A stretch of DNA of 64,000 nucleotides from Bugula neritina (Eukaryota; Animalia; Bryozoa): NCBI GenBank assembly GCA_964035545.1, contig OZ037769.1, positions 186,001-250,000 on the forward strand. The letters run 5' to 3'. Numbering within the stretch: the first letter of the stretch is position 1; each line of letters starts with the position of its first letter. Under the pieces are notes generated by a model. It saw nothing but the letters and a program-made list of their open reading frames with translations, did no database searches and was not told the origin of the DNA. Positions 1-64,000 of the stretch are shown here, one piece after another. The position numbers and the translations under genes are program-made.

Positions 1-360
1 AGTATGCTATGCTAGTGATATGCTATGCTAGTGATATGCTATGCTAGGGATATGCTATGCTAGTGATATGCTATGCTAGGGATATGCTATGCTGGGGATA
101 TGCTATGCTAGGGATATGCTATGCTAGTGATATGCTATGCTAGGGATATGCTATGCTAGTGATATGCTATGCTAGGGATATGCTATGCTAGTGATATGCT
201 ATGCTAGGGATATGCTATGCTAGTGATATGCTATGCTAGGGATATGCTATGCTAGTGATATGCTATGCTAGGGATATGCTATGCTAGTGATATGCTATGC
301 TAGGGATATGCTATGCTAGTGATATGCTATGCTAGGAATATGCTAGTGATATGCTATGCT
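1..360. repeat. 16-bp tandem repeat (TAGKGATATGCTATGC), truncated by window start
   Basis: Directly visible period of 16 nt, ~22 copies; ends just before a CTCAG acceptor-like site. Confidence 0.95.
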
Positions 361-2157
361 CCTCAGTAGTTGCTGCTGGAACTAACCACCAAAGTAAAGA
401 ATTACCTCAGTAAGCAAGGTTGCTATAGGAATGGGAGTTATTATACTATATAATACTATAATTGAGTATAGTAATGTGCTGCAAACCATCAGTGAGTAAG
501 AATGATTAGCCAATTGTGTTGATGGATTATGTAACATGACTATTAGAACAGTGGGTATTCATGAGTACAAAGCAATTAAGGTAATCTTCCACTTAGTAGC
601 AAATTGAAAGCTGCTAAAGTAAATGTGAAAGAGGCTGTCTGGAAATAAGGTTATCTCAAAAAACAACGTGATCACGTGGTAACTGATATCCATAATATTC
701 TAGAAAATACCATCCATTTCTGAACAGCTACTGTCCACAGCACTTGTTTCCACATCTGATGTTAGTCACAGCACATGTGTATGTGTGCACGAAGGTGTGC
801 ATGTATATGTGTATGTGTATGCACTATGTATGTGTGCATGTGTATATATATGTGTATGTATATGTGTATGCACTAGTATGCGTGTGTGTATGTATGTGCT
901 GTGTTGTCATCAGATGAGTTACTTTGTACCATGCCTATAACATCTTCCACACGAGGGTTATGAATGGAAAGCTCAAGGAAGATTTATCAGCTACATTACA
1001 GTTATTAAAGATAAATGTGGCTCCAGAAGAAAACCTCTTCCCAAACCGTAGCTCTGAGGATGTCAAAACTACTCAGTCCTGAGATTAAGTCTAATCCACT
1101 CAAACAATAGTATGAATTATATTCAAGTTGAAATGAAGAAGGTTTAGGAAAGATTAAATTCCAATATGAACAGATGGTTGCCATCAAACAGGCTGGAATT
1201 AGCGAGGAGTTAGACACAGTGAGAAGAAATATTAGAACACAGGCTACACATCTAATTTACTGGTAGAATAGTAGAGCACAGGCTACACGTCTAGTTTACT
1301 GGTAGAATAGTAGAATCATATGTTCTGTTGAGATTGTAGTACTAATGGGACACTTGGTTTATCATAATATAATACATAACTTGATAAAACTAGGTGCCAG
1401 TGCTATCAAACCTGAGACAAATTATATAAAGACAGTTCTACATGGTAGTGCTACTCAAACTAAATGCTGACTTATAATACATGCAGGTAAAGTTGGTAAT
1501 AGAATAGCTGCAGGTAAAGTTGGTAGAAGATATATGCAGGTAAAATGTGGGGTATGGAATTACTAATCCAACACAAACTTATTTTTTGCCCATTGCTTTG
1601 AAATCTCCATTAAGGGTTTCATTGAATATTGAATATTGTAAATCAAGTAGAGTTGCAAGTGTCAGGGATTAGAAGTGATGTTAAAGTGATGTAGAATGAG
1701 GTTAGAGAGGAGGGAAGGAGATTAATAAGATGTGAAGAGGCGGTGTTAAGACATGTCTATCAAAGAGACGGATACATAACTCAGCATTAGAAGAAGACTA
1801 TAAGATGTTTACAAAGTGAGAGATTAAGATGGTATAATAATGAGCTGATAATCCAGCTACTAAACGCCTTTTCAGGATATACTGGCTGCACGTAACAACA
1901 TTTCACAACATCTGAGCTTACAACTACTAGAGAGTGACTGAATCCTTGTAACTAAGGCTTCACTTCAAATTTATTTGTATAAGCAGATTAGCTGAGATTT
2001 TAAGGACACACATTCTATGACAGTGCTGTTTGTTTAGACTTTAGACTAATTTATTTCCTCTAAATATGTACAAAATATGTATTTACAAACCAGCTGAAAA
2101 ACGGCAAGGTATTTTACAAAAATATAGATAAGAGATGAAGTATAGTGAAAAGTGAAA

Positions 2158-2334
2158 TGTAGCTGTAGATGTCAGTGTGTAGCTGTAGAAGCCAGTGTGT
2201 AGCTGTAGAAGTCAGTGTGTAGCTGCAGAAGTCAGTGTGTAGCTGTAGAAGTCAGTGTGTAGCTGTAGAAGTCAGTGTGTAGCTGCAGAAGTCAGTGTGT
2301 AGCTGTAGAAGTCAGTGTGTAGCTGCAGAAGTCA
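2158..2334 (-). repeat. 20-bp tandem repeat in the RFC2 3' UTR; the unit starts with the TGA stop codon
   Basis: Minus-strand unit TGACTTCTRCAGCTACACAC x~9; the TGA of the first copy (2332-2334) is the RFC2 stop. Confidence 0.9.
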
Positions 2335-5300
2335 CTCGAGTAGAGATTTCCTGCAGAGTCTAGCCACTAGTCCCGAGAGCTGAAGAAGGGAGCCCAGGCC
2401 GTCTAGGATCCTCATCTGAGTGTATCCTATCTCCTGCAAGAGAGAGCAAGTTGACGTCAGAGCTGGATGTAAGAGGATTTGAGGATAGCCTCAGAGTCAT
2501 TAAACTAAACAACAGGTGAGGGCCAATAGTGAGGACACAGGCTAAGGATTACAAGATTACTGGAGAGATTATATAATTACTACTTCCTGTTAATTTCCTG
2601 GTAGAAGTTATTAGAGTTGATGACATCTATACAGTATATCTCTATACATCTATACAGTATATCTCTATATACATCTACACAGTATATCTCTATACATCTA
2701 TACAGTATATCTCTATACATCTACACAGTATATCTCTATATACATCTACACAGTATATCTCTATACATCTACACAGTATATCTCTATACATCTATACAGT
2801 ATATCTCTATACATCTACACAGTATATCTCTATACATCTACACAGTATATCTCTATACATCTATACAGTATATCTCTATACATCTATACAGTATATCTCT
2901 ATACATCCACACAGTATATCTCTATACATATATACAGTATATCTCTATACACCTATACAGTATATCTCTATACATCTATACAGTATATCTCTATACAGTA
3001 TATCTCTATACATCTACACAGTATATCTCTATACATCTATACTGTATATCTCTATACATCTATACAGTATATCTCTATACATCTATACTGTATATCTCTA
3101 TACATCTACACAGTATATCTCTATACATCTATACAGTATATCTCTATACATCTATACAGCATATCTCTATACATATATACAGTATATCTCTATACATATA
3201 TACAGTATATCTCTATACATATATACAGTACACTACACTGCACACTACACTATATATTATTATACTGAGTACTATACTGAGTACTATACTGAGTAATACA
3301 CTGTACAACACACTGTAAGCTGTAACCAACAATGTACATAAACCCCGTCCAATAGAGAGCCAGCTCAAGGAAATAGGAAGTGGATGGCCCTGGGAAAACG
3401 AGAAGGAATTCCTGTTGAGGGTAGCTGAGTGATGGTTTGACCAATAGGAATAGAGTTAGTAACCTAGAGACAGACAGTGGAGAGACAGACAGACAGACAA
3501 GGTGCCAACCTTGATGAACTCCAGTTTGAGATATTCGGCCATTTTGTGAGTCTTAGTAATGCGGAAGATGATACCAATGATATCCTCGGCAGCATACCCA
3601 CAGTTCCAGAGTTTGCTGACGATGACAAAGGCCTTGTCAAAGTCCCTGGCGACGCAGTAGTCTAGCATGTCCTTGACCAGCAGGGGGTGTGGCTCGTCAC
3701 ACACTTTGAACACGTTGTCTGTCGTAACTTTACCGAATCCCTGGGAGGTTGACTGGAGGTTATTCAGACCCTGAAATACACGTCACCTTCTGGTATATAG
3801 TATATACTATACTATATACTACACTATACTATACTACTAGTATACTAGGGTGGGACTGAAGAACATAGCCTGAGCACCAACCTGTCTCATGTCGCCCTCT
3901 GCAGTGAAAATGATGGCTTCCATGCCGGCGTCGTCAAACTCCACGTCTTCCGCCTCGCAGACAGCCAGCAGTCTGTCCAGCAGCTCGGCATCCGTTAGCT
4001 TTGTGTAACGCAACATGGCGCACCTCGACTGTATCGGCTCTACATAGTATAATAGCTCTACAGTATAATACCTCCATAGTATACACTGAGCTCTATAGTA
4101 TACACTGAGCTCTACAGTATACACTGAGTTCTACAGTATACACTGAGTTCTACAGTATACACTGAGCTCTATAGTATACACTGAGCTCTACAGTATACAC
4201 TGAGCTCTACAGTATACACTGAGCTCTACAGTATACACTGAGCTCTACAGTATACACTGAGCTCTATAGTATACACTGAGCTCTCCAGTATACACTGAGC
4301 TCTACAGTATACACTGAGCTCTACAGTATACACTGAGTTCTACAGTATACACTGAGTTCTACAGTATACACTGAGTTCTACATAATATAATAGCTCTACA
4401 GTATACACTGAGCTCTATAGTATACACTGAGCTCTACAGTATACACTGAGCTCTACAGTATACACTGAGTTCTACAGTATACACTGAGTTCTACAGTATA
4501 CACTGAGTTCTACATAATATAATAGCTCTACAGTATACACTGAGCTCTATAGTATACACTGAGCTCTAACAGTATACACTGAGTTCTACAGTATACACTG
4601 AGCTCTACAGTATACACTGAGCTCTAACAGAACGTACCGATGATTTTCTCTGAGGAGTTGCAGGCGAGGGCAAACCTCGTCGTCTTGGAGTAGAGCTCCA
4701 TGATACGACGCAACGCTTGCTGTGCTGACTCCGTCATGCTGTCTGCCTCGTCTAGTATCACCATCTTGTGTCTGCCGGGAGGCAGTGTGACCTTCTTCTG
4801 AGCGAACGTCTTAATTCTGTTCCTCACAGCGTCTATACCCCTAGCATAGTACAATATATCCACCCCTAGTATAGTATATCCACCCCTAGTATAGTATAGT
4901 ATATCCACCCCTAGTATAGTACAATATATCCACCCCTAGTATAGTATAGTATATCCACCCCTAGTATAGTATATCCACCCCTAGTATAGTATAGTATATC
5001 CACCCCTAGTATAGTATAGTATATCCACCCCTAGTATAGTATAGTATATCCACCCCTAGTATAGCATAGTATAGTATAGTATATCCACCCCTAGTATAGT
5101 ATAGTATATCTACCCCTAGTATAGTATAGTATATCCACCCCTAGTATAGCATAGTATATCCACCCCTAGTATAGCATAGTACAATATATCCACCCCTAGT
5201 ATAGTATAGTATATCCACCCCTAGTATAGTATAATATATCCACCCCTAGCATAGTATAGTATATCCACCCCTAATATAGTATAGTATATCCACCCCTAGT

Positions 5301-6821
5301 ATAGTATAATATATCCACCCCTAGTATAATATAGTATAGTATATCCACCCCTAGTATAGTATAGTATAGTATATCCACCCTTGGTATAGTATAATTTATC
5401 ACACTGACCTCTCATTAGACGCATTGAGCTCCAAAACAGCCTCGGATATTGCGTCACCCAATAGACTGCGTGCTAGACATAAAATGCTGGTAGTCTTTCC
5501 GGTGCCTGGAGGGCCCTAAATAAGTTCACACTGTCTAATATTTGTTTACCTTCAGCACCAAAGCACACCTCTTCAGTACAAGTGGATACTATCCGTTCAT
5601 TCAATACTCTACACATTAGCGAAGACAACTCCAAATTGGACATGCTATGCTTTCCTTTAAACTAGCGTCAAGAATGCTAGCAAAGCAATAGTAACCACAC
5701 AGCAATACAAATCTCAGTAATCAAGTGAGTAAAACTATGAGTTAAAATCATCCAGTGTTTGATACTCACAGCTATGACAATATTTGGCACATTTCCACTC
5801 TTGGCAAATACCGCCAATCTCTGCACCGTACTTTCATTTCCAACAATGTCTTCCATTTTTAAAGGTCTATACTTCTCAACCCTTCAACACAAATGAAAAT
5901 AACGGAATTGATACAAGTTATTGCAGAAGCATTTATAATGGCGTTGATTACAGAGTCCCATAATAGTTACGGACAACCTACACCATAAACGAGACAACTC
6001 CGAATTTAATTATTTAGCATGCCCTTGATAACCACAATGAACCATTTGGACATCAGGTACAGCATAAAACCTATTGCACATTGCATAATAATTAATAAAT
6101 ACGAACTGTTGTAATTATTTTATGCAAAATTTCAGTCATCAATTGCTGTTTCAACTTTGTGATCAGAATAATAGTCTAAAGACTGCAATACTTCTGTAGC
6201 TCACAGCTGAGTAACATAACAGTAACTGTGAGTGCAAGACTCAGTGTGAGTGTAACTCACTCTTACTAAGAGTAAGATCGCCATGCTGATGATAAATTTG
6301 TTAATAAGTTATTATCACCTAACGTTGATGATTATGACAAGCATTCTTATTTCTTATCAAATGACACATGGTAATGGATATAGCAAATGCAATAGAATAG
6401 GCACCGGGTAAAAATACTAACTGTGAAATTCAAATTGAATATGAATATCAAATTAAATATGAAATATTAAATTTAATAATATTAATAATAATATGAAATT
6501 GAATTAGAATAGCAATATAAATATTAAATCATATATGCATATGGGAATAGCCAACAAAAAGTGAATATATAAAATTCAATATGAAAATTAAAATATGTAT
6601 TTCATTTTTAACTTTTACCTAAAACTTGAGTATTGTGATTATCAATATGATTATCGAATTCAATATGAATATCATTATGACTATCATTAACAATAAGTGA
6701 ATAACTGATTAAGATTATGATTATCATCAACTTTAGGTTTAAAACTAACAGTAACTCTAACAGAAACTTACCAGGGCTGGTCGCGTTTTGACTTTGCATC
6801 TTTAGATTTTTCTTGATCCAT
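2332..6821 (-). CDS. RFC2: Replication factor C subunit 2 (clamp loader small subunit), 7 exons
   Basis: Exons 6772-6821, 5770-5881, 5409-5515, 4638-4840, 3882-4039, 3510-3770, 2332-2433 join in frame at GT-AG. Motifs PWVEKYRP, Walker [25 protein letters not shown], Walker [13 protein letters not shown] motif, [19 protein letters not shown]. Confidence 0.96.
2620..3230. repeat. 23-bp intronic minisatellite (ACAGTATATCTCTATACATCTAY), RFC2 intron 6
   Basis: Visible tandem array; source of spurious ORF 2617-3318. Confidence 0.95.
4037..4625 (-). repeat. 19-bp array containing the RFC2 exon 5 acceptor motif (TGTAG|AGC)
   Basis: Unit TACAGTATACACTGAGCTC (+) fills intron 4; real junction is ctatgtag|AGCCG. 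Confidence 0.9.
4837..5395 (-). repeat. ~25-bp array containing the RFC2 exon 4 acceptor motif (CTAG|GGGT)
   Basis: Unit ATAGTATAGTATATCCACCCCTAGT (+) fills intron 3; real junction is gctag|GGGTATAGAC. Confidence 0.9.
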
Positions 6822-7806
6822 TTATACATATAGTTGAGAAAATTTACAGGTGGTTAAATGACAATTCGGCTGTATACCGAAGTAGGGTAGCAGAACAATC
6901 GGAGGTTTAACAAGTCAGTTTTAAAAAATGACTGCAGAGTTCAACAATAAAATTGAATTAGACAGAGACTCCATATTACTTGCGCTGTTGACGAGACCCC
7001 CACGATGAACGATGGTAAAGATTCAAGAACCTACGCTTAGCAACTGCTCATAAAAGTAAATCTCCCGCCAATAACTAGGTAATGACAACTCCACATTTCT
7101 AGATGAGTTGCTCTTAAAATAATAATATAATTGCACAAATTTGCTACAAAATTTATACCATTATAATCTGCAATAAAAAAAACCATGTGTATATGCTGGA
7201 TCAACATATTTTATATGCTTATCTATTCAATAATGCTTATCGTTAATTTCAGTTGCTGTTTGCATATAAATGATTGTATGACTCACAATGAATGAGCACC
7301 TGATAGGTTTACCCTAATGATGATCTTTCACTGCTTGTTGGGTAAACCGAGTACAAGGTGTTGGTGTTAAAACATGTATTTAAAAGTTAATAGTAAAAAC
7401 AGCTTCACTAGTAAAATAAACATGGTTATAAACTGTTAATAGTAATAAAACTACTTCACTGGTAAAATAAACCTACAAATGCATTACATTTTCAGAAATG
7501 ACCAGATTTAAAAAATAAGTCTTCACAACTTAACAGGCATACAAACTACTTCACTACAAAAATAAAAGACATTAGTACGAGACAGCAGTGGTACAGCACC
7601 TTTAGTTGAAATCACATTGACTCTCACACCACTCAACTATCTTCAGAACATAACATTATATGAAACTATAGTAACAAAACTTATAGCAATAGAGTTTGTA
7701 TGAAGCGAAAGAATGATGAAGTTGTGATATATTGAGTATTGCAGAGCGTAGAAACCTTTTTAACGGCACTGTAGCCAATCAAAGTAAAGATACAAAAGTT
7801 AGTCTG

Positions 7807-10800
7807 TTAGTTAGTTATGCTGTGGCTTCCTGATAGGCTGATTTTAAGCTCTGCCGTTGCTGATTGGTCGACTTTGTCAACACTGTTAGCTGATTGGCTG
7901 AGTGAAGGAATACTCGGACTGAGTGACACATTGATCTGCCTTGAAGACAGAGTAGGAGGAAGTTCAGTTGGGCGTCTGTTACCTAAAATAGTGTACCAAA
8001 GCAATACCATAACTATATTATATACTGTAGTGTACCACAGCAATACCATAACTATATTATATACTGTAGTGTACCAAAGCAATACCATAACTATATTATA
8101 TACTGTAGTGTACCAAAGCAATACCATAACTATATTATATACTGTAGTGTACCACAGCAATACCATAACTATATTATATACTGTAGTGTACCACAGCAAT
8201 ACCATAACTATATTATATACTGTAGTGTACCACAGCAATACCATAACTATATTATATACTGTAGTGTACCACAGCAATACCATAACTATATTATATACTG
8301 TAGTGTACCAAAGCAATACCATAACTATATTATATACTGTAGTGTACCACAGCAATACCATAACTATATTATATACTGTAGTGTACCACAGCAATACCAT
8401 AACTATATTATATACTGTAGTGTACCACAGCAATACCATAACTATATTATATACTGTAGTGTACCACAGCAATACCATAACTATATTATATACTGTAGTA
8501 AACTGTAATAATACTGCTGCTACATACAAGTGTTACTATGACAATACTCCTACTGCATACAGGTGTTGCTATGGCAATACCGGTGCTACATACAAGTGTA
8601 CTATGACAATACCGGTGCTATAGGAGACTGCTAGGTTGCCGCTGTCAGACACGAGAGAACCAAAGAGTGGTCTCATGCTGGTGGCGTCATCCCGCAGGTG
8701 CAGTTCATCTGTGGAGGTGCTATCAGAATGCACGCTGACTGTATCCTGTGTCATGTTGCTGCCAATAACCATATTACAATTTTACTGTATTATATTACAA
8801 TATTACTGTATTATATTACTATATTATATTACCGTATTACCATATTATATTACCATATTACTATATTATATTACCGTATTACCATATTATATTACCATAT
8901 TACTATATTATATTACCGTATTACCATATTATATTACCATATTACTGTACTATATTACCATATTAGTGTATTATATTAGTGTATTATATTACTGTATTAC
9001 TGCATTATATTACTGTATGGAGCAGTCGTAACATTAAACTCACCTGCCTGTCGTAACTTTGCTTTGAGCTCTAGTGAGGCGACCAATCACAGCCTGCATC
9101 TCTTTGTTATTTGTTTTCATTTTCATCCTTCAAGTAAAGCAGAAGTCTGTGTTACACAGTAGAAGAAGCACGCTAAAAGACACACAGACAGACAGTGAGA
9201 GACACATAGACAGACTAAAAGACAGACAGACAGACTTACAAGTCATTTTGTAACTCTAGTATAACACTCTGTAGTTGTTCCACCTCCTTCTCATGATTCA
9301 CTTCCAAATTAACTCTTTCTGCAGATAACCGCCTATTCTCCTCCTGGTGTGACGCAATCTCTAGTTGTGTCTTCTTCAACATCTGCTCCAGATATCCCTG
9401 AGATATACGTAACCATGCTTACTATGACTCACCTTGTCAAGGTGACATAGGCTATGTCAAGGTGACACGGGCTATGTCAAGGTAACACGGACTATGTCAA
9501 GGTTACACGAGCTATGTCAAGGTTACACGGACTATGTCAAGGTTACACGAGCTATGTCAAGGTGACATGAGCTATGTCAAGGTGACACAGGCTATGTCAA
9601 GGTTACACGAGCTATGTCAAGGTGACACGAGCTATGTCAAGGTGACACACACACCTTTTGCTCACTAGTCGTCCTGAAGGCTCGCTGCAGAGACGCCAGC
9701 CTCTCTTTGAGATTACTATCAGCTATGACTGTGAGAGAGGTCTTCTGATTGGTCATTGAGTGCATTTGCTGGTCAGTGTGTGGGGAATGTGTGGGTGTAG
9801 AGGTACTTGATAGGTCCTGCTTCTCTTGGAGATCATTTTCTATTCCTTCAACACTGCAAATAGAGTAACTGTATGTTATACACTTACCTTAGAGTAGCTG
9901 TATGTTATACACTTACCTTAGAGTAGCTGTATGTCATACACTTAGCTTAGAGTAACTGTATGTTATACACTTACCTTAGAGTAGCTGTATGTTATACACT
10001 TACCTTAGAGTAGCTGTATGTTATACACTTACCTTAGAGTAGCTGTATGTTATACACTTACCTTAGAGTAGCTGTATGTTATACACTTACCTTAGAGTAG
10101 CTGTATGTTATACACTTACCTTAGATACAGTAACTGTATGTTATACACTTACCAGTGTTCAAACTTCAGATAAGGTGAATAGTCAACAAGAATTCGGCCT
10201 TCCAGACTATTATTTTTATTTTTCAAACAGAAACTACAAGAAACAAACAGAAACTACAAGAAACAAACAGAAACTACAAGAAACAAACAGAAACTACAAG
10301 AAACAAACAGAAACTACAAGAAACAAACAGAAACTACAAGAAACAAACAGAAACTACAAGAAACAAACAGAAACTACAAGAAACAAACAGAAACTACAAG
10401 AAATAAAGAGAAACCACAGATGACCAACAAAGTACAGTTTTCAGCAGTTGCATGTGATGCACCTCTAAAATAGATGACAACTCCTAGCCATTTTGAAACA
10501 ATAAAGAAAATTGTTGAATATATGATGTATCATATATGAAAGCTTACTTAAAGTCTATGGCTTCCAGTCCAATAATATCAGCTATGAGCAGTTGCATTTC
10601 CTCACTGCACACGATAGCACCGTCGTGGTAGTATTTACTGTGGATTAATACAAACACATGTGGTGAAATGATAGGAATTACACTTTTTGTATTGTATGGT
10701 ATGATGTATGTGTGCACAGTGTATGGTGTATGTGTGCACAGTGTATGGTGTATGTGTGCACAGTGTATAGTGTATGTGTGCACAGTGTATAGTGTATGTG

Positions 10801-12326
10801 TGCACAGTGTATGGTGTATGTGTGCACAGTGTATGGTGTATGTGTGCACAGTGTATAGTGTATGTGTGCACAGTGTATAGTGTATGTGTGCACAGTGTAT
10901 AGTGTATGTGTGCACAGTGTATAGTGTATGTGTGCACAGTGTATGGTGTATGTGTGCACAGTGTATAGTATATGTGTGCACAGTGTATGTGTGCACAGTG
11001 TATAGTGTATGTGTGCACAGTGTATAGTGTATGTGTGCACAGTGTATAGTGTATGTGTGCACAGTGTATAGTGTATGTGTGCACAGTGTATAGTGTATGT
11101 GTGCACAGTGTATAGTGTATGTGTGCACAGTGTATAGTGTATGTGTGCACAGTGTATAGTGTATGTGTGCACAGTGTATAGTGTATGTGTGCACAGTGTA
11201 TAGTGTATGTGTGCACAGTGTATGGTGTATGTGTGCACAGTGTATGGTGTATGTGTGCACAGTGTATAGTGTATGTGTGCACAGTGTATAGTGTATGTGT
11301 GCACAGTGTATAGTGTATGTGTGCACAGTGTATAGTGTATGTGTGCACAGTGTATAGTGTATGTGTGCACAGTGTATGGTGTATGTGTGCACAGTGTATG
11401 GTGTATGTGTGCACAGTGTATAGTGTATGTGTGCACAGTGTATAGTGTATGTGTGCACAGTGTATAGTGTATGTGTGCACAGTGTATAGTGTATGTGTGC
11501 ACAGTGTATGGTAGGACATGAATCAGTACCAGTGTTTAGATGTAGATGTGTGCACAGTACCTGAGCAGATCAGATCTAGAATGAGCGTGTCTCAGATACT
11601 CTGCTAACCTTTTCTCCATTAGTGCAAACCTTAGCCACGCCCGTCCCTGTAACAGAGCAGTAGTCTATTCTAGAACACAGGCTACCAATTATTACTTGGC
11701 AGAAAACCTTCACTTGAATAGCTTCAGGTTAACAAGCAATAAAAAACTCGAGTTGAGAAGGGGATACTCTCTTGTAGTGAAGGTACTAACCTTAGCTATG
11801 TTATTCTTCAGGGAGCTAATTCTACAGACTTTCTCTATACAGTTATCTGGAAGACCCGATGTACTGTCTTTTATAAAGTTCCAGAATGTTCCAGGGTTAG
11901 CACCAAACAAGGAAATGCCAGCTGAAAACATAAAACTGGATTTAGTGTGAAGCACAAGAGTCACTCTACAAGCCCTAGGCCAATGAAGTGCTTTAAGCAA
12001 CAGACGAGTAATAGACTAACCTTTGGCATGATGATTGAGAATGTGCTCCACAGTGGCTAGTAGATTTATAGTCTCAGGCCCATCTTCTTCAATATCCCCT
12101 ACACTTGCTTTATCTATAACGGCTTTTATCACAAACCTATTGAGAAACACACAGAAAACAAAGGCTGAAAAACATGAATGAAGAGTTGAAATACCTCACA
12201 TACAGGAAGCATGCTAGGAGAGGTTGTGATAGATTTCCTACCACAAAGAAACTCTTACCTACAGATGAGTACAAGGTTGTGTTTCTCTACGTAAAAATTG
12301 CGTCTGTTTAAAGCATCACCTTCCAT
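7807..12326 (-). CDS. RUNDC3: RUN domain-containing protein 3 (RUNDC3A/B, RPIP8/9-like)
   Basis: Approximate exons 12259-12326, 12021-12136, 11790-11922, 11561-11646, 10549-10638, 10153-10206, 9655-9853, 9240-9397, 9044-9127, 8612-8758, 7807-7982. Translations: EKHNLVLICRFVIK..VEHILNHHAK, FWNFIK, GRAWLRFALMEKRLAEYL, IGLEAIDF, VDYSPYLKF, QKGYLEQ..VILELQ coiled coil. These match the RUNDC3 family as I recall it. Confidence 0.88.
7990..8500. repeat. 39-bp intronic minisatellite abutting the last RUNDC3 acceptor
   Basis: GTGTACCAMAGCAATACCATAACTATATTATATACTGTA x~13; source of spurious ORFs on both strands. Confidence 0.95.
9433..9650. repeat. 20-bp intronic minisatellite (CTATGTCAAGGTKACACGRR)
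   Basis: ~10 copies between RUNDC3 exons. Confidence 0.9.
9860..10152 (-). repeat. 29-bp array, each unit GTAAGT...CTAAG, making up a whole RUNDC3 intron
   Basis: Minus unit GTAAGTGTATAACATACAGCTACTCTAAG x10; the first copy is the real donor. Confidence 0.92.
10225..10400. repeat. 20-bp perfect repeat (AAACAAACAGAAACTACAAG)
   Basis: ~9 copies just upstream of a RUNDC3 acceptor; on the minus strand each is a U-rich tract with TGTAG. Confidence 0.93.
10705..11512. repeat. 20-bp minisatellite (GTGTATRGTGTATGTGTGCACA-type, palindromic TGTGCACA core)
   Basis: ~40 copies; source of the HTYTIHCA spurious ORFs. Confidence 0.95.
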
Positions 12327-13667
12327 TGTATTAAATCTCACAAAGCAAACATTTGCATTGCCACTCTGAATTTCCTGTGTACCCTAAACAGTATAACATA
12401 TAAACAGTATAATAAAGTCATAGTTGATTAAACATAAATCACTAAATAGAAATATAATTATAATATAAATATATAACCATCGGTGTAATTAATAAACTAA
12501 AATTATTATAACTTCAATTGGGAATGAATATCTAGTAATACTATACTCACAATTATTAATCAATATAAATATTATAATATAATTAGAAAATTAAATATAA
12601 CTTATAAGTTAATGTATAAGATATCATAAAATTAAACGACATCTTCTACTTTAAACAATAAAATTAAATGTTAGAATATAATTATATAAAATTAACTTAA
12701 ATTTATAATCACTATAACTATGAGTATGAGTATGAGTATCACTATGTCTATTGACTTTGAGTTTGACTATAAATATAAGTATAAGATTAAGTATATTCAC
12801 TTTCACTTTCAGATTATAATTATTCCGATTACTATTAGTATTACTATTAGTATTAGTATTAAATTTCGTATTGCTATTATTAAATGACAAATTTATTAAT
12901 AATAACTGCCATTACATTTATTATATTCACAGTATCAATATGAATATTGTGTATATAATGAATATTGAATAATAATAATTATAATAACAATCATAATCAT
13001 AATGAATAAATATAATTATAATAGATATATTTATAATAATATTATTTAATAAATTATTAAATTATTATTGATAATTACTAAATTAGTGTCAATATTTTAA
13101 TTTAAAATGAAATTTATAATCTTAAATTGAATTATTGCTATTAGTACACTAAGTCTAACCTGTAAGGCACCGTACCCGTCACAGTGACTTTAGTACCAGC
13201 AATAATTATGATCATAATGTCATTGTGATTATTTACAATTCACATGACCAATTTGATCCTTTGTTGTTACATGAAAATCCAATAAATTGAAAAACAATTA
13301 ACGAGCGGTCTAATATAGTCCCGTTCATGTTATATGACCTCAAACCTCAACTTCTGAAATAGTAGTATGAGTATTATAAATGATATTCCAGTGACCAAAA
13401 CCGGGAAATGTTGCTGAAAATAAGATAAGATCTGGCGGAGCCAATTAATTAATTTATACCACTGTTCCGGTTAGTTTCAAAGCGAGAATATTAAATTTTA
13501 TATTACAATTTTCTATTTTGAATACAAAATTACAATCAGTATTACCACTTGAAAAAAATTGCTGTAGCTCTGTCTGTAAAAGTAAAGAAATGTTCAGATT
13601 TTTGCTATTTTAGGCACTGTTAACTTCAAGAGTGATATTAATATTATAGTTTGTAGTGACGTTAGTT

Positions 13668-13815
13668 AGTACTACTACTACCAGTACTAGTACTACTACT
13701 ACCAGTACTAGTACTACTACTACTAGTACTACTACTAGTACTAGTACTACTAGTACTAGTAGTAGTACTAGTACTACTAGTACTAGTAGTAGTACTAGTA
13801 CTACTAGTACTAGTA
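13668..13815. repeat. TAC/TAG palindromic microsatellite (TACTAGTA-rich)
   Basis: Visible; lies upstream of the first RWDD4 coding exon. Confidence 0.85.
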
Positions 13816-14257
13816 GTTACTGTTGCTGTTAGTGTTGTCTGTTAGTGTTAGTTTAGTATTTTTCTAATCTTAAATCTACACCAATATGAAATACTAGTGC
13901 AAATCACACGATTATCGTACAATTCTACACAACAGGAAGGATAAATTATTATATGTAGCCATTTTTAACTTGTTGCTTGAGTATTTAGCAGATTTAAAAC
14001 AGATCAGACTCAGTATTGATAATATACTTATTTATACAAGTCATTAATGAAAATAATATATGTTCCTGCCAGGTCTTGGGAGAAAATCTTTTCTGCTTTT
14101 TCACTTTTTGTTGCAACATCAAATCATTAACATTTGCTGAGTTATTAAATTTATCCCAAAACATTTCAATTTTATTTAATGTTTGCTTTCAGATATGCGA
14201 TATAGTTAACAAATATCTTTAAAATACACACACAAAAACTTTTTTCTTCTTTTTCAG

Positions 14258-16123
14258 ATGAGCAACAAGGAACAGCAAGAAGTACGTCCCATATGCTTTT
14301 ATTGAGTTTTTTATTTGTATAGTTTTTAAAAAAAAGTGGACATGTTTAACCATTCTTAATAATTAATGGTGGAAATATTGTAGAATGGGTGTGAAGATAT
14401 ATTATATTTATTTAGAGTGTAGAATGGGTGTGAAGATAGATTATATTTATTTAGACTGTAGAATTCGTAGTGAGTTGGAAATTTATCAATTCCTTTCAGG
14501 AAGAGAGGGAAGTTTTGCTTTCCATTTATGAAGGAGATGAAAATTTCTTTGACATTTCTCCCACTCAATACCAGTATAAGGTAATTATTTTACTAGTTGG
14601 CTTGTGCTTGCTGTTGCCAGCTACCAACAGTCATTGATTTAGTGATGTGCACTGTACTGTATGTTACTAAGTACTCACTAGTTACTTACTAATTACCCAG
14701 TTAGCAAATAGTCTAAATAATGTATGTAAAAATGCTGTTGATTGGTTTAATCAGTTACCTTTCTTCTGATAGGTTGGTGAAGATGGAGCTAACAAATCAG
14801 CCATGATAGAAATATCATGGGGAGATGACTACCCCGAAGAACTACCCACTATCAACTTAAATGTTTTCTATAATAAACACCTGCAAGTTATCTATAAATA
14901 TAATAGTTTGATATAATATGGGGTGGACCTGAAACATGTTCCAGTTATTTACATAGTTGTTGTGTCTTCTGCCTGGAAACTCTTAACTATTTAGAACTGA
15001 ATAATGAATGAGGCTTTTTGCCAGTTGTTGGATATTATGTTTAGAGTAAAATAGTTTGTGTATTTAATGGCTCTATCCGGAAATCATTGGTTGTTAGAAC
15101 ATATAGAAAGTCGACCAGGTTTTGCATCCTTTGATTTTGTTTATAATTTGTATATTTTTGCTGGAAGTTTGTACATTGTGTATATAATACATTGTATACT
15201 TCATAGAACTTCTGGTGTCAAAGAGTATATCAAGTCTCAACTTCTAACAGAGGTATTTACCAAAGACTCATTATTCTTGACCCTGTCGTAAACTTCTTGT
15301 GCTTATTAGTACTTAGTAACTATTAGTAACTATCAGTAACTCTTAGTAACTATTAGTAACTCTTAGTAACTATTAGTAACTCTTAGTAACTATTAGTAAC
15401 TATTAGTACTTAGTAACTATTAGTAACTTATAGTAACTATTAGTATTGTTATCAACAGGCTGAGGGGCTGATAGGGATAGGAAGTACTTACACTCTCTTT
15501 GAATATGCTAAGGAACATGAAAATTCTCTCTTAGAACTCCAACCTAGTCAAAAGGTATTCCAGCTTAATATTATATTAGAATTGCCTTCTCCTGGTCTGT
15601 AGTAGATAACTCTGAATTTATGTTTGACCTACAAGTAATCCCTCATTCAAATAAATATAAAACCAGAGCTAAGCCTCTCTACTACTAGCCTACTCTCGTA
15701 GGGAGAGCATTAATATAACCTCCGTATATGTCAGTACGTGCTAGTCTATGAACAAGGCTATTCTAGGAGCTGAGATATTATGGAAATCTGTGCAGTTGCT
15801 TTGTCTTTAACCTTCACAAGGGAGAAGGGATTAGTTGGGGTTGAATACTGACTGTTAGACTGCAAGTCTATCTCATGCCCACTAATTTGCTATTTCTTCA
15901 GGAAGTTGAGTCAGTTGTGGACTCACCAGAAATGGCGGCGGATGCCACTCAGCAGTCACAGAAAGCCAAACCACAGAAGAAAGAGCAGCTGAGTAAGAAT
16001 CAAAAACGTAGACTTTACGATAGATTCGGTACTCAGGGTATGACTGATGGTAAACAGCGGGGGTGGGACTGGGTAGACCTGATCCGACATCTCAGTCAAA
16101 CTGGAGCTAAGGCTGGCGATTAA
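14258..16123 (+). CDS. RWDD4: RWD domain-containing protein 4, 6 coding exons
   Basis: Exons 14258-14281, 14500-14580, 14774-14882, 15207-15252, 15459-15554, 15902-16123. Translations: EEREVLLSIYEGDENF, IEISWGDDYPEELP, TYTLFEYAKE, KKEQLSKNQKRRL..RGWDWVDLIRHLSQTG. Confidence 0.93.
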
Positions 16124-16612
16124 ACAGCTGTCTCTTTCAATCCTAGGAAATTCCTATCTTATTTTACTATTTTCTATGATCTTTAAAGTTGTACAAATTA
16201 TTAATAAATTTGGATTTCAGAGGTTAGTAAAAGTGTTCGAATGATATGAAAAGAACTAAATTCTTTCCAATGGACCTTTTCTTTACATAGACTAGCAATG
16301 TTTTTTTTCACATTCAAATTGAAAATTTTAATTTTATATTATCATAAATAATATTTATTTATTAACATAACATAACATACAGAGAATAAATCATATCAGG
16401 ATACAATGAGTGAAGTCAGGTAGTTGACTTCAAGTATACATAAAACATTGGCTTTTCGCACTCAAAAAACCCTGATACTTTGCTTCATCTCTCTTACAAG
16501 ATACATGGTATAAGATACCATGGGACTATTGAGTAACATATTCTCTCTCTTCATGTTTCAGCCGTTTAGTAAATCTGCTACATGTTGGATACTAGTTAGT
16601 AGATCTTGGATA

Positions 16613-18108
16613 TTAGTTTGAGATGTAGATTGTTGAGTGTTTCTCCATCATCTGAATGTCTCTTTCAAGTTGTTTCATCTCAAACTCGAGTCTCTCCTTG
16701 CGATGCTTCTTTGGCAGCGTGTCTGTAACTACCGACAGCCCCTGGTACTGGTGGTACAGGTCCTCCCAGTTGGCCTTCAGTCCCATTAGTATACTGCCTC
16801 TCTCGGACTCCGACAGCTGCTTCATTGCCCCCTTCTTGAAACTTTCTGCTATGTATGCATTGTACTCCTCCTGGGCTCTCGCCATTTCCTCCTGTCTCTT
16901 TCTTAAGTAAGTTGGCACATCTCCATAATCCTACAGCATTTATACACTTGTAATAGTGACTGCATTCATAAAGATACTAGTAGTAGCTACTTCCACGTAT
17001 AGTAGTAGTGGTGGTAGTAATATAGTAGCAGCAGCAGCAGTATATAGTAGTATTTCTAAATAGCCCAAATACAACTTAAGTAAATATTACTCATGTTTAT
17101 GCATGTTTAGCCTATAACTTTCTATTTGTAACTCCTACCCTTTTGTGTACATATTTTGGCTCCATTCCTGATGGTATTAAGTTTTGGGTGTCACCATTCC
17201 TAGTGTCAACAAATTTCTTGTCTGGGATTCCTGGGACGGACATTATAGTTTCTACTGCATTTTTGGTTATAAAGTTTTTAGTTGTTTTGAGTCCTAACAG
17301 AGGAGGCTCATCCTTAGTAGTTGGTACGGCTGGCTTCTTTCTTTCGGCGTCGGCATACTCAAACTTTCTTCCTACAAAATTCATGGTAGATACACAGCTA
17401 GTACTACTAGTTATAATGTTCTGCTTACTAGGAACTTATATCGCAAGCTACTTACTTTCTGGAAGAATTGGCTCTTTTTCATGTTTCTTTAAGAACTTAT
17501 CTGGCTGAGGTTTAACCACTTCTGCTGGACCCATAGTCTTCTTAGGTTTCTTTACTACTTTTTCTTCTACTTTTACATTTTCTTTAAACTTCGACGTGTG
17601 CCTACATGATCGAATGCAACGCACTTTGAATAATTTATAACATTTTTTTGAAAAAGTTGTGCGTTTGCATTTAATTGAAAACAAATTTATATTTTATGCT
17701 ACTGACTTATTTAAAATACTATATTCAAGTATCAATTATATAGAAAAATCGAAATGAGTTACTGCGTGTGTTTCAACTTTATTAATTTACAGGCACAGTC
17801 ATGCATGGAAAATTGATTCATTCTATGGTTGTTTATTCATGAAATGACTTCAGTAAAGCATTTGACATAAATTTCATAATCATAACATTCTTATTAAATA
17901 TTATCACTCTAGCCATAAGCATAGGATTAAGTTTGAGTATAATTACCTGTATGATCACTACTCCTATGCAATATGAATATGATCAAAAAATAACAGCTCC
18001 TACCAATACTAGTCTACCGTAGAAAACTTACTGCTTAGGTTTTGGTTGCCTAATTTCTTCTTTTGGAATAAGGTTGTAGATACTTTCTGTCATTAGTTGA
18101 GAATACAT
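16613..18108 (-). CDS. ENKUR: Enkurin (motile cilia/flagellar microtubule inner protein), 4 exons
   Basis: Approximate exons 18032-18108, 17456-17601, 17138-17371, 16613-16930. Translations: ESIYNLIP, KTMGPAEV..PDKFLKKHEK, KNFITKNA, SGMEPKYVHKRDYGDVPTYL, GLKANWEDL..YQGLSVVTDTLPKK..KERLE. Confidence 0.93.
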
Positions 18109-18179
18109 CGTAAAAATCTTGTTGAAAAAAACTTTTAGCTTAGCAGTGAAACTCTCGCGTATGCGCTATTGTAGAAGTT

Positions 18180-18212
18180 GTTGCTTGGTTGCTGACCTGT
18201 ATCCAGGATAAC
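18180..18212. promoter_or_regulatory. Putative RFX X-box-like elements upstream of enkurin
   Basis: GTTGCTTGGTTGC (18180-18192) and GTATCCAGGATAAC (18199-18212), ~70-100 bp upstream of the ATG of a ciliary gene; degenerate matches. Confidence 0.45.
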
Positions 18213-19478
18213 AAATACCTAAAGCATAATCTCGGCATTGTTATTGAACGAACTAGGTTTTAAATTATAACAATGTGTGTAAAATAATTATTTACATAAA
18301 TTTTTATATAAAATATTATTATTTTTTATAAAAAAAAAAATATTATTACAATATTATGTTCGACAGATAGTTGCATCTTAGCAGGTTTCATACTCGGACG
18401 CTTCTTAAAATGCGTCTAACCATATTATTTTCGTAACTTAATTTTTCTTGATTTTTGTAAACATTAATTGTTAACAGTTACTCAGAAATTTGGTTATTTT
18501 TTAAAAAAATTGGTTGTTTTTTTCTTAGCAAAAGTGTTTAATAAACACAATGCGGTCTTTATTCTACACTAATGCCTATAAACTCATTTGCTATTACTAG
18601 TAATACTAATACTAATAGTAATAGTAATACTAATACTAATAGTAATACTTTTACTTTTAGTAATACTAATAGTAATAGTAATAGTATTGGCTAAAGTTAT
18701 GAGGATCACGATTATTATTATTATATTAATTATGATAATCATTATCATCGTACTTAAGTTAATGTTATTAATAATAATATGATCATTAAAATAATGATTT
18801 GCCATAAAGGCATAATGATAATGATTATGCAGCCACACTCTTGCTCATATTCATATTGATATACTCATACTGACACTCAAACTATCATACTCATACTGAT
18901 ACTGATAGTAAAACCATTACCAGATATTGGTTCTGAGCCTCATACTCATAGTCATAGTAATGCTGATAGTGATGGACTGACCGACAAAATAAAACTGAAA
19001 GTTACGGCCACTTCAAATAATCATTGACTTTGGATTTGATATTGATTTCAATAAATATTTTTATATTTTGATATTTAGGCCAACTTATAAACTTTTACAT
19101 CAGTTGTAGCTATCCATATGTGCATTGACCATAGGTTAACTGTCTCATTTTTTACTCTTAGTTCTTAGTTTCTTAGTTCTTACTTCTTAGTTTTTAAGTT
19201 ACTAAACATTAAATTTGTACGTTGGGTTTAAGCTTGTAATCAATTTGAAGTTACTATGCAATATAATTAAGTTGTTTGTAATTACTCAGGACCATTGCTA
19301 TAAGCTTAGTTTAGTTGTGCAACACTAATTCATTTGCTTTAGTCTCTTATTTTCTGCTACTTCATAACTTTTTTGGAATTTTCTAAAGCTATGTCATTGC
19401 TCTAGTTGAGAATATAATTGATAGATGCTGAAGCATATGTGGTCATATTGGCACATGTTTGTGATTGAAGGTGCGGAG

Positions 19479-22400
19479 ATGGCTGCTGATATGGATGTGG
19501 ATACGTTTATGAGACGGGGATTTGACTCACTGGACAGCGATGACAATGTACCTCCTCAGACTAAGGCATCTGCAACAAAGAAGAAAGGAAAAACAAAGAA
19601 GAGTCAAGGTCAAAAGCGCAGAGAAAAGCTCAAATCGCAAGGCATGTTGGATACCAGGGCTAGGGTTTCATCCAAAACTGCAGCCGAAAAGCATGGGGCA
19701 GAAGACGGCGCAGAAGATGGGGCAGAAAATGCAACTAAAAAGTAACTTGAGTTTGCAGCAGTTTCACTCAAATGTCAATAAATGTATTTTGTCTGATGTG
19801 CCTGGACATTTGTCTACTACCATATGGTATAGTTTGTATACAGCAAATTATATGTCAGTGTTTGTATACAGCAAATCATATGTCAGTGTTTGTATACAGC
19901 AAACCATATGTCAGTGTTTGTATACAGCAAATCATATGTCAGTGTTTGTATACAGCAAATCATATGTCAGTGTTTGTATACAGCAAATCATATGTCAGTG
20001 TTTGTATACAGCAAATCATATGTCAGTGTTTGTATACAGCAAATTATATGTCAGTGTTTGTTGCTTAGAAAGTCAGGTGTGAGTAAGCACAAAGCTGTGA
20101 TTGGATCGCTGGCAGCCAATGATCCTGAGTTTTACAAGTTCCTTCAAGAAGAAGACAAAAATCTTCTAAACTTTGATGACTCATCAGATGAAGAGGAACT
20201 GCACAGGTTGCCTAGCAACCTCGTAGAGCAGAAGGTCAGTTAACATGACACCCCTGACACCTTGTGTTTACTCTATCTAAATACAATAATAAGTGCTGGA
20301 CCCTCTGATGTTGAACTGTTCAGGTGAGTGAGTCACATTTTATTAAAGGAAAAAGTGAAGAAGCGGAAACTGGAAGACAGCGACAGCGATATGACATCAG
20401 AAAGTGACTCAGGTGACAGGCAAGTGGCAGCAGGTGACTCAAGTGATGACATGGATGACTCAGACACAGACTCTGAGCAGGTGTCTGCAGGTGCCCCTAC
20501 TAAAATACCTGACAGTAGAGGAAGAGCACCAACTCTCCATGTCACCAAGACCATGGTTGACAGGTGGTGCAGGCAACTGGAGAAAAGACCTAGAATTGAG
20601 GTGCTACTAACTAGACTCTGTTCTACTAACTAGACTCTGTTCTACTAACTAGACTCTGTTCTACTAACTAGACTCTGTTCTACTAACTAGACTCTGTTCT
20701 ACTAACTAGACTCTGTTCTACTAACTAGACTCTGTTCTACTAACTAGACTCTGTTCTACTAACTAGACTCTGTTCTACTACCAGGTGGCTGACGGTCTGA
20801 TAAAGGCGCTGCAAGGAGCCGTCTCCGAGGCTGCAGGAGGATCTCAGGACGTGGCGACTGCCTACAGAGTAGAGGGGGTCGTTAGTGAGTCTGTCTGTCC
20901 GTCTGTCTGCCCGTCTGTGTGTTTGTCTGTCTGTCTGTGTGTTATATAGTAGTTAGTAGCAGGTCATATGCAGTGTGTGTGTTGCAGCTTTCAATGCCGT
21001 TATAAGGTCATGCCTCAAAAACTTCCCTCAAACATTCGCTGCTCTGCTCAACTACAGCCCCAAGATGATGGATCTTCCCTCCAAGTGTAAGAGATGGGGG
21101 GAAATGAAGGTGTCAGTGCGACTCTATCTCTCAGCTCTTCTGCAGGTGTAATATACCATAATATACTGTAATATACTATAATATACTGTATTATACTATA
21201 ATATACTGTATTATACTATAATATACTGTAATATACTGTAATATACTGTAATATACTATAATATACTGTATTATACTATAATATACTGTATTATACTATA
21301 ATATACTGTATTATACTATAATATACTGTATTATACTATAATATACTGTAATATACTATAATATACTGTAATATACTATAATATACTGTGATATACTGTA
21401 ATATACTGTGATATACTGTAATATACTGTAATACACTATAATATACTGTAATATACTGTAATATACTATAATATACTATATTATACTGTAATATACTATA
21501 ATATACTGTAATATACTATAATATACTGTAATATACAGTAATATACTGTAATATACAGTAATATACTATAATATACTGTAATATACTATAATATACTGTA
21601 ATATAATATAATATACTGTAATATACTATAATATACTATAATATAATATGATATACTGTAATATAATATAATATACTATAATATACTGTAATATACTGTA
21701 ATATACAGTAATATACTATAATATACTGTAATATACTATAATATACTGTAATATACTATAATATACTGTAATATACTATAATATACTATAATATACTGTA
21801 ATATACTATAATATACTATAATATACTGTAATATACTATAATATATTGTAATATACTATAATATACAGTAATATACTGTAATATACTATAATATAATGTA
21901 ATATACTATAATATACTGTATTATACTATAATATACTGTAATATACTATAATATACTGTAATATACTATAATATACTATAATATACTGTAATATACTGTA
22001 ATATACTGTAATATAATACAATATACTGTAATATACTATAATATAATATAATATACTGTAATGTATTTCAGCTGCTGAAGAACTTAGCTGCTGCTGACGT
22101 CATCAATGCTGTGTTGAAACACGTGAGTCAGCTGACCAGCTACATCGTGTCTCTCCCCAAACAGACTAGACTCTACATGAAGGTGAGTTGTCCCAGCTCT
22201 TGTCTCGGCTCTTGTCTCAGCTCTTATACTAGCTTTTGTCTCTGGTGCACGGGCTACACAGTACGGGGTTACAGAGTACGTATCTATCTTTTAGATTCTC
22301 ATAGGAATCTGGGCTAAGGGGGAGGAGACGTCCCGAGTTCTCTCCTTCCTCTGTATCCTCAGGCTAATCAGACTGAAACAGAGTGACCTGCTGGAGAAGA

Positions 22401-25400
22401 CGTTGAAGGTAAGTGTAATATAGTAAGTATAGTAAGTATAGTATAGTAAGTATAGTATAGTAAGTATAGTATAGTAAGTATAGTATAGTAAGTATAATAT
22501 ATAGTAAGTATAATATAGTAAGTATAATGTAGTAAGTATAATATAGTAAGTATAATATAGTAAGTATAGTATAGTAAGTATAATATAGTAAGTATAGTAT
22601 AATAAGTATAGTATAGTAAGTATATTATACTTACTATATTATACTATACTTACTATACTATACTATAGTATAGTATAGTAATAATATAGTAAGTATAATA
22701 TAGTAAGTATAGTATAGTAAGTATAGTATAGTAAGTATAATATAGTAAGTATAGTATAGTAAGTATAGTATAGTAAGTATAGTATAGTAAGTATAGTATA
22801 GTAAGTATAATATAGTAAGTATAATATAGTAAGTATAATATAGTAAGTATAATATAGTAAGTATAGTATAGTAAGTATAGTAAGTATAGTATAGTAAGTA
22901 TAATATTGTAAGTATAATATAGTAAGTATAGTATAATAAGTATAGTATAGTAAGTATAGTATAGTAAGTATAGTATAATGAGTATAGTATAGTAAGTATA
23001 ATGTAGTAAGTATAATATAGTAAGTATAGTATAGTGAGTATAATATAGTAAGTATAGTATAGTAAGTATAATATAGTAAGTATAGTATAGTAAGTATAGT
23101 ATAGTGAGTATAATATAGTAAGTATAGTATAGTAAGTATAATATAGTATAGTAAGTATAGTATAGTAAGTATAGTATAGTGAGTATAATATAGTAAGTAT
23201 AATATAGTAAGCGTAATATAGTAAGTATAGTATAGTAAGTATAGTATAGTAAGTATAATATAGTAAGTATAATATAGTAAGTATAATATAGTAAGTATAA
23301 TATAGTAAGTATAATATAGTAAGTATAGTATAGTAAGTATAGTAAGTATAGTATAGTATAGTAAGTATAGTATAGTAAGTATAATATAGTAAGTATAATA
23401 TAGTAAGTATAGTATAGTAAGTATAGTATAGTGAGTATAATATAGTAAGTATAGTATAGTAAGTATAATATAGTAAGTATAGTATAGTAAGTATAATATA
23501 GTATAGTAAGTATAGTATAGTAAGTATAGTATAGTGAGTATAATATAGTAAGTATAGTAAGTATAGTATAGTGAGTATAATATAGTAAGTATAATATAGT
23601 AAGTATAGTATAGTAAGTATAGTAAGTATAGTATAGTAAGTATAATATTGTAAGTATAATATAGTAAGTATAGTATAGTAAGTATAATATAGTAAGTATA
23701 ATATAGTAAGTATAATATAGTAAGTATAATGTAGTAAGTATAGTATAGTAAGTATAGTATAGTAAGTATAATATAGTAAGTATAATGTAGTAAGTATAGT
23801 ATAGTAAGTATAGTATAGTAAGTATAATATAGTAAGTATAATGTAGTAAGTATAGTATAGTAAGTATAGTATAATAAGTATAATATTGTAAGTATAATGT
23901 AGTAAGTATAGTATAGTAAGTATAGTATAGTAAGTATAATATAGTAAGTATAATGTAGTAAGTATAGTATAGTAAGTATAGTATAGTAAGTATAATATAG
24001 TAAGTATAATGTAGTAAGTATAGTATAGTAAGTATAGTATAATAAGTATAATATAGTAAGTATAATATAGTAAGTATAGTATAGTAAGTATAGTAAGTAT
24101 AGTATAGTAAGTATAATATAGTAAGTATAGTATAGTAAGTATAGTAAGTATAGTATAGTAAGTATAATATAGTAAGTATAGTATAGTAAGTATAATATAG
24201 TAAGTATAGTATCGTGAGTATAATATAGTAAGTATAATATAGTAAGTATAATGTAGTAAGTATAGTATAGTAAGTATAGTATAGTAAGTATAATATAGTA
24301 AGTATAATGTAGTAAGTATAGTATAGTAAGTATAGTATAGTAAGTATAATATAGTAAGTATAATGTAGTAAGTATAGTATAGTAAGTATAGTATAATAAG
24401 TATAATATTGTAAGTATAATATAGTAAGTATAGTATAGTAAGTATAGTATAGTAAGTATAGTATAGTATAGTGAGTATAATATAGTAAGTATAGTATAGT
24501 AAGTATAGTATAGTGAGTATAATATAGTAAGTATAATATAGTAAGTATAGTATAGTAAGTATAGTAAGTATAGTATAGTAAGTATAATATTGTAAGTATA
24601 ATATAGTAAGTATAGTATAGTAAGTATAATATAGTAAGTATAGTATAGTGAGTATAATATAGTAAGTATAATATAGTAAGTATAATGTAGTAAGTATAGT
24701 ATAGTAAGTATAGTATAGTAAGTATAATATAGTAAGTATAATGTAGTAAGTATAGTATAGTAAGTATAGTATAGTAAGTATAATATAGTAAGTATAATGT
24801 AGTAAGTATAGTATAGTAAGTATAGTATAATAAGTATAATATTGTAAGTATAATATAGTAAGTATAGTATAGTAAGTATAGTATAGTAAGTATAGTATAG
24901 TAAGTATAGTATAGTATAGTATAGTATAGTATAGTAAGTATAATATTGTAAGTATAATATAGTAAGTATAATATAGTAAGTATAATATAGTAAGTATAGT
25001 ATAGTAAGTATAATATTGTAAGTATAATATAGTAAGTATAATATAGTAAGTATAATATAGTAAGTATAGTATAGTAAGTATAATATTGTAAGTATAATAT
25101 AGTAAGTATAGTATAGTAAGTATAGTATAGTAAGTATAGTATAGTATAGTAAGTATAGTATAGTATAGTAAGTGTAATATAGTAAGTATAGTATAGTAAG
25201 TATAGTATAGTATAGTAAGTATAATATAGTAAGTATAATATAGTAAGTATAGTATAGTGAGTATAATATTGTAAGTATAATATAGTAAATATAGTATAGT
25301 AAGTATAATATAGTAAGTATAATATAGTAAGTATAGTATAGTAAGTATAGTATAGTAAGTCTAGTATAGTGAGTATAATATAGTAAGTATAGTATAGTAA

Positions 25401-28400
25401 GTATAATATAGTAAGTATAGTATAGTGAGTATAGTATAGTAAGTATAGTATAGTAAGTATAATATAGTAAGTATAGTATAGTAAGTATAGTATAGTGAGT
25501 ATAATATAGTAAGTATAGTAAGTATAGTATAGTAAGTATAATATAGTAAGTATAGTATAGTGAGTATAGTATAGTAAGTATAGTATAGTAAGTATAATAT
25601 AGTAAGTATAATATAGTAAGTATAGTATAGTAAGTATAGTATAGTATAGTAAGTATAGTATAGTAAGCGTAATATAGTAAGTAAACTTCTCAGTGCTCTT
25701 GTAGGCGATGTACATGACTTACGTACGCAACTGTAAGTTCTCTTCGCCAACTCTGCTTCCCATGATCAGCTTTATGCAGCACTCTCTGGTAGAGATCTTT
25801 GGTCTGGACCGGTTGCTAGGATACCAGTACACATTTGTGTATGTCAGACAGCTGGCTATACACCTGAGGAATGCTATAGCCAGCAAGAAGAAGGTTGGTA
25901 TGTATATCTGTGTGAGTACTGTGTGTATACTGTGTAAGTACTGTGTGAGTACTGTGTAAGTACTGTGTGAGTACTGTGTGAGTACTGTGTGAATACTGTG
26001 TGAGTACTGTGTGAGTACTGGTGTTGAGTACTGGTGTTCTTGTAGGAGGCCCACCAGGCTGTCTACAACTGGCAGTTTATCCACAGCTGTTCTCTCTTCT
26101 CTCGTCTCGTCAGCACTCTCTATTCGGATGAGAATATTCAGCAACTTGTCTTCCCTCTTATACAGATCATCACTGGTGTCATTAGGTAGCAATAATATAA
26201 TATAGTAATATAGTAATATAATATAGTAATATAATATAATAATATAGTGTAGTAATATAATAATATAGTAATATAATATAATAATATAATATAGCAATAC
26301 TTTCATCATGTTTCCAGACTGATCCCCACTACCAGGTTCTATCCTCTCAGGTTTCAGTGTATCAGAATGTTGAACCTAATTTCTTTAGAGACCGGAGTTT
26401 ACATACCTACTCTGTCCTATATACTAGAGGTAAGTACTCTGTACTATATACTAGAGGTAAGTACTCTGTACTATATACTAGAGGTAAGTACTCTGTCCTA
26501 TATACTAGAGGTAAGTACTCTGTCCTATATACTAGAGGTAAGTACTCTGTCCTATATACTAGAGGTAAGTACTCTGTCCTATATACTAGAGGTAAGTACT
26601 CTGTCCTATATACTAGAGGTAAGTACTCTGTCCTATATACTAGAGGTAAGTACTCTGTCCTATATACTAGAGGTAAGTACTCTGTCCTATATACTAGAGG
26701 TAAGTACTCTGTCCTATATACTAGAGGTAAGTACTCTGTCCTATATACTAGAGGTAAGTACTCTGTACTATATACTAGAGGTAAGTACTCTGTCCTATAT
26801 ACTAGAGGTAAGTACTCTGTCCTATATACTAGAGGTAAGTACTCTGTCCTATATACTAGAGGTAAGTACTCTGTCCTATATACTAGAGGTAAGTACTCTG
26901 TCCTATATACTAGAGGTAAGTACTCTGTCCTATATACTAGAGGTAAGTACTCTGTACTATATACTAGAGGTAAGTACTCTGTCCTATATACTAGAGATAA
27001 GTACTCTGTACTATATACTAGAGGTAAGTACTCTGTACTATATACTAGAGGTAAGTACTCTGTACTATGTCATATACTGTTTTGCAGGTCATAGAGACTA
27101 CAGACTTCCAGAAGAAGATTTCCCGAGTCAACACCCGCCCCATTGACTTCTCCTGCATCCTCAAACTCTCCAAGACTCAGACTCACGACCGAGCCTTCAA
27201 AGATGGAGTCATGGACCAGCTGTACGAGCTCGCACTGGACCATCTCTCCGCCTACTCTCACACCATCTCCTTTCCTGAAGTCGTCTCTCAACCTCTCCAT
27301 CAGGTATTCTACTCAACCTCTTCATCAGGTATTCTACTCAACCTCTTCATCAGGTATTCTACTCAACCTCTCCATCAGGTATTCTACTCAACCTCTCCAT
27401 CAGGTATTCTACTCAACCTCTCCATCAGGTATTGTATAGTACTGTACTGTATTGTATTGTATTATACTGTATTGTATGATACTGCACTGCACTGTATTGT
27501 ACTGTATTGTACTGTACTGTATTGTATTGTATTGTACTGCACTGTATTGTACTGTATTGTATTATACTGCACTGCACTCTAATATATCAAATCTCTCTGC
27601 AGATGAAGCAGTTTGTCAAGACGTGTAAAGTAGCCAACTTCACTAAACTCTTCAAGCAAGTCATCAGCAAGATTGACGAAACTACTCGGGTTATTCAGTG
27701 CAGACGGCGTGGCTCTGCAATAGATTTGTCTTCTCCTGACTATGTGGTAAATAGTTGTCTTCTCATTATGTATATATAAGTAGTTGTCTTCTCATTATGT
27801 ATATATAAGTAGTTGTCTCCTCATTATGTATATATAAGTAGTTGTCTTCTCATTATGTATATATAAGTAGTTGTCTCCTTATTATGTGTATATAAGTAGT
27901 TGTCTCCTCATTATGTGTATATAAGTAGTTGTCTCCTCATTATGTATATTTAAGTAGTTGTCTCCTCCTTATGTATATATAAGTAGTTGTCTCCTCATTA
28001 TGTATATATAAGTAGTTGTCTTCTCATTATGTATATATAAGTAGTTGTCTCCTCCTTATGTATATTTAAGTAGTTGTCTCCTCTATTTTACCAGAGAAAC
28101 TGGGAGACTGCAAGTAGACTGGAAGGCACGCCTCTCACAACGTACTACAAACAGTATAGAGTTCTGCGTGACAGAGAGGTGCAGATGCAGATTTCCGGCA
28201 AGGAGCAGGTAACTCCTAGTATAATATAGCCTACTTGTAGTAACTCCTCTGGGTCGGAACTCTCTTTGCTAGTTGGTAGGAAAGTTGTTCTCAGTTTATT
28301 AGATTCATTCATGTTTCGTGCAGATGGAGTCGTATGATAAAACTCCCATCATACCGACTGGACAGCGCCGTGCTACCGAATCAGAAAGGAAGGAGTTCTC

Positions 28401-28900
28401 CTCTCTGTTTGACAGCAGCCAATCAGAAGACAGCAGTGATGATGACGAGGAAAGGTAAGTGATGCTGTGTTGAAGCTGTGTTGAAGCTGCATGTACTGTG
28501 TGTTGTGTATATTTCTAGCCGTGGCCGTGTAGTCTAGCCTCTGTATGCTGCAATGAGCCGTTATTTTAGTAAATATAAATATTTCAACAAACGTTTTAGA
28601 TTCAAACCGAAGAGTGAAAGAAAGCAGAAGGCAAGAGTTGCAGCAGATGATTCTAGTGATGATGATGTGAGCTCATTAAACAGTGAGGAATACGCCATGT
28701 TGGATAGAGATGTGTCAGATGAGGAAGGGGCGGAGTCAGGCGAGGAAGGGGCGGAGTCAGACGAGGAAGGGGCGGAGTCAGGCGAGGAAAGGGCGGAGTC
28801 AGGCGAGGAAGGGGCGGAGTCAGATGGTAGTGACATAGACATGGTCACTGCTGAAGATGTCGTTGAAGACTTGGAATTATCTGATCTGGATGACTGTTAG
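19479..28900 (+). CDS. NOC2L: Nucleolar complex protein 2 homolog, ~15 exons
   Basis: Approximate exons 19479-19741, 20069-20233, 20349-20600, 20785-20884, 20988-21145, 22072-22182, 22295-22408, 25705-25892, 26046-26185, 26318-26429, 27088-27303, 27603-27746, 28095-28208, 28324-28454, 28600-28900. Motifs [75 protein letters not shown], acidic tail. Confidence 0.95.
19833..20060. repeat. 28-bp intronic minisatellite, NOC2L first coding intron
   Basis: TGTATACAGCAAATCATATGTCAGTGTT x~8, ending just before the acceptor. Confidence 0.93.
20604..20780 (+). repeat. 19-bp array with TACTAAC branch-point consensus making up a whole NOC2L intron
   Basis: CTACTAACTAGACTCTGTT x9 perfect copies in intron 20601-20784. 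Confidence 0.95.
21147..22062. repeat. 10-bp satellite (ATATACTRTA) filling NOC2L intron 21146-22071
   Basis: ~90 copies starting right at the donor. Confidence 0.95.
22409..25685 (+). repeat. 3.3-kb 14-bp satellite built on the GTAAGT donor consensus (GTAAGTATARTATA)
   Basis: Begins at the real donor AAG|GTAAGT and fills intron 22409-25704; source of the spurious 1020-aa ORF. Confidence 0.95.
26408..27069 (+). repeat. 27-bp array = 22 nt exon end + GTAAG donor, 24 copies
   Basis: TACTCTGTMCTATATACTAGAG|GTAAG; donors at 26430+27n up to 27051 (one mutated to GATAAG). Confidence 0.95.
27287..27433 (+). repeat. 25-bp array = 17 nt exon end + GTATT donor, 6 copies
   Basis: CTCAACCTCTYCATCAG|GTATTCTA. 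Confidence 0.93.
27748..28082. repeat. 31-32-bp intronic minisatellite starting at a NOC2L donor
   Basis: TAAGTAGTTGTCTYCTCATTATGTATATA-type unit x~11. Confidence 0.9.
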
Positions 28901-29460
28901 AAATTGTCTTCTCACTTTTAATTGTTTTCTCACTTGTAGAATAGAAATGAAACTAAGCAAGTATTGTGCAACACCTTCTTATATTTTCTACAAAATTCTA
29001 TAATATCTCCTTCTTCTAAACAGCCTTGACCTTTTCACTGATGATAAATAAAATACTATATAATGTTGAGTCTGACTCTATATTCCTCAACTGCAAGTTG
29101 CTAGTAGAGAGTGAGGTAACAGACAGAGAAACAAATTTGCACAAATACAATAATAATAATGATTAGTATAAGATGCAGCTGTAGAAGTCGGTGTGATAGA
29201 AGTTCTTTTATTGGTTGCAGTATGATGTCTACTGATGTCGTCACTCACTGTCGAAGGTGTCTGAACCATTGTATTGCTCACAGTTTTCTACAAGTATATA
29301 AACTCAGCTTGTTATACAATACTTAACCTGCACCAATCTGTTATTTGTTGTTACAATGGAAGCTACTCCAACACTACAATACAACTCAATCATATCTCAA
29401 CCTGTCTAACCTGTACAATGGAAATATCTGCTTCCCCCAACACTACTGCTACCAGTCTGT

Positions 29461-31667
29461 TCATAGTCTGTAGTGTCGTGTCATCCAGCTCTGTCTGTTT
29501 GTCCACAGAACTAATATAGCACTGCAGAGTCTCCAACACGTGTCTACCTTTAAGTAAGTAAAGTAAGTATTAAGTAGAACAATTGAGAGCTGATCAGAAA
29601 TTCCCAGAAACCGAGTAGTTAGGATAACTCGCCTGTCCACTGTTTCCATGGTCGTCACATAAGATAAGCTGCTGTTTATAAGGAGGTCTTTAACACTGGA
29701 GGTATGAAAGTTGATGTTGCCACACTCTGTCACCACAGTGGACCAGATAGCTGAATGCTGCCACACCTCGCTGCCAGTATGCTGCCCGAGTTCACCTGAC
29801 CATAGTTGGCTGTACAACGGAGAGAGTTGCAGGTAGCTCTCCTCCAGAACTAAACATTTATATCAAGTATTCTCTGAAAGTTGCATATAGTATATACCAA
29901 GTTATATACAAGTATGATATATAAAGTTATATAAGAGTATTACATACAGAGTGAGAACAAACACATTGCATTAAACACATCTGGTTACACAGTAGAGATA
30001 AACTTGGCCTAAATATAGGAATATTTGTAGCAGAATTTCTCCAAGTACTGTGTGAGTGCATTAAATAGACTGTTTGTACACAAGATCACAAATCTTTCAC
30101 CCAGCTAATTGAAACAAAGAAACTCTACATCTGCTCTGAGTATTCTTAACTATAATGCAGATATCTCAAGTCCTCTAGAGTCTAGCATATAACCTGTGCA
30201 CTTTCTAATCTACATCTTACCTCTAATGACATCACGCTTTGGTTTGTCTTCCCAACAATATCTGCCTGCCAGGCGATCTAATCTATCCAATAGGAGGCCA
30301 GCTTCTATACTAGCTGAACCAGCCAATAGCTTTGCAGAGAGACATGGTTTGAAAACGGATACAAATTGTCTGGTAAACATAATAAACTGGGTTAAATATT
30401 GATAGCATTACAATAGATATACAGCTCAACATAAACACCATCAGTCAGTAGAGAATATCTGCAGTCAGTAGAGAGTATCTGCAGTCAGTAGAGAATATCT
30501 GCAGTCAGTAGAAAGTATCTGCAGTCAGTAGAGAATATCTGCAGTCAGTAGAGAATATCTGCAGTCAGTAGAGAATATCTGCAGTCAGTAGAGAATATCT
30601 GCAGTCAGTAGAGAATATCTGCAGTCAGTAGAGAATATCTGCAGTCAGTAGAGAATATCTGCAGTCAGTAGAGAATATCTGCAGTCAGTAGAGAATATCT
30701 GCAGTCAGTAGAGAATATCTGCAGTTGGCAAGAACGAATAAGTGAATCACTAACCGACAGTGAGTGGTGATCACAGACAGCACTGTGCTGTTAAAACTGA
30801 ACGACTGAAAGGCAGCGACGGGATCTTCAATGTCAGCTAGAGTAACTTCGTTAACGAGAGACTGTTCCAGTCTCCATTGGTTGTAGGAGCCGTTGAGGTA
30901 GGCCATCATTGGCTCAATAACAACCAATGAAACTGTTTGATTCTGCAGGCCATGCGACATAGCTTCTGCTACATCAGTATAGCACATTGTTAGAATGTCA
31001 AAGAATGCCGGGGTCTGTGAGGTGTCCCCTTCTCCTATAAGAATAGACAGCTATGTTTTAGAGATGTGGGTTTAATAAACACAAGTTTGAGTGACTGATG
31101 ACAAACCAGTAGATTAAATTTATGCTGCGACTAAGTTTCTATTTTTGCAGCAGAAAATGAGTTTATTGCTTAAAACTCTATGCTGTGAGCTCAGGCAGTG
31201 AAGGTAGACCTGACCTGGCAGAGTAGGAATCACAGAAGAAATTAGATCTTATCTTACCTCTAGTCTGCTGAAGCAGCATTGTGTGATGCGTAACCAACAC
31301 TATGGCATAGTACACCTTCATGTTAAGTTCTGATTTAAGTTCTACCTCAAGTCCGGTGTAGAGTTCTATCTCAAGTTATGTGTAGAATTCTACCTTAAGT
31401 TATGTGTAGATTTCTATCTCAAGTCCTGTGTAGAGTAATTAAAACCGGTAAAGAGTTATAATACAAGAAATACTATTACTGATGATACATATACACAGCC
31501 ACGCATATCAAATATTAACACAACTAATAGAACAAGAATCTGTGTTATTATAATATGTTATGCTAAAACATGTTTACTATATTAAGATAACTAGTTAATT
31601 ATTTACCTGCTTAGTGCTGTACGACACACTCCTAATTATACGCTGCACCCCTATACCTTGAGCAAAC
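29461..31667 (-). CDS. Uncharacterised multi-exon protein (5' end uncertain)
   Basis: Phase-compatible GT-AG exons ~31607-31667, 31258-31315, 30755-31035, 30221-30369, 29461-29849 give one open frame (..VYYAIVLVTHH..TPAFFDILTMCYTDVAE..KRDVIRVLEESYLQLSPLYSQLWS..); no family recognised. Confidence 0.5.
30443..30725. repeat. 20-bp intronic minisatellite (GCAGTCAGTAGAGAATATCT)
   Basis: ~14 near-perfect copies. Confidence 0.95.
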
Positions 31668-32105
31668 CTGAATATGTTAAAAGCATGCAGCTGTTCCATT
31701 GCCTATGGTATTAATTATTAGTGCTATTGCACTGTTTCACTCACCATATTCTCTCTGATAAATAATTAATTGTGTTACCATTAGCTTCTATTTTCAGTGT
31801 CCATAACAGGCTACATTGCGTTTTAAAAGTTTTAACTCTTCAATAAATAAATATATATACAGGTTAATAGTTAGAAATTTTGCTATTTTTAAGCTTTAAG
31901 CTTTATTCTTTGGTGATTTTCTGCTGGTTAGTTTTTTTACATTCAACTTAAATAAAATCAAAGCAAAAAAAGACATCAAGTTTGAGTTCTAATTTAAGAA
32001 TTTTAATTTCAAACACGAAATTACAAAACGAAATCGAACAAACAAAAGCATTTCATTCACAAAATGAAAATCAGTTATACTACAGCTATTCCAGTATATA
32101 TCTTT

Positions 32106-33810
32106 CTATTCGGTAGTTTCTCCTTCCTCTGCTGTGATTGGAGCAAGCTCTGGCGTGACGTCGTCGTCCTCGTCTACCGGCAGCTTTCGGTACGGTTCTA
32201 TTTTAATCTTACAAATACTTTGCTTTTGAACAGAAGCCGGCCCCATTCTAAAGCATAGCTAGAAATATAAGAGCAATACTACTTGTACATAGCTAGTAAT
32301 ATAAGAGCAATACTACTTGTACGTAGCTAGTAATATAAGAGCAATACTACTTGTATGTAGCTAGTAATATAAGAGTAATACTACTTGTACATAGCTAGTA
32401 ATATAAGAGCAATACTACTTGTACGTAGCTAGAAATATAAGAGCAAGACTTACACCAGAATACATTCTAAAAGTTTTTGAAAGTAGCTATCAAGCCTACG
32501 TATTGATAAACCTACAAACTGTTAAACTTACACTGGCGTTTCTTTTCACATTGGCTATGTAACACTGACATTCATCCCAACAGTTCAAAGGTCGATGGAC
32601 GTTCTTCCTGAGACACGTGTACAGAGTTTTCTCTAGAGCTGCATTGATTGGCTCACTCATATTTCTCCTTGAAGAGAACAAAATAGGATGAGAAAAAATA
32701 TATCTGATTAACAAAGTGAGATGAAAGGAACTGTTGTGATATGACTCATTACTAACCTAAGGCTACGGGAGCAGTGGTTAAAGAACTTACTTGAACTTAG
32801 CTGCTACAATAGGCAGACTGGCAGTGTATTTGTCTAGCAAGTGTCGCGTCTCTTTGCTGTGCTACAATCACCGCAACAAACAAGAGTTAGCAACTCAGAG
32901 AGTGATGTGATTGTTATATATTCAAGGGGTTTGCTTCACAAGAAAGAGAATTTATAAATTAAAAGCAACAGCAGCTTTTAAGTGGGAAATACAATTAGTA
33001 AATACTTTGAGTTCTAGTTTCTCTAAGTACTCGGTATACGCTGCGTCCATATCCTGTCCGTAGAGATGTTGAAGACTTAGGCTATTTGAGTCATATTCAC
33101 TGCATTGAGAAGGCTTTGTCTCACCAAACTACAGCAGAATAGAAATTTCTATCTACTTAACCGAGATATATGATATTATGACTAACTAACTAGCTAGCTA
33201 ACATGTCCTACACACAATAATGCATGTTTATCATAATTCCACAGTAGTAATGCAGGGGACAGAACCTATTACCCTGTATTGTATGCTGTGTCTACACTAG
33301 CTCCTCTCATAGTAATCAAATATATAGACTTGAGTCACCGTGGCATAGATTATGCAATAGGAAATAAAATAGAGTAGAAGTTATCCTACCATTCTCTTCC
33401 ATAGACCAGCTGATTCCATTTGTTGTTCTTTCTTCATGAGACAAAGAATATCTTTTCTGTAGTGTTCTCCAGACTTTACCAGAGTTCTGTACGCCTCTTG
33501 AGTGTCCTGTAATATAATCAAATATAATAACAATACATCCTATATAATATAATATAATACATCCTAATATAATATAACACATCCTATATAATATAATACA
33601 TCCTATATAATATAATATAATACATCCTAATATAATATAACACATCCTATATAATATATTACATCCTTTATAATATAATGCATCCTATATAATAGAGCAT
33701 ATAATAATATGAAGGTAATAATTTACACACACCTCTGGCCTGGTAGGAGGATCTGCATTATTAACAGAGTTGAGGTTATTGGGAACAGTGCAGCTTTCAT
33801 TTGCACCCAT
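32106..33810 (-). CDS. Uncharacterised ~230-aa protein with N-terminal myristoylation-like MGANESC, 6 exons
   Basis: Approximate exons 33733-33810, 33390-33506, 33006-33128, 32791-32861, 32532-32667, 32106-32258 splice in frame at GT-AG: MGANESCTVP..DTQEAYRTLVKSG..FGETKPSQC..HSKETRHLLDKY..RPLNCWDECQCY..acidic C-terminus. Confidence 0.6.
32254..32446 (-). repeat. 34-bp array containing acceptor CTAG|CTA
   Basis: ~6 copies ending at the predicted last-exon acceptor of the 32106-33810 gene. Confidence 0.85.
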
Positions 33811-34007
33811 TTCTCTGTCTTTCTGCTGCTATAAAATTTTATTTACTGAAACAAAGAAATGGTGTCTGAAATACTCAGAATGCATGAAATAATTTCATCA
33901 ATTCTGCAAATTAATTTATGTTGAATGTTTCACATGTTTCACTGTATTAATTTGTGGAATGCAGTTTTTCACTGAAATTAAATATTATAAAATTTATATG
34001 TAATAGC

Positions 34008-34144
34008 TAGTAGTAGTAGGAGTAGTAGCAGTAGTAGTAGTAGTAGTAGTAGCAGTATTAGTAGTAGTAGTAGCAGTAGTAGGAGTAGTAGCAGTAGTAG
34101 TAGTAGTAGTAATAGTAGTAGTAGTACTAGTAGCAGTAGCATTT

Positions 34145-34215
<71 letters not shown>

Positions 34216-34345
34216 GGTAGTAGTAGCAGTATTAGTAGTAGTGGTAGTAGTAGCAGTATTAGTAGTAGTAGTAGCAGTAGTAGGAGTAGTAGCAGTAGTA
34301 GTAGTAGTAGTAATAGTAGTAGTAGTACTAGTAGCAGTAGCATTT

Positions 34346-34395
<50 letters not shown>

Positions 34396-34445
34396 GGTAG
34401 TAGTAGCAGTATTAGTAGTAGTAGTAGCAGTAGTAGTAGTAGTAC

Positions 34446-34483
<38 letters not shown>

Positions 34484-34496
34484 TTAGTAGCAGTAT

Positions 34497-34529
<33 letters not shown>

Positions 34530-34676
34530 TAGTAGTAGCAGTAGTAGTACTAGTAGTAGTAGTAGTAGTAGCAGTATTAGTAGTAGTAGTAGTAGTACTA
34601 GTAGTAGTAGCAGTATTAGTAGTAGTAGTAGGAGTAGTAGTAGTAGTAGCAGTAGTAGCAGTAGTAGTAGTAGTAC

Positions 34677-34714
<38 letters not shown>

Positions 34715-34727
34715 TTAGTAGCAGTAT

Positions 34728-34760
<33 letters not shown>

Positions 34761-34847
34761 TAGTAGTAGCAGTAGTAGTAGTAGTACTAGTAGTAGCAGT
34801 ATTAGTAGTAGTAGTAGTAGTAGTACTAGTAGTAGTAGTAGCAGTAT

Positions 34848-34883
<36 letters not shown>

Positions 34884-34920
34884 CAGTAGCAGTAGTAGTA
34901 GCAGTAGTAGTAGTAGCAGT
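34008..34920. repeat. Imperfect (AGT)n microsatellite, ~0.9 kb
   Basis: Visible; source of poly-V/poly-L spurious ORFs. Confidence 0.97.
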
Positions 34921-35356
34921 CAGTAATTCTGATATTTCTAGCTCAATGCAAAGTAAATGTTGTTTGGTTAATTAATGAAGTATTTCAATATTTATTTATG
35001 GCACAACCACCAGATTTATTATAATGGCAATATAATTAATTTATTCACTAACATAAAAGTGATATTATGATAAAATACAGGAGGCCTCACAGTTGGTGAA
35101 AGTCAACTAACTATGAAACAGAACAGTCACCTGACTAGATATGGTTATAAGGGGTTGTATAAAACAACGGGTATGTTTATCATAATAGATATAGTTATAT
35201 AAATAGTAACAGTAAATATAAATTTCGTATAAATAAAACAGAAACACAACATTGCATTAGAATAACAATCAATTTTACTCTTCACATATTCCAGAGTCGA
35301 GTTGGTGACTGTATAGCAGACAACACAAAGATCTCTCCTGCACAATACAAGGATCT

Positions 35357-38300
35357 CTACGACACAGTTCTGAGGTAGACCCGTTTACGCAGCGTGTGTA
35401 GAGGCAGCGGGTACTGCGTAGCTGTGGTCTGAGCATGCTTCTTCTCGTATGACATCACCACGTTGTTCACTTCGGTGAGTATCGACAGCAAGTCAGCCTT
35501 GTTATGTAACTTGAGCAGCTGTTCGCAGAGCGCCTGGATGTACCACGACCCCTTTGACTTACTTCTGTAGGCCACGAAACCAGGTACTGTAAGTACACAC
35601 AGCAGAGTAGTATAATATATTATAGCATAGTACAGTATATGATAACACAGTATAGTATATGATAACATAGTACAGTATATGATAACATAGTATAGTATAT
35701 GATAACACAGTATAGTATATGATAACATAGTATAGTATATGATAACAAAGTACAGTATATGATAACATAGTATAGTATATGATAACATAGTATAGTATAT
35801 GATAACATAGTATAGTATATGATGACACAGTATAGTATATGAGGACTACCTGTGGCCAGACCGAGCAGGAAGTCCGGATGCCGCGGGATGTTGGTAACTC
35901 GAGACAATCTGCCAGACGAGTCTGTTTCTAAATCTTCTGTCTGTGCTGAGCCATCAACGGATGGGAAAGATTCCAGAGATTCTACAGATAACACTTGACA
36001 GTGAAATATTCTACAGATAACACTTGACAGTGAGAGATTCTATAGATAACACTTGACAGTGAAACATTCTACAGATAACACTTGACAGTAAAATATTCTA
36101 GAGATAACACTTGACAGTGAGAGATTCTACAGATAACACTTGACAGTGAGATATTCTACAGATAACACAGTTTGACAGTGAAATATTCTACAGATAACAC
36201 TTGACAGTGAAATATTCTACAGATAACACCTACCATCGGTGAATCTGTGACCTTGACATGCCTGGACAAAGAATATTTTAGGTTTGTTTTCCAGAGTGGG
36301 ACATCGTTGTGGTGTAAACCGGGACAGGATGTTGTGTAACGGGATTGGTTGAGAATCAGTTCCTAGAATCTTACCAGCGTCACCATGACTACAGAACACA
36401 AATGTACTATTAGTGTTGCCATAGTTACAGAATGCAAATGTACTAGTGGTTACTAGTGTTGCCATGTTTACAGAACACAAATGTACTAGTGGTTACAAGT
36501 GTTGCCATGACTACAGAACACAAATTAAGAGCTCAATGTGCTGACTACATGTGACGGGGTTGGAATAGCTAAATACTTACGACAGGATACAGCATACGAA
36601 AAGGTCATAGTTGGAGTGATTGAGAGAGGCGTACTCTTTCATCACCTGAGATATCTCGTATGCCGTGAGATTCGTACGAATCTGAACGTCGAAACAGAGT
36701 TTAGTGAAGACTTTAGTGAGTTGAGCTGAAAAAGATAGGATATGAGATTACTTTCTGTCACATGGGATGAAATATACATAATACAGTCTAGGGATGAACC
36801 AGTAAGAAATATACACACTACAGTCTAGGGATGAACCAGTAAGAAATATACATACTACAGTCTAGGGATGAACCAGTAAGAAATATACATGCTACAGTCT
36901 AGGGATGAACCAGTAAGAAATATACATACTACAGTCTAGGGATGAACCAGTAAGAAATATACATGCTACAGTCTAGGGATGAACAAGTAAGAAATATACA
37001 TACTACAGTCTAGGGATGAACCAGTAAGAAATATACATACTACAGTCTAGAGATGAACCGGCCCGAAACTCTAGAGGGACTTTTCCAGAAGAAGATCTGT
37101 CTGTTTGTCTGTCTGTTTGCCTAACTTCGGCAGTTTCAAACTCTACATTGTTGATGATAAGGCAAATCCCTTTCTTTACATGAGATTGCGTAGTTATTGG
37201 GTACACTTGCACTGATGTGGTAGTCAGGGATGCAGAAGGCATAGCTGCAGGAGCTAAAACAGCATTTCTTTTCACAAATCACAATCACTTGGCACGTATT
37301 CAGGTATGTAGGGGATTATTCTTCCCGTGAGGGGGAAATCCACAAAATAGTTCAGTGAAGTATTAACTCTAACTTGAAGGTGCTCAAAGATTGCAGGGAA
37401 TTCAAGTTATCTATGCTATACTTACAGTGTATACTATACTTACAGTGTATACTATACTTACAGTGTATGCTATACTCACAGTGTATACTATACTTACAGT
37501 TCTATACTATACTTACAGTGTATATTATACTTACAGTGTATATTATACTTACAGTTCTATACTATAATACTTACAGTATATATTATACTTACCATCGACA
37601 TAGTCGCACTGTATGCTTATATCTTTTTTAGGCTCAGTCTTACTACAATGCTCATCTACAAAATAGTGATAGAAGTATATTATAATATGTAGAAGTATAT
37701 TATAATATGAAGAAGTATATTATAATATGTAGAAGTATATTATAATATGAAGAAGTATATTATAATATGTAGAAGTATATTATAATATGTATAAATATAT
37801 TACAATATGTAGAAGTATATTATAATATGCAGAAGTATATTATAATATGTAGAAGTATATTATAATATGAAGAAGTATATTATAATATGTAGAAGTATAT
37901 TATAATATGTAGAAGTATATTATAATATGCAGAAGTATATTATAATATGTAGAAGTATATTATAATATGTAGAAGTATATTATAATATGTAGAAGTATAT
38001 TATAATATGAAGAAGTATATTATAATATGAAGAAGTATATTATAATATGAAGAAGTATATTATAATATGAAGAAGTATATTATAATATGAAGAAGTATAT
38101 TATAATATGTAGAAGTATATTATAATATGAAGAAGTATATTATAATATGTAGAAGTATATTATAATATGAAGAAGTATATTATAATATGTAGAAGTATAT
38201 TATAATATGTAGAAGTATATTATAATATGCAGAAGTATATTATAATATGTAGAAGTATATTATAATATGTAGAAGTATATTATAATATGTATAAATATAT

Positions 38301-41065
38301 TACAATATGTAGAAGTATATTACAATATGCAGAAGTATATTATAATATGTAGAAGTATATTATAATATGAAGAAGTATATTATAATATGTAGAAGTATAT
38401 TATAATATGTAGAAGTATATTATAATATGCAGAAGTATATTATAATATGTAGAAGTATATTATAATATGTAGAAGTATATTATAATATGTATAAATATAT
38501 TACAATATGTAGAAGTATATTATAATATGCAGAAGTATATTATAATATGTAGAAGTATATTATAATATGAAGAAGTATATTATAATATGTAGAAGTATAT
38601 TATAATATGAAGAAGTATATTATAATATGAAGAAGTATATTATAATATGAAGAAGTATATTATAATATGTAGAAGTATATTATAATATGAAGAAGTATAT
38701 TATAATATGTAGAAGTATATTATAATATGTAGAAGTATATTATAATATGCAGAAGTATATTATAATATGTAGAAGTATATTATAATATGTAGAAGTATAT
38801 TATAATATGTATAAATATATTACAATATGTAGAAGTATATTATAATATGCAGAAGTATATTATAATATGTAGAAGTATATTATAATATGAAGAAGTATAT
38901 TATAATATGTAGAAGTATATTATAATATGTAGAAGTATATTATAATATGCAGAAGTATATTATAATATGTAGAAGTATATTATAATATGTAGAAGTATAT
39001 TATAATATGTATAAATATATTACAATATGTAGAAGTATATTATAATATGCAGAAGTATATTATAATATGTAGAAGTATATTATAATATGAAGAAGTATAT
39101 TATAATATGTATAAGTATATTATAATATGTAGAAGTATATTATAATATGCAGAAGTATATTATAATATGCAGAAGTATATTATAATATGTAGAAGTATAT
39201 TATAATATGTAGAAGTATATTATAATATGTATAAATATATTACAATATGTAGAAGTATATTATAATATGCAGAAGTATATTATAATATGTAGAAGTATAT
39301 TATAATATGAAGAAGTATATTATAATATGTAGAAGTATATTATAATATGAAGAAGTATATTATAATATGAAGAAGTATATTATAATATGAAGAAGTATAT
39401 TATAATATGTAGAAGTATATTATAATATGAAGAAGTATATTATAATATGTAGAAGTATATTATAATATGTAGAAGTATATTATAATATGCAGAAGTATAT
39501 TATAATATGTAGAAGTATATTATAATATGTAGAAGTATATTATAATATGTATAAATATATTACAATATGTAGAAGTATATTATAATATGCAGAAGTATAT
39601 TATAATATGTAGAAGTATATTATAATATGAAGAAGTATATTATAATATGTATAAATATATTACAATATGCAGAAGTATATTATAATATGTAGAAGTATAT
39701 TATAATATGTATAAATATATTACAATATGTAGAAGTATATTATAATATGCAGAAGTATATTATAATATGAAGAAGTATATTATAATATGAAGAAGTATAT
39801 TATAATATGTATAAATATATTACAATATGCAGAAGTATATTATAATATGTAGAAGTATATTATAATATGAAGAAGTATATTATAATATGTAGAAGTATAT
39901 TATAATATGAAGAAGTATATTATAATATGAAGAAGTATATTATAATATGAAGAAGTATATTATAATATGTAGAAGTATATTATAATATGAAGAAGTATAT
40001 TATAATATGAAGAAGTATATTATAATATGAAGAAGTATATTATAATATGAAGAAGTATATTATAATATGAAGAAGTATATTATAATATGTAGAAGTATAT
40101 TATAATAAGCAGCTACTAACATGTGACTCACCAATGTACTTGCTAACTATCAGGCTGAGTCCCACCTCATCCATCTGCTCCGTGAGTCGCTGCAACTGGA
40201 AGACGTCAGTCGGGCCAATTACTTCCTGTCTCTCGAGGAGAGAGAATAGACTGTAGGCGTCGGTAGCTTCCTCTAGACGAGCCCGGTGAATGCTCATAGA
40301 CGAGCTTCTCATCACTCTTTTCAGCTGCCTCACGTCAGCGGAGATCATCTGCTCTGACAGCTGGTGCAACATCCGTCTGCAACAATACGTCTGCAGTACT
40401 ATACACGTCTGCAACAATACGTCTGCAGTACTATACACGTCTGCAACAATACGTCTGCAGTACTATACACGTCTGCAACAATACGTCTGCAGTACTATAC
40501 ACGTCTGCAGTACTAAACAGACAGTCAATCATCCAATAGGAAGCTTCGTATCACCTGTATGGATTTATTCTGTTCCCATTCTCTTGTATCAATGAATTTA
40601 ATTGGTCGGGTGTTACTCCAATAATCTTCATCAAATCAATTCTCTGGGCTTCAAACAGTAACTCTGCCACAAGTTGTAGCTTCTGTGGGGAAATTTCTCC
40701 GGCAGTTTCTAAAATGCATTGAGATCAGTTTACATTGACCTCTTCGGATCACATAAATTAAGTGATCACAGGAGTGGCTGAGTGGTAGATTAATATTTGT
40801 TTAGTGCAAACAGTACCCTGGGAGATATGAGAAGTAAACATTGCTCAGTGAAGTAATATGCAAGCTCTTGTAACACTAAACAAAGTGATAAATATCAACT
40901 TGACCTCTTACCAAGAGCGTCGAAGAGGTCAAGTGACGAAGTGACTTCTTCCAACTTGTTGGGTCTGATTATATCTTTACACAAGAACTTCAGTACAACC
41001 AAATCATCCTTCGCCAGGCTGTCATCCAGGTGTTTCAACTTTGTGAGGTACGAACGAGGATCCAT
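35357..41065 (-). CDS. CASP8: Caspase-8-like initiator caspase (two DEDs + p20/p10), ~9 exons
   Basis: DED1 (MDPRSYL..LKFLCKD..DLFDAL, RIDL), DED2 (YRRMLHQLSEQM..LFSLLERQEVIG), GICLIINN, CCILSHG, KPKIFFVQACQG, linker LETD|S, DFLLGLATVPGFVAYR, GSWYIQALC, TLRKRVYL. QACQG with tandem DEDs defines the caspase-8/10 type. Confidence 0.92.
35606..35842. repeat. 20-bp intronic minisatellite (GATAACAYAGTAYAGTATAT)
   Basis: ~11 copies in the last CASP8 intron. Confidence 0.93.
35976..36229 (-). repeat. 29-bp array containing CASP8 acceptor (ATCTGTAG|AAT)
   Basis: ~9 copies making up nearly the whole intron; the last copy is the in-frame acceptor. Confidence 0.9.
36782..37059 (-). repeat. 37-bp array = 19 nt CASP8 exon end + GTATGT donor, 8 copies
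   Basis: GGTTCATCYCTAGACTGTA|GTATGTATATTTCTTACT. Confidence 0.93.
37671..40105. repeat. 2.4-kb 20-bp satellite (AGAAGTATATTATAATATGW) in a CASP8 intron
   Basis: ~120 copies with recurring variants. Confidence 0.97.
40374..40513 (-). repeat. 32-bp array containing CASP8 acceptor (TGCAG|ACG)
   Basis: ~4 copies, each with two GCAG|ACG motifs; real junction gttgcag|ACGGATG. Confidence 0.9.
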
Positions 41066-41738
41066 TTTCCTTCCACACAGCTGGAGTTCACAAGAAGTGA
41101 AGAAAAGTTGGCCTAAAATGAACAGATTATAACTAGTGGGGACTAACATTCATTCCTACCAGCTTAAAACCTGTTGTCATCAGGTCTATGTTAATATGAC
41201 AAACAATGTGATGTGATATGTTACACATTAATATACTTTATATCAATCTTATTCACAGTAACATAATACGCACTCACAGCAATATGTATAATATAATTTA
41301 GAAAAACTTAATAATATGACTAGTCCTAGCCATACCCATAGGCCATACTGATACTCATACTCAATACACACGTGATTGTGATTGAGTTTGATTTTGAAAC
41401 ATACTTCTGCTTCACCATAGAGTATAAACTAAAACTATAACTATCGGTGTCACTATCAATATGACTATAGTATTAGTATAACTATAAGTATTCCTATTAG
41501 TATTAGTATTAGTTAATCAATATCATAATCATAACGTAAATGTTATATACTATTACTATTAGTATTAGTGATAGTATTACTATATAGTAATAGTATACTC
41601 ACTTTCACTTTTATCTTGATTTTATCAAACTAATGCTCATTGTGATTATGAACTGCGGTCACTGTTGCTAAAAACTCAAGCAGTGCGATTAGAATGAAAT
41701 GAGTACAACATTTTTGCCCATGACTATAAGTTCAAGTA

Positions 41739-41842
41739 GGGGAATCCCTGAAATGATCTGGAAAAGTTTTCACAATCATCTTGGTTAGATACAGTTAGTA
41801 GGACTCCCACTACACTGGGATTTCATAGAAGGGAAGTTCCCC
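41739..41842. promoter_or_regulatory. Clustered NF-kB-like (GGGRNNYYCC) sites upstream of CASP8
   Basis: GGGGAATCCC 41739-41748 and GGGAAGTTCC(CC) 41831-41842 in an otherwise AT-rich region. Confidence 0.5.
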
Positions 41843-43188
41843 GTTTATGACATTTAGACTGTGAATCATAGTATTGATACAAAACAGCACTTCGTAGAAA
41901 AGTTTCAATGACGACCTAATCTATCGATATAATATTATATTGTAGAGGCTATAAACTAAAAAAAGTTCTTATTCAGTGGCACATTGGACTCGCTAATTCT
42001 CAAAAGCAAATAACTCCAAGGTTGTTTTAACGGTTTGCAATAATTTTTCTATGAGTTGTCTACTCGAAAAAGCTTTATATAATATGCCTATCTACTGCTT
42101 GATCAATTGTGGTTTATGAAAATCTACAGATCTTTACTGAAGTATGATGCGCTGCACAACAATTTTAACTAATAGAGCACTAATATGGTTACATATATTA
42201 TGATATCAAAATATAAAACTTACTACAAATGACTTGAGGGTAGTTCTTCTCTACTCCACTTACAACAAGCATGCACTTTAGAACTTAAGTTTCATCATAA
42301 TTTTATGATTAAAGAAAAAAATGAACCATTTGCAGGTGTTCAGAATGATAGTAATTGAAAGATATGGAAAATATTAGCATCTATAAATTGGATGAAACCA
42401 GATTGAGAACAGAGTAGTTGCAAAGCAATACTATGTGTGGAACGTGGACCAACACATGGGAGTTGTCTGCTGTCTTCACACTGAGTTCCAAAAGCCTAAC
42501 GACTCAACCTTGAACTTGTTACACTAGTTCTAATTGATTATTTTGTACATTTCATATAACACCATGTTGAATGGGCACAGGTGGGTAGCTCAATCTGTTT
42601 ACTAACTAAGCAACTGCAATCTTCTTCTTGGCGAAGTGCTTTTCTACCTCCAGGAGTCAAAGATATTGCTGAGAAGTCAGCTATATGCAACATATGATGC
42701 ATAAATTACTTGAAGCCCACATGCTGTAGTCAATATTCTGTGAGTGTTTCATGTATAAGAGAAAAGGGTTAGGTTGTGGTACGTCAATCCTAATATTAGG
42801 TGCAGCTGTAACTAGGTTTAGCCGTTGGTCTGTGACTTTCGTCAGCATTGATCATAAATTTGGTAAGGTGAAGGTCATTTCAAAATAGTGACAGTTGAGA
42901 GTAACTATTCCACAACATCATATTTCATATGATGTAAAACACATACACAAATTATTTTAATAAAAAATACAATATCACAGCAAATTGATTTAAATGAATC
43001 TGAACAGTAAATAAATAGTTTGTATTTAAAACATTCAATAAAGATTATATCACAGTGTAAAGTGGCACTAATAAAAAAATAATATATAATTGAGGAATGT
43101 GATGAAGTTAAAAATAAAAAGTGAAACACTTCGAGTATAGAGCAACTAAACTTTATTACTAAAAGCTTCTGTTTGTAAAAACTAAGCT

Positions 43189-46100
43189 TTAAGTATCAGT
43201 TTGATAGACTGAGATTCTGCTGCATTCGGCCGAGTTGTCCCCAGTGCAAGTTGTGGAGCATTCATGGCTCTCAGTCTGACCATAGCGATTCGGGTCATTC
43301 CCGCAGTAGCAGTCATAATGAGAAACAACTCCCGCATAGTTGAAACCTTTAATTAAATACTGGCAAAGCTAAAATCCTACTCAATGAAATACAGTTTCTA
43401 CGAGAGGCTCAGAAATTTACCTCCCAGCAACGAGAACAGCTTTTAATAAATATAAGGTTACAAGTGAATCACTGGCATAGAAATGGACGATTAAAAAGGT
43501 GTACAAAAAAAGCAATGCATGATTGAAGCAACGTAACTAAACCCTAGCTTGGACTCTTGCTTTCTAACTACCAACAACTGAGAGAGGATTAGCTACCTGA
43601 CTGCCCACATAGACGGATACATTGAGTAACGAAGGCGCTAGTCGTGTCCAAGACAGAGGGGTCGGCATCTGAAAGAGTCTGGAGGGAGATTCTGACCCCC
43701 AGAGCTTTGGGGAGTCCGTCGTAGAAGCAACCTGTAAGCACAGTTTACTGTAACTGTAATATATACTCGATACTGTAACATATACTCAATACTGTAATAT
43801 ATACTAAATACTGTAATATATACTCAATACTGTAATATATACTCGATACTGTAACATATACTCAATACTGTAATATATACTCAATACTGTAATATATACT
43901 CAATACTGTAATATATACTCAATACTGTAATATATACTCAATACTGTAATATATACTCAATACTGTAACATATACTCAATACTGTAATATATACTCAATA
44001 CTGTAACATATACTCAATACTGTAATATATACTAAATACTGTAACATATACTCAATACTGTAATATATACTCAATACTGTAACATATACTCAATACTGTA
44101 ACATATACTAATACTGTAATATATACTCAATACTGTAATATATACTCAATACTGTAATATATACTCAATACTGTAACATATACTCAATACTGTAATATAT
44201 ACTCAATACTGTAGTATATACTCAATACTGTAACATATACTCAATACTGTAACATATACTCAATACTGTAATATATACTCAATACTGTAACATATACTCA
44301 ATACTGTAATATATACTCAATACTGTAACATATACTCAATACTGTAATATATACTCAATACTGTAACATATACTAATACTGCAATATATACTCAATACTG
44401 TAATATATACTCAATACTCTAACATATACTCAATACTGTAACATATACTCAATACTGTAACATATACTCAATACTGTAACATATACTCAATACTGTAATA
44501 TATACTCAATACTCTAACATATACTCAATACTGTAATATATACTCAATACTGTAACATATACTCAATACTGTAACATATACTCAATACTGTAATATATAC
44601 TCAATACTGTAACATATACTCAATACTGTAACATATACTCAATACTCTAACATCTACTCATACGACAACAATGCTAGCTGTGTGCTGTGTGCTGTGTGCT
44701 GGGCGTCTCACCTAGATACTGCGTTCTCCACACTTTAACCCCAGACTTCCTTTCACAGTCCCCGGCGAGGTCCGTCCACCCGGCGTACTCATCTCCACAG
44801 AAACAGCTCGCCTCTCTCAACCCGGCGTAGTTGTATCCTGCAGCATATAGTATAGTATCCTGCAGCATATAGTATAGTATCCTACAGCATATAGTATAGT
44901 ATCCTGCAGCATATAGTATAGTATCCTGCAGCATATAGTACAGTGTAGTGTAGTGTAGTATATAGTATAGTATAGTATAGTATATATAATATAGTGTAGT
45001 ACAGTATAGTATAGTATAGCATAGTATAGTGTAGTATATATAGTATAGTATAGTATAGTATATATAGTATAGTATAGTATAGCATAGTATAGTATAGTAT
45101 AGTATATAGTATAGTATAGTATAGTATATAGTATAGTATAGCATAGTATAGTATAGTATAGTATATAGTATAGTATAGTATAGTATATATAGTATAGTAT
45201 AGTATAGCATAGTATAGTATAGTATAGTATATAGTATAGTATAGTATAGTATATAGTATAGTGTAGTACTTGTACCCTGTAAAATACTTGTAATACAGAG
45301 TAAGAAGTTCATACAATGCAATGCAAATACAATAAAATACAACACAATGCATAACTACGCAAAACACAGCCTGAGAGGCAGCATTACACTATATCAAAGT
45401 ATTATTCTAAACACAGCCTGAGAGACAGCATTATACTATATCAAAGTATTATTCTAAACACAGCCTGAGAGGCAGCATTACACTATATCAAAGTATTATT
45501 CTAAACACAGCCTGAGAGACAGCATTATACTATATCAAAGTATTATTCTAAACACAGCCTGAGAGACAGCATTATACTATATCATAGTATTATTCTAAAC
45601 ACAGCCTGAGAGACAGCATTATACTATATCATAGTATTATTCTAAACACAGCCTGAGAGACAGCATTATACTATATCAAAGTATTATTCTAAACACAGCC
45701 TGAGAGACAGCATTATACTATATCAAAGTATTATTCTAAACACAGCCTGAGAGACAGCATTATACTATATCAAAGTATTATTCTAAACACAGCCTGAGAG
45801 ACAGCATTATACTATATCATAGTATTATTCTAAACACAGCCTGAGAGACAGCATTATACTATATCAAAGTATTGTTCTAAACACAGCCTGAGAGACAGCG
45901 TTATACTATATCAAAGTATTGTTCTAAACACAGCCTGAGAGACAGCATTATACTATATCATAGTATTATTCTAAACACAGCCTGAGAGACAGCATTATAC
46001 TATATCAAAGTATTATTCTAAACACAGCCTGAGAGACAGCATTATACTATATCAAAGTATTATTCTAAACACAGCCTGAGAGACAGCATTATACTATATC

Positions 46101-49100
46101 ATAGTATTATTCTAAACACAGCCTGAGAGGCAGCATTACACTATATCAAAGTATTATTCTAAACACAGCCTGAGAGACAGCATTATACTATATCATAGTA
46201 TTATTCTAAACACAGCCTGAGAGACAGCATTATACTATATCATAGTATTATTCTAAACACAGCCTGAGAGACAGCATTATACTATATCATAGTATTATTC
46301 TAAACACAGCCTGAGAGACAGCATTATACTATATCATAGTATTATTCTAAACACAGCCTGAGAGACAGCATTATACTATATCATAGTATTATTCTAAACA
46401 CAGCCTGAGAGACAGCATTATACTATATCAAAGTATTATTCTAAACACAGCCTGAGAGACAGCATTATACTATATCAAAGTATTATTCTAAACACAGCCT
46501 GAGAGACAGCATTATACTATATCAAAGTATTATTCTAAACACAGCCTGAGAGACAGCATTATACTATATCATAGTATTATTCTAAACACAGCCTGAGAGA
46601 CAGCATTATACTATATCAAAGTATTATTCTAAACACAGCCTGAGAGACAGCATTATACTATATCAAAGTATTATTCTAAACACAACCTGAGAGACAGCAT
46701 TATACTATATCAAAGTATTATTCTAAACACAGCCTGAGAGACAGCATTATACTATATCAAAGTATTATTCTAAACACAGCCTGAGAGACAGCATTATACT
46801 ATATCAAAGTATTATTCTAAACACAGCCTGAGAGACAGCATTATACTATATCAAAGTATTATTCTAAACACAACCTGAGAGACAGCATTATACTATATCA
46901 TAGTATTATTCTAAACACAGCCTGAGAGACAGCATTATACTATATCAAAGTATTATTCTAAACACAGCCTGAGAGACAGCATTATACTATATCATAGTAT
47001 TATTCTAAACACAGCCTGAGAGACAGCATTATACTATATCATAGTATTATTCTAAACACAGCCTGAGAGACAGCATTATACTATATCAAAGTATTATTCT
47101 AAACACAGCCTGAGAGACAGCATTATACTATATCAAAGTATTATTCTAAACACAGCCTGAGAGACAGCATTATACTATATCATAGTATTATTCTAAACAC
47201 AGCCTGAGAGACAGCATTATACTATATCATAGTATTATTCTAAACACAGCCTGAGAGACAGCATTACACTATATCATAGTATTATTCTAAACACAGCCTG
47301 AGAGACAGCATTATACTATATCAAAGTATTATTCTAAACACAGCCTGAGAGACAGCATTATACTATATCAAAGTATTATTCTAAACACAGCCTGAGAGAC
47401 AGCATTATACTATATCAAAGTATTATTCTAAACACAGCCTGAGAGACAGCATTATACTATATCAAAGTATTATTCTAAACACAGAGTGAGAGACAGCATT
47501 ATACTATATCAAAGTATTATTCTAAACACAGCCTGAGAGACAGCATTATACTATATCATAGTATTATTCTAAACACAGCCTGAGAGACAGCATTATACTA
47601 TATCAAAGTATTATTCTAAACACAGCCTGAGAGACAGCATTACACTATATCATAGTATTATTCTAAACACAGCCTGAGAGACAGCATTATACTATATCAA
47701 AGTATTATTCTAAACACAGCCTGAGAGACAGCATTATACTATATCAAAGTATTATTCTAAACACAGCCTGAGAGACAGCATTATACTATATCATAGTATT
47801 ATTCTAAACACAGCCTGAGAGACAGCATTACACTATATCATAGTATTATTCTAAACACAGCCTGAGAGACAGCATTATACTATATCAAAGTATTATTCTA
47901 AACACAGCCTGAGAGACAGCATTATACTATATCAAAGTATTATTCTAAACACAGCCTGAGAGACAGCATTATACTATATCAAAGTATTATTCTAAACACA
48001 GCCTGAGAGACAGCATTATACTATATCAAAGTATTATTCTAAACACAGCCTGAGAGACAGCATTATACTATATCAAAGTATTATTCTAAACACAGCCTGA
48101 GAGACAGCATTATACTATATCAAAGTATTATTCTAAACACAGCCTGAGAGACAGCATTATACTATATCATAGTATTATTCTAAACACAGCCTGAGAGACA
48201 GCATTATACTATATCAAAGTATTATTCTAAACACAGCCTGAGAGACAGCATTATACTATATCATAGTATTATTCTAAACACAGCCTGAGAGACAGCATTA
48301 TACTATATCAAAGTATTATTCTAAACACAGCCTGAGAGACAGCATTATACTATATCAAAGTGTTATTCTAAACACAGCCTGAGAGACAGCATTATACTAT
48401 ATCATAGTATTATTCTAAACACAGCCTGAGAGACAGCATTATACTATATCAAAGTGTTATTCTAAACACAGCCTGAGAGACAGCATTATACTATATCAAA
48501 GTATTATTCTAAACACAGCCTGAGAGACAGCATTATACTACATCAAAGTATTATTCTAAACGCAGAGTGAAGTTGTCTCACCACGGACTCCACAATACTT
48601 CACACAATCCACCTCTTTAATGACAAATCTCTTGCTTATTCCATCCCCAACACCTCTGTAACATCCCAGGTAGGCCAGAGTCTTAGCTGAAACACCGACC
48701 AATCATATTACAGCAGCCGATTCAATGAATAAATGTCAACTAGATGTATTGTATGTTTGAGTGTATATTTATAGCAATACATACGGGCAACTCCGGTTCG
48801 TATAACACTGTTTCTCCAAGTTCCACCACTAGCTAGAGATATGGGAGACGATTGACAGTCAAACTGGGGGCTCTCTATGTACCTGTTAAAGTCATCTCCG
48901 CAGTAACACAAGTAGCCATCTTGTAGGGCGCCGTACATGTACCCTGTCAACACCAGTACATAGTTATACATCTAATAGCACATAGTTATACATCTAATAG
49001 CACATAGTTATACATATAATAGCACATAGTTATATATCTAATAGCACATAGCTATATATCTAATAGCACATAGTTATACATCTAATAGCACATAGTTATA

Positions 49101-52100
49101 CATATAACAGCACATAGTTATACATCTAATAGCGCATAGCTATATATCTACTAGCACATAGTTATATATCTAATAGCACATAGTTATACATCTAATAGCA
49201 CATAGTTATACATATAATAGCACATAGCTACACATCTAATAACACATAGTTATATATCTAATAGCACATAGCTATACATCTAATAGCACATAGTTATACA
49301 TCTAATAGCACATAGCTATACATCTAATAGCACATAGCTACACATCTAATAGCACATAGCTATACATCTAATAGCACATAGCTATACATCTAATAGCACA
49401 TAGCTACACATCTAATAGCACATAGCTATACATCTGATAGCACATAGCTATACATCTCACCTTCCCTCTCGCAAAAGTTCAGACATGTTGGTAGATCTGA
49501 CATGAAATCCGGCAGCCATATTCGATGACTCAGAGAATGAAGTGTAGCGTCTTTGAAGCAGCCTAATGACATCATAAAACCTTATTAGTGTTACACCATA
49601 TAGCTAGTACTGTAGCGTTACACCATATACCCATATAGTTAGTACTGTAGTGTTACACCATATAGTTAGTACTGTAGTGTTACACCATATAGCTAGTACT
49701 GTAGCGTTACACCATATACCCATATAGTTAGTACTGTAGTGTTACACCATATAGTTAGTACTGTAGTGTTACACCATATAGCTAGTACTGTAGCGTTACA
49801 CCATACACCCATATAGTTAGTACTGTAGTGTTACACCATATAGTTAGTACTGTAGTGTTACACCATATAGCTAGTACTGTAGCGTTACACCATACACCCA
49901 TATAGTTAGTACTGTAGCGTTACACCATATAGTTAGTACTGTAGTGTTACACCATACACCCATATAGTTAGTACTGTAGTGTTACACCATATACCCATAT
50001 AGCTAGTACTGTAGCGTTACACCATACACCCATATAGTTAGTACTGTAGTGTTACACCATATACCCATATAGTTAGTGCGGTAGATGGAGTTTATTTTAG
50101 TCCCTCCACAGGTGTTACTCTCATTGGCTGGACACTTCAAGTTACACATGTTGTCTGGATATCCTCCAAAGTATCCGTAAGAGTTACCACAGAGACACTT
50201 TGTTCTGCTCTGTAGCCCAGCGTACTTGAAACCTGCCGCAGGTAAAAAAATTAGTAACACTATGTAGAGTTAGTTCAATAGTTTATTGTTCTGCTCTATC
50301 TAGTATTCAGTAGAGTAGCAGACTTTGACATATTATGACACAATTTGACATATGATGACACATAATGACAAATAATGAGACTTATTGACACAGTTTGATA
50401 CAGTATGACACATAGTGACACAAATTGACAAATCTTGACAGAGTGTGACACCAGACGCACCTCGCATACTACAGTATTCAATGCATCTTCCAACATCATT
50501 GAAATCCCCAAAGTCCACCATGGCTCCATTCAAGTCCCTTTGCCCAGGCTGAACCTCAAAACACCCCAGGTAGCTTCTGTTGCTGAAACCTATAACATGA
50601 AGTTACAGCTACAACTTATCCAACACTCAACATTTTAGCGCAATTCGACTAAAATCACGACAAACATTACCCCTTATCCTTTCCTGAACTTTTTTTAGTA
50701 TTTTATAATTCCATGAAATACTGTACATGCTAGTAAATTCAGCGTTGTCTATTGTTTAGTTTCAGAGTTTACTAAGAATCGCTGTACTACGTACTCAGTT
50801 TCTGCTCTCTACCAGTTAACATACTCTTAGTTATAGAAGATACGAACTATTGAGGTGCTAACCAAAGCTCTTCTCTTGATACACTTCATATCTGTTCGGC
50901 TGCCAGCATTCTTCTCTGTCCTTCTTTACACACATGTAGTTGCAGCTGGCGTCATCGGCCACCCGGCCCTGTCCGTACTGATTGCCGCACGTACAGCGGA
51001 ACTCTGCTAAGGCAGCGTATCTGTACCCTGAGTCATACATATGTTGATATATATTATATTATATACCTTTACTATTACAGTGCGTTAGACAGAGTATATG
51101 TTGATATATATTATATTATATACCTTTACTAATGCAGTGTATTAGACAGAGTATATGTTGATATATATTATATTATATACCTTTACTATTACAGTGTATT
51201 AGACAGAGCAAAGGTTGATTGTAGTCATCCACTGTGATAGGCTCGTTGTTCACATCTCTGGAATATTCCTGGTCTTTATAACATCCAAGATACTCCAGTT
51301 CAACTAAACATATATTCACAGGTATTACACACAGTTACACATAATGCAATAAATCAGTTTATTAGAATATATACATACTTACTACTTACTAGTATATTAG
51401 AATATATACATACTTACTAGTATATTAGAATATATACATACTTACTACTTGGCCATGTTTGTACCTCTTCCTCTGTTTTATGACCTTTAAAAGCAAAGAG
51501 CACATGAGAACACAAATCATAGAGAAGGGCACAGAGTTGCAATATGGAGTTATCATACTCCTATTACTCTGATATATTAGTAATATGGAGTTGTCTCACT
51601 CTTAATACTAACCCGGAATGTCAATTTCATAGACCAAGTAAGTCGCACTACTTCCACAGGAATAATTTCTGCCGGGACAAGGTATTGCGCAATACTTCTC
51701 ATTCAGTATTCTACGTCTTTGGAATTTATCTCCACATGAACACCGTGTGCCTTCTCGCAACGCAATGTAGGAGTAACCTACAAATATGCTACAGTGTGCA
51801 GCTACAATACTAACCCTATATAGCGTGCAGCTACAATACTAACCCTATACAGCGTGCAGCTACAATACTAACCCTATACAGTGTGCAGCTACAATACTAA
51901 CCCTATACAGCGTGCAGCTACAATACTAACTCTATACAGCGTGCAGCTACAATACTAACTCTATACAGCGTGCAGCTAATACTAACTCTATACAGTGTGT
52001 AACTACAATACTAACTCTATACAGTGTGCAGCCACAATACTAACCATACGAAGTACAGTGTGCAGAGCAACTAGATATTCTGTTGTTAATCCCCAAGTTG

Positions 52101-54381
52101 ATGGGCTGACGACTCAGATCTGCATCCTCTGGTGTACCGTCATAACAGCCAATGTATGTGGTGTTCGGGTTATCTGCAGTAACAGCTGTGAATTCTACAA
52201 GTATACACCAGGTAGAGAGTATACACCAGGTAGAGAGTATACACCAGGTAGATAGTATACACCAGGTAGAGAGTATACAGGTAGAGAGTATACACCAGGT
52301 AGAGAGTATACACCAGGTAGAGAGTGTACACCAGGTAGAGAGTGTACACCAGGTAGAGAGTATACAGGTAGAGAGTATACAGGTAGAGAGTGTACACCAG
52401 GTAGAGAGTGTACACCAGGTAGAGAGTATACACCAGGTAGAGAGTTACCTGAAGAGTTGTACACGGAAAGTCTCCCCTCCCCACCACACCTGCCGTACTC
52501 TCCCGTACAGGTAACGTCACACTCACTCGTAGCTCTCTCCAACTTCGGGTTCATCTCGTCTCCACAATAACAACGATTCAGTTGTAGACCGGCAAAGTTG
52601 AAACCTGATCAGTAATATAACTGTTGTATGTGTGCATATATATTACTATATAGTTACATATATAGTAATATATATTACTATGTAAATGTCTATGGTGTAC
52701 ATATATATTACTAGAGTTTAATTTTACTGTTACTAGCATACAAAACCATGTCCTAAAATGTATCTTATTCTAATATGATGTTGCATGTCGCTTTCACCTT
52801 GTTCTGAAATATTTCACTTTGTTCTAAGATATTTTACCTTGTTCATAGCACAGTCTGCTGCATTCATTTGAAGTTAGTTCTAGAGATGATAATATTGGTG
52901 TCTCAATGAAATGATCCAGTATTTTGTCTGTGTAACATCCAACATAACCTTCCTTTGCTGCAAAGTAAAAATAAAAAGTGTATCGTAAATAATCAAGTTT
53001 TATCAAACTAAAACCAATGTGTACAACACACTGCGTACAATCTGTACAACACAATGTTTACAACACACTGTGTACAACACAATGTTTACAACACACTGTG
53101 TACAACACAATGTGTACAACACACTGTGTACAATGTGTACACTGTGTACAATGTGTACAACACACTGTGTACAATGTGTACAACACATTGCATATAATCA
53201 CAACTCCACCAATACAAGCAGAGTACGTTGAACTAGACCTTGTATCTGGTAGACAGAGATATTCCAGAGAGCATACAGAGGGCTGTCACTTCCACAGTAG
53301 CTGTAGTCTCCTGCGCAGGTGAAGTTACAATCTCTTTCATTCAGACTGTGATAGGGCTGTAGTTTGTCTGTACAGGCGCAGTAGTCTCGCATCAGTCCCA
53401 CGTACCGACTAGCAGCTGTAACAACACACAGGTTCTAAGGCTACAAGGTCAAACTACTAACACGTGTGAAGGTTAGTATGTCTATGACGCACTGCACTCA
53501 CTATGTATCAACATTACACACTGTTTCTATCTTTTTATAAGACAAAAATGCAACTTTTAATCCAGGTTGCTAAACTGATTTGCTGACAGCATTCCACACC
53601 CACCATTAGTCTGTGAGCAGAACGCCATGCACTGGGAGACGCTGCCGTTGGACAGCGACATCGCGTGTCCATATCTGAACTCATTTCTTATCATAGAATA
53701 GTTGTAACATCCAAGATAGTCTCTGTCGACTGCAATGTAATTATATCCTGTATATTGAGTAATATAATCATATACTATATACTTGGTAATACGGTATAAT
53801 ATTATATACTATACACTTGGTAATACGGTATAATATTATATACTATACACTTGGTAATACAGTATAATATTATATACTATACACTTGGTAATACAGTATA
53901 ATATTATATACTATAATGCTTACCATTTGCTGAAATGCTTTCTGTTCCACTGGACTCAACTGCAATTATTATGCAAAGTTTTAACAAATCAATTTAAGAC
54001 AAGTAAGATACATTATTTAGTATAATTTGAGTACCCCACGAAATATTCACAGTATACTATTACTATATTATACGTTATGTCAGTTTTGACCTTAACATAT
54101 AGACCCGTACCTCTTGTGTCGTAGACTGAGAGCTGTTCTGCCCCTCCACACATCTGATGTTTATCCCCAACACACTCTATGGAGCACAGTCTACTATCCT
54201 GTTTATAGGGTGGGTATATATAGTTCCCACACTCACATATAGTAGCCTGTAGAGACGCGTAATTGAAACCTACAATAACCAGCTTGGACATTTCCTTGGC
54301 TTTGATATGATATTTCTCTTTTCCATCAAATTTCAGTTTATTAAGGTTATTGAATAACATCTATGTATACATACACACACA

Positions 54382-54461
<80 letters not shown>

Positions 54462-57400
54462 CACATATATATATATACATATACATATATGTATACGTAC
54501 ACATATATGTATATTTATACGTAGTAAGTACACACATATATGTATACATATATGTGTACTTACATGTATATATTTATACATATGTGTATATGTACACGTA
54601 CACACATATGTATACATATATGTGTACTTACATGTATATATTTATACACACCTGAATGCGAACAGAAACCAACACACTGTGTCACTGTATTGTAGCCATT
54701 TTTGAACTCTGTTCGAATTCTATTATATGAGGAGAAAAGCTTCTTGAAGCATCCCTGATAATTCTCCATGCCTACAATAGAAATTAGTGAGTCTACTCTA
54801 CTACCCTACGAGGGTATCTACCCTACCATCCTATGAGGGTCTCTACCCTACTACCCTATGAGGGTCTCTACCCTACTATCCTATGAGGGTCTCTACTATC
54901 CTATGAGGGTCTCTACTCTACTATCCTATGAGGGTCTCTACCCTACTATCCTATGACAGATGAGAGAGATGTGTGAGAGACGCTCACCAAAAGGTGTCCT
55001 GTACATGGAGTTGGTTGTCTTCCCACCACAGCTTTGGTAAAGTCCCAGACATTTATAGCCACACTCGTTGTCTGCCCTTCTTCCAAATGACTTGATAAAG
55101 TTGCTGGTGCAGAAGCATTGAGTTGTGTTCTGTACTCCAGCATAAAAGAACCCTGTGAGAATAATATTCTACGTCAAACATAAACCAACAAACACCCATC
55201 AACACTTCAAACCCACACAGTCCTTCATATCTGAAAACACCTGGTCCCAGGCCAATTTAGATTCTTTAAAACCATTTATAATATCTATTTTTATTTCAGG
55301 TGCCATTTTTTCTACTAATAAAGTGTAACAATATTTTCAATCAACTGTATATATTCATGCAGAAGTATAAACTCACCCTTGTTGGCACAATATTCTACAC
55401 AAGACACCACAACATTGCCTCTACCAAACTCCACAATCCCTTTCTCTGGATAGTCTCTCATTTTATAGCACCCGGCATAGAAGAAGGGTCTTTCTACAGT
55501 TAGAAAAGGGTAGGCTCTTCAGTAAACTACTGGGCCATTCATGTTCAAGTACAGTTCATTGTAATAATAGAATTTAAACATATTGCAAATTCCTTCATTA
55601 CCGTATTTATAATCGGGTGGTACGGAAGTGTGCGCTTCACCTACAAAATAAAAAGTTATTTGTCAAATGGCTTGAACAATGAATAGATTGTTTTTGAAGG
55701 AGTACTTCATGGTTATTCTTTCTTGCATCAACAAATACAAAAATATGGCCAGGTAAATTTACCAACATTCAAAAAATATTGCCAAAATATAATTACAGAG
55801 CTAGTGAGCAAAACTAACATAAAGTATGATGTGTTTAAATTTCTGCTAAAAACGATTAATTGCTCTAACAACTGCTATAAATTACTTTATTAACTGCCAT
55901 AAATTATTCTAATAATCTCTATAAACTAATACATGAATACAAATAAACATCAATATTACACTAGCACACTGGCAACAAGACCAATAGATATCGGTTGCCA
56001 CGAATCAACTACAAATCCTGTGAAAAAGGAAGCAGCTTGCTGGTATATATGTTTGCTGTTACATACTTGAAGGAATATTACTTGGTGAAGGACTGGTAGA
56101 CATGATATCACTTGTCCAGGGAGAAGTTGTCCGCAAACCTGTGACTGAGAAACTGTCCGCTAATAGCAAATAAATACAAATCAACATTACAAGACTCAAT
56201 ACATTTAGTAATACAGTGATAGTCACATTGCCCTGGATAGCTGCTGACTCGAGTGTTTGATCAGTTGACTAGGCTACTAAGAGTTATTGACTAGACTAGT
56301 CACTAGACTCAGTACATCAACTGAAGAACTTAGAATTGCTTGAGTTGACTCAAGTAGTTAATTTACTTTATTCAGATTCAACTTCAGCTAATGGACGTCT
56401 CTCTCTTGAACCAACATATTATAGATTATGATATACAACTACTAAGTCTGGTATTAATCTACTAACTTGTGAGGTAGACGGAGTTGGCTAAATATCCACC
56501 ACATTCATTGCCGTCATCACAACGCATGTCACAAAAACGAGCATCTCCTCTACCATGGCTACCGTAGCTGTCTCCACAGAAACACATAGCTGCCTCTTGT
56601 ATTCCAGCATACTTATACCCTGTGATTGTATAACATTACGTAGCAGTAGTAAAACACTACGTAGCAGTAAAACACTACGCAGCAGTAGTAAGACACTACA
56701 CAGTAGTAAAACACTACACAGTAGTAAGACGCTACACAGCAGTAAAACACTACGCAGTAGTAAAACACTACACAGTAGTAAGACGCTACACAGCAGTAAA
56801 ACACTACACAGTAGTAAGACGCTACACAGCAGTAAGACACTACGCAGTAGTAAAACACTACACAGCAGCAAGAGGAGTAACTTACTAGCCTGTAGGCAGA
56901 AGTTGCCACACGAGTTCACACTTTCCACCCTCCTGGAAGACTCATAGGAGAGATCTCTGGAACCAGATCTGTCTAGATAGCAGCCTACGTAGGTGAAGTG
57001 TGACAGTGACCCTGTTCAACATAATAAGTCAACGTCAGTAAACAAGAACTATTTGTGCGTGCGTGCGTGCGTGTGTGTGTGTGTGCGTGTAGGTAGTATA
57101 GTACAGTATTAAAAGAGGAACTGATTTTTTTGCACAGTCACCTTTGCTATATCCATCTGTAGTAGGAGGTGAAACACTTCTCAGGGGAACACTCAGAATC
57201 GCCTACAGAGAGAAGTGTAGAACACAATTCATTCTCAAAATTATATCAGGAAACAAAACAAAAAAATGAAAAAAATTCTGAGAAACTTTTGTAGCTTCTA
57301 ATAACTTCTGAGAAATGAATTAACTTACAACAACAGCAACGATCACAGCAATGACCTCAACAATAGCTAGTGTGACGGCAGCTGCAATAAGCCATTGAGC

Positions 57401-57784
57401 TCTTCTAACCAGCTTCTTCTTGTAGAATTCCCCGATGCTAGTTTTTCTGGAGGTAAACGCGAAGTAGAGTCCAAAGAAAGCGCAGGGAAGGCAGCAAAAT
57501 GTGGATATGATGCCGGCTATAAACCAGGGTGCTCCAAGACGGGTGCCACCCTGACTATGATGTGCTTGCCCTGAGGGCCCATGAGCAACATACTCATAGC
57601 TTGGATTCTCGTAGCTTAGAGGCTCGTAGCTTAGAGGCTCGTAGCTTGGAGGCTCGTAGCTTGGGGGTCGAGTACCAGGAGCTGCCGAGGCACTCAAGTC
57701 AGTCAGATGTATTGAACTACATGCCAATGAGTCAGATAATGAGCCTGTACCATCCAAAGTGTCCTTTTCATCTATTTTCTCCAT
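43189..57784 (-). CDS. CD225/dispanin (IFITM/PRRT-like) membrane anchor fused to 11 WSC domains (predicted type II membrane protein)
   Basis: Exon 57329-57784 (PPSY repeats, ISTFCCLPC, two hydrophobic segments) ends at a phase-0 GTAAGT donor matching the phase-0 acceptor at 57202. About 27 further phase-1 exons encode 11 WSC units (Y.GCY..C..C..GY.YAGL...C.CG..C..C..CGG..SVY) down to TAA at 43189-43191. The WSC gene is well supported; the fusion is inferred from splice signals. Confidence 0.78.
43750..44660. repeat. 19-bp intronic minisatellite (TACTGTAAYATATACTCAA)
   Basis: ~47 copies; minus strand repeats TTACAG, as in the nearby acceptor. Confidence 0.95.
44833..44940 (-). repeat. 22-bp array containing WSC exon acceptor (GCTGCAG|GATAC)
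   Basis: 5 copies; the last is the in-frame acceptor for GYNYAGL; followed by (TATAG)n to ~45265. Confidence 0.9.
45362..48563. repeat. 3.2-kb 47-bp minisatellite in a WSC intron
   Basis: AAACACAGCCTGAGAGACAGCATTATACTATATCAWAGTATTATTCT x~68. Confidence 0.97.
48958..49456. repeat. 22-bp intronic minisatellite (CATAGYTATACATCTAATAGCA)
   Basis: ~22 copies. Confidence 0.93.
49588..50076 (-). repeat. 28/35-bp array = exon end ACTAACTATATGG + GTATAT donor
   Basis: Real junction ..ACTAACTATATGG|gtatatggtgtaac is reiterated through the intron. Confidence 0.9.
51040..51208 (-). repeat. 57-bp triplication of ~28 nt WSC exon end + donor
   Basis: CTCTGTCTAATACACTGTAATAGTAAAG|GTATATAAT.. with donors at ~51180, 51123, 51066. 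Confidence 0.9.
51788..52044 (-). repeat. 29-bp array starting with the GTTAGT donor
   Basis: Minus unit GTTAGTATTGTAGCTGCACRCTGTATAGR x~9; the first copy is the real donor after ..CTSY. Confidence 0.88.
52200..52445. repeat. 18-bp intronic minisatellite (ACACCAGGTAGAGAGTRT)
   Basis: ~14 copies. Confidence 0.9.
54372..54480. repeat. (GCAC)n/(AC)n/(AT)n compound microsatellite
   Basis: Directly visible. Confidence 0.95.
56638..56870. repeat. 18-bp intronic minisatellite (CAGTAGTAARACACTACA)
   Basis: ~12 copies inside the intron splitting the first WSC domain. Confidence 0.9.
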
Positions 57785-58261
57785 AGCTTACCACTTTCTG
57801 TGTTGGTAGAATGTTTTGAAATGGAAAAAGATAATTTCAACTTCAAATGGCTAATCTAGAAACAAAGCTTTTCTCGACAAGTCCAGCCTGAGTTTATATA
57901 CAGCTGCTTTAACCTAAGTCAGTAAGTGTTTATTTAAAGTGGCAGCATCAAAGTATAGGATTATTACTTAGTCAATAGTTGGTAGTAGCAGCATACAATA
58001 AGCTAGCTATTAGTAGTTACTAATCATTACTAGTTCCAGTTGTTGTTACTTGTTAATAATTACTAAACCAACTATTAACTAACAGCTAGTTTAGTAGTTA
58101 CTAGTAACCGACTAATTTAGTAACTAGTAACTACTAGTTGTTACTAACTGAACTAATAGTAGTAGCTACTAACTAACTCTAAGGACCAAGCTTATCAAAA
58201 TTACATCATGATTATGAAATGTACAATAACAAATACAATACTGAATGCTCAATACCGAATA

Positions 58262-59596
58262 GGGGTAACGGGGGGGGGGGGGGGGGGGGCACAACAGGTC
58301 GAATTTTGCATTTGTTGCTCTCATTCGTCTGTTTTTCAAGCTACTAGTTCAATAATCTCTAGTCTTAATGCTACATCTGTTGTCTATTACAGGTACCAGT
58401 TTGTTGTTTCTATCTTTCTTACAACTTTCAAAATAATGAAATTTTCATGACGAAAAAATCGGCCCATTGTGCCCCGGTACCGGGGTACAATGGGACACAA
58501 CAAATATATTGAAACTTTGCAGATTTTGTTGCATCTGATCTTTATTTATTTAATATTACAAATAAATAAAAACATTCGTTCAGATCTAAAGCAAAATTTA
58601 TGTTTTAGCTGTACAGTTTGTGCCACCACGGATAGCAGGGGAAGGAAAAATCAAACGCACATCACTCGGTTCTACGGTGCCATTATCATTACTGTTTAAA
58701 ACTAAAATGTTTTTTTTTTATTTACACTTCAGAGGAACTTTTATCAGAAAAAAAAAGTTTAGTAACATGTGCTACAAAATTTTGAGTGGACTTTTTTCTA
58801 TGAACTGTAGCTAAGGTGCATGGCTTCGGTTTGTGGCTGGAGTACGGAAGGGAGAGGGGGAGAGCGAATGAGCAAATCACAATTTATTTTAGTCAAATAC
58901 ATACATGTATGTTCCCTCTATGATATAATGTATAATGAATATCATGACTATCTACTAGTAGCAACAGCAGAGTGTTTTGTATTATGTATAAAAAAGCATA
59001 GCTTTAACCTCACCAGATGTATATATTATAGGGGAGCTTCACCTTGTAGTTTTGTAGTCTTATCATGATGTCTTTGATATTTTACAAAAAGGTCAGAAAT
59101 GGCTATATCTATAGGTTTTAGTAACATTTCAACCCACTTTTTGGGCAAACAAACTAATAACAGTGATCAGGGTACAATAATCAGGTGGCCCATTGTGCCC
59201 CGGTCAGCGTGGCCCATTGTGCCCCGGATGGCCAAATTGAACATAAATGTGCCTAGAGGAAAATTTATTTTAGAGTTTGCTGTTATACTAGTTAAGCAAT
59301 GTAGAGACAAGCAATGGTAACAATATCAGTAAAATCTAGGCTTGTTGCCTTTGAGTGTAAAACGTTATAGAGCTTTAACGACATCTTAAAAATTTTACAA
59401 AAAGTAGGTAAAAACAGTTTTTCACTCGCCTTTTCGACACGTATATTTTGCAAGTGTTGAAACTATAATGGCTGAATATTTATGTCAATACCTTTTTATG
59501 AAAAGAAATCACAACTCTAAGTCAATAAGTTCTCTCACAATTTGGCCGGCTTTTTGTACCCCTATGACCGTTGTGCCCCCCCTCCCCCGTTCCCCC
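58262..59596. mobile_element. Non-autonomous DNA transposon (MITE-like) with G-rich TIRs, TA-flanked (Tc1/mariner-pogo-like)
   Basis: Left TA|GGGGTAACG(G)nCACAACAGGTC; right GACCGTTGTGCCCCCCTCCCCCGTTCCCCC|TA; internal reiterated GGCCCATTGTGCCCCGG motifs at 58461 and 59187-59227; no transposase ORF. Confidence 0.75.
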
Positions 59597-60467
59597 TACA
59601 ATTTGAATTACATAACAATAACACTATGAATATGACCAACTGCATCGATATGAATTCGCTTACTTATGAGCGTCAGCGTCTTCTAGTTCTAGCAAATTTG
59701 ACATAGACAATAATTATAAGTGTAACAGTAAAGAAAACCATCTTAAATCATTATTAATTACCTTAAACTTAAGACTGAATCCAAAGTCAGAAGTCTTATT
59801 TACACCCTTCACCTTTGTTTCTCCAGCCGAGATTCGACTGGAAGATACTACCAGTGACAGTATTTAAATCAAAATGAGATTATCTCATGTGCATTTTTCA
59901 CTAGCCGAGTGACTATAATTATAATATCATAATAATCATTATAATAACATGGTTACCGTAATCACTAATCACCATCACTTAACGGTAATGGAGTTCCAAA
60001 AGCTTTGCAGTATCAGTATGTGCGAGATACTGCATAAACGTTGAGTCGAAAAGCAGTGCATGAAGTTTCAAAAGACTAGTCACGAGTGATGTAAACACAA
60101 TAGCTAGTATTCAATACTGTATTGTTATGCTATGAATAGCAAAAACTAACATTAAATAGCAAAATCAATATTATCTTTTCATCAAAAGTACGCAATATAA
60201 AAACAGCATGCGGCATGCTTTTCTAGTTTGGGTGCGATAGCATAAGTTCTTTATGTACGCGTCCTTATACAATTTCATTTGGGTCTGAGGCGTGAGGTTA
60301 TTCATTTGTAGCGAGTGCACGTGATAATATTACAGAAATGTTCAAATTATTTCAAATCCACATTAGCTCAGAAAAAGCAAGCAATTATTACCATCTGCAA
60401 TGTTTGTGCATCTCTTCAAGTATTAAAGTAAAGAAAAAACTCACCAGTATTGCAGTTTCAGTACCTA

Positions 60468-61000
60468 CAGTATTGTATTATAATGTAATATAATACAGTG
60501 TGATACAATATTACAAAATAATATAATGTAATATAATATGATACAATACAAAATGATATTTAACTATATAATACAATATAATATGATGTAATATAACATA
60601 GTAGGCTATAACGAAATGGAATTGATATACTACAATAAAATATGGTGTAATAGAATATATTATAGTGTAATACAATGTAATATAACACAATGCAATATAG
60701 TATAATATGATATAGTATAGTACAACAAAAATGATACAATATAATACAATATAACATGGTGTAATATAGTATACAATATATCATGATATAAATCATAGGT
60801 ATAATACAATAAACTATCAAGCATAATAAATTGCAATATAATATACCATGATACAATACAATGTAGTGTAATACAACATAATGTGGTGCAATATAATATA
60901 ATATATCATAGTATAGTACATAAATATAATATAATATTGTATAATACAATATAAAACGATACAATCTTATACAATGAAGTATAATATATTGCATATATTG
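60468..61000. repeat. Decayed 5-bp-period AT-rich satellite (ATAYA-like)
   Basis: Degenerate periodicity; source of spurious ORF 60560-60994. Confidence 0.75.
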
Positions 61001-64000
61001 TAAAACAGTATCTGTATAAGCAGTAAGCAGGCTAGAAATTATATAAGTCTATTTCAAATCTTCAAAAGATAAAATCAGCAAGTTGTTTTCCATCAAGAAG
61101 TGATGTATAGCAATAATATGTGTCTATTATTATATGTGTCTATAATTCTAATTATAGAAAAGAATTAGATATTCTTTACAATATATCTAACAGCATTTTA
61201 TCATATTGTTTCTAACAGCATTGTATCATACTGTTTCTAACAGCACTTTATCATACTGCTGTGACCAGTTGGAAATCATATAATTTGGATATTAAATTTG
61301 ATGAATGGAAGTTGCAATTCTAATACTGCCCAATATTAAGAAAATGAAGGTGCATGATGTGGCAGGGTTTTCTCATACCTCATACCTCATACCTGAGATA
61401 TTTAGTAACAGGTCAATGTGATTACGCAATTAGTAAGAGTTTGAGTTAGTTACGAGTGATCGAGTGATTAGCAGTGCCAACTGGAGTAACCGCTCACTTG
61501 TTACATACATTTCATACTCAATCATCGTGCATAGAACTTCTCTTTTTGATTGAAGTCTCACCGTTACAGCTTCGGTCTAATTTTTGGAAGAAAATGTTGA
61601 GCTGAGAAATGTCAAATTCCGAGATTACAAGTCAAGGAGTTGTGTTCTCAAACTCTTACTATTCTCCACCTCCCCCCTCCTATGACTGGGCTGTGCATAA
61701 TGGCTTTTCTTTAGCCTTAGTTTTACCTGCGCATAGATTGGACGTGGAAGTAAATGTTTTATAGACAACTTGTTTGGAATAATTTATATATTATTTATGC
61801 GTCTGTAATCTACATTATTTATATATCTATATACTTGTACACCTGTTAACATTCTACATTAGTTATATATCTATATACTTGTATATCTGTTAACATTCTA
61901 CATTATTTATTATATATTTATCTTTATAAACAACTCGTTTAACTTTTTTATCATTTGAACATCTCATGCATTATATATAGACTTACCATCTTTCGTATAG
62001 TATTAATGTGAGTTATTACATAATATATTACTCAAGCAAGCACAAAATAATTTTTATATTAAGAATCAAGCTGTAGCCATGACTTTCTCTAGGGCCACAT
62101 ACATGTATCACTGAGTGTATAATATTACTATTGTCAGATAAGCTCCTATATTGCACAACACTTCCAAAGCAACTAACTACCAATGGCTGTCATATATTGC
62201 CTGATGTAATATCCTGTAGCCCGCCACATGGGTTAGGCCCGATGATCAACAAACAGGTTTACCAGAACAGAGCACAGCCACACAGAAAAGAACGTGTCAC
62301 TGTCCAGGGAAACCAGCAGCACTAACCATATTCTCTGCCTGTCTTACCCTGATACTAATTGCTATTGTGGCAGCTCCAATTGTGGTAAGTGACACATTGA
62401 TTTAGAGCTCATTGTCAATTCACCTCCTAATCCGAATGTTGAATCTTCACACTGTAATACACAATGTGCATGACATGATTACATGTAATCTTACACTGTA
62501 GTATTTATGCCTTGCAGGTGACTAGTTTATTCATATTTCTGAGAGCTTACACGTTCTAGATGTTTGACAGAGGAGAAAATAGGTTTGTGTTTTACGCTTC
62601 TTCAATTTATAAATTACCTCGTTGTATTTAAATTTGCTTCAACTTTAAGTATGCAATATATTTAATAAGACAATAAAATTGATTGCAAACTTAGAGCTGT
62701 ATTAGTGAGTAATAGCTGTTATGCTGTATATTTGGCTAATATCAGTTGCACTATGCTTAAGCAATTGGTAACCATGGTAACCTAGTTGAAAACAAAATAA
62801 ATTGATTTATTCATAAAGTTCCTGAATGATTGCATTATCCTGATTCCTTGTTGCAATTCAGCTTCTCGTGAAATCAGTTTTTCTGTAACCATAGTCTGTG
62901 AAAACAAGGAAACCTTCACCAAAGTGGTGGCTTGGGAGATAGAAAGAGATTCCATCTGCTTGTAGGTCATGTGACATACACACAACTCCACCATGTATCA
63001 CGACTTGAAAGTCAAGTATTACTCAAACTACTAAAATATATAAACTTACTAAGGATGTTACAATGAGCTGCAACTCTTACAGGTCTCAAAGGAGAATCCA
63101 CATGCACACAGCACGTGACTGTATAGCTGAGTAAAGGTGGAACATACTATTGCCATAGTGCAATACATATATTATATTAAATATGCTATATTAAATAGAT
63201 GACTTGTATTGAAAGCTATAGCATTGACAAGAGCTTCTTGCAGCTTTAATACAATCATTAAAGTTTCATGAGAGGTTATAAGTTCAAATCCTAGTGCAGG
63301 GCCATTGATGATGTCAGAGATGGTCACAGGGGAGAAGACTCCAGACTACTAGCAAATAATATGTAACTACTAACGCTACAGATAAGTCATCAACTTATTT
63401 TTTCATACCTTGTAATTCAAGATTCACATTCATATAAATAAATTTCACTAAAATCATGTGCAGTAGTGAGTTGTGAGACGCAAACCAAACTACATTTATT
63501 GTGATATAAATATAAATTAAACATACTTTAAGCTATCAAGGTTAAATAAAGTTAAGATATTGTATCAAACATTAGGATTATGTAACAGTATGAAATATTA
63601 CAAGTTATTAATTTACCAACACTTTTAGTACCATATTGACATTATGGATATTGATAGTATAAAGTCTACCCTAATTACAACCAAATAAAGCAGTGCAATG
63701 TTAATGGTGGAGTGGGATCTCGTTGGTGCATAGCTTCACACAGTATGCTCCAACATTCTGCTAGAAACTCGTATTCTTATCAAACGTGGTGCTTATGTTA
63801 GACTGTTAGTACAGGGTATAGAGTTTTAACACAGGTGACTAGAATATCACTGTATTCTATACTATAGTATATAATATTACACGCTGTATAATATTATATA
63901 CTGTAGTATATACTATTACATGACACAATAAAATACTATGGATTTGTAGACCTTTCTTAATTTTTTATTTTTACAAAAAACTAGTTGAAACTGCAACATC

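Follow-up and report, generated by a model that had tools for sequence, protein, structure and literature searches.

A putative dispanin-anchored receptor with eleven WSC domains in the bryozoan Bugula neritina

The dispanins are defined by the CD225 domain. Those characterised so far (IFITMs, PRRT1/2, TUSC5 and SynDIG1) are, to our knowledge, all small proteins which act in or at the membrane and expose nearly nothing outside. The IFITM subfamily proper is interferon-inducible, antiviral and orthologous to vertebrate IFITM1/2/3/5/10, and within it the PPNYEML motif of IFITM3 binds NEDD4 and AP-2. We know of no interferon system in bryozoans. The PRRT proteins act as neuronal auxiliary subunits or SNARE regulators; beyond the last helix they have only a short tail, without an ectodomain.

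WSC domains are found in proteins of several different topologies. WSCD1 and WSCD2 are type II Golgi proteins, in which a plain single-pass signal anchor is combined with two luminal WSC domains and a sulfotransferase domain. Yeast Wsc1-3, KREMEN1/2 and polycystin-1 each carry a signal peptide and one WSC domain, and their topology is type I or polytopic; the structure of yeast Wsc1 is the subject of one paper (PMC9024836). The fungal secreted multi-WSC lectins, e.g., WSC3 of Serendipita indica, which binds beta-glucan, use tandem WSC domains for multivalent glycan binding. Among WSC proteins, only certain fungal ones are known to bind carbohydrate.

The locus considered here belongs to the genome of Bugula neritina (Bryozoa), for which an annotation of the assembly has been reported (PMC11480708), and lies on the minus strand of the analysed stretch of 64,000 nt, referred to as the window. 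It probably represents one gene, which would encode a CD225/dispanin anchor, a linker and eleven outward-facing WSC domains. The proposed gene runs from a TATA box at about 57900 and an ATG at 57784 to the stop at 43189, and consists of 25 or 26 exons (Table 1). All 26 model exons are open, in phase and provided with usable splice sites, through to a stop which is followed by AATAAA. The summed exon lengths give a product of 1,212-1,231 aa, and the length of about 1400 aa given in the earlier sequence-only reading was an overestimate. The order CD225-linker-11 WSC, with the N-terminus inside and the C-terminus outside, is the sole gene model fitting all observations and is partly supported, on the grounds of the splice phases and the donor found after helix 2 in 21/21 family members, of where the conserved TATA box and the poly(A) signal lie, and because neither a second start nor a signal peptide was found. 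A conserved TATA box was found solely upstream of the CD225 exon. The searches were run exon by exon, and the WSC halves were scanned separately, each domain being split by an intron.

Table 1. Coordinates of the features of the proposed gene in the window
Feature	Position	Strand	Remarks
TATATAA box	57894..57900	-	~110 nt upstream of ATG; block fully conserved in orthologous contig L014
Exon 1, first part: putative cytosolic N-terminal tail	57545..57784	-	five xSYE repeats, two PPSY (PPxY), YEPL (YxxL)
Exon 1, second part: CD225/dispanin domain	57329..57544	-	helix 1 with FCCLPC, basic loop, helix 2, phase-0 GTAAGT donor at end
Intron 1	57203..57328	-	126 nt; on retention the frame adds V-S, then stop
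Exon 2, juxtamembrane linker	57142..57202	-	61 nt; phase 0 in, phase 1 out
WSC1	56467..57011	-	exons 57011-56886 (N half), 56619-56467 (C half)
Candidate Ser/Thr/Pro linker exon, doubtful	56082..56138	-	good splice sites in window; both lost in L014
Exon 6, linker	55602..55640	-	39 nt; zero amino-acid changes vs L014
WSC2	54988..55493	-	exons 55493-55377, 55152-54988
WSC3	54111..54771	-	exons 54771-54652, 54269-54111
WSC4	53239..53729	-	exons 53729-53604, 53415-53239
WSC5	52449..52957	-	exons 52957-52838, 52604-52449
WSC6	51613..52173	-	exons 52173-52045, 51777-51613
WSC7	50863..51303	-	exons 51303-51181, 51027-50863
WSC8	50065..50589	-	exons 50589-50461, 50232-50065
WSC9	48785..49562	-	exons 49562-49461, 48943-48785
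WSC10	44712..48686	-	exons 48686-48582, 44837-44712; split by 3.7-kb intron
WSC11	43189..43731	-	exons 43731-43597, 43346-43189; stop TAA 43191-43189
Poly(A) signal AATAAA	43152..43157	-	approximate, read by eye; ~35 nt past stop

The first exon corresponds to an ORF of 154 aa plus stop (57784-57320, minus strand), in which dispanin features had been noticed from the letters alone, and these features were recovered. Two hydrophobic segments (residues 87-110 and 130-152) enclose a loop (111-129) with seven K/R and one D/E, and the FCCLPC motif is present. Such a combination of two hydrophobic helices, a short basic loop and helix-1 cysteines is the layout of CD225 domains. The Pfam CD225 model (PF04505) matches the ORF only weakly (E 1.3e-3), with 19.2 bits over the full length; the domain part by itself reaches 21.7 bits, still below the cut-off of 27.1. 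The window CD225 domain is the most divergent in its family. The family exons match clearly, 21/21 at E up to 0.01, with 8.9e-10 as the best value. The family profile was aligned by hhalign to the genome's own canonical CD225 exons with 99% probability (E 2.6e-18, 65 columns). The best solved relative of the profile is PRRT1 (9zks_M, residues 224-289 of 306; E 6.4e-6), and the nearest ESM Atlas clusters are all CD225. For the 74-aa anchor, AlphaFold gives a plain helix-turn-helix hairpin at low confidence (mean pLDDT 68). The assignment of the ORF as a divergent dispanin thus appears well supported, through the gene family rather than through the single sequence. The earlier label "CD225/IFITM-like" holds in its first half, by way of the gene family; its second half is too narrow, as the best solved relative is not an IFITM.

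The window locus can be compared with an orthologous contig (L014) of a divergent lineage, which is 82% identical to it; L014 was ruled out as a paralogue, as the only full-length match in the Bugula neritina genome is this locus. All exons compared are open in L014. The WSC exons give a Ka/Ks of 0.19, keep their splice sites and differ by a sole indel of 6 nt, whereas the introns are indel-rich. Judged by these ratios, the comparison shows purifying selection acting on the compared WSC exons. In exon 1, Ka/Ks is 0.26 for the CD225 part and 0.62 for the N-terminal tail, where the number of repeats differs by an in-frame 90 nt. No intron lies ahead of the CD225 domain in the window gene; the paralogues have one, and L014 has an intron of 181 nt in the same region.

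The connection between the anchor and the WSC array depends on the splice sites at the end of exon 1. As described earlier, the stop of the ORF lies just past a phase-0 GTAAGT donor: the TAA (57320-57322) is inside GTAAGTTAA, with the donor GT at 57328, and this donor-plus-stop string is identical in L014. The phase-0 acceptor reported 126 nt further on is also present (ctctgtag before a G, exon start 57202) and opens a stop-free phase-0 exon. Since exon 1 ends in phase 0 and every WSC exon is of phase 1-1, nothing but a 0-to-1 linker exon could join the two; such an exon, with good sites, sits 126 nt downstream of exon 1. In the family exons of chromosome 5, which share merely 14-26% identity with the window CD225 domain, a phase-0 GT follows helix 2 at one and the same position of the alignment in 21/21 cases, with G at +5 and T at +6 in 18/21. 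Such conservation of the donor implies that further exons follow the CD225 exon, since a terminal one would need none. For this particular gene, the splice join from the CD225 exon to the WSC exons is what we infer from these sites and phases.

The linker exons evolve in different ways. The length and the splice sites of exon 2 are the same in L014, and its identity to L014 (85%) is below that of the flanking introns. The Ka/Ks of exon 2 is 3.2 on nine changes (eight non-synonymous and one synonymous), so that it behaves as if unconstrained at the amino-acid level, which counts against the one-gene model. For the proposed continuity through 56081-55641, the candidate exon used (56138-56082), rich in Ser, Thr and Pro, has good sites in the window but loses both in L014, where the region carries a 105-nt insertion. 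It may be no exon at all; if it is skipped, exon 4 joins exon 6 directly in the same phase.

The eleven WSC domains previously read downstream of the CD225 exon were all found, each split into two phase 1-1 exons. The C-terminal half-exons match PF01822 at positions ~36-82 in 11/11 cases (E 7.5e-10 to 7e-4), and five of them exceed the 27.8-bit cut-off on the half alone. Among the N-terminal halves, five of the 10-11 tested match positions 1-36 at E ~0.01. The cysteines are arranged as 3+5 in 9/11 domains and as 3+3 in WSC9 and WSC10.

Three other explanations of the locus have to be weighed against one gene with one product. The lack of coding constraint in exon 2 would fit two genes, a stand-alone 154-aa dispanin ending at the TAA past the donor and an independent WSC-array gene with its own start or signal-peptide exon. 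A TATA box of its own precedes the complete ORF, which has both ATG and stop, and the two parts can sit apart in the DNA: no WSC could be detected after the CD225 exon in three units of the paralogue cluster, nor any CD225 exon for one block of four WSC C-half exons. The adjacency of CD225 and WSC exons would also be explained by tandem duplication of a two-gene unit. However, the donor after helix 2, needless in a terminal exon, is conserved in all 21 diverged paralogues; the first WSC exon begins in phase 1, and no ATG occurs in exon 2. The earlier claim that the WSC array lacks a separate signal peptide or start agrees with the region 57328-57012, where inspection of three frames by eye revealed no ATG exon with a hydrophobic leader. 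In addition, the linker exon of three cluster paralogues, in which the order CD225 exon, 0-to-1 linker and WSC is repeated, shows only in-frame indels and a GTAAGT end. Two independent genes are therefore improbable. Equally improbable is a single locus with two products, in which retention of the 126-nt intron 1 would give a short IFITM-like protein beside the long spliced receptor. Read-through of the intron adds two codons and a stop, so that a stand-alone 154-aa product is possible; the string GTAAGTTAA is unchanged in L014, and intron 1 is unusually conserved (92.8%). Against this, no AATAAA was seen by eye in intron 1, so the short form would need a distant 3′ end or face decay, and the open frame of the paralogues extends beyond the donor by 1-45 codons and ends at no conserved stop. 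A regular second product is, on balance, unlikely.

The least probable explanation, which we regard as very unlikely, is a decaying gene with an intact proximal part and eroding distal domains WSC9-11, so that the ectodomain would be partly non-functional or the transcript would end earlier. The C halves of WSC9 and WSC10 miss their last two cysteines, with the Pfam match reaching only position 70, and a 3.2-kb minisatellite resides within the WSC10 intron. Two metagenome scans, with the WSC9 C half and the WSC8 C half, recovered no orthologous sequence of WSC6-11: the former gave zero relatives, and the latter matched just WSC exons of 46-50% identity, on short contigs from other organisms that bear no CD225 exon. 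These observations are opposed by the 26/26 intact exons described above and by WSC11, which is a good domain (E 1e-7). Furthermore, the same two cysteines are gone from WSC9 and WSC10, so the change looks like the loss of one disulfide pair and not like random decay. Of the four readings, one gene with a dispanin anchor and an outward WSC array is the one we favour.

The architecture is not confined to the window locus, as the chromosome 5 of Bugula neritina carries a family of ~20 dispanin-WSC genes, which is probably lineage-specific. The other genes lie at C5:260-275 kb and C5:3.60-3.82 Mb, and the window gene is the largest member, with 11 WSC against 1-4 in the others. A CD225 exon followed by 1-11 WSC on the same strand was found in 16/19 cases in the examined parts of C5:3.60-3.82 Mb and in 3/3 near the window. 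In the shared exon plan, an exon with PPxY comes first, then the CD225 exon of phase 0-0, a 0-to-1 linker and the WSC half-exons of phase 1-1. The order from the CD225 exon through the linker to WSC also occurs in the neighbouring gene B, and N-terminal exons with PPxY were found in 14/19 paralogues scanned.

The search of exon 1 by phmmer against 1.84 billion representatives gave four matches: one was of low complexity, one was the genomic orthologue, and two were unrelated, small dispanin-like proteins. No fused CD225-WSC protein, transcript-derived or annotated, was among them. A word-indexed search with exon 1 returned the genomic orthologue P0001 only, and a search with a paralogue N-terminal exon returned genomic JGI fragments only. 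Full-text literature searches found no paper with CD225 and "WSC domain" together, and a single, unrelated one with dispanin and WSC.

Compared with the small IFITMs, including IFITM3, the window protein shares the CD225 anchor, the cysteines beside the first hydrophobic segment, the basic loop between two hydrophobic helices and a C-terminus expected outside. In the cytosolic N-terminus of IFITM3, a PPxY motif is overlapped by a YxxL-type motif (PPNYEML), and the corresponding motif of the window protein is PPSYEPL. The differences concern the domain itself, which falls short of the Pfam CD225 cut-off, and above all its position: the spliced model runs for >1,050 residues after helix 2, whereas IFITMs, like typical known CD225 members, end within a few residues of the second helix, which is not a formal criterion. 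The point of novelty is this long sequence after helix 2, which would join a dispanin to a multi-WSC ectodomain. PRRT1/SynDIG4, PRRT2 and related proline-rich dispanins share the long proline-rich cytosolic N-terminus followed by the CD225 domain, which is C-terminal in PRRT, and differ in having no ectodomain. WSCD1/WSCD2 share the type II orientation and the luminal WSC predicted for the window protein; they differ by the number of WSC domains and the sulfotransferase, and lack CD225 and the PPxY tail. Yeast Wsc1-3, KREMEN1/2 and polycystin-1 share the proposed use of surface WSC as sensing or binding modules, without a dispanin anchor. The lectins of the Serendipita indica type are secreted, fungal, limited to three domains and devoid of a membrane anchor.

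The product is most likely a binding receptor of type II, located at the surface or in endosomes and bearing PPxY in its cytosolic tail, as predicted from its motifs and expected topology. The C-terminus is expected outside because of the positive-inside rule (loop +6), the 10 N-glycosylation sequons and 84 cysteines of the WSC part, compared with no sequon in exon 1, and the known topology of IFITM3 and PRRT proteins. The acidic, Pro/Tyr-rich tail would lie in the cytosol, with PPxY motifs to which WW-domain ubiquitin ligases would dock, as they do in IFITM3. In the dispanin anchor, the first helix, with palmitoylatable cysteines, would be embedded in the membrane, the basic loop would be cytosolic and the second helix would span the membrane. 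A short, fast-evolving stalk would then lead to the eleven disulfide-rich WSC domains, facing the outside or the endosomal lumen. Such a protein could act as a multivalent receptor for binding or capture of glycans or other surface ligands, with its surface level set by ubiquitin-dependent endocytosis. The "glycan-sensing" role suggested earlier, and any ligand binding by the WSC array, is at this point pure conjecture.

A more far-reaching reading, which we consider rather doubtful, is that of a new class of surface or endosomal pattern-recognition receptors, in which the dispanin would serve as a signal-anchor for multivalent WSC lectin arrays, and PPxY-driven ubiquitination and endocytosis would take the ligand (microbial or symbiont glycans, virus particles) to endosomes. 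If this were true, the tandem expansion to ~20 genes with 1-11 WSC would mean diversified recognition, perhaps in connection with control of the bryostatin-producing symbiont or with self/non-self contacts of colonies. On the favoured reading already, bryozoan biology gains a candidate family of recognition receptors. A dispanin anchoring a ligand-binding ectodomain of >1,000 residues would widen the known roles of the fold and would provide a natural test of dispanin topology, because the WSC array must be luminal or extracellular for its disulfides. The WSC family, studied for the most part in fungi, would also gain a membrane-bound animal protein with many WSC domains. The PPxY tail common to IFITM3 and the window protein suggests that dispanins have long had their trafficking controlled by ubiquitin.

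At the distal end of the locus, the WSC10 intron contains a 47-bp minisatellite of 68 copies (45362-48565), which extends over 3.2 kb. A C-terminal membrane anchor after WSC11 was ruled out by the stop and AATAAA, which are followed on the same strand by the next gene, a caspase-8-like one starting ~2 kb beyond.

The exon 1 product begins with an acidic N-terminal part, in which five xSYE repeats occur, including two PPSY motifs and a YEPL. Two hydrophobic segments (residues 87-110, containing FCCLPC, and 130-152) are separated by a loop with seven K/R and one D/E, and the dispanin features named in the sequence-only reading are therefore all present. The proposed Pfam CD225 match is also found (E 1.3e-3), but its score of 19.2 bits lies under the Pfam cut-off. 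The stop of this reading frame is a TAA within GTAAGTTAA, and the GT of the same sequence is a phase-0 donor, with the stop just past the donor as claimed. The predicted acceptor is likewise in place: ctctgtag/G, 126 nt past the donor, starts a stop-free exon of 61 nt.

Coordinates of the main features of the studied gene and its surroundings (window positions unless stated)
Feature	Position	Strand or phase	Remark
ORF, 154 aa	57784-57320	minus	open reading frame
Exon 2, 61 nt	57202-57142	minus	exits in phase 1, matching the first WSC exon at 57011
Stop TAA	43191-43189	minus	end of model; AATAAA ~35 nt beyond
TATATAA box	110 nt upstream of ATG	minus	within a fully conserved block
Caspase-8-like gene	36217-41149 (starts near 41150)	minus	next gene on strand; profile matches
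Intron GTAACA...TTATAG, 181 nt	L014:6149-6329 vs window 57544/57545	phase 0	one continuous exon in window

When the open segments are linked according to phase and splice-site quality, a model of 26 exons results, 3,696 nt in sum. Exon 1 is of phase 0-0, exon 2 of 0-1 and all later exons of 1-1, a phase pattern that typifies shuffled domain arrays. All searches were made with single exons, each by itself, and the product length follows from the summed exons: 1,231 aa, or 1,212 aa if the doubtful exon 5 (56138-56082) is left out, instead of the ~1,400 aa first estimated. In the caspase-8-like neighbor, a caspase domain (E 2.6e-13) comes after a pair of death-effector domains (E 1.7e-10 and 1.9e-11). 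The start of this gene makes a C-terminal anchor from any further exon impossible, in agreement with the sequence-only reading, which found no such anchor.

Downstream of the CD225 exon lie the eleven expected WSC domains, each cut by an intron at a common place, near profile position 36. PF01822 matches all eleven C-halves and, weakly, five of the 11 N-halves. The same two cysteines are absent from both WSC9 and WSC10, which may reflect one lost disulfide pair rather than decay.

The genome contains 58 CD225-like matches, and WSC matches are interspersed among those on chromosome 5 that lie near the window or at 3.60-3.82 Mb. The latter cluster was surveyed over 200 kb with profiles built from the studied gene; 16 of its 19 CD225 exons have one to four WSC domains next on the same strand, and both neighbors at C5:260-275 kb likewise have a CD225 exon and then WSC domains on the same strand. 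Three cluster units (G000:C5:3622423, 3632483 and 3704954) show no detectable WSC before the next unit, and the splice donor is kept in both of those checked (3632483 and 3704954). A block of four WSC C-half exons at C5:3785309-3794600 has no detected CD225 exon. Such units and the block could be copies that were truncated, or family members whose anchor has diverged.

The Pfam CD225 model matches all 21 aligned CD225 exons, hhalign gives 99% for the family against canonical CD225 exons of the same genome, and the best PDB match is PRRT1; this identifies the 21 exons as true CD225 domains. In 14 of the 19 paralogues scanned, a PPxY-rich exon with an ATG lies upstream. The predicted plan shared by the family is a PPxY tail, CD225, a linker and WSC repeats, and the studied gene is its largest member.

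Tandem duplication alone would keep two separate genes side by side, but it would neither preserve a donor where the first gene ends nor leave the second without a start. A GT is present at the same phase-0 position directly after helix 2 in 21 of 21 CD225 exons (18 of them also with G at +5 and T at +6), and the identity of these exons to that of the window is only 14-26%; selection has therefore maintained the donor. The CD225 exon is thus predicted to be internal rather than to end a small gene. In gene B, a neighboring dispanin-WSC gene, and in three cluster paralogues, the exon after CD225 is a short phase 0-to-1 linker with a hydrophobic start. Indels of 21 and 3 nt are the sole differences between the linkers of the three paralogues, all of which end in GTAAGT. 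The CD225-WSC join is likely to be real. Protein searches returned genomic fragments only.

Database searches with exon 1 gave a single relative, P0001, which stems from the JGI metagenome contigs L014 and L015; these contigs are taken to be Bugula-derived. Besides it, exon 1 matches only two small proteins, P0003 and P0004 (E ~1e-4, largely owing to the repeat tract), in which a zinc-ribbon-like CxxC pair at the N-terminus is combined with a tract of P-x-Y-E/Q repeats and a two-helix, dispanin-like end; both are probably bacterial. L014 is colinear with window positions 64000-52200 at 75-88% identity. Within this genome it matches only the studied locus over its full length (82%), which makes it an orthologue, from a lineage that has diverged. 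Across ten WSC half-exons, a single 6-nt indel is seen and every splice site is kept, with pooled Ks 0.243, Ka 0.045 and a ratio of 0.19; introns are 74-93% identical, with indels in most. Ka/Ks of the CD225 part is 0.26, and the tail repeats differ in frame by 90 nt. Metagenome scans found no orthologous sequence for WSC6-11.

Right before the CD225 domain, L014 has a 181-nt phase-0 intron and ~14 extra codons that are absent from the window. This intron is a presence/absence difference between close lineages, and in the paralogues an intron is found at the equivalent boundary. In exon 2, length, phase and splice sites are unchanged, with eight non-synonymous changes against one synonymous; its frame looks constrained, its sequence not. 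Exon 5 has lost both splice sites in L014 and gained 105 nt, and exon 4 can be joined directly to exon 6 without it. A 20-nt tandem duplication (L014:6738-6777 vs window 57142-57161) copies the exon 2 end and donor, and only the first of the two candidate donors keeps the frame. Just upstream of the promoter region, ~1.35 kb of the window (58247-59596), starting at a long poly-C run, has no counterpart in L014, hence an insertion in the window or a deletion in L014.

Within the library searched in full text, no paper names both CD225 and 'WSC domain', and the single one that mentions dispanin together with WSC is unrelated. The predicted architecture unites two known domains in a new way within a lineage-specific family, and the putative join would be a surprise for dispanin biology. 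The orientation of such a protein can be considered from IFITM3 topology and the positive-inside rule, by which the basic loop would lie in the cytosol and everything after helix 2 outside or in the lumen. Consistent with this placement, the WSC part has 84 cysteines and ten N-glycosylation sequons, whereas exon 1 has no sequon. By analogy with IFITM3, the PPxY and YxxL motifs of the tail may draw in NEDD4-type ligases and the endocytic machinery. The WSC chain could bind glycans or other ligands multivalently, as suggested by fungal WSC lectins, yeast Wsc sensors and KREMEN.

The published Bugula neritina assembly is described as 216.00 Mb in 9 pseudomolecules (PMC11480708). Very large WSC exon arrays occur elsewhere in the genome with no CD225 match nearby (C4:23.06-23.08 Mb, C3:15.15-15.9 Mb and C8:5.81-5.89 Mb), and WSC domains have therefore expanded here in several unrelated gene families. 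Many introns of the studied gene contain minisatellites (43753-44660, 45362-48565, 48958-49457, 49586-50084, 52200-52445 and 56644-56865), the largest of which (45362-48565; 47-bp unit, 68 copies, 97% identity) lies within the intron splitting WSC10. Long repeat arrays are also present in introns of the paralogues.
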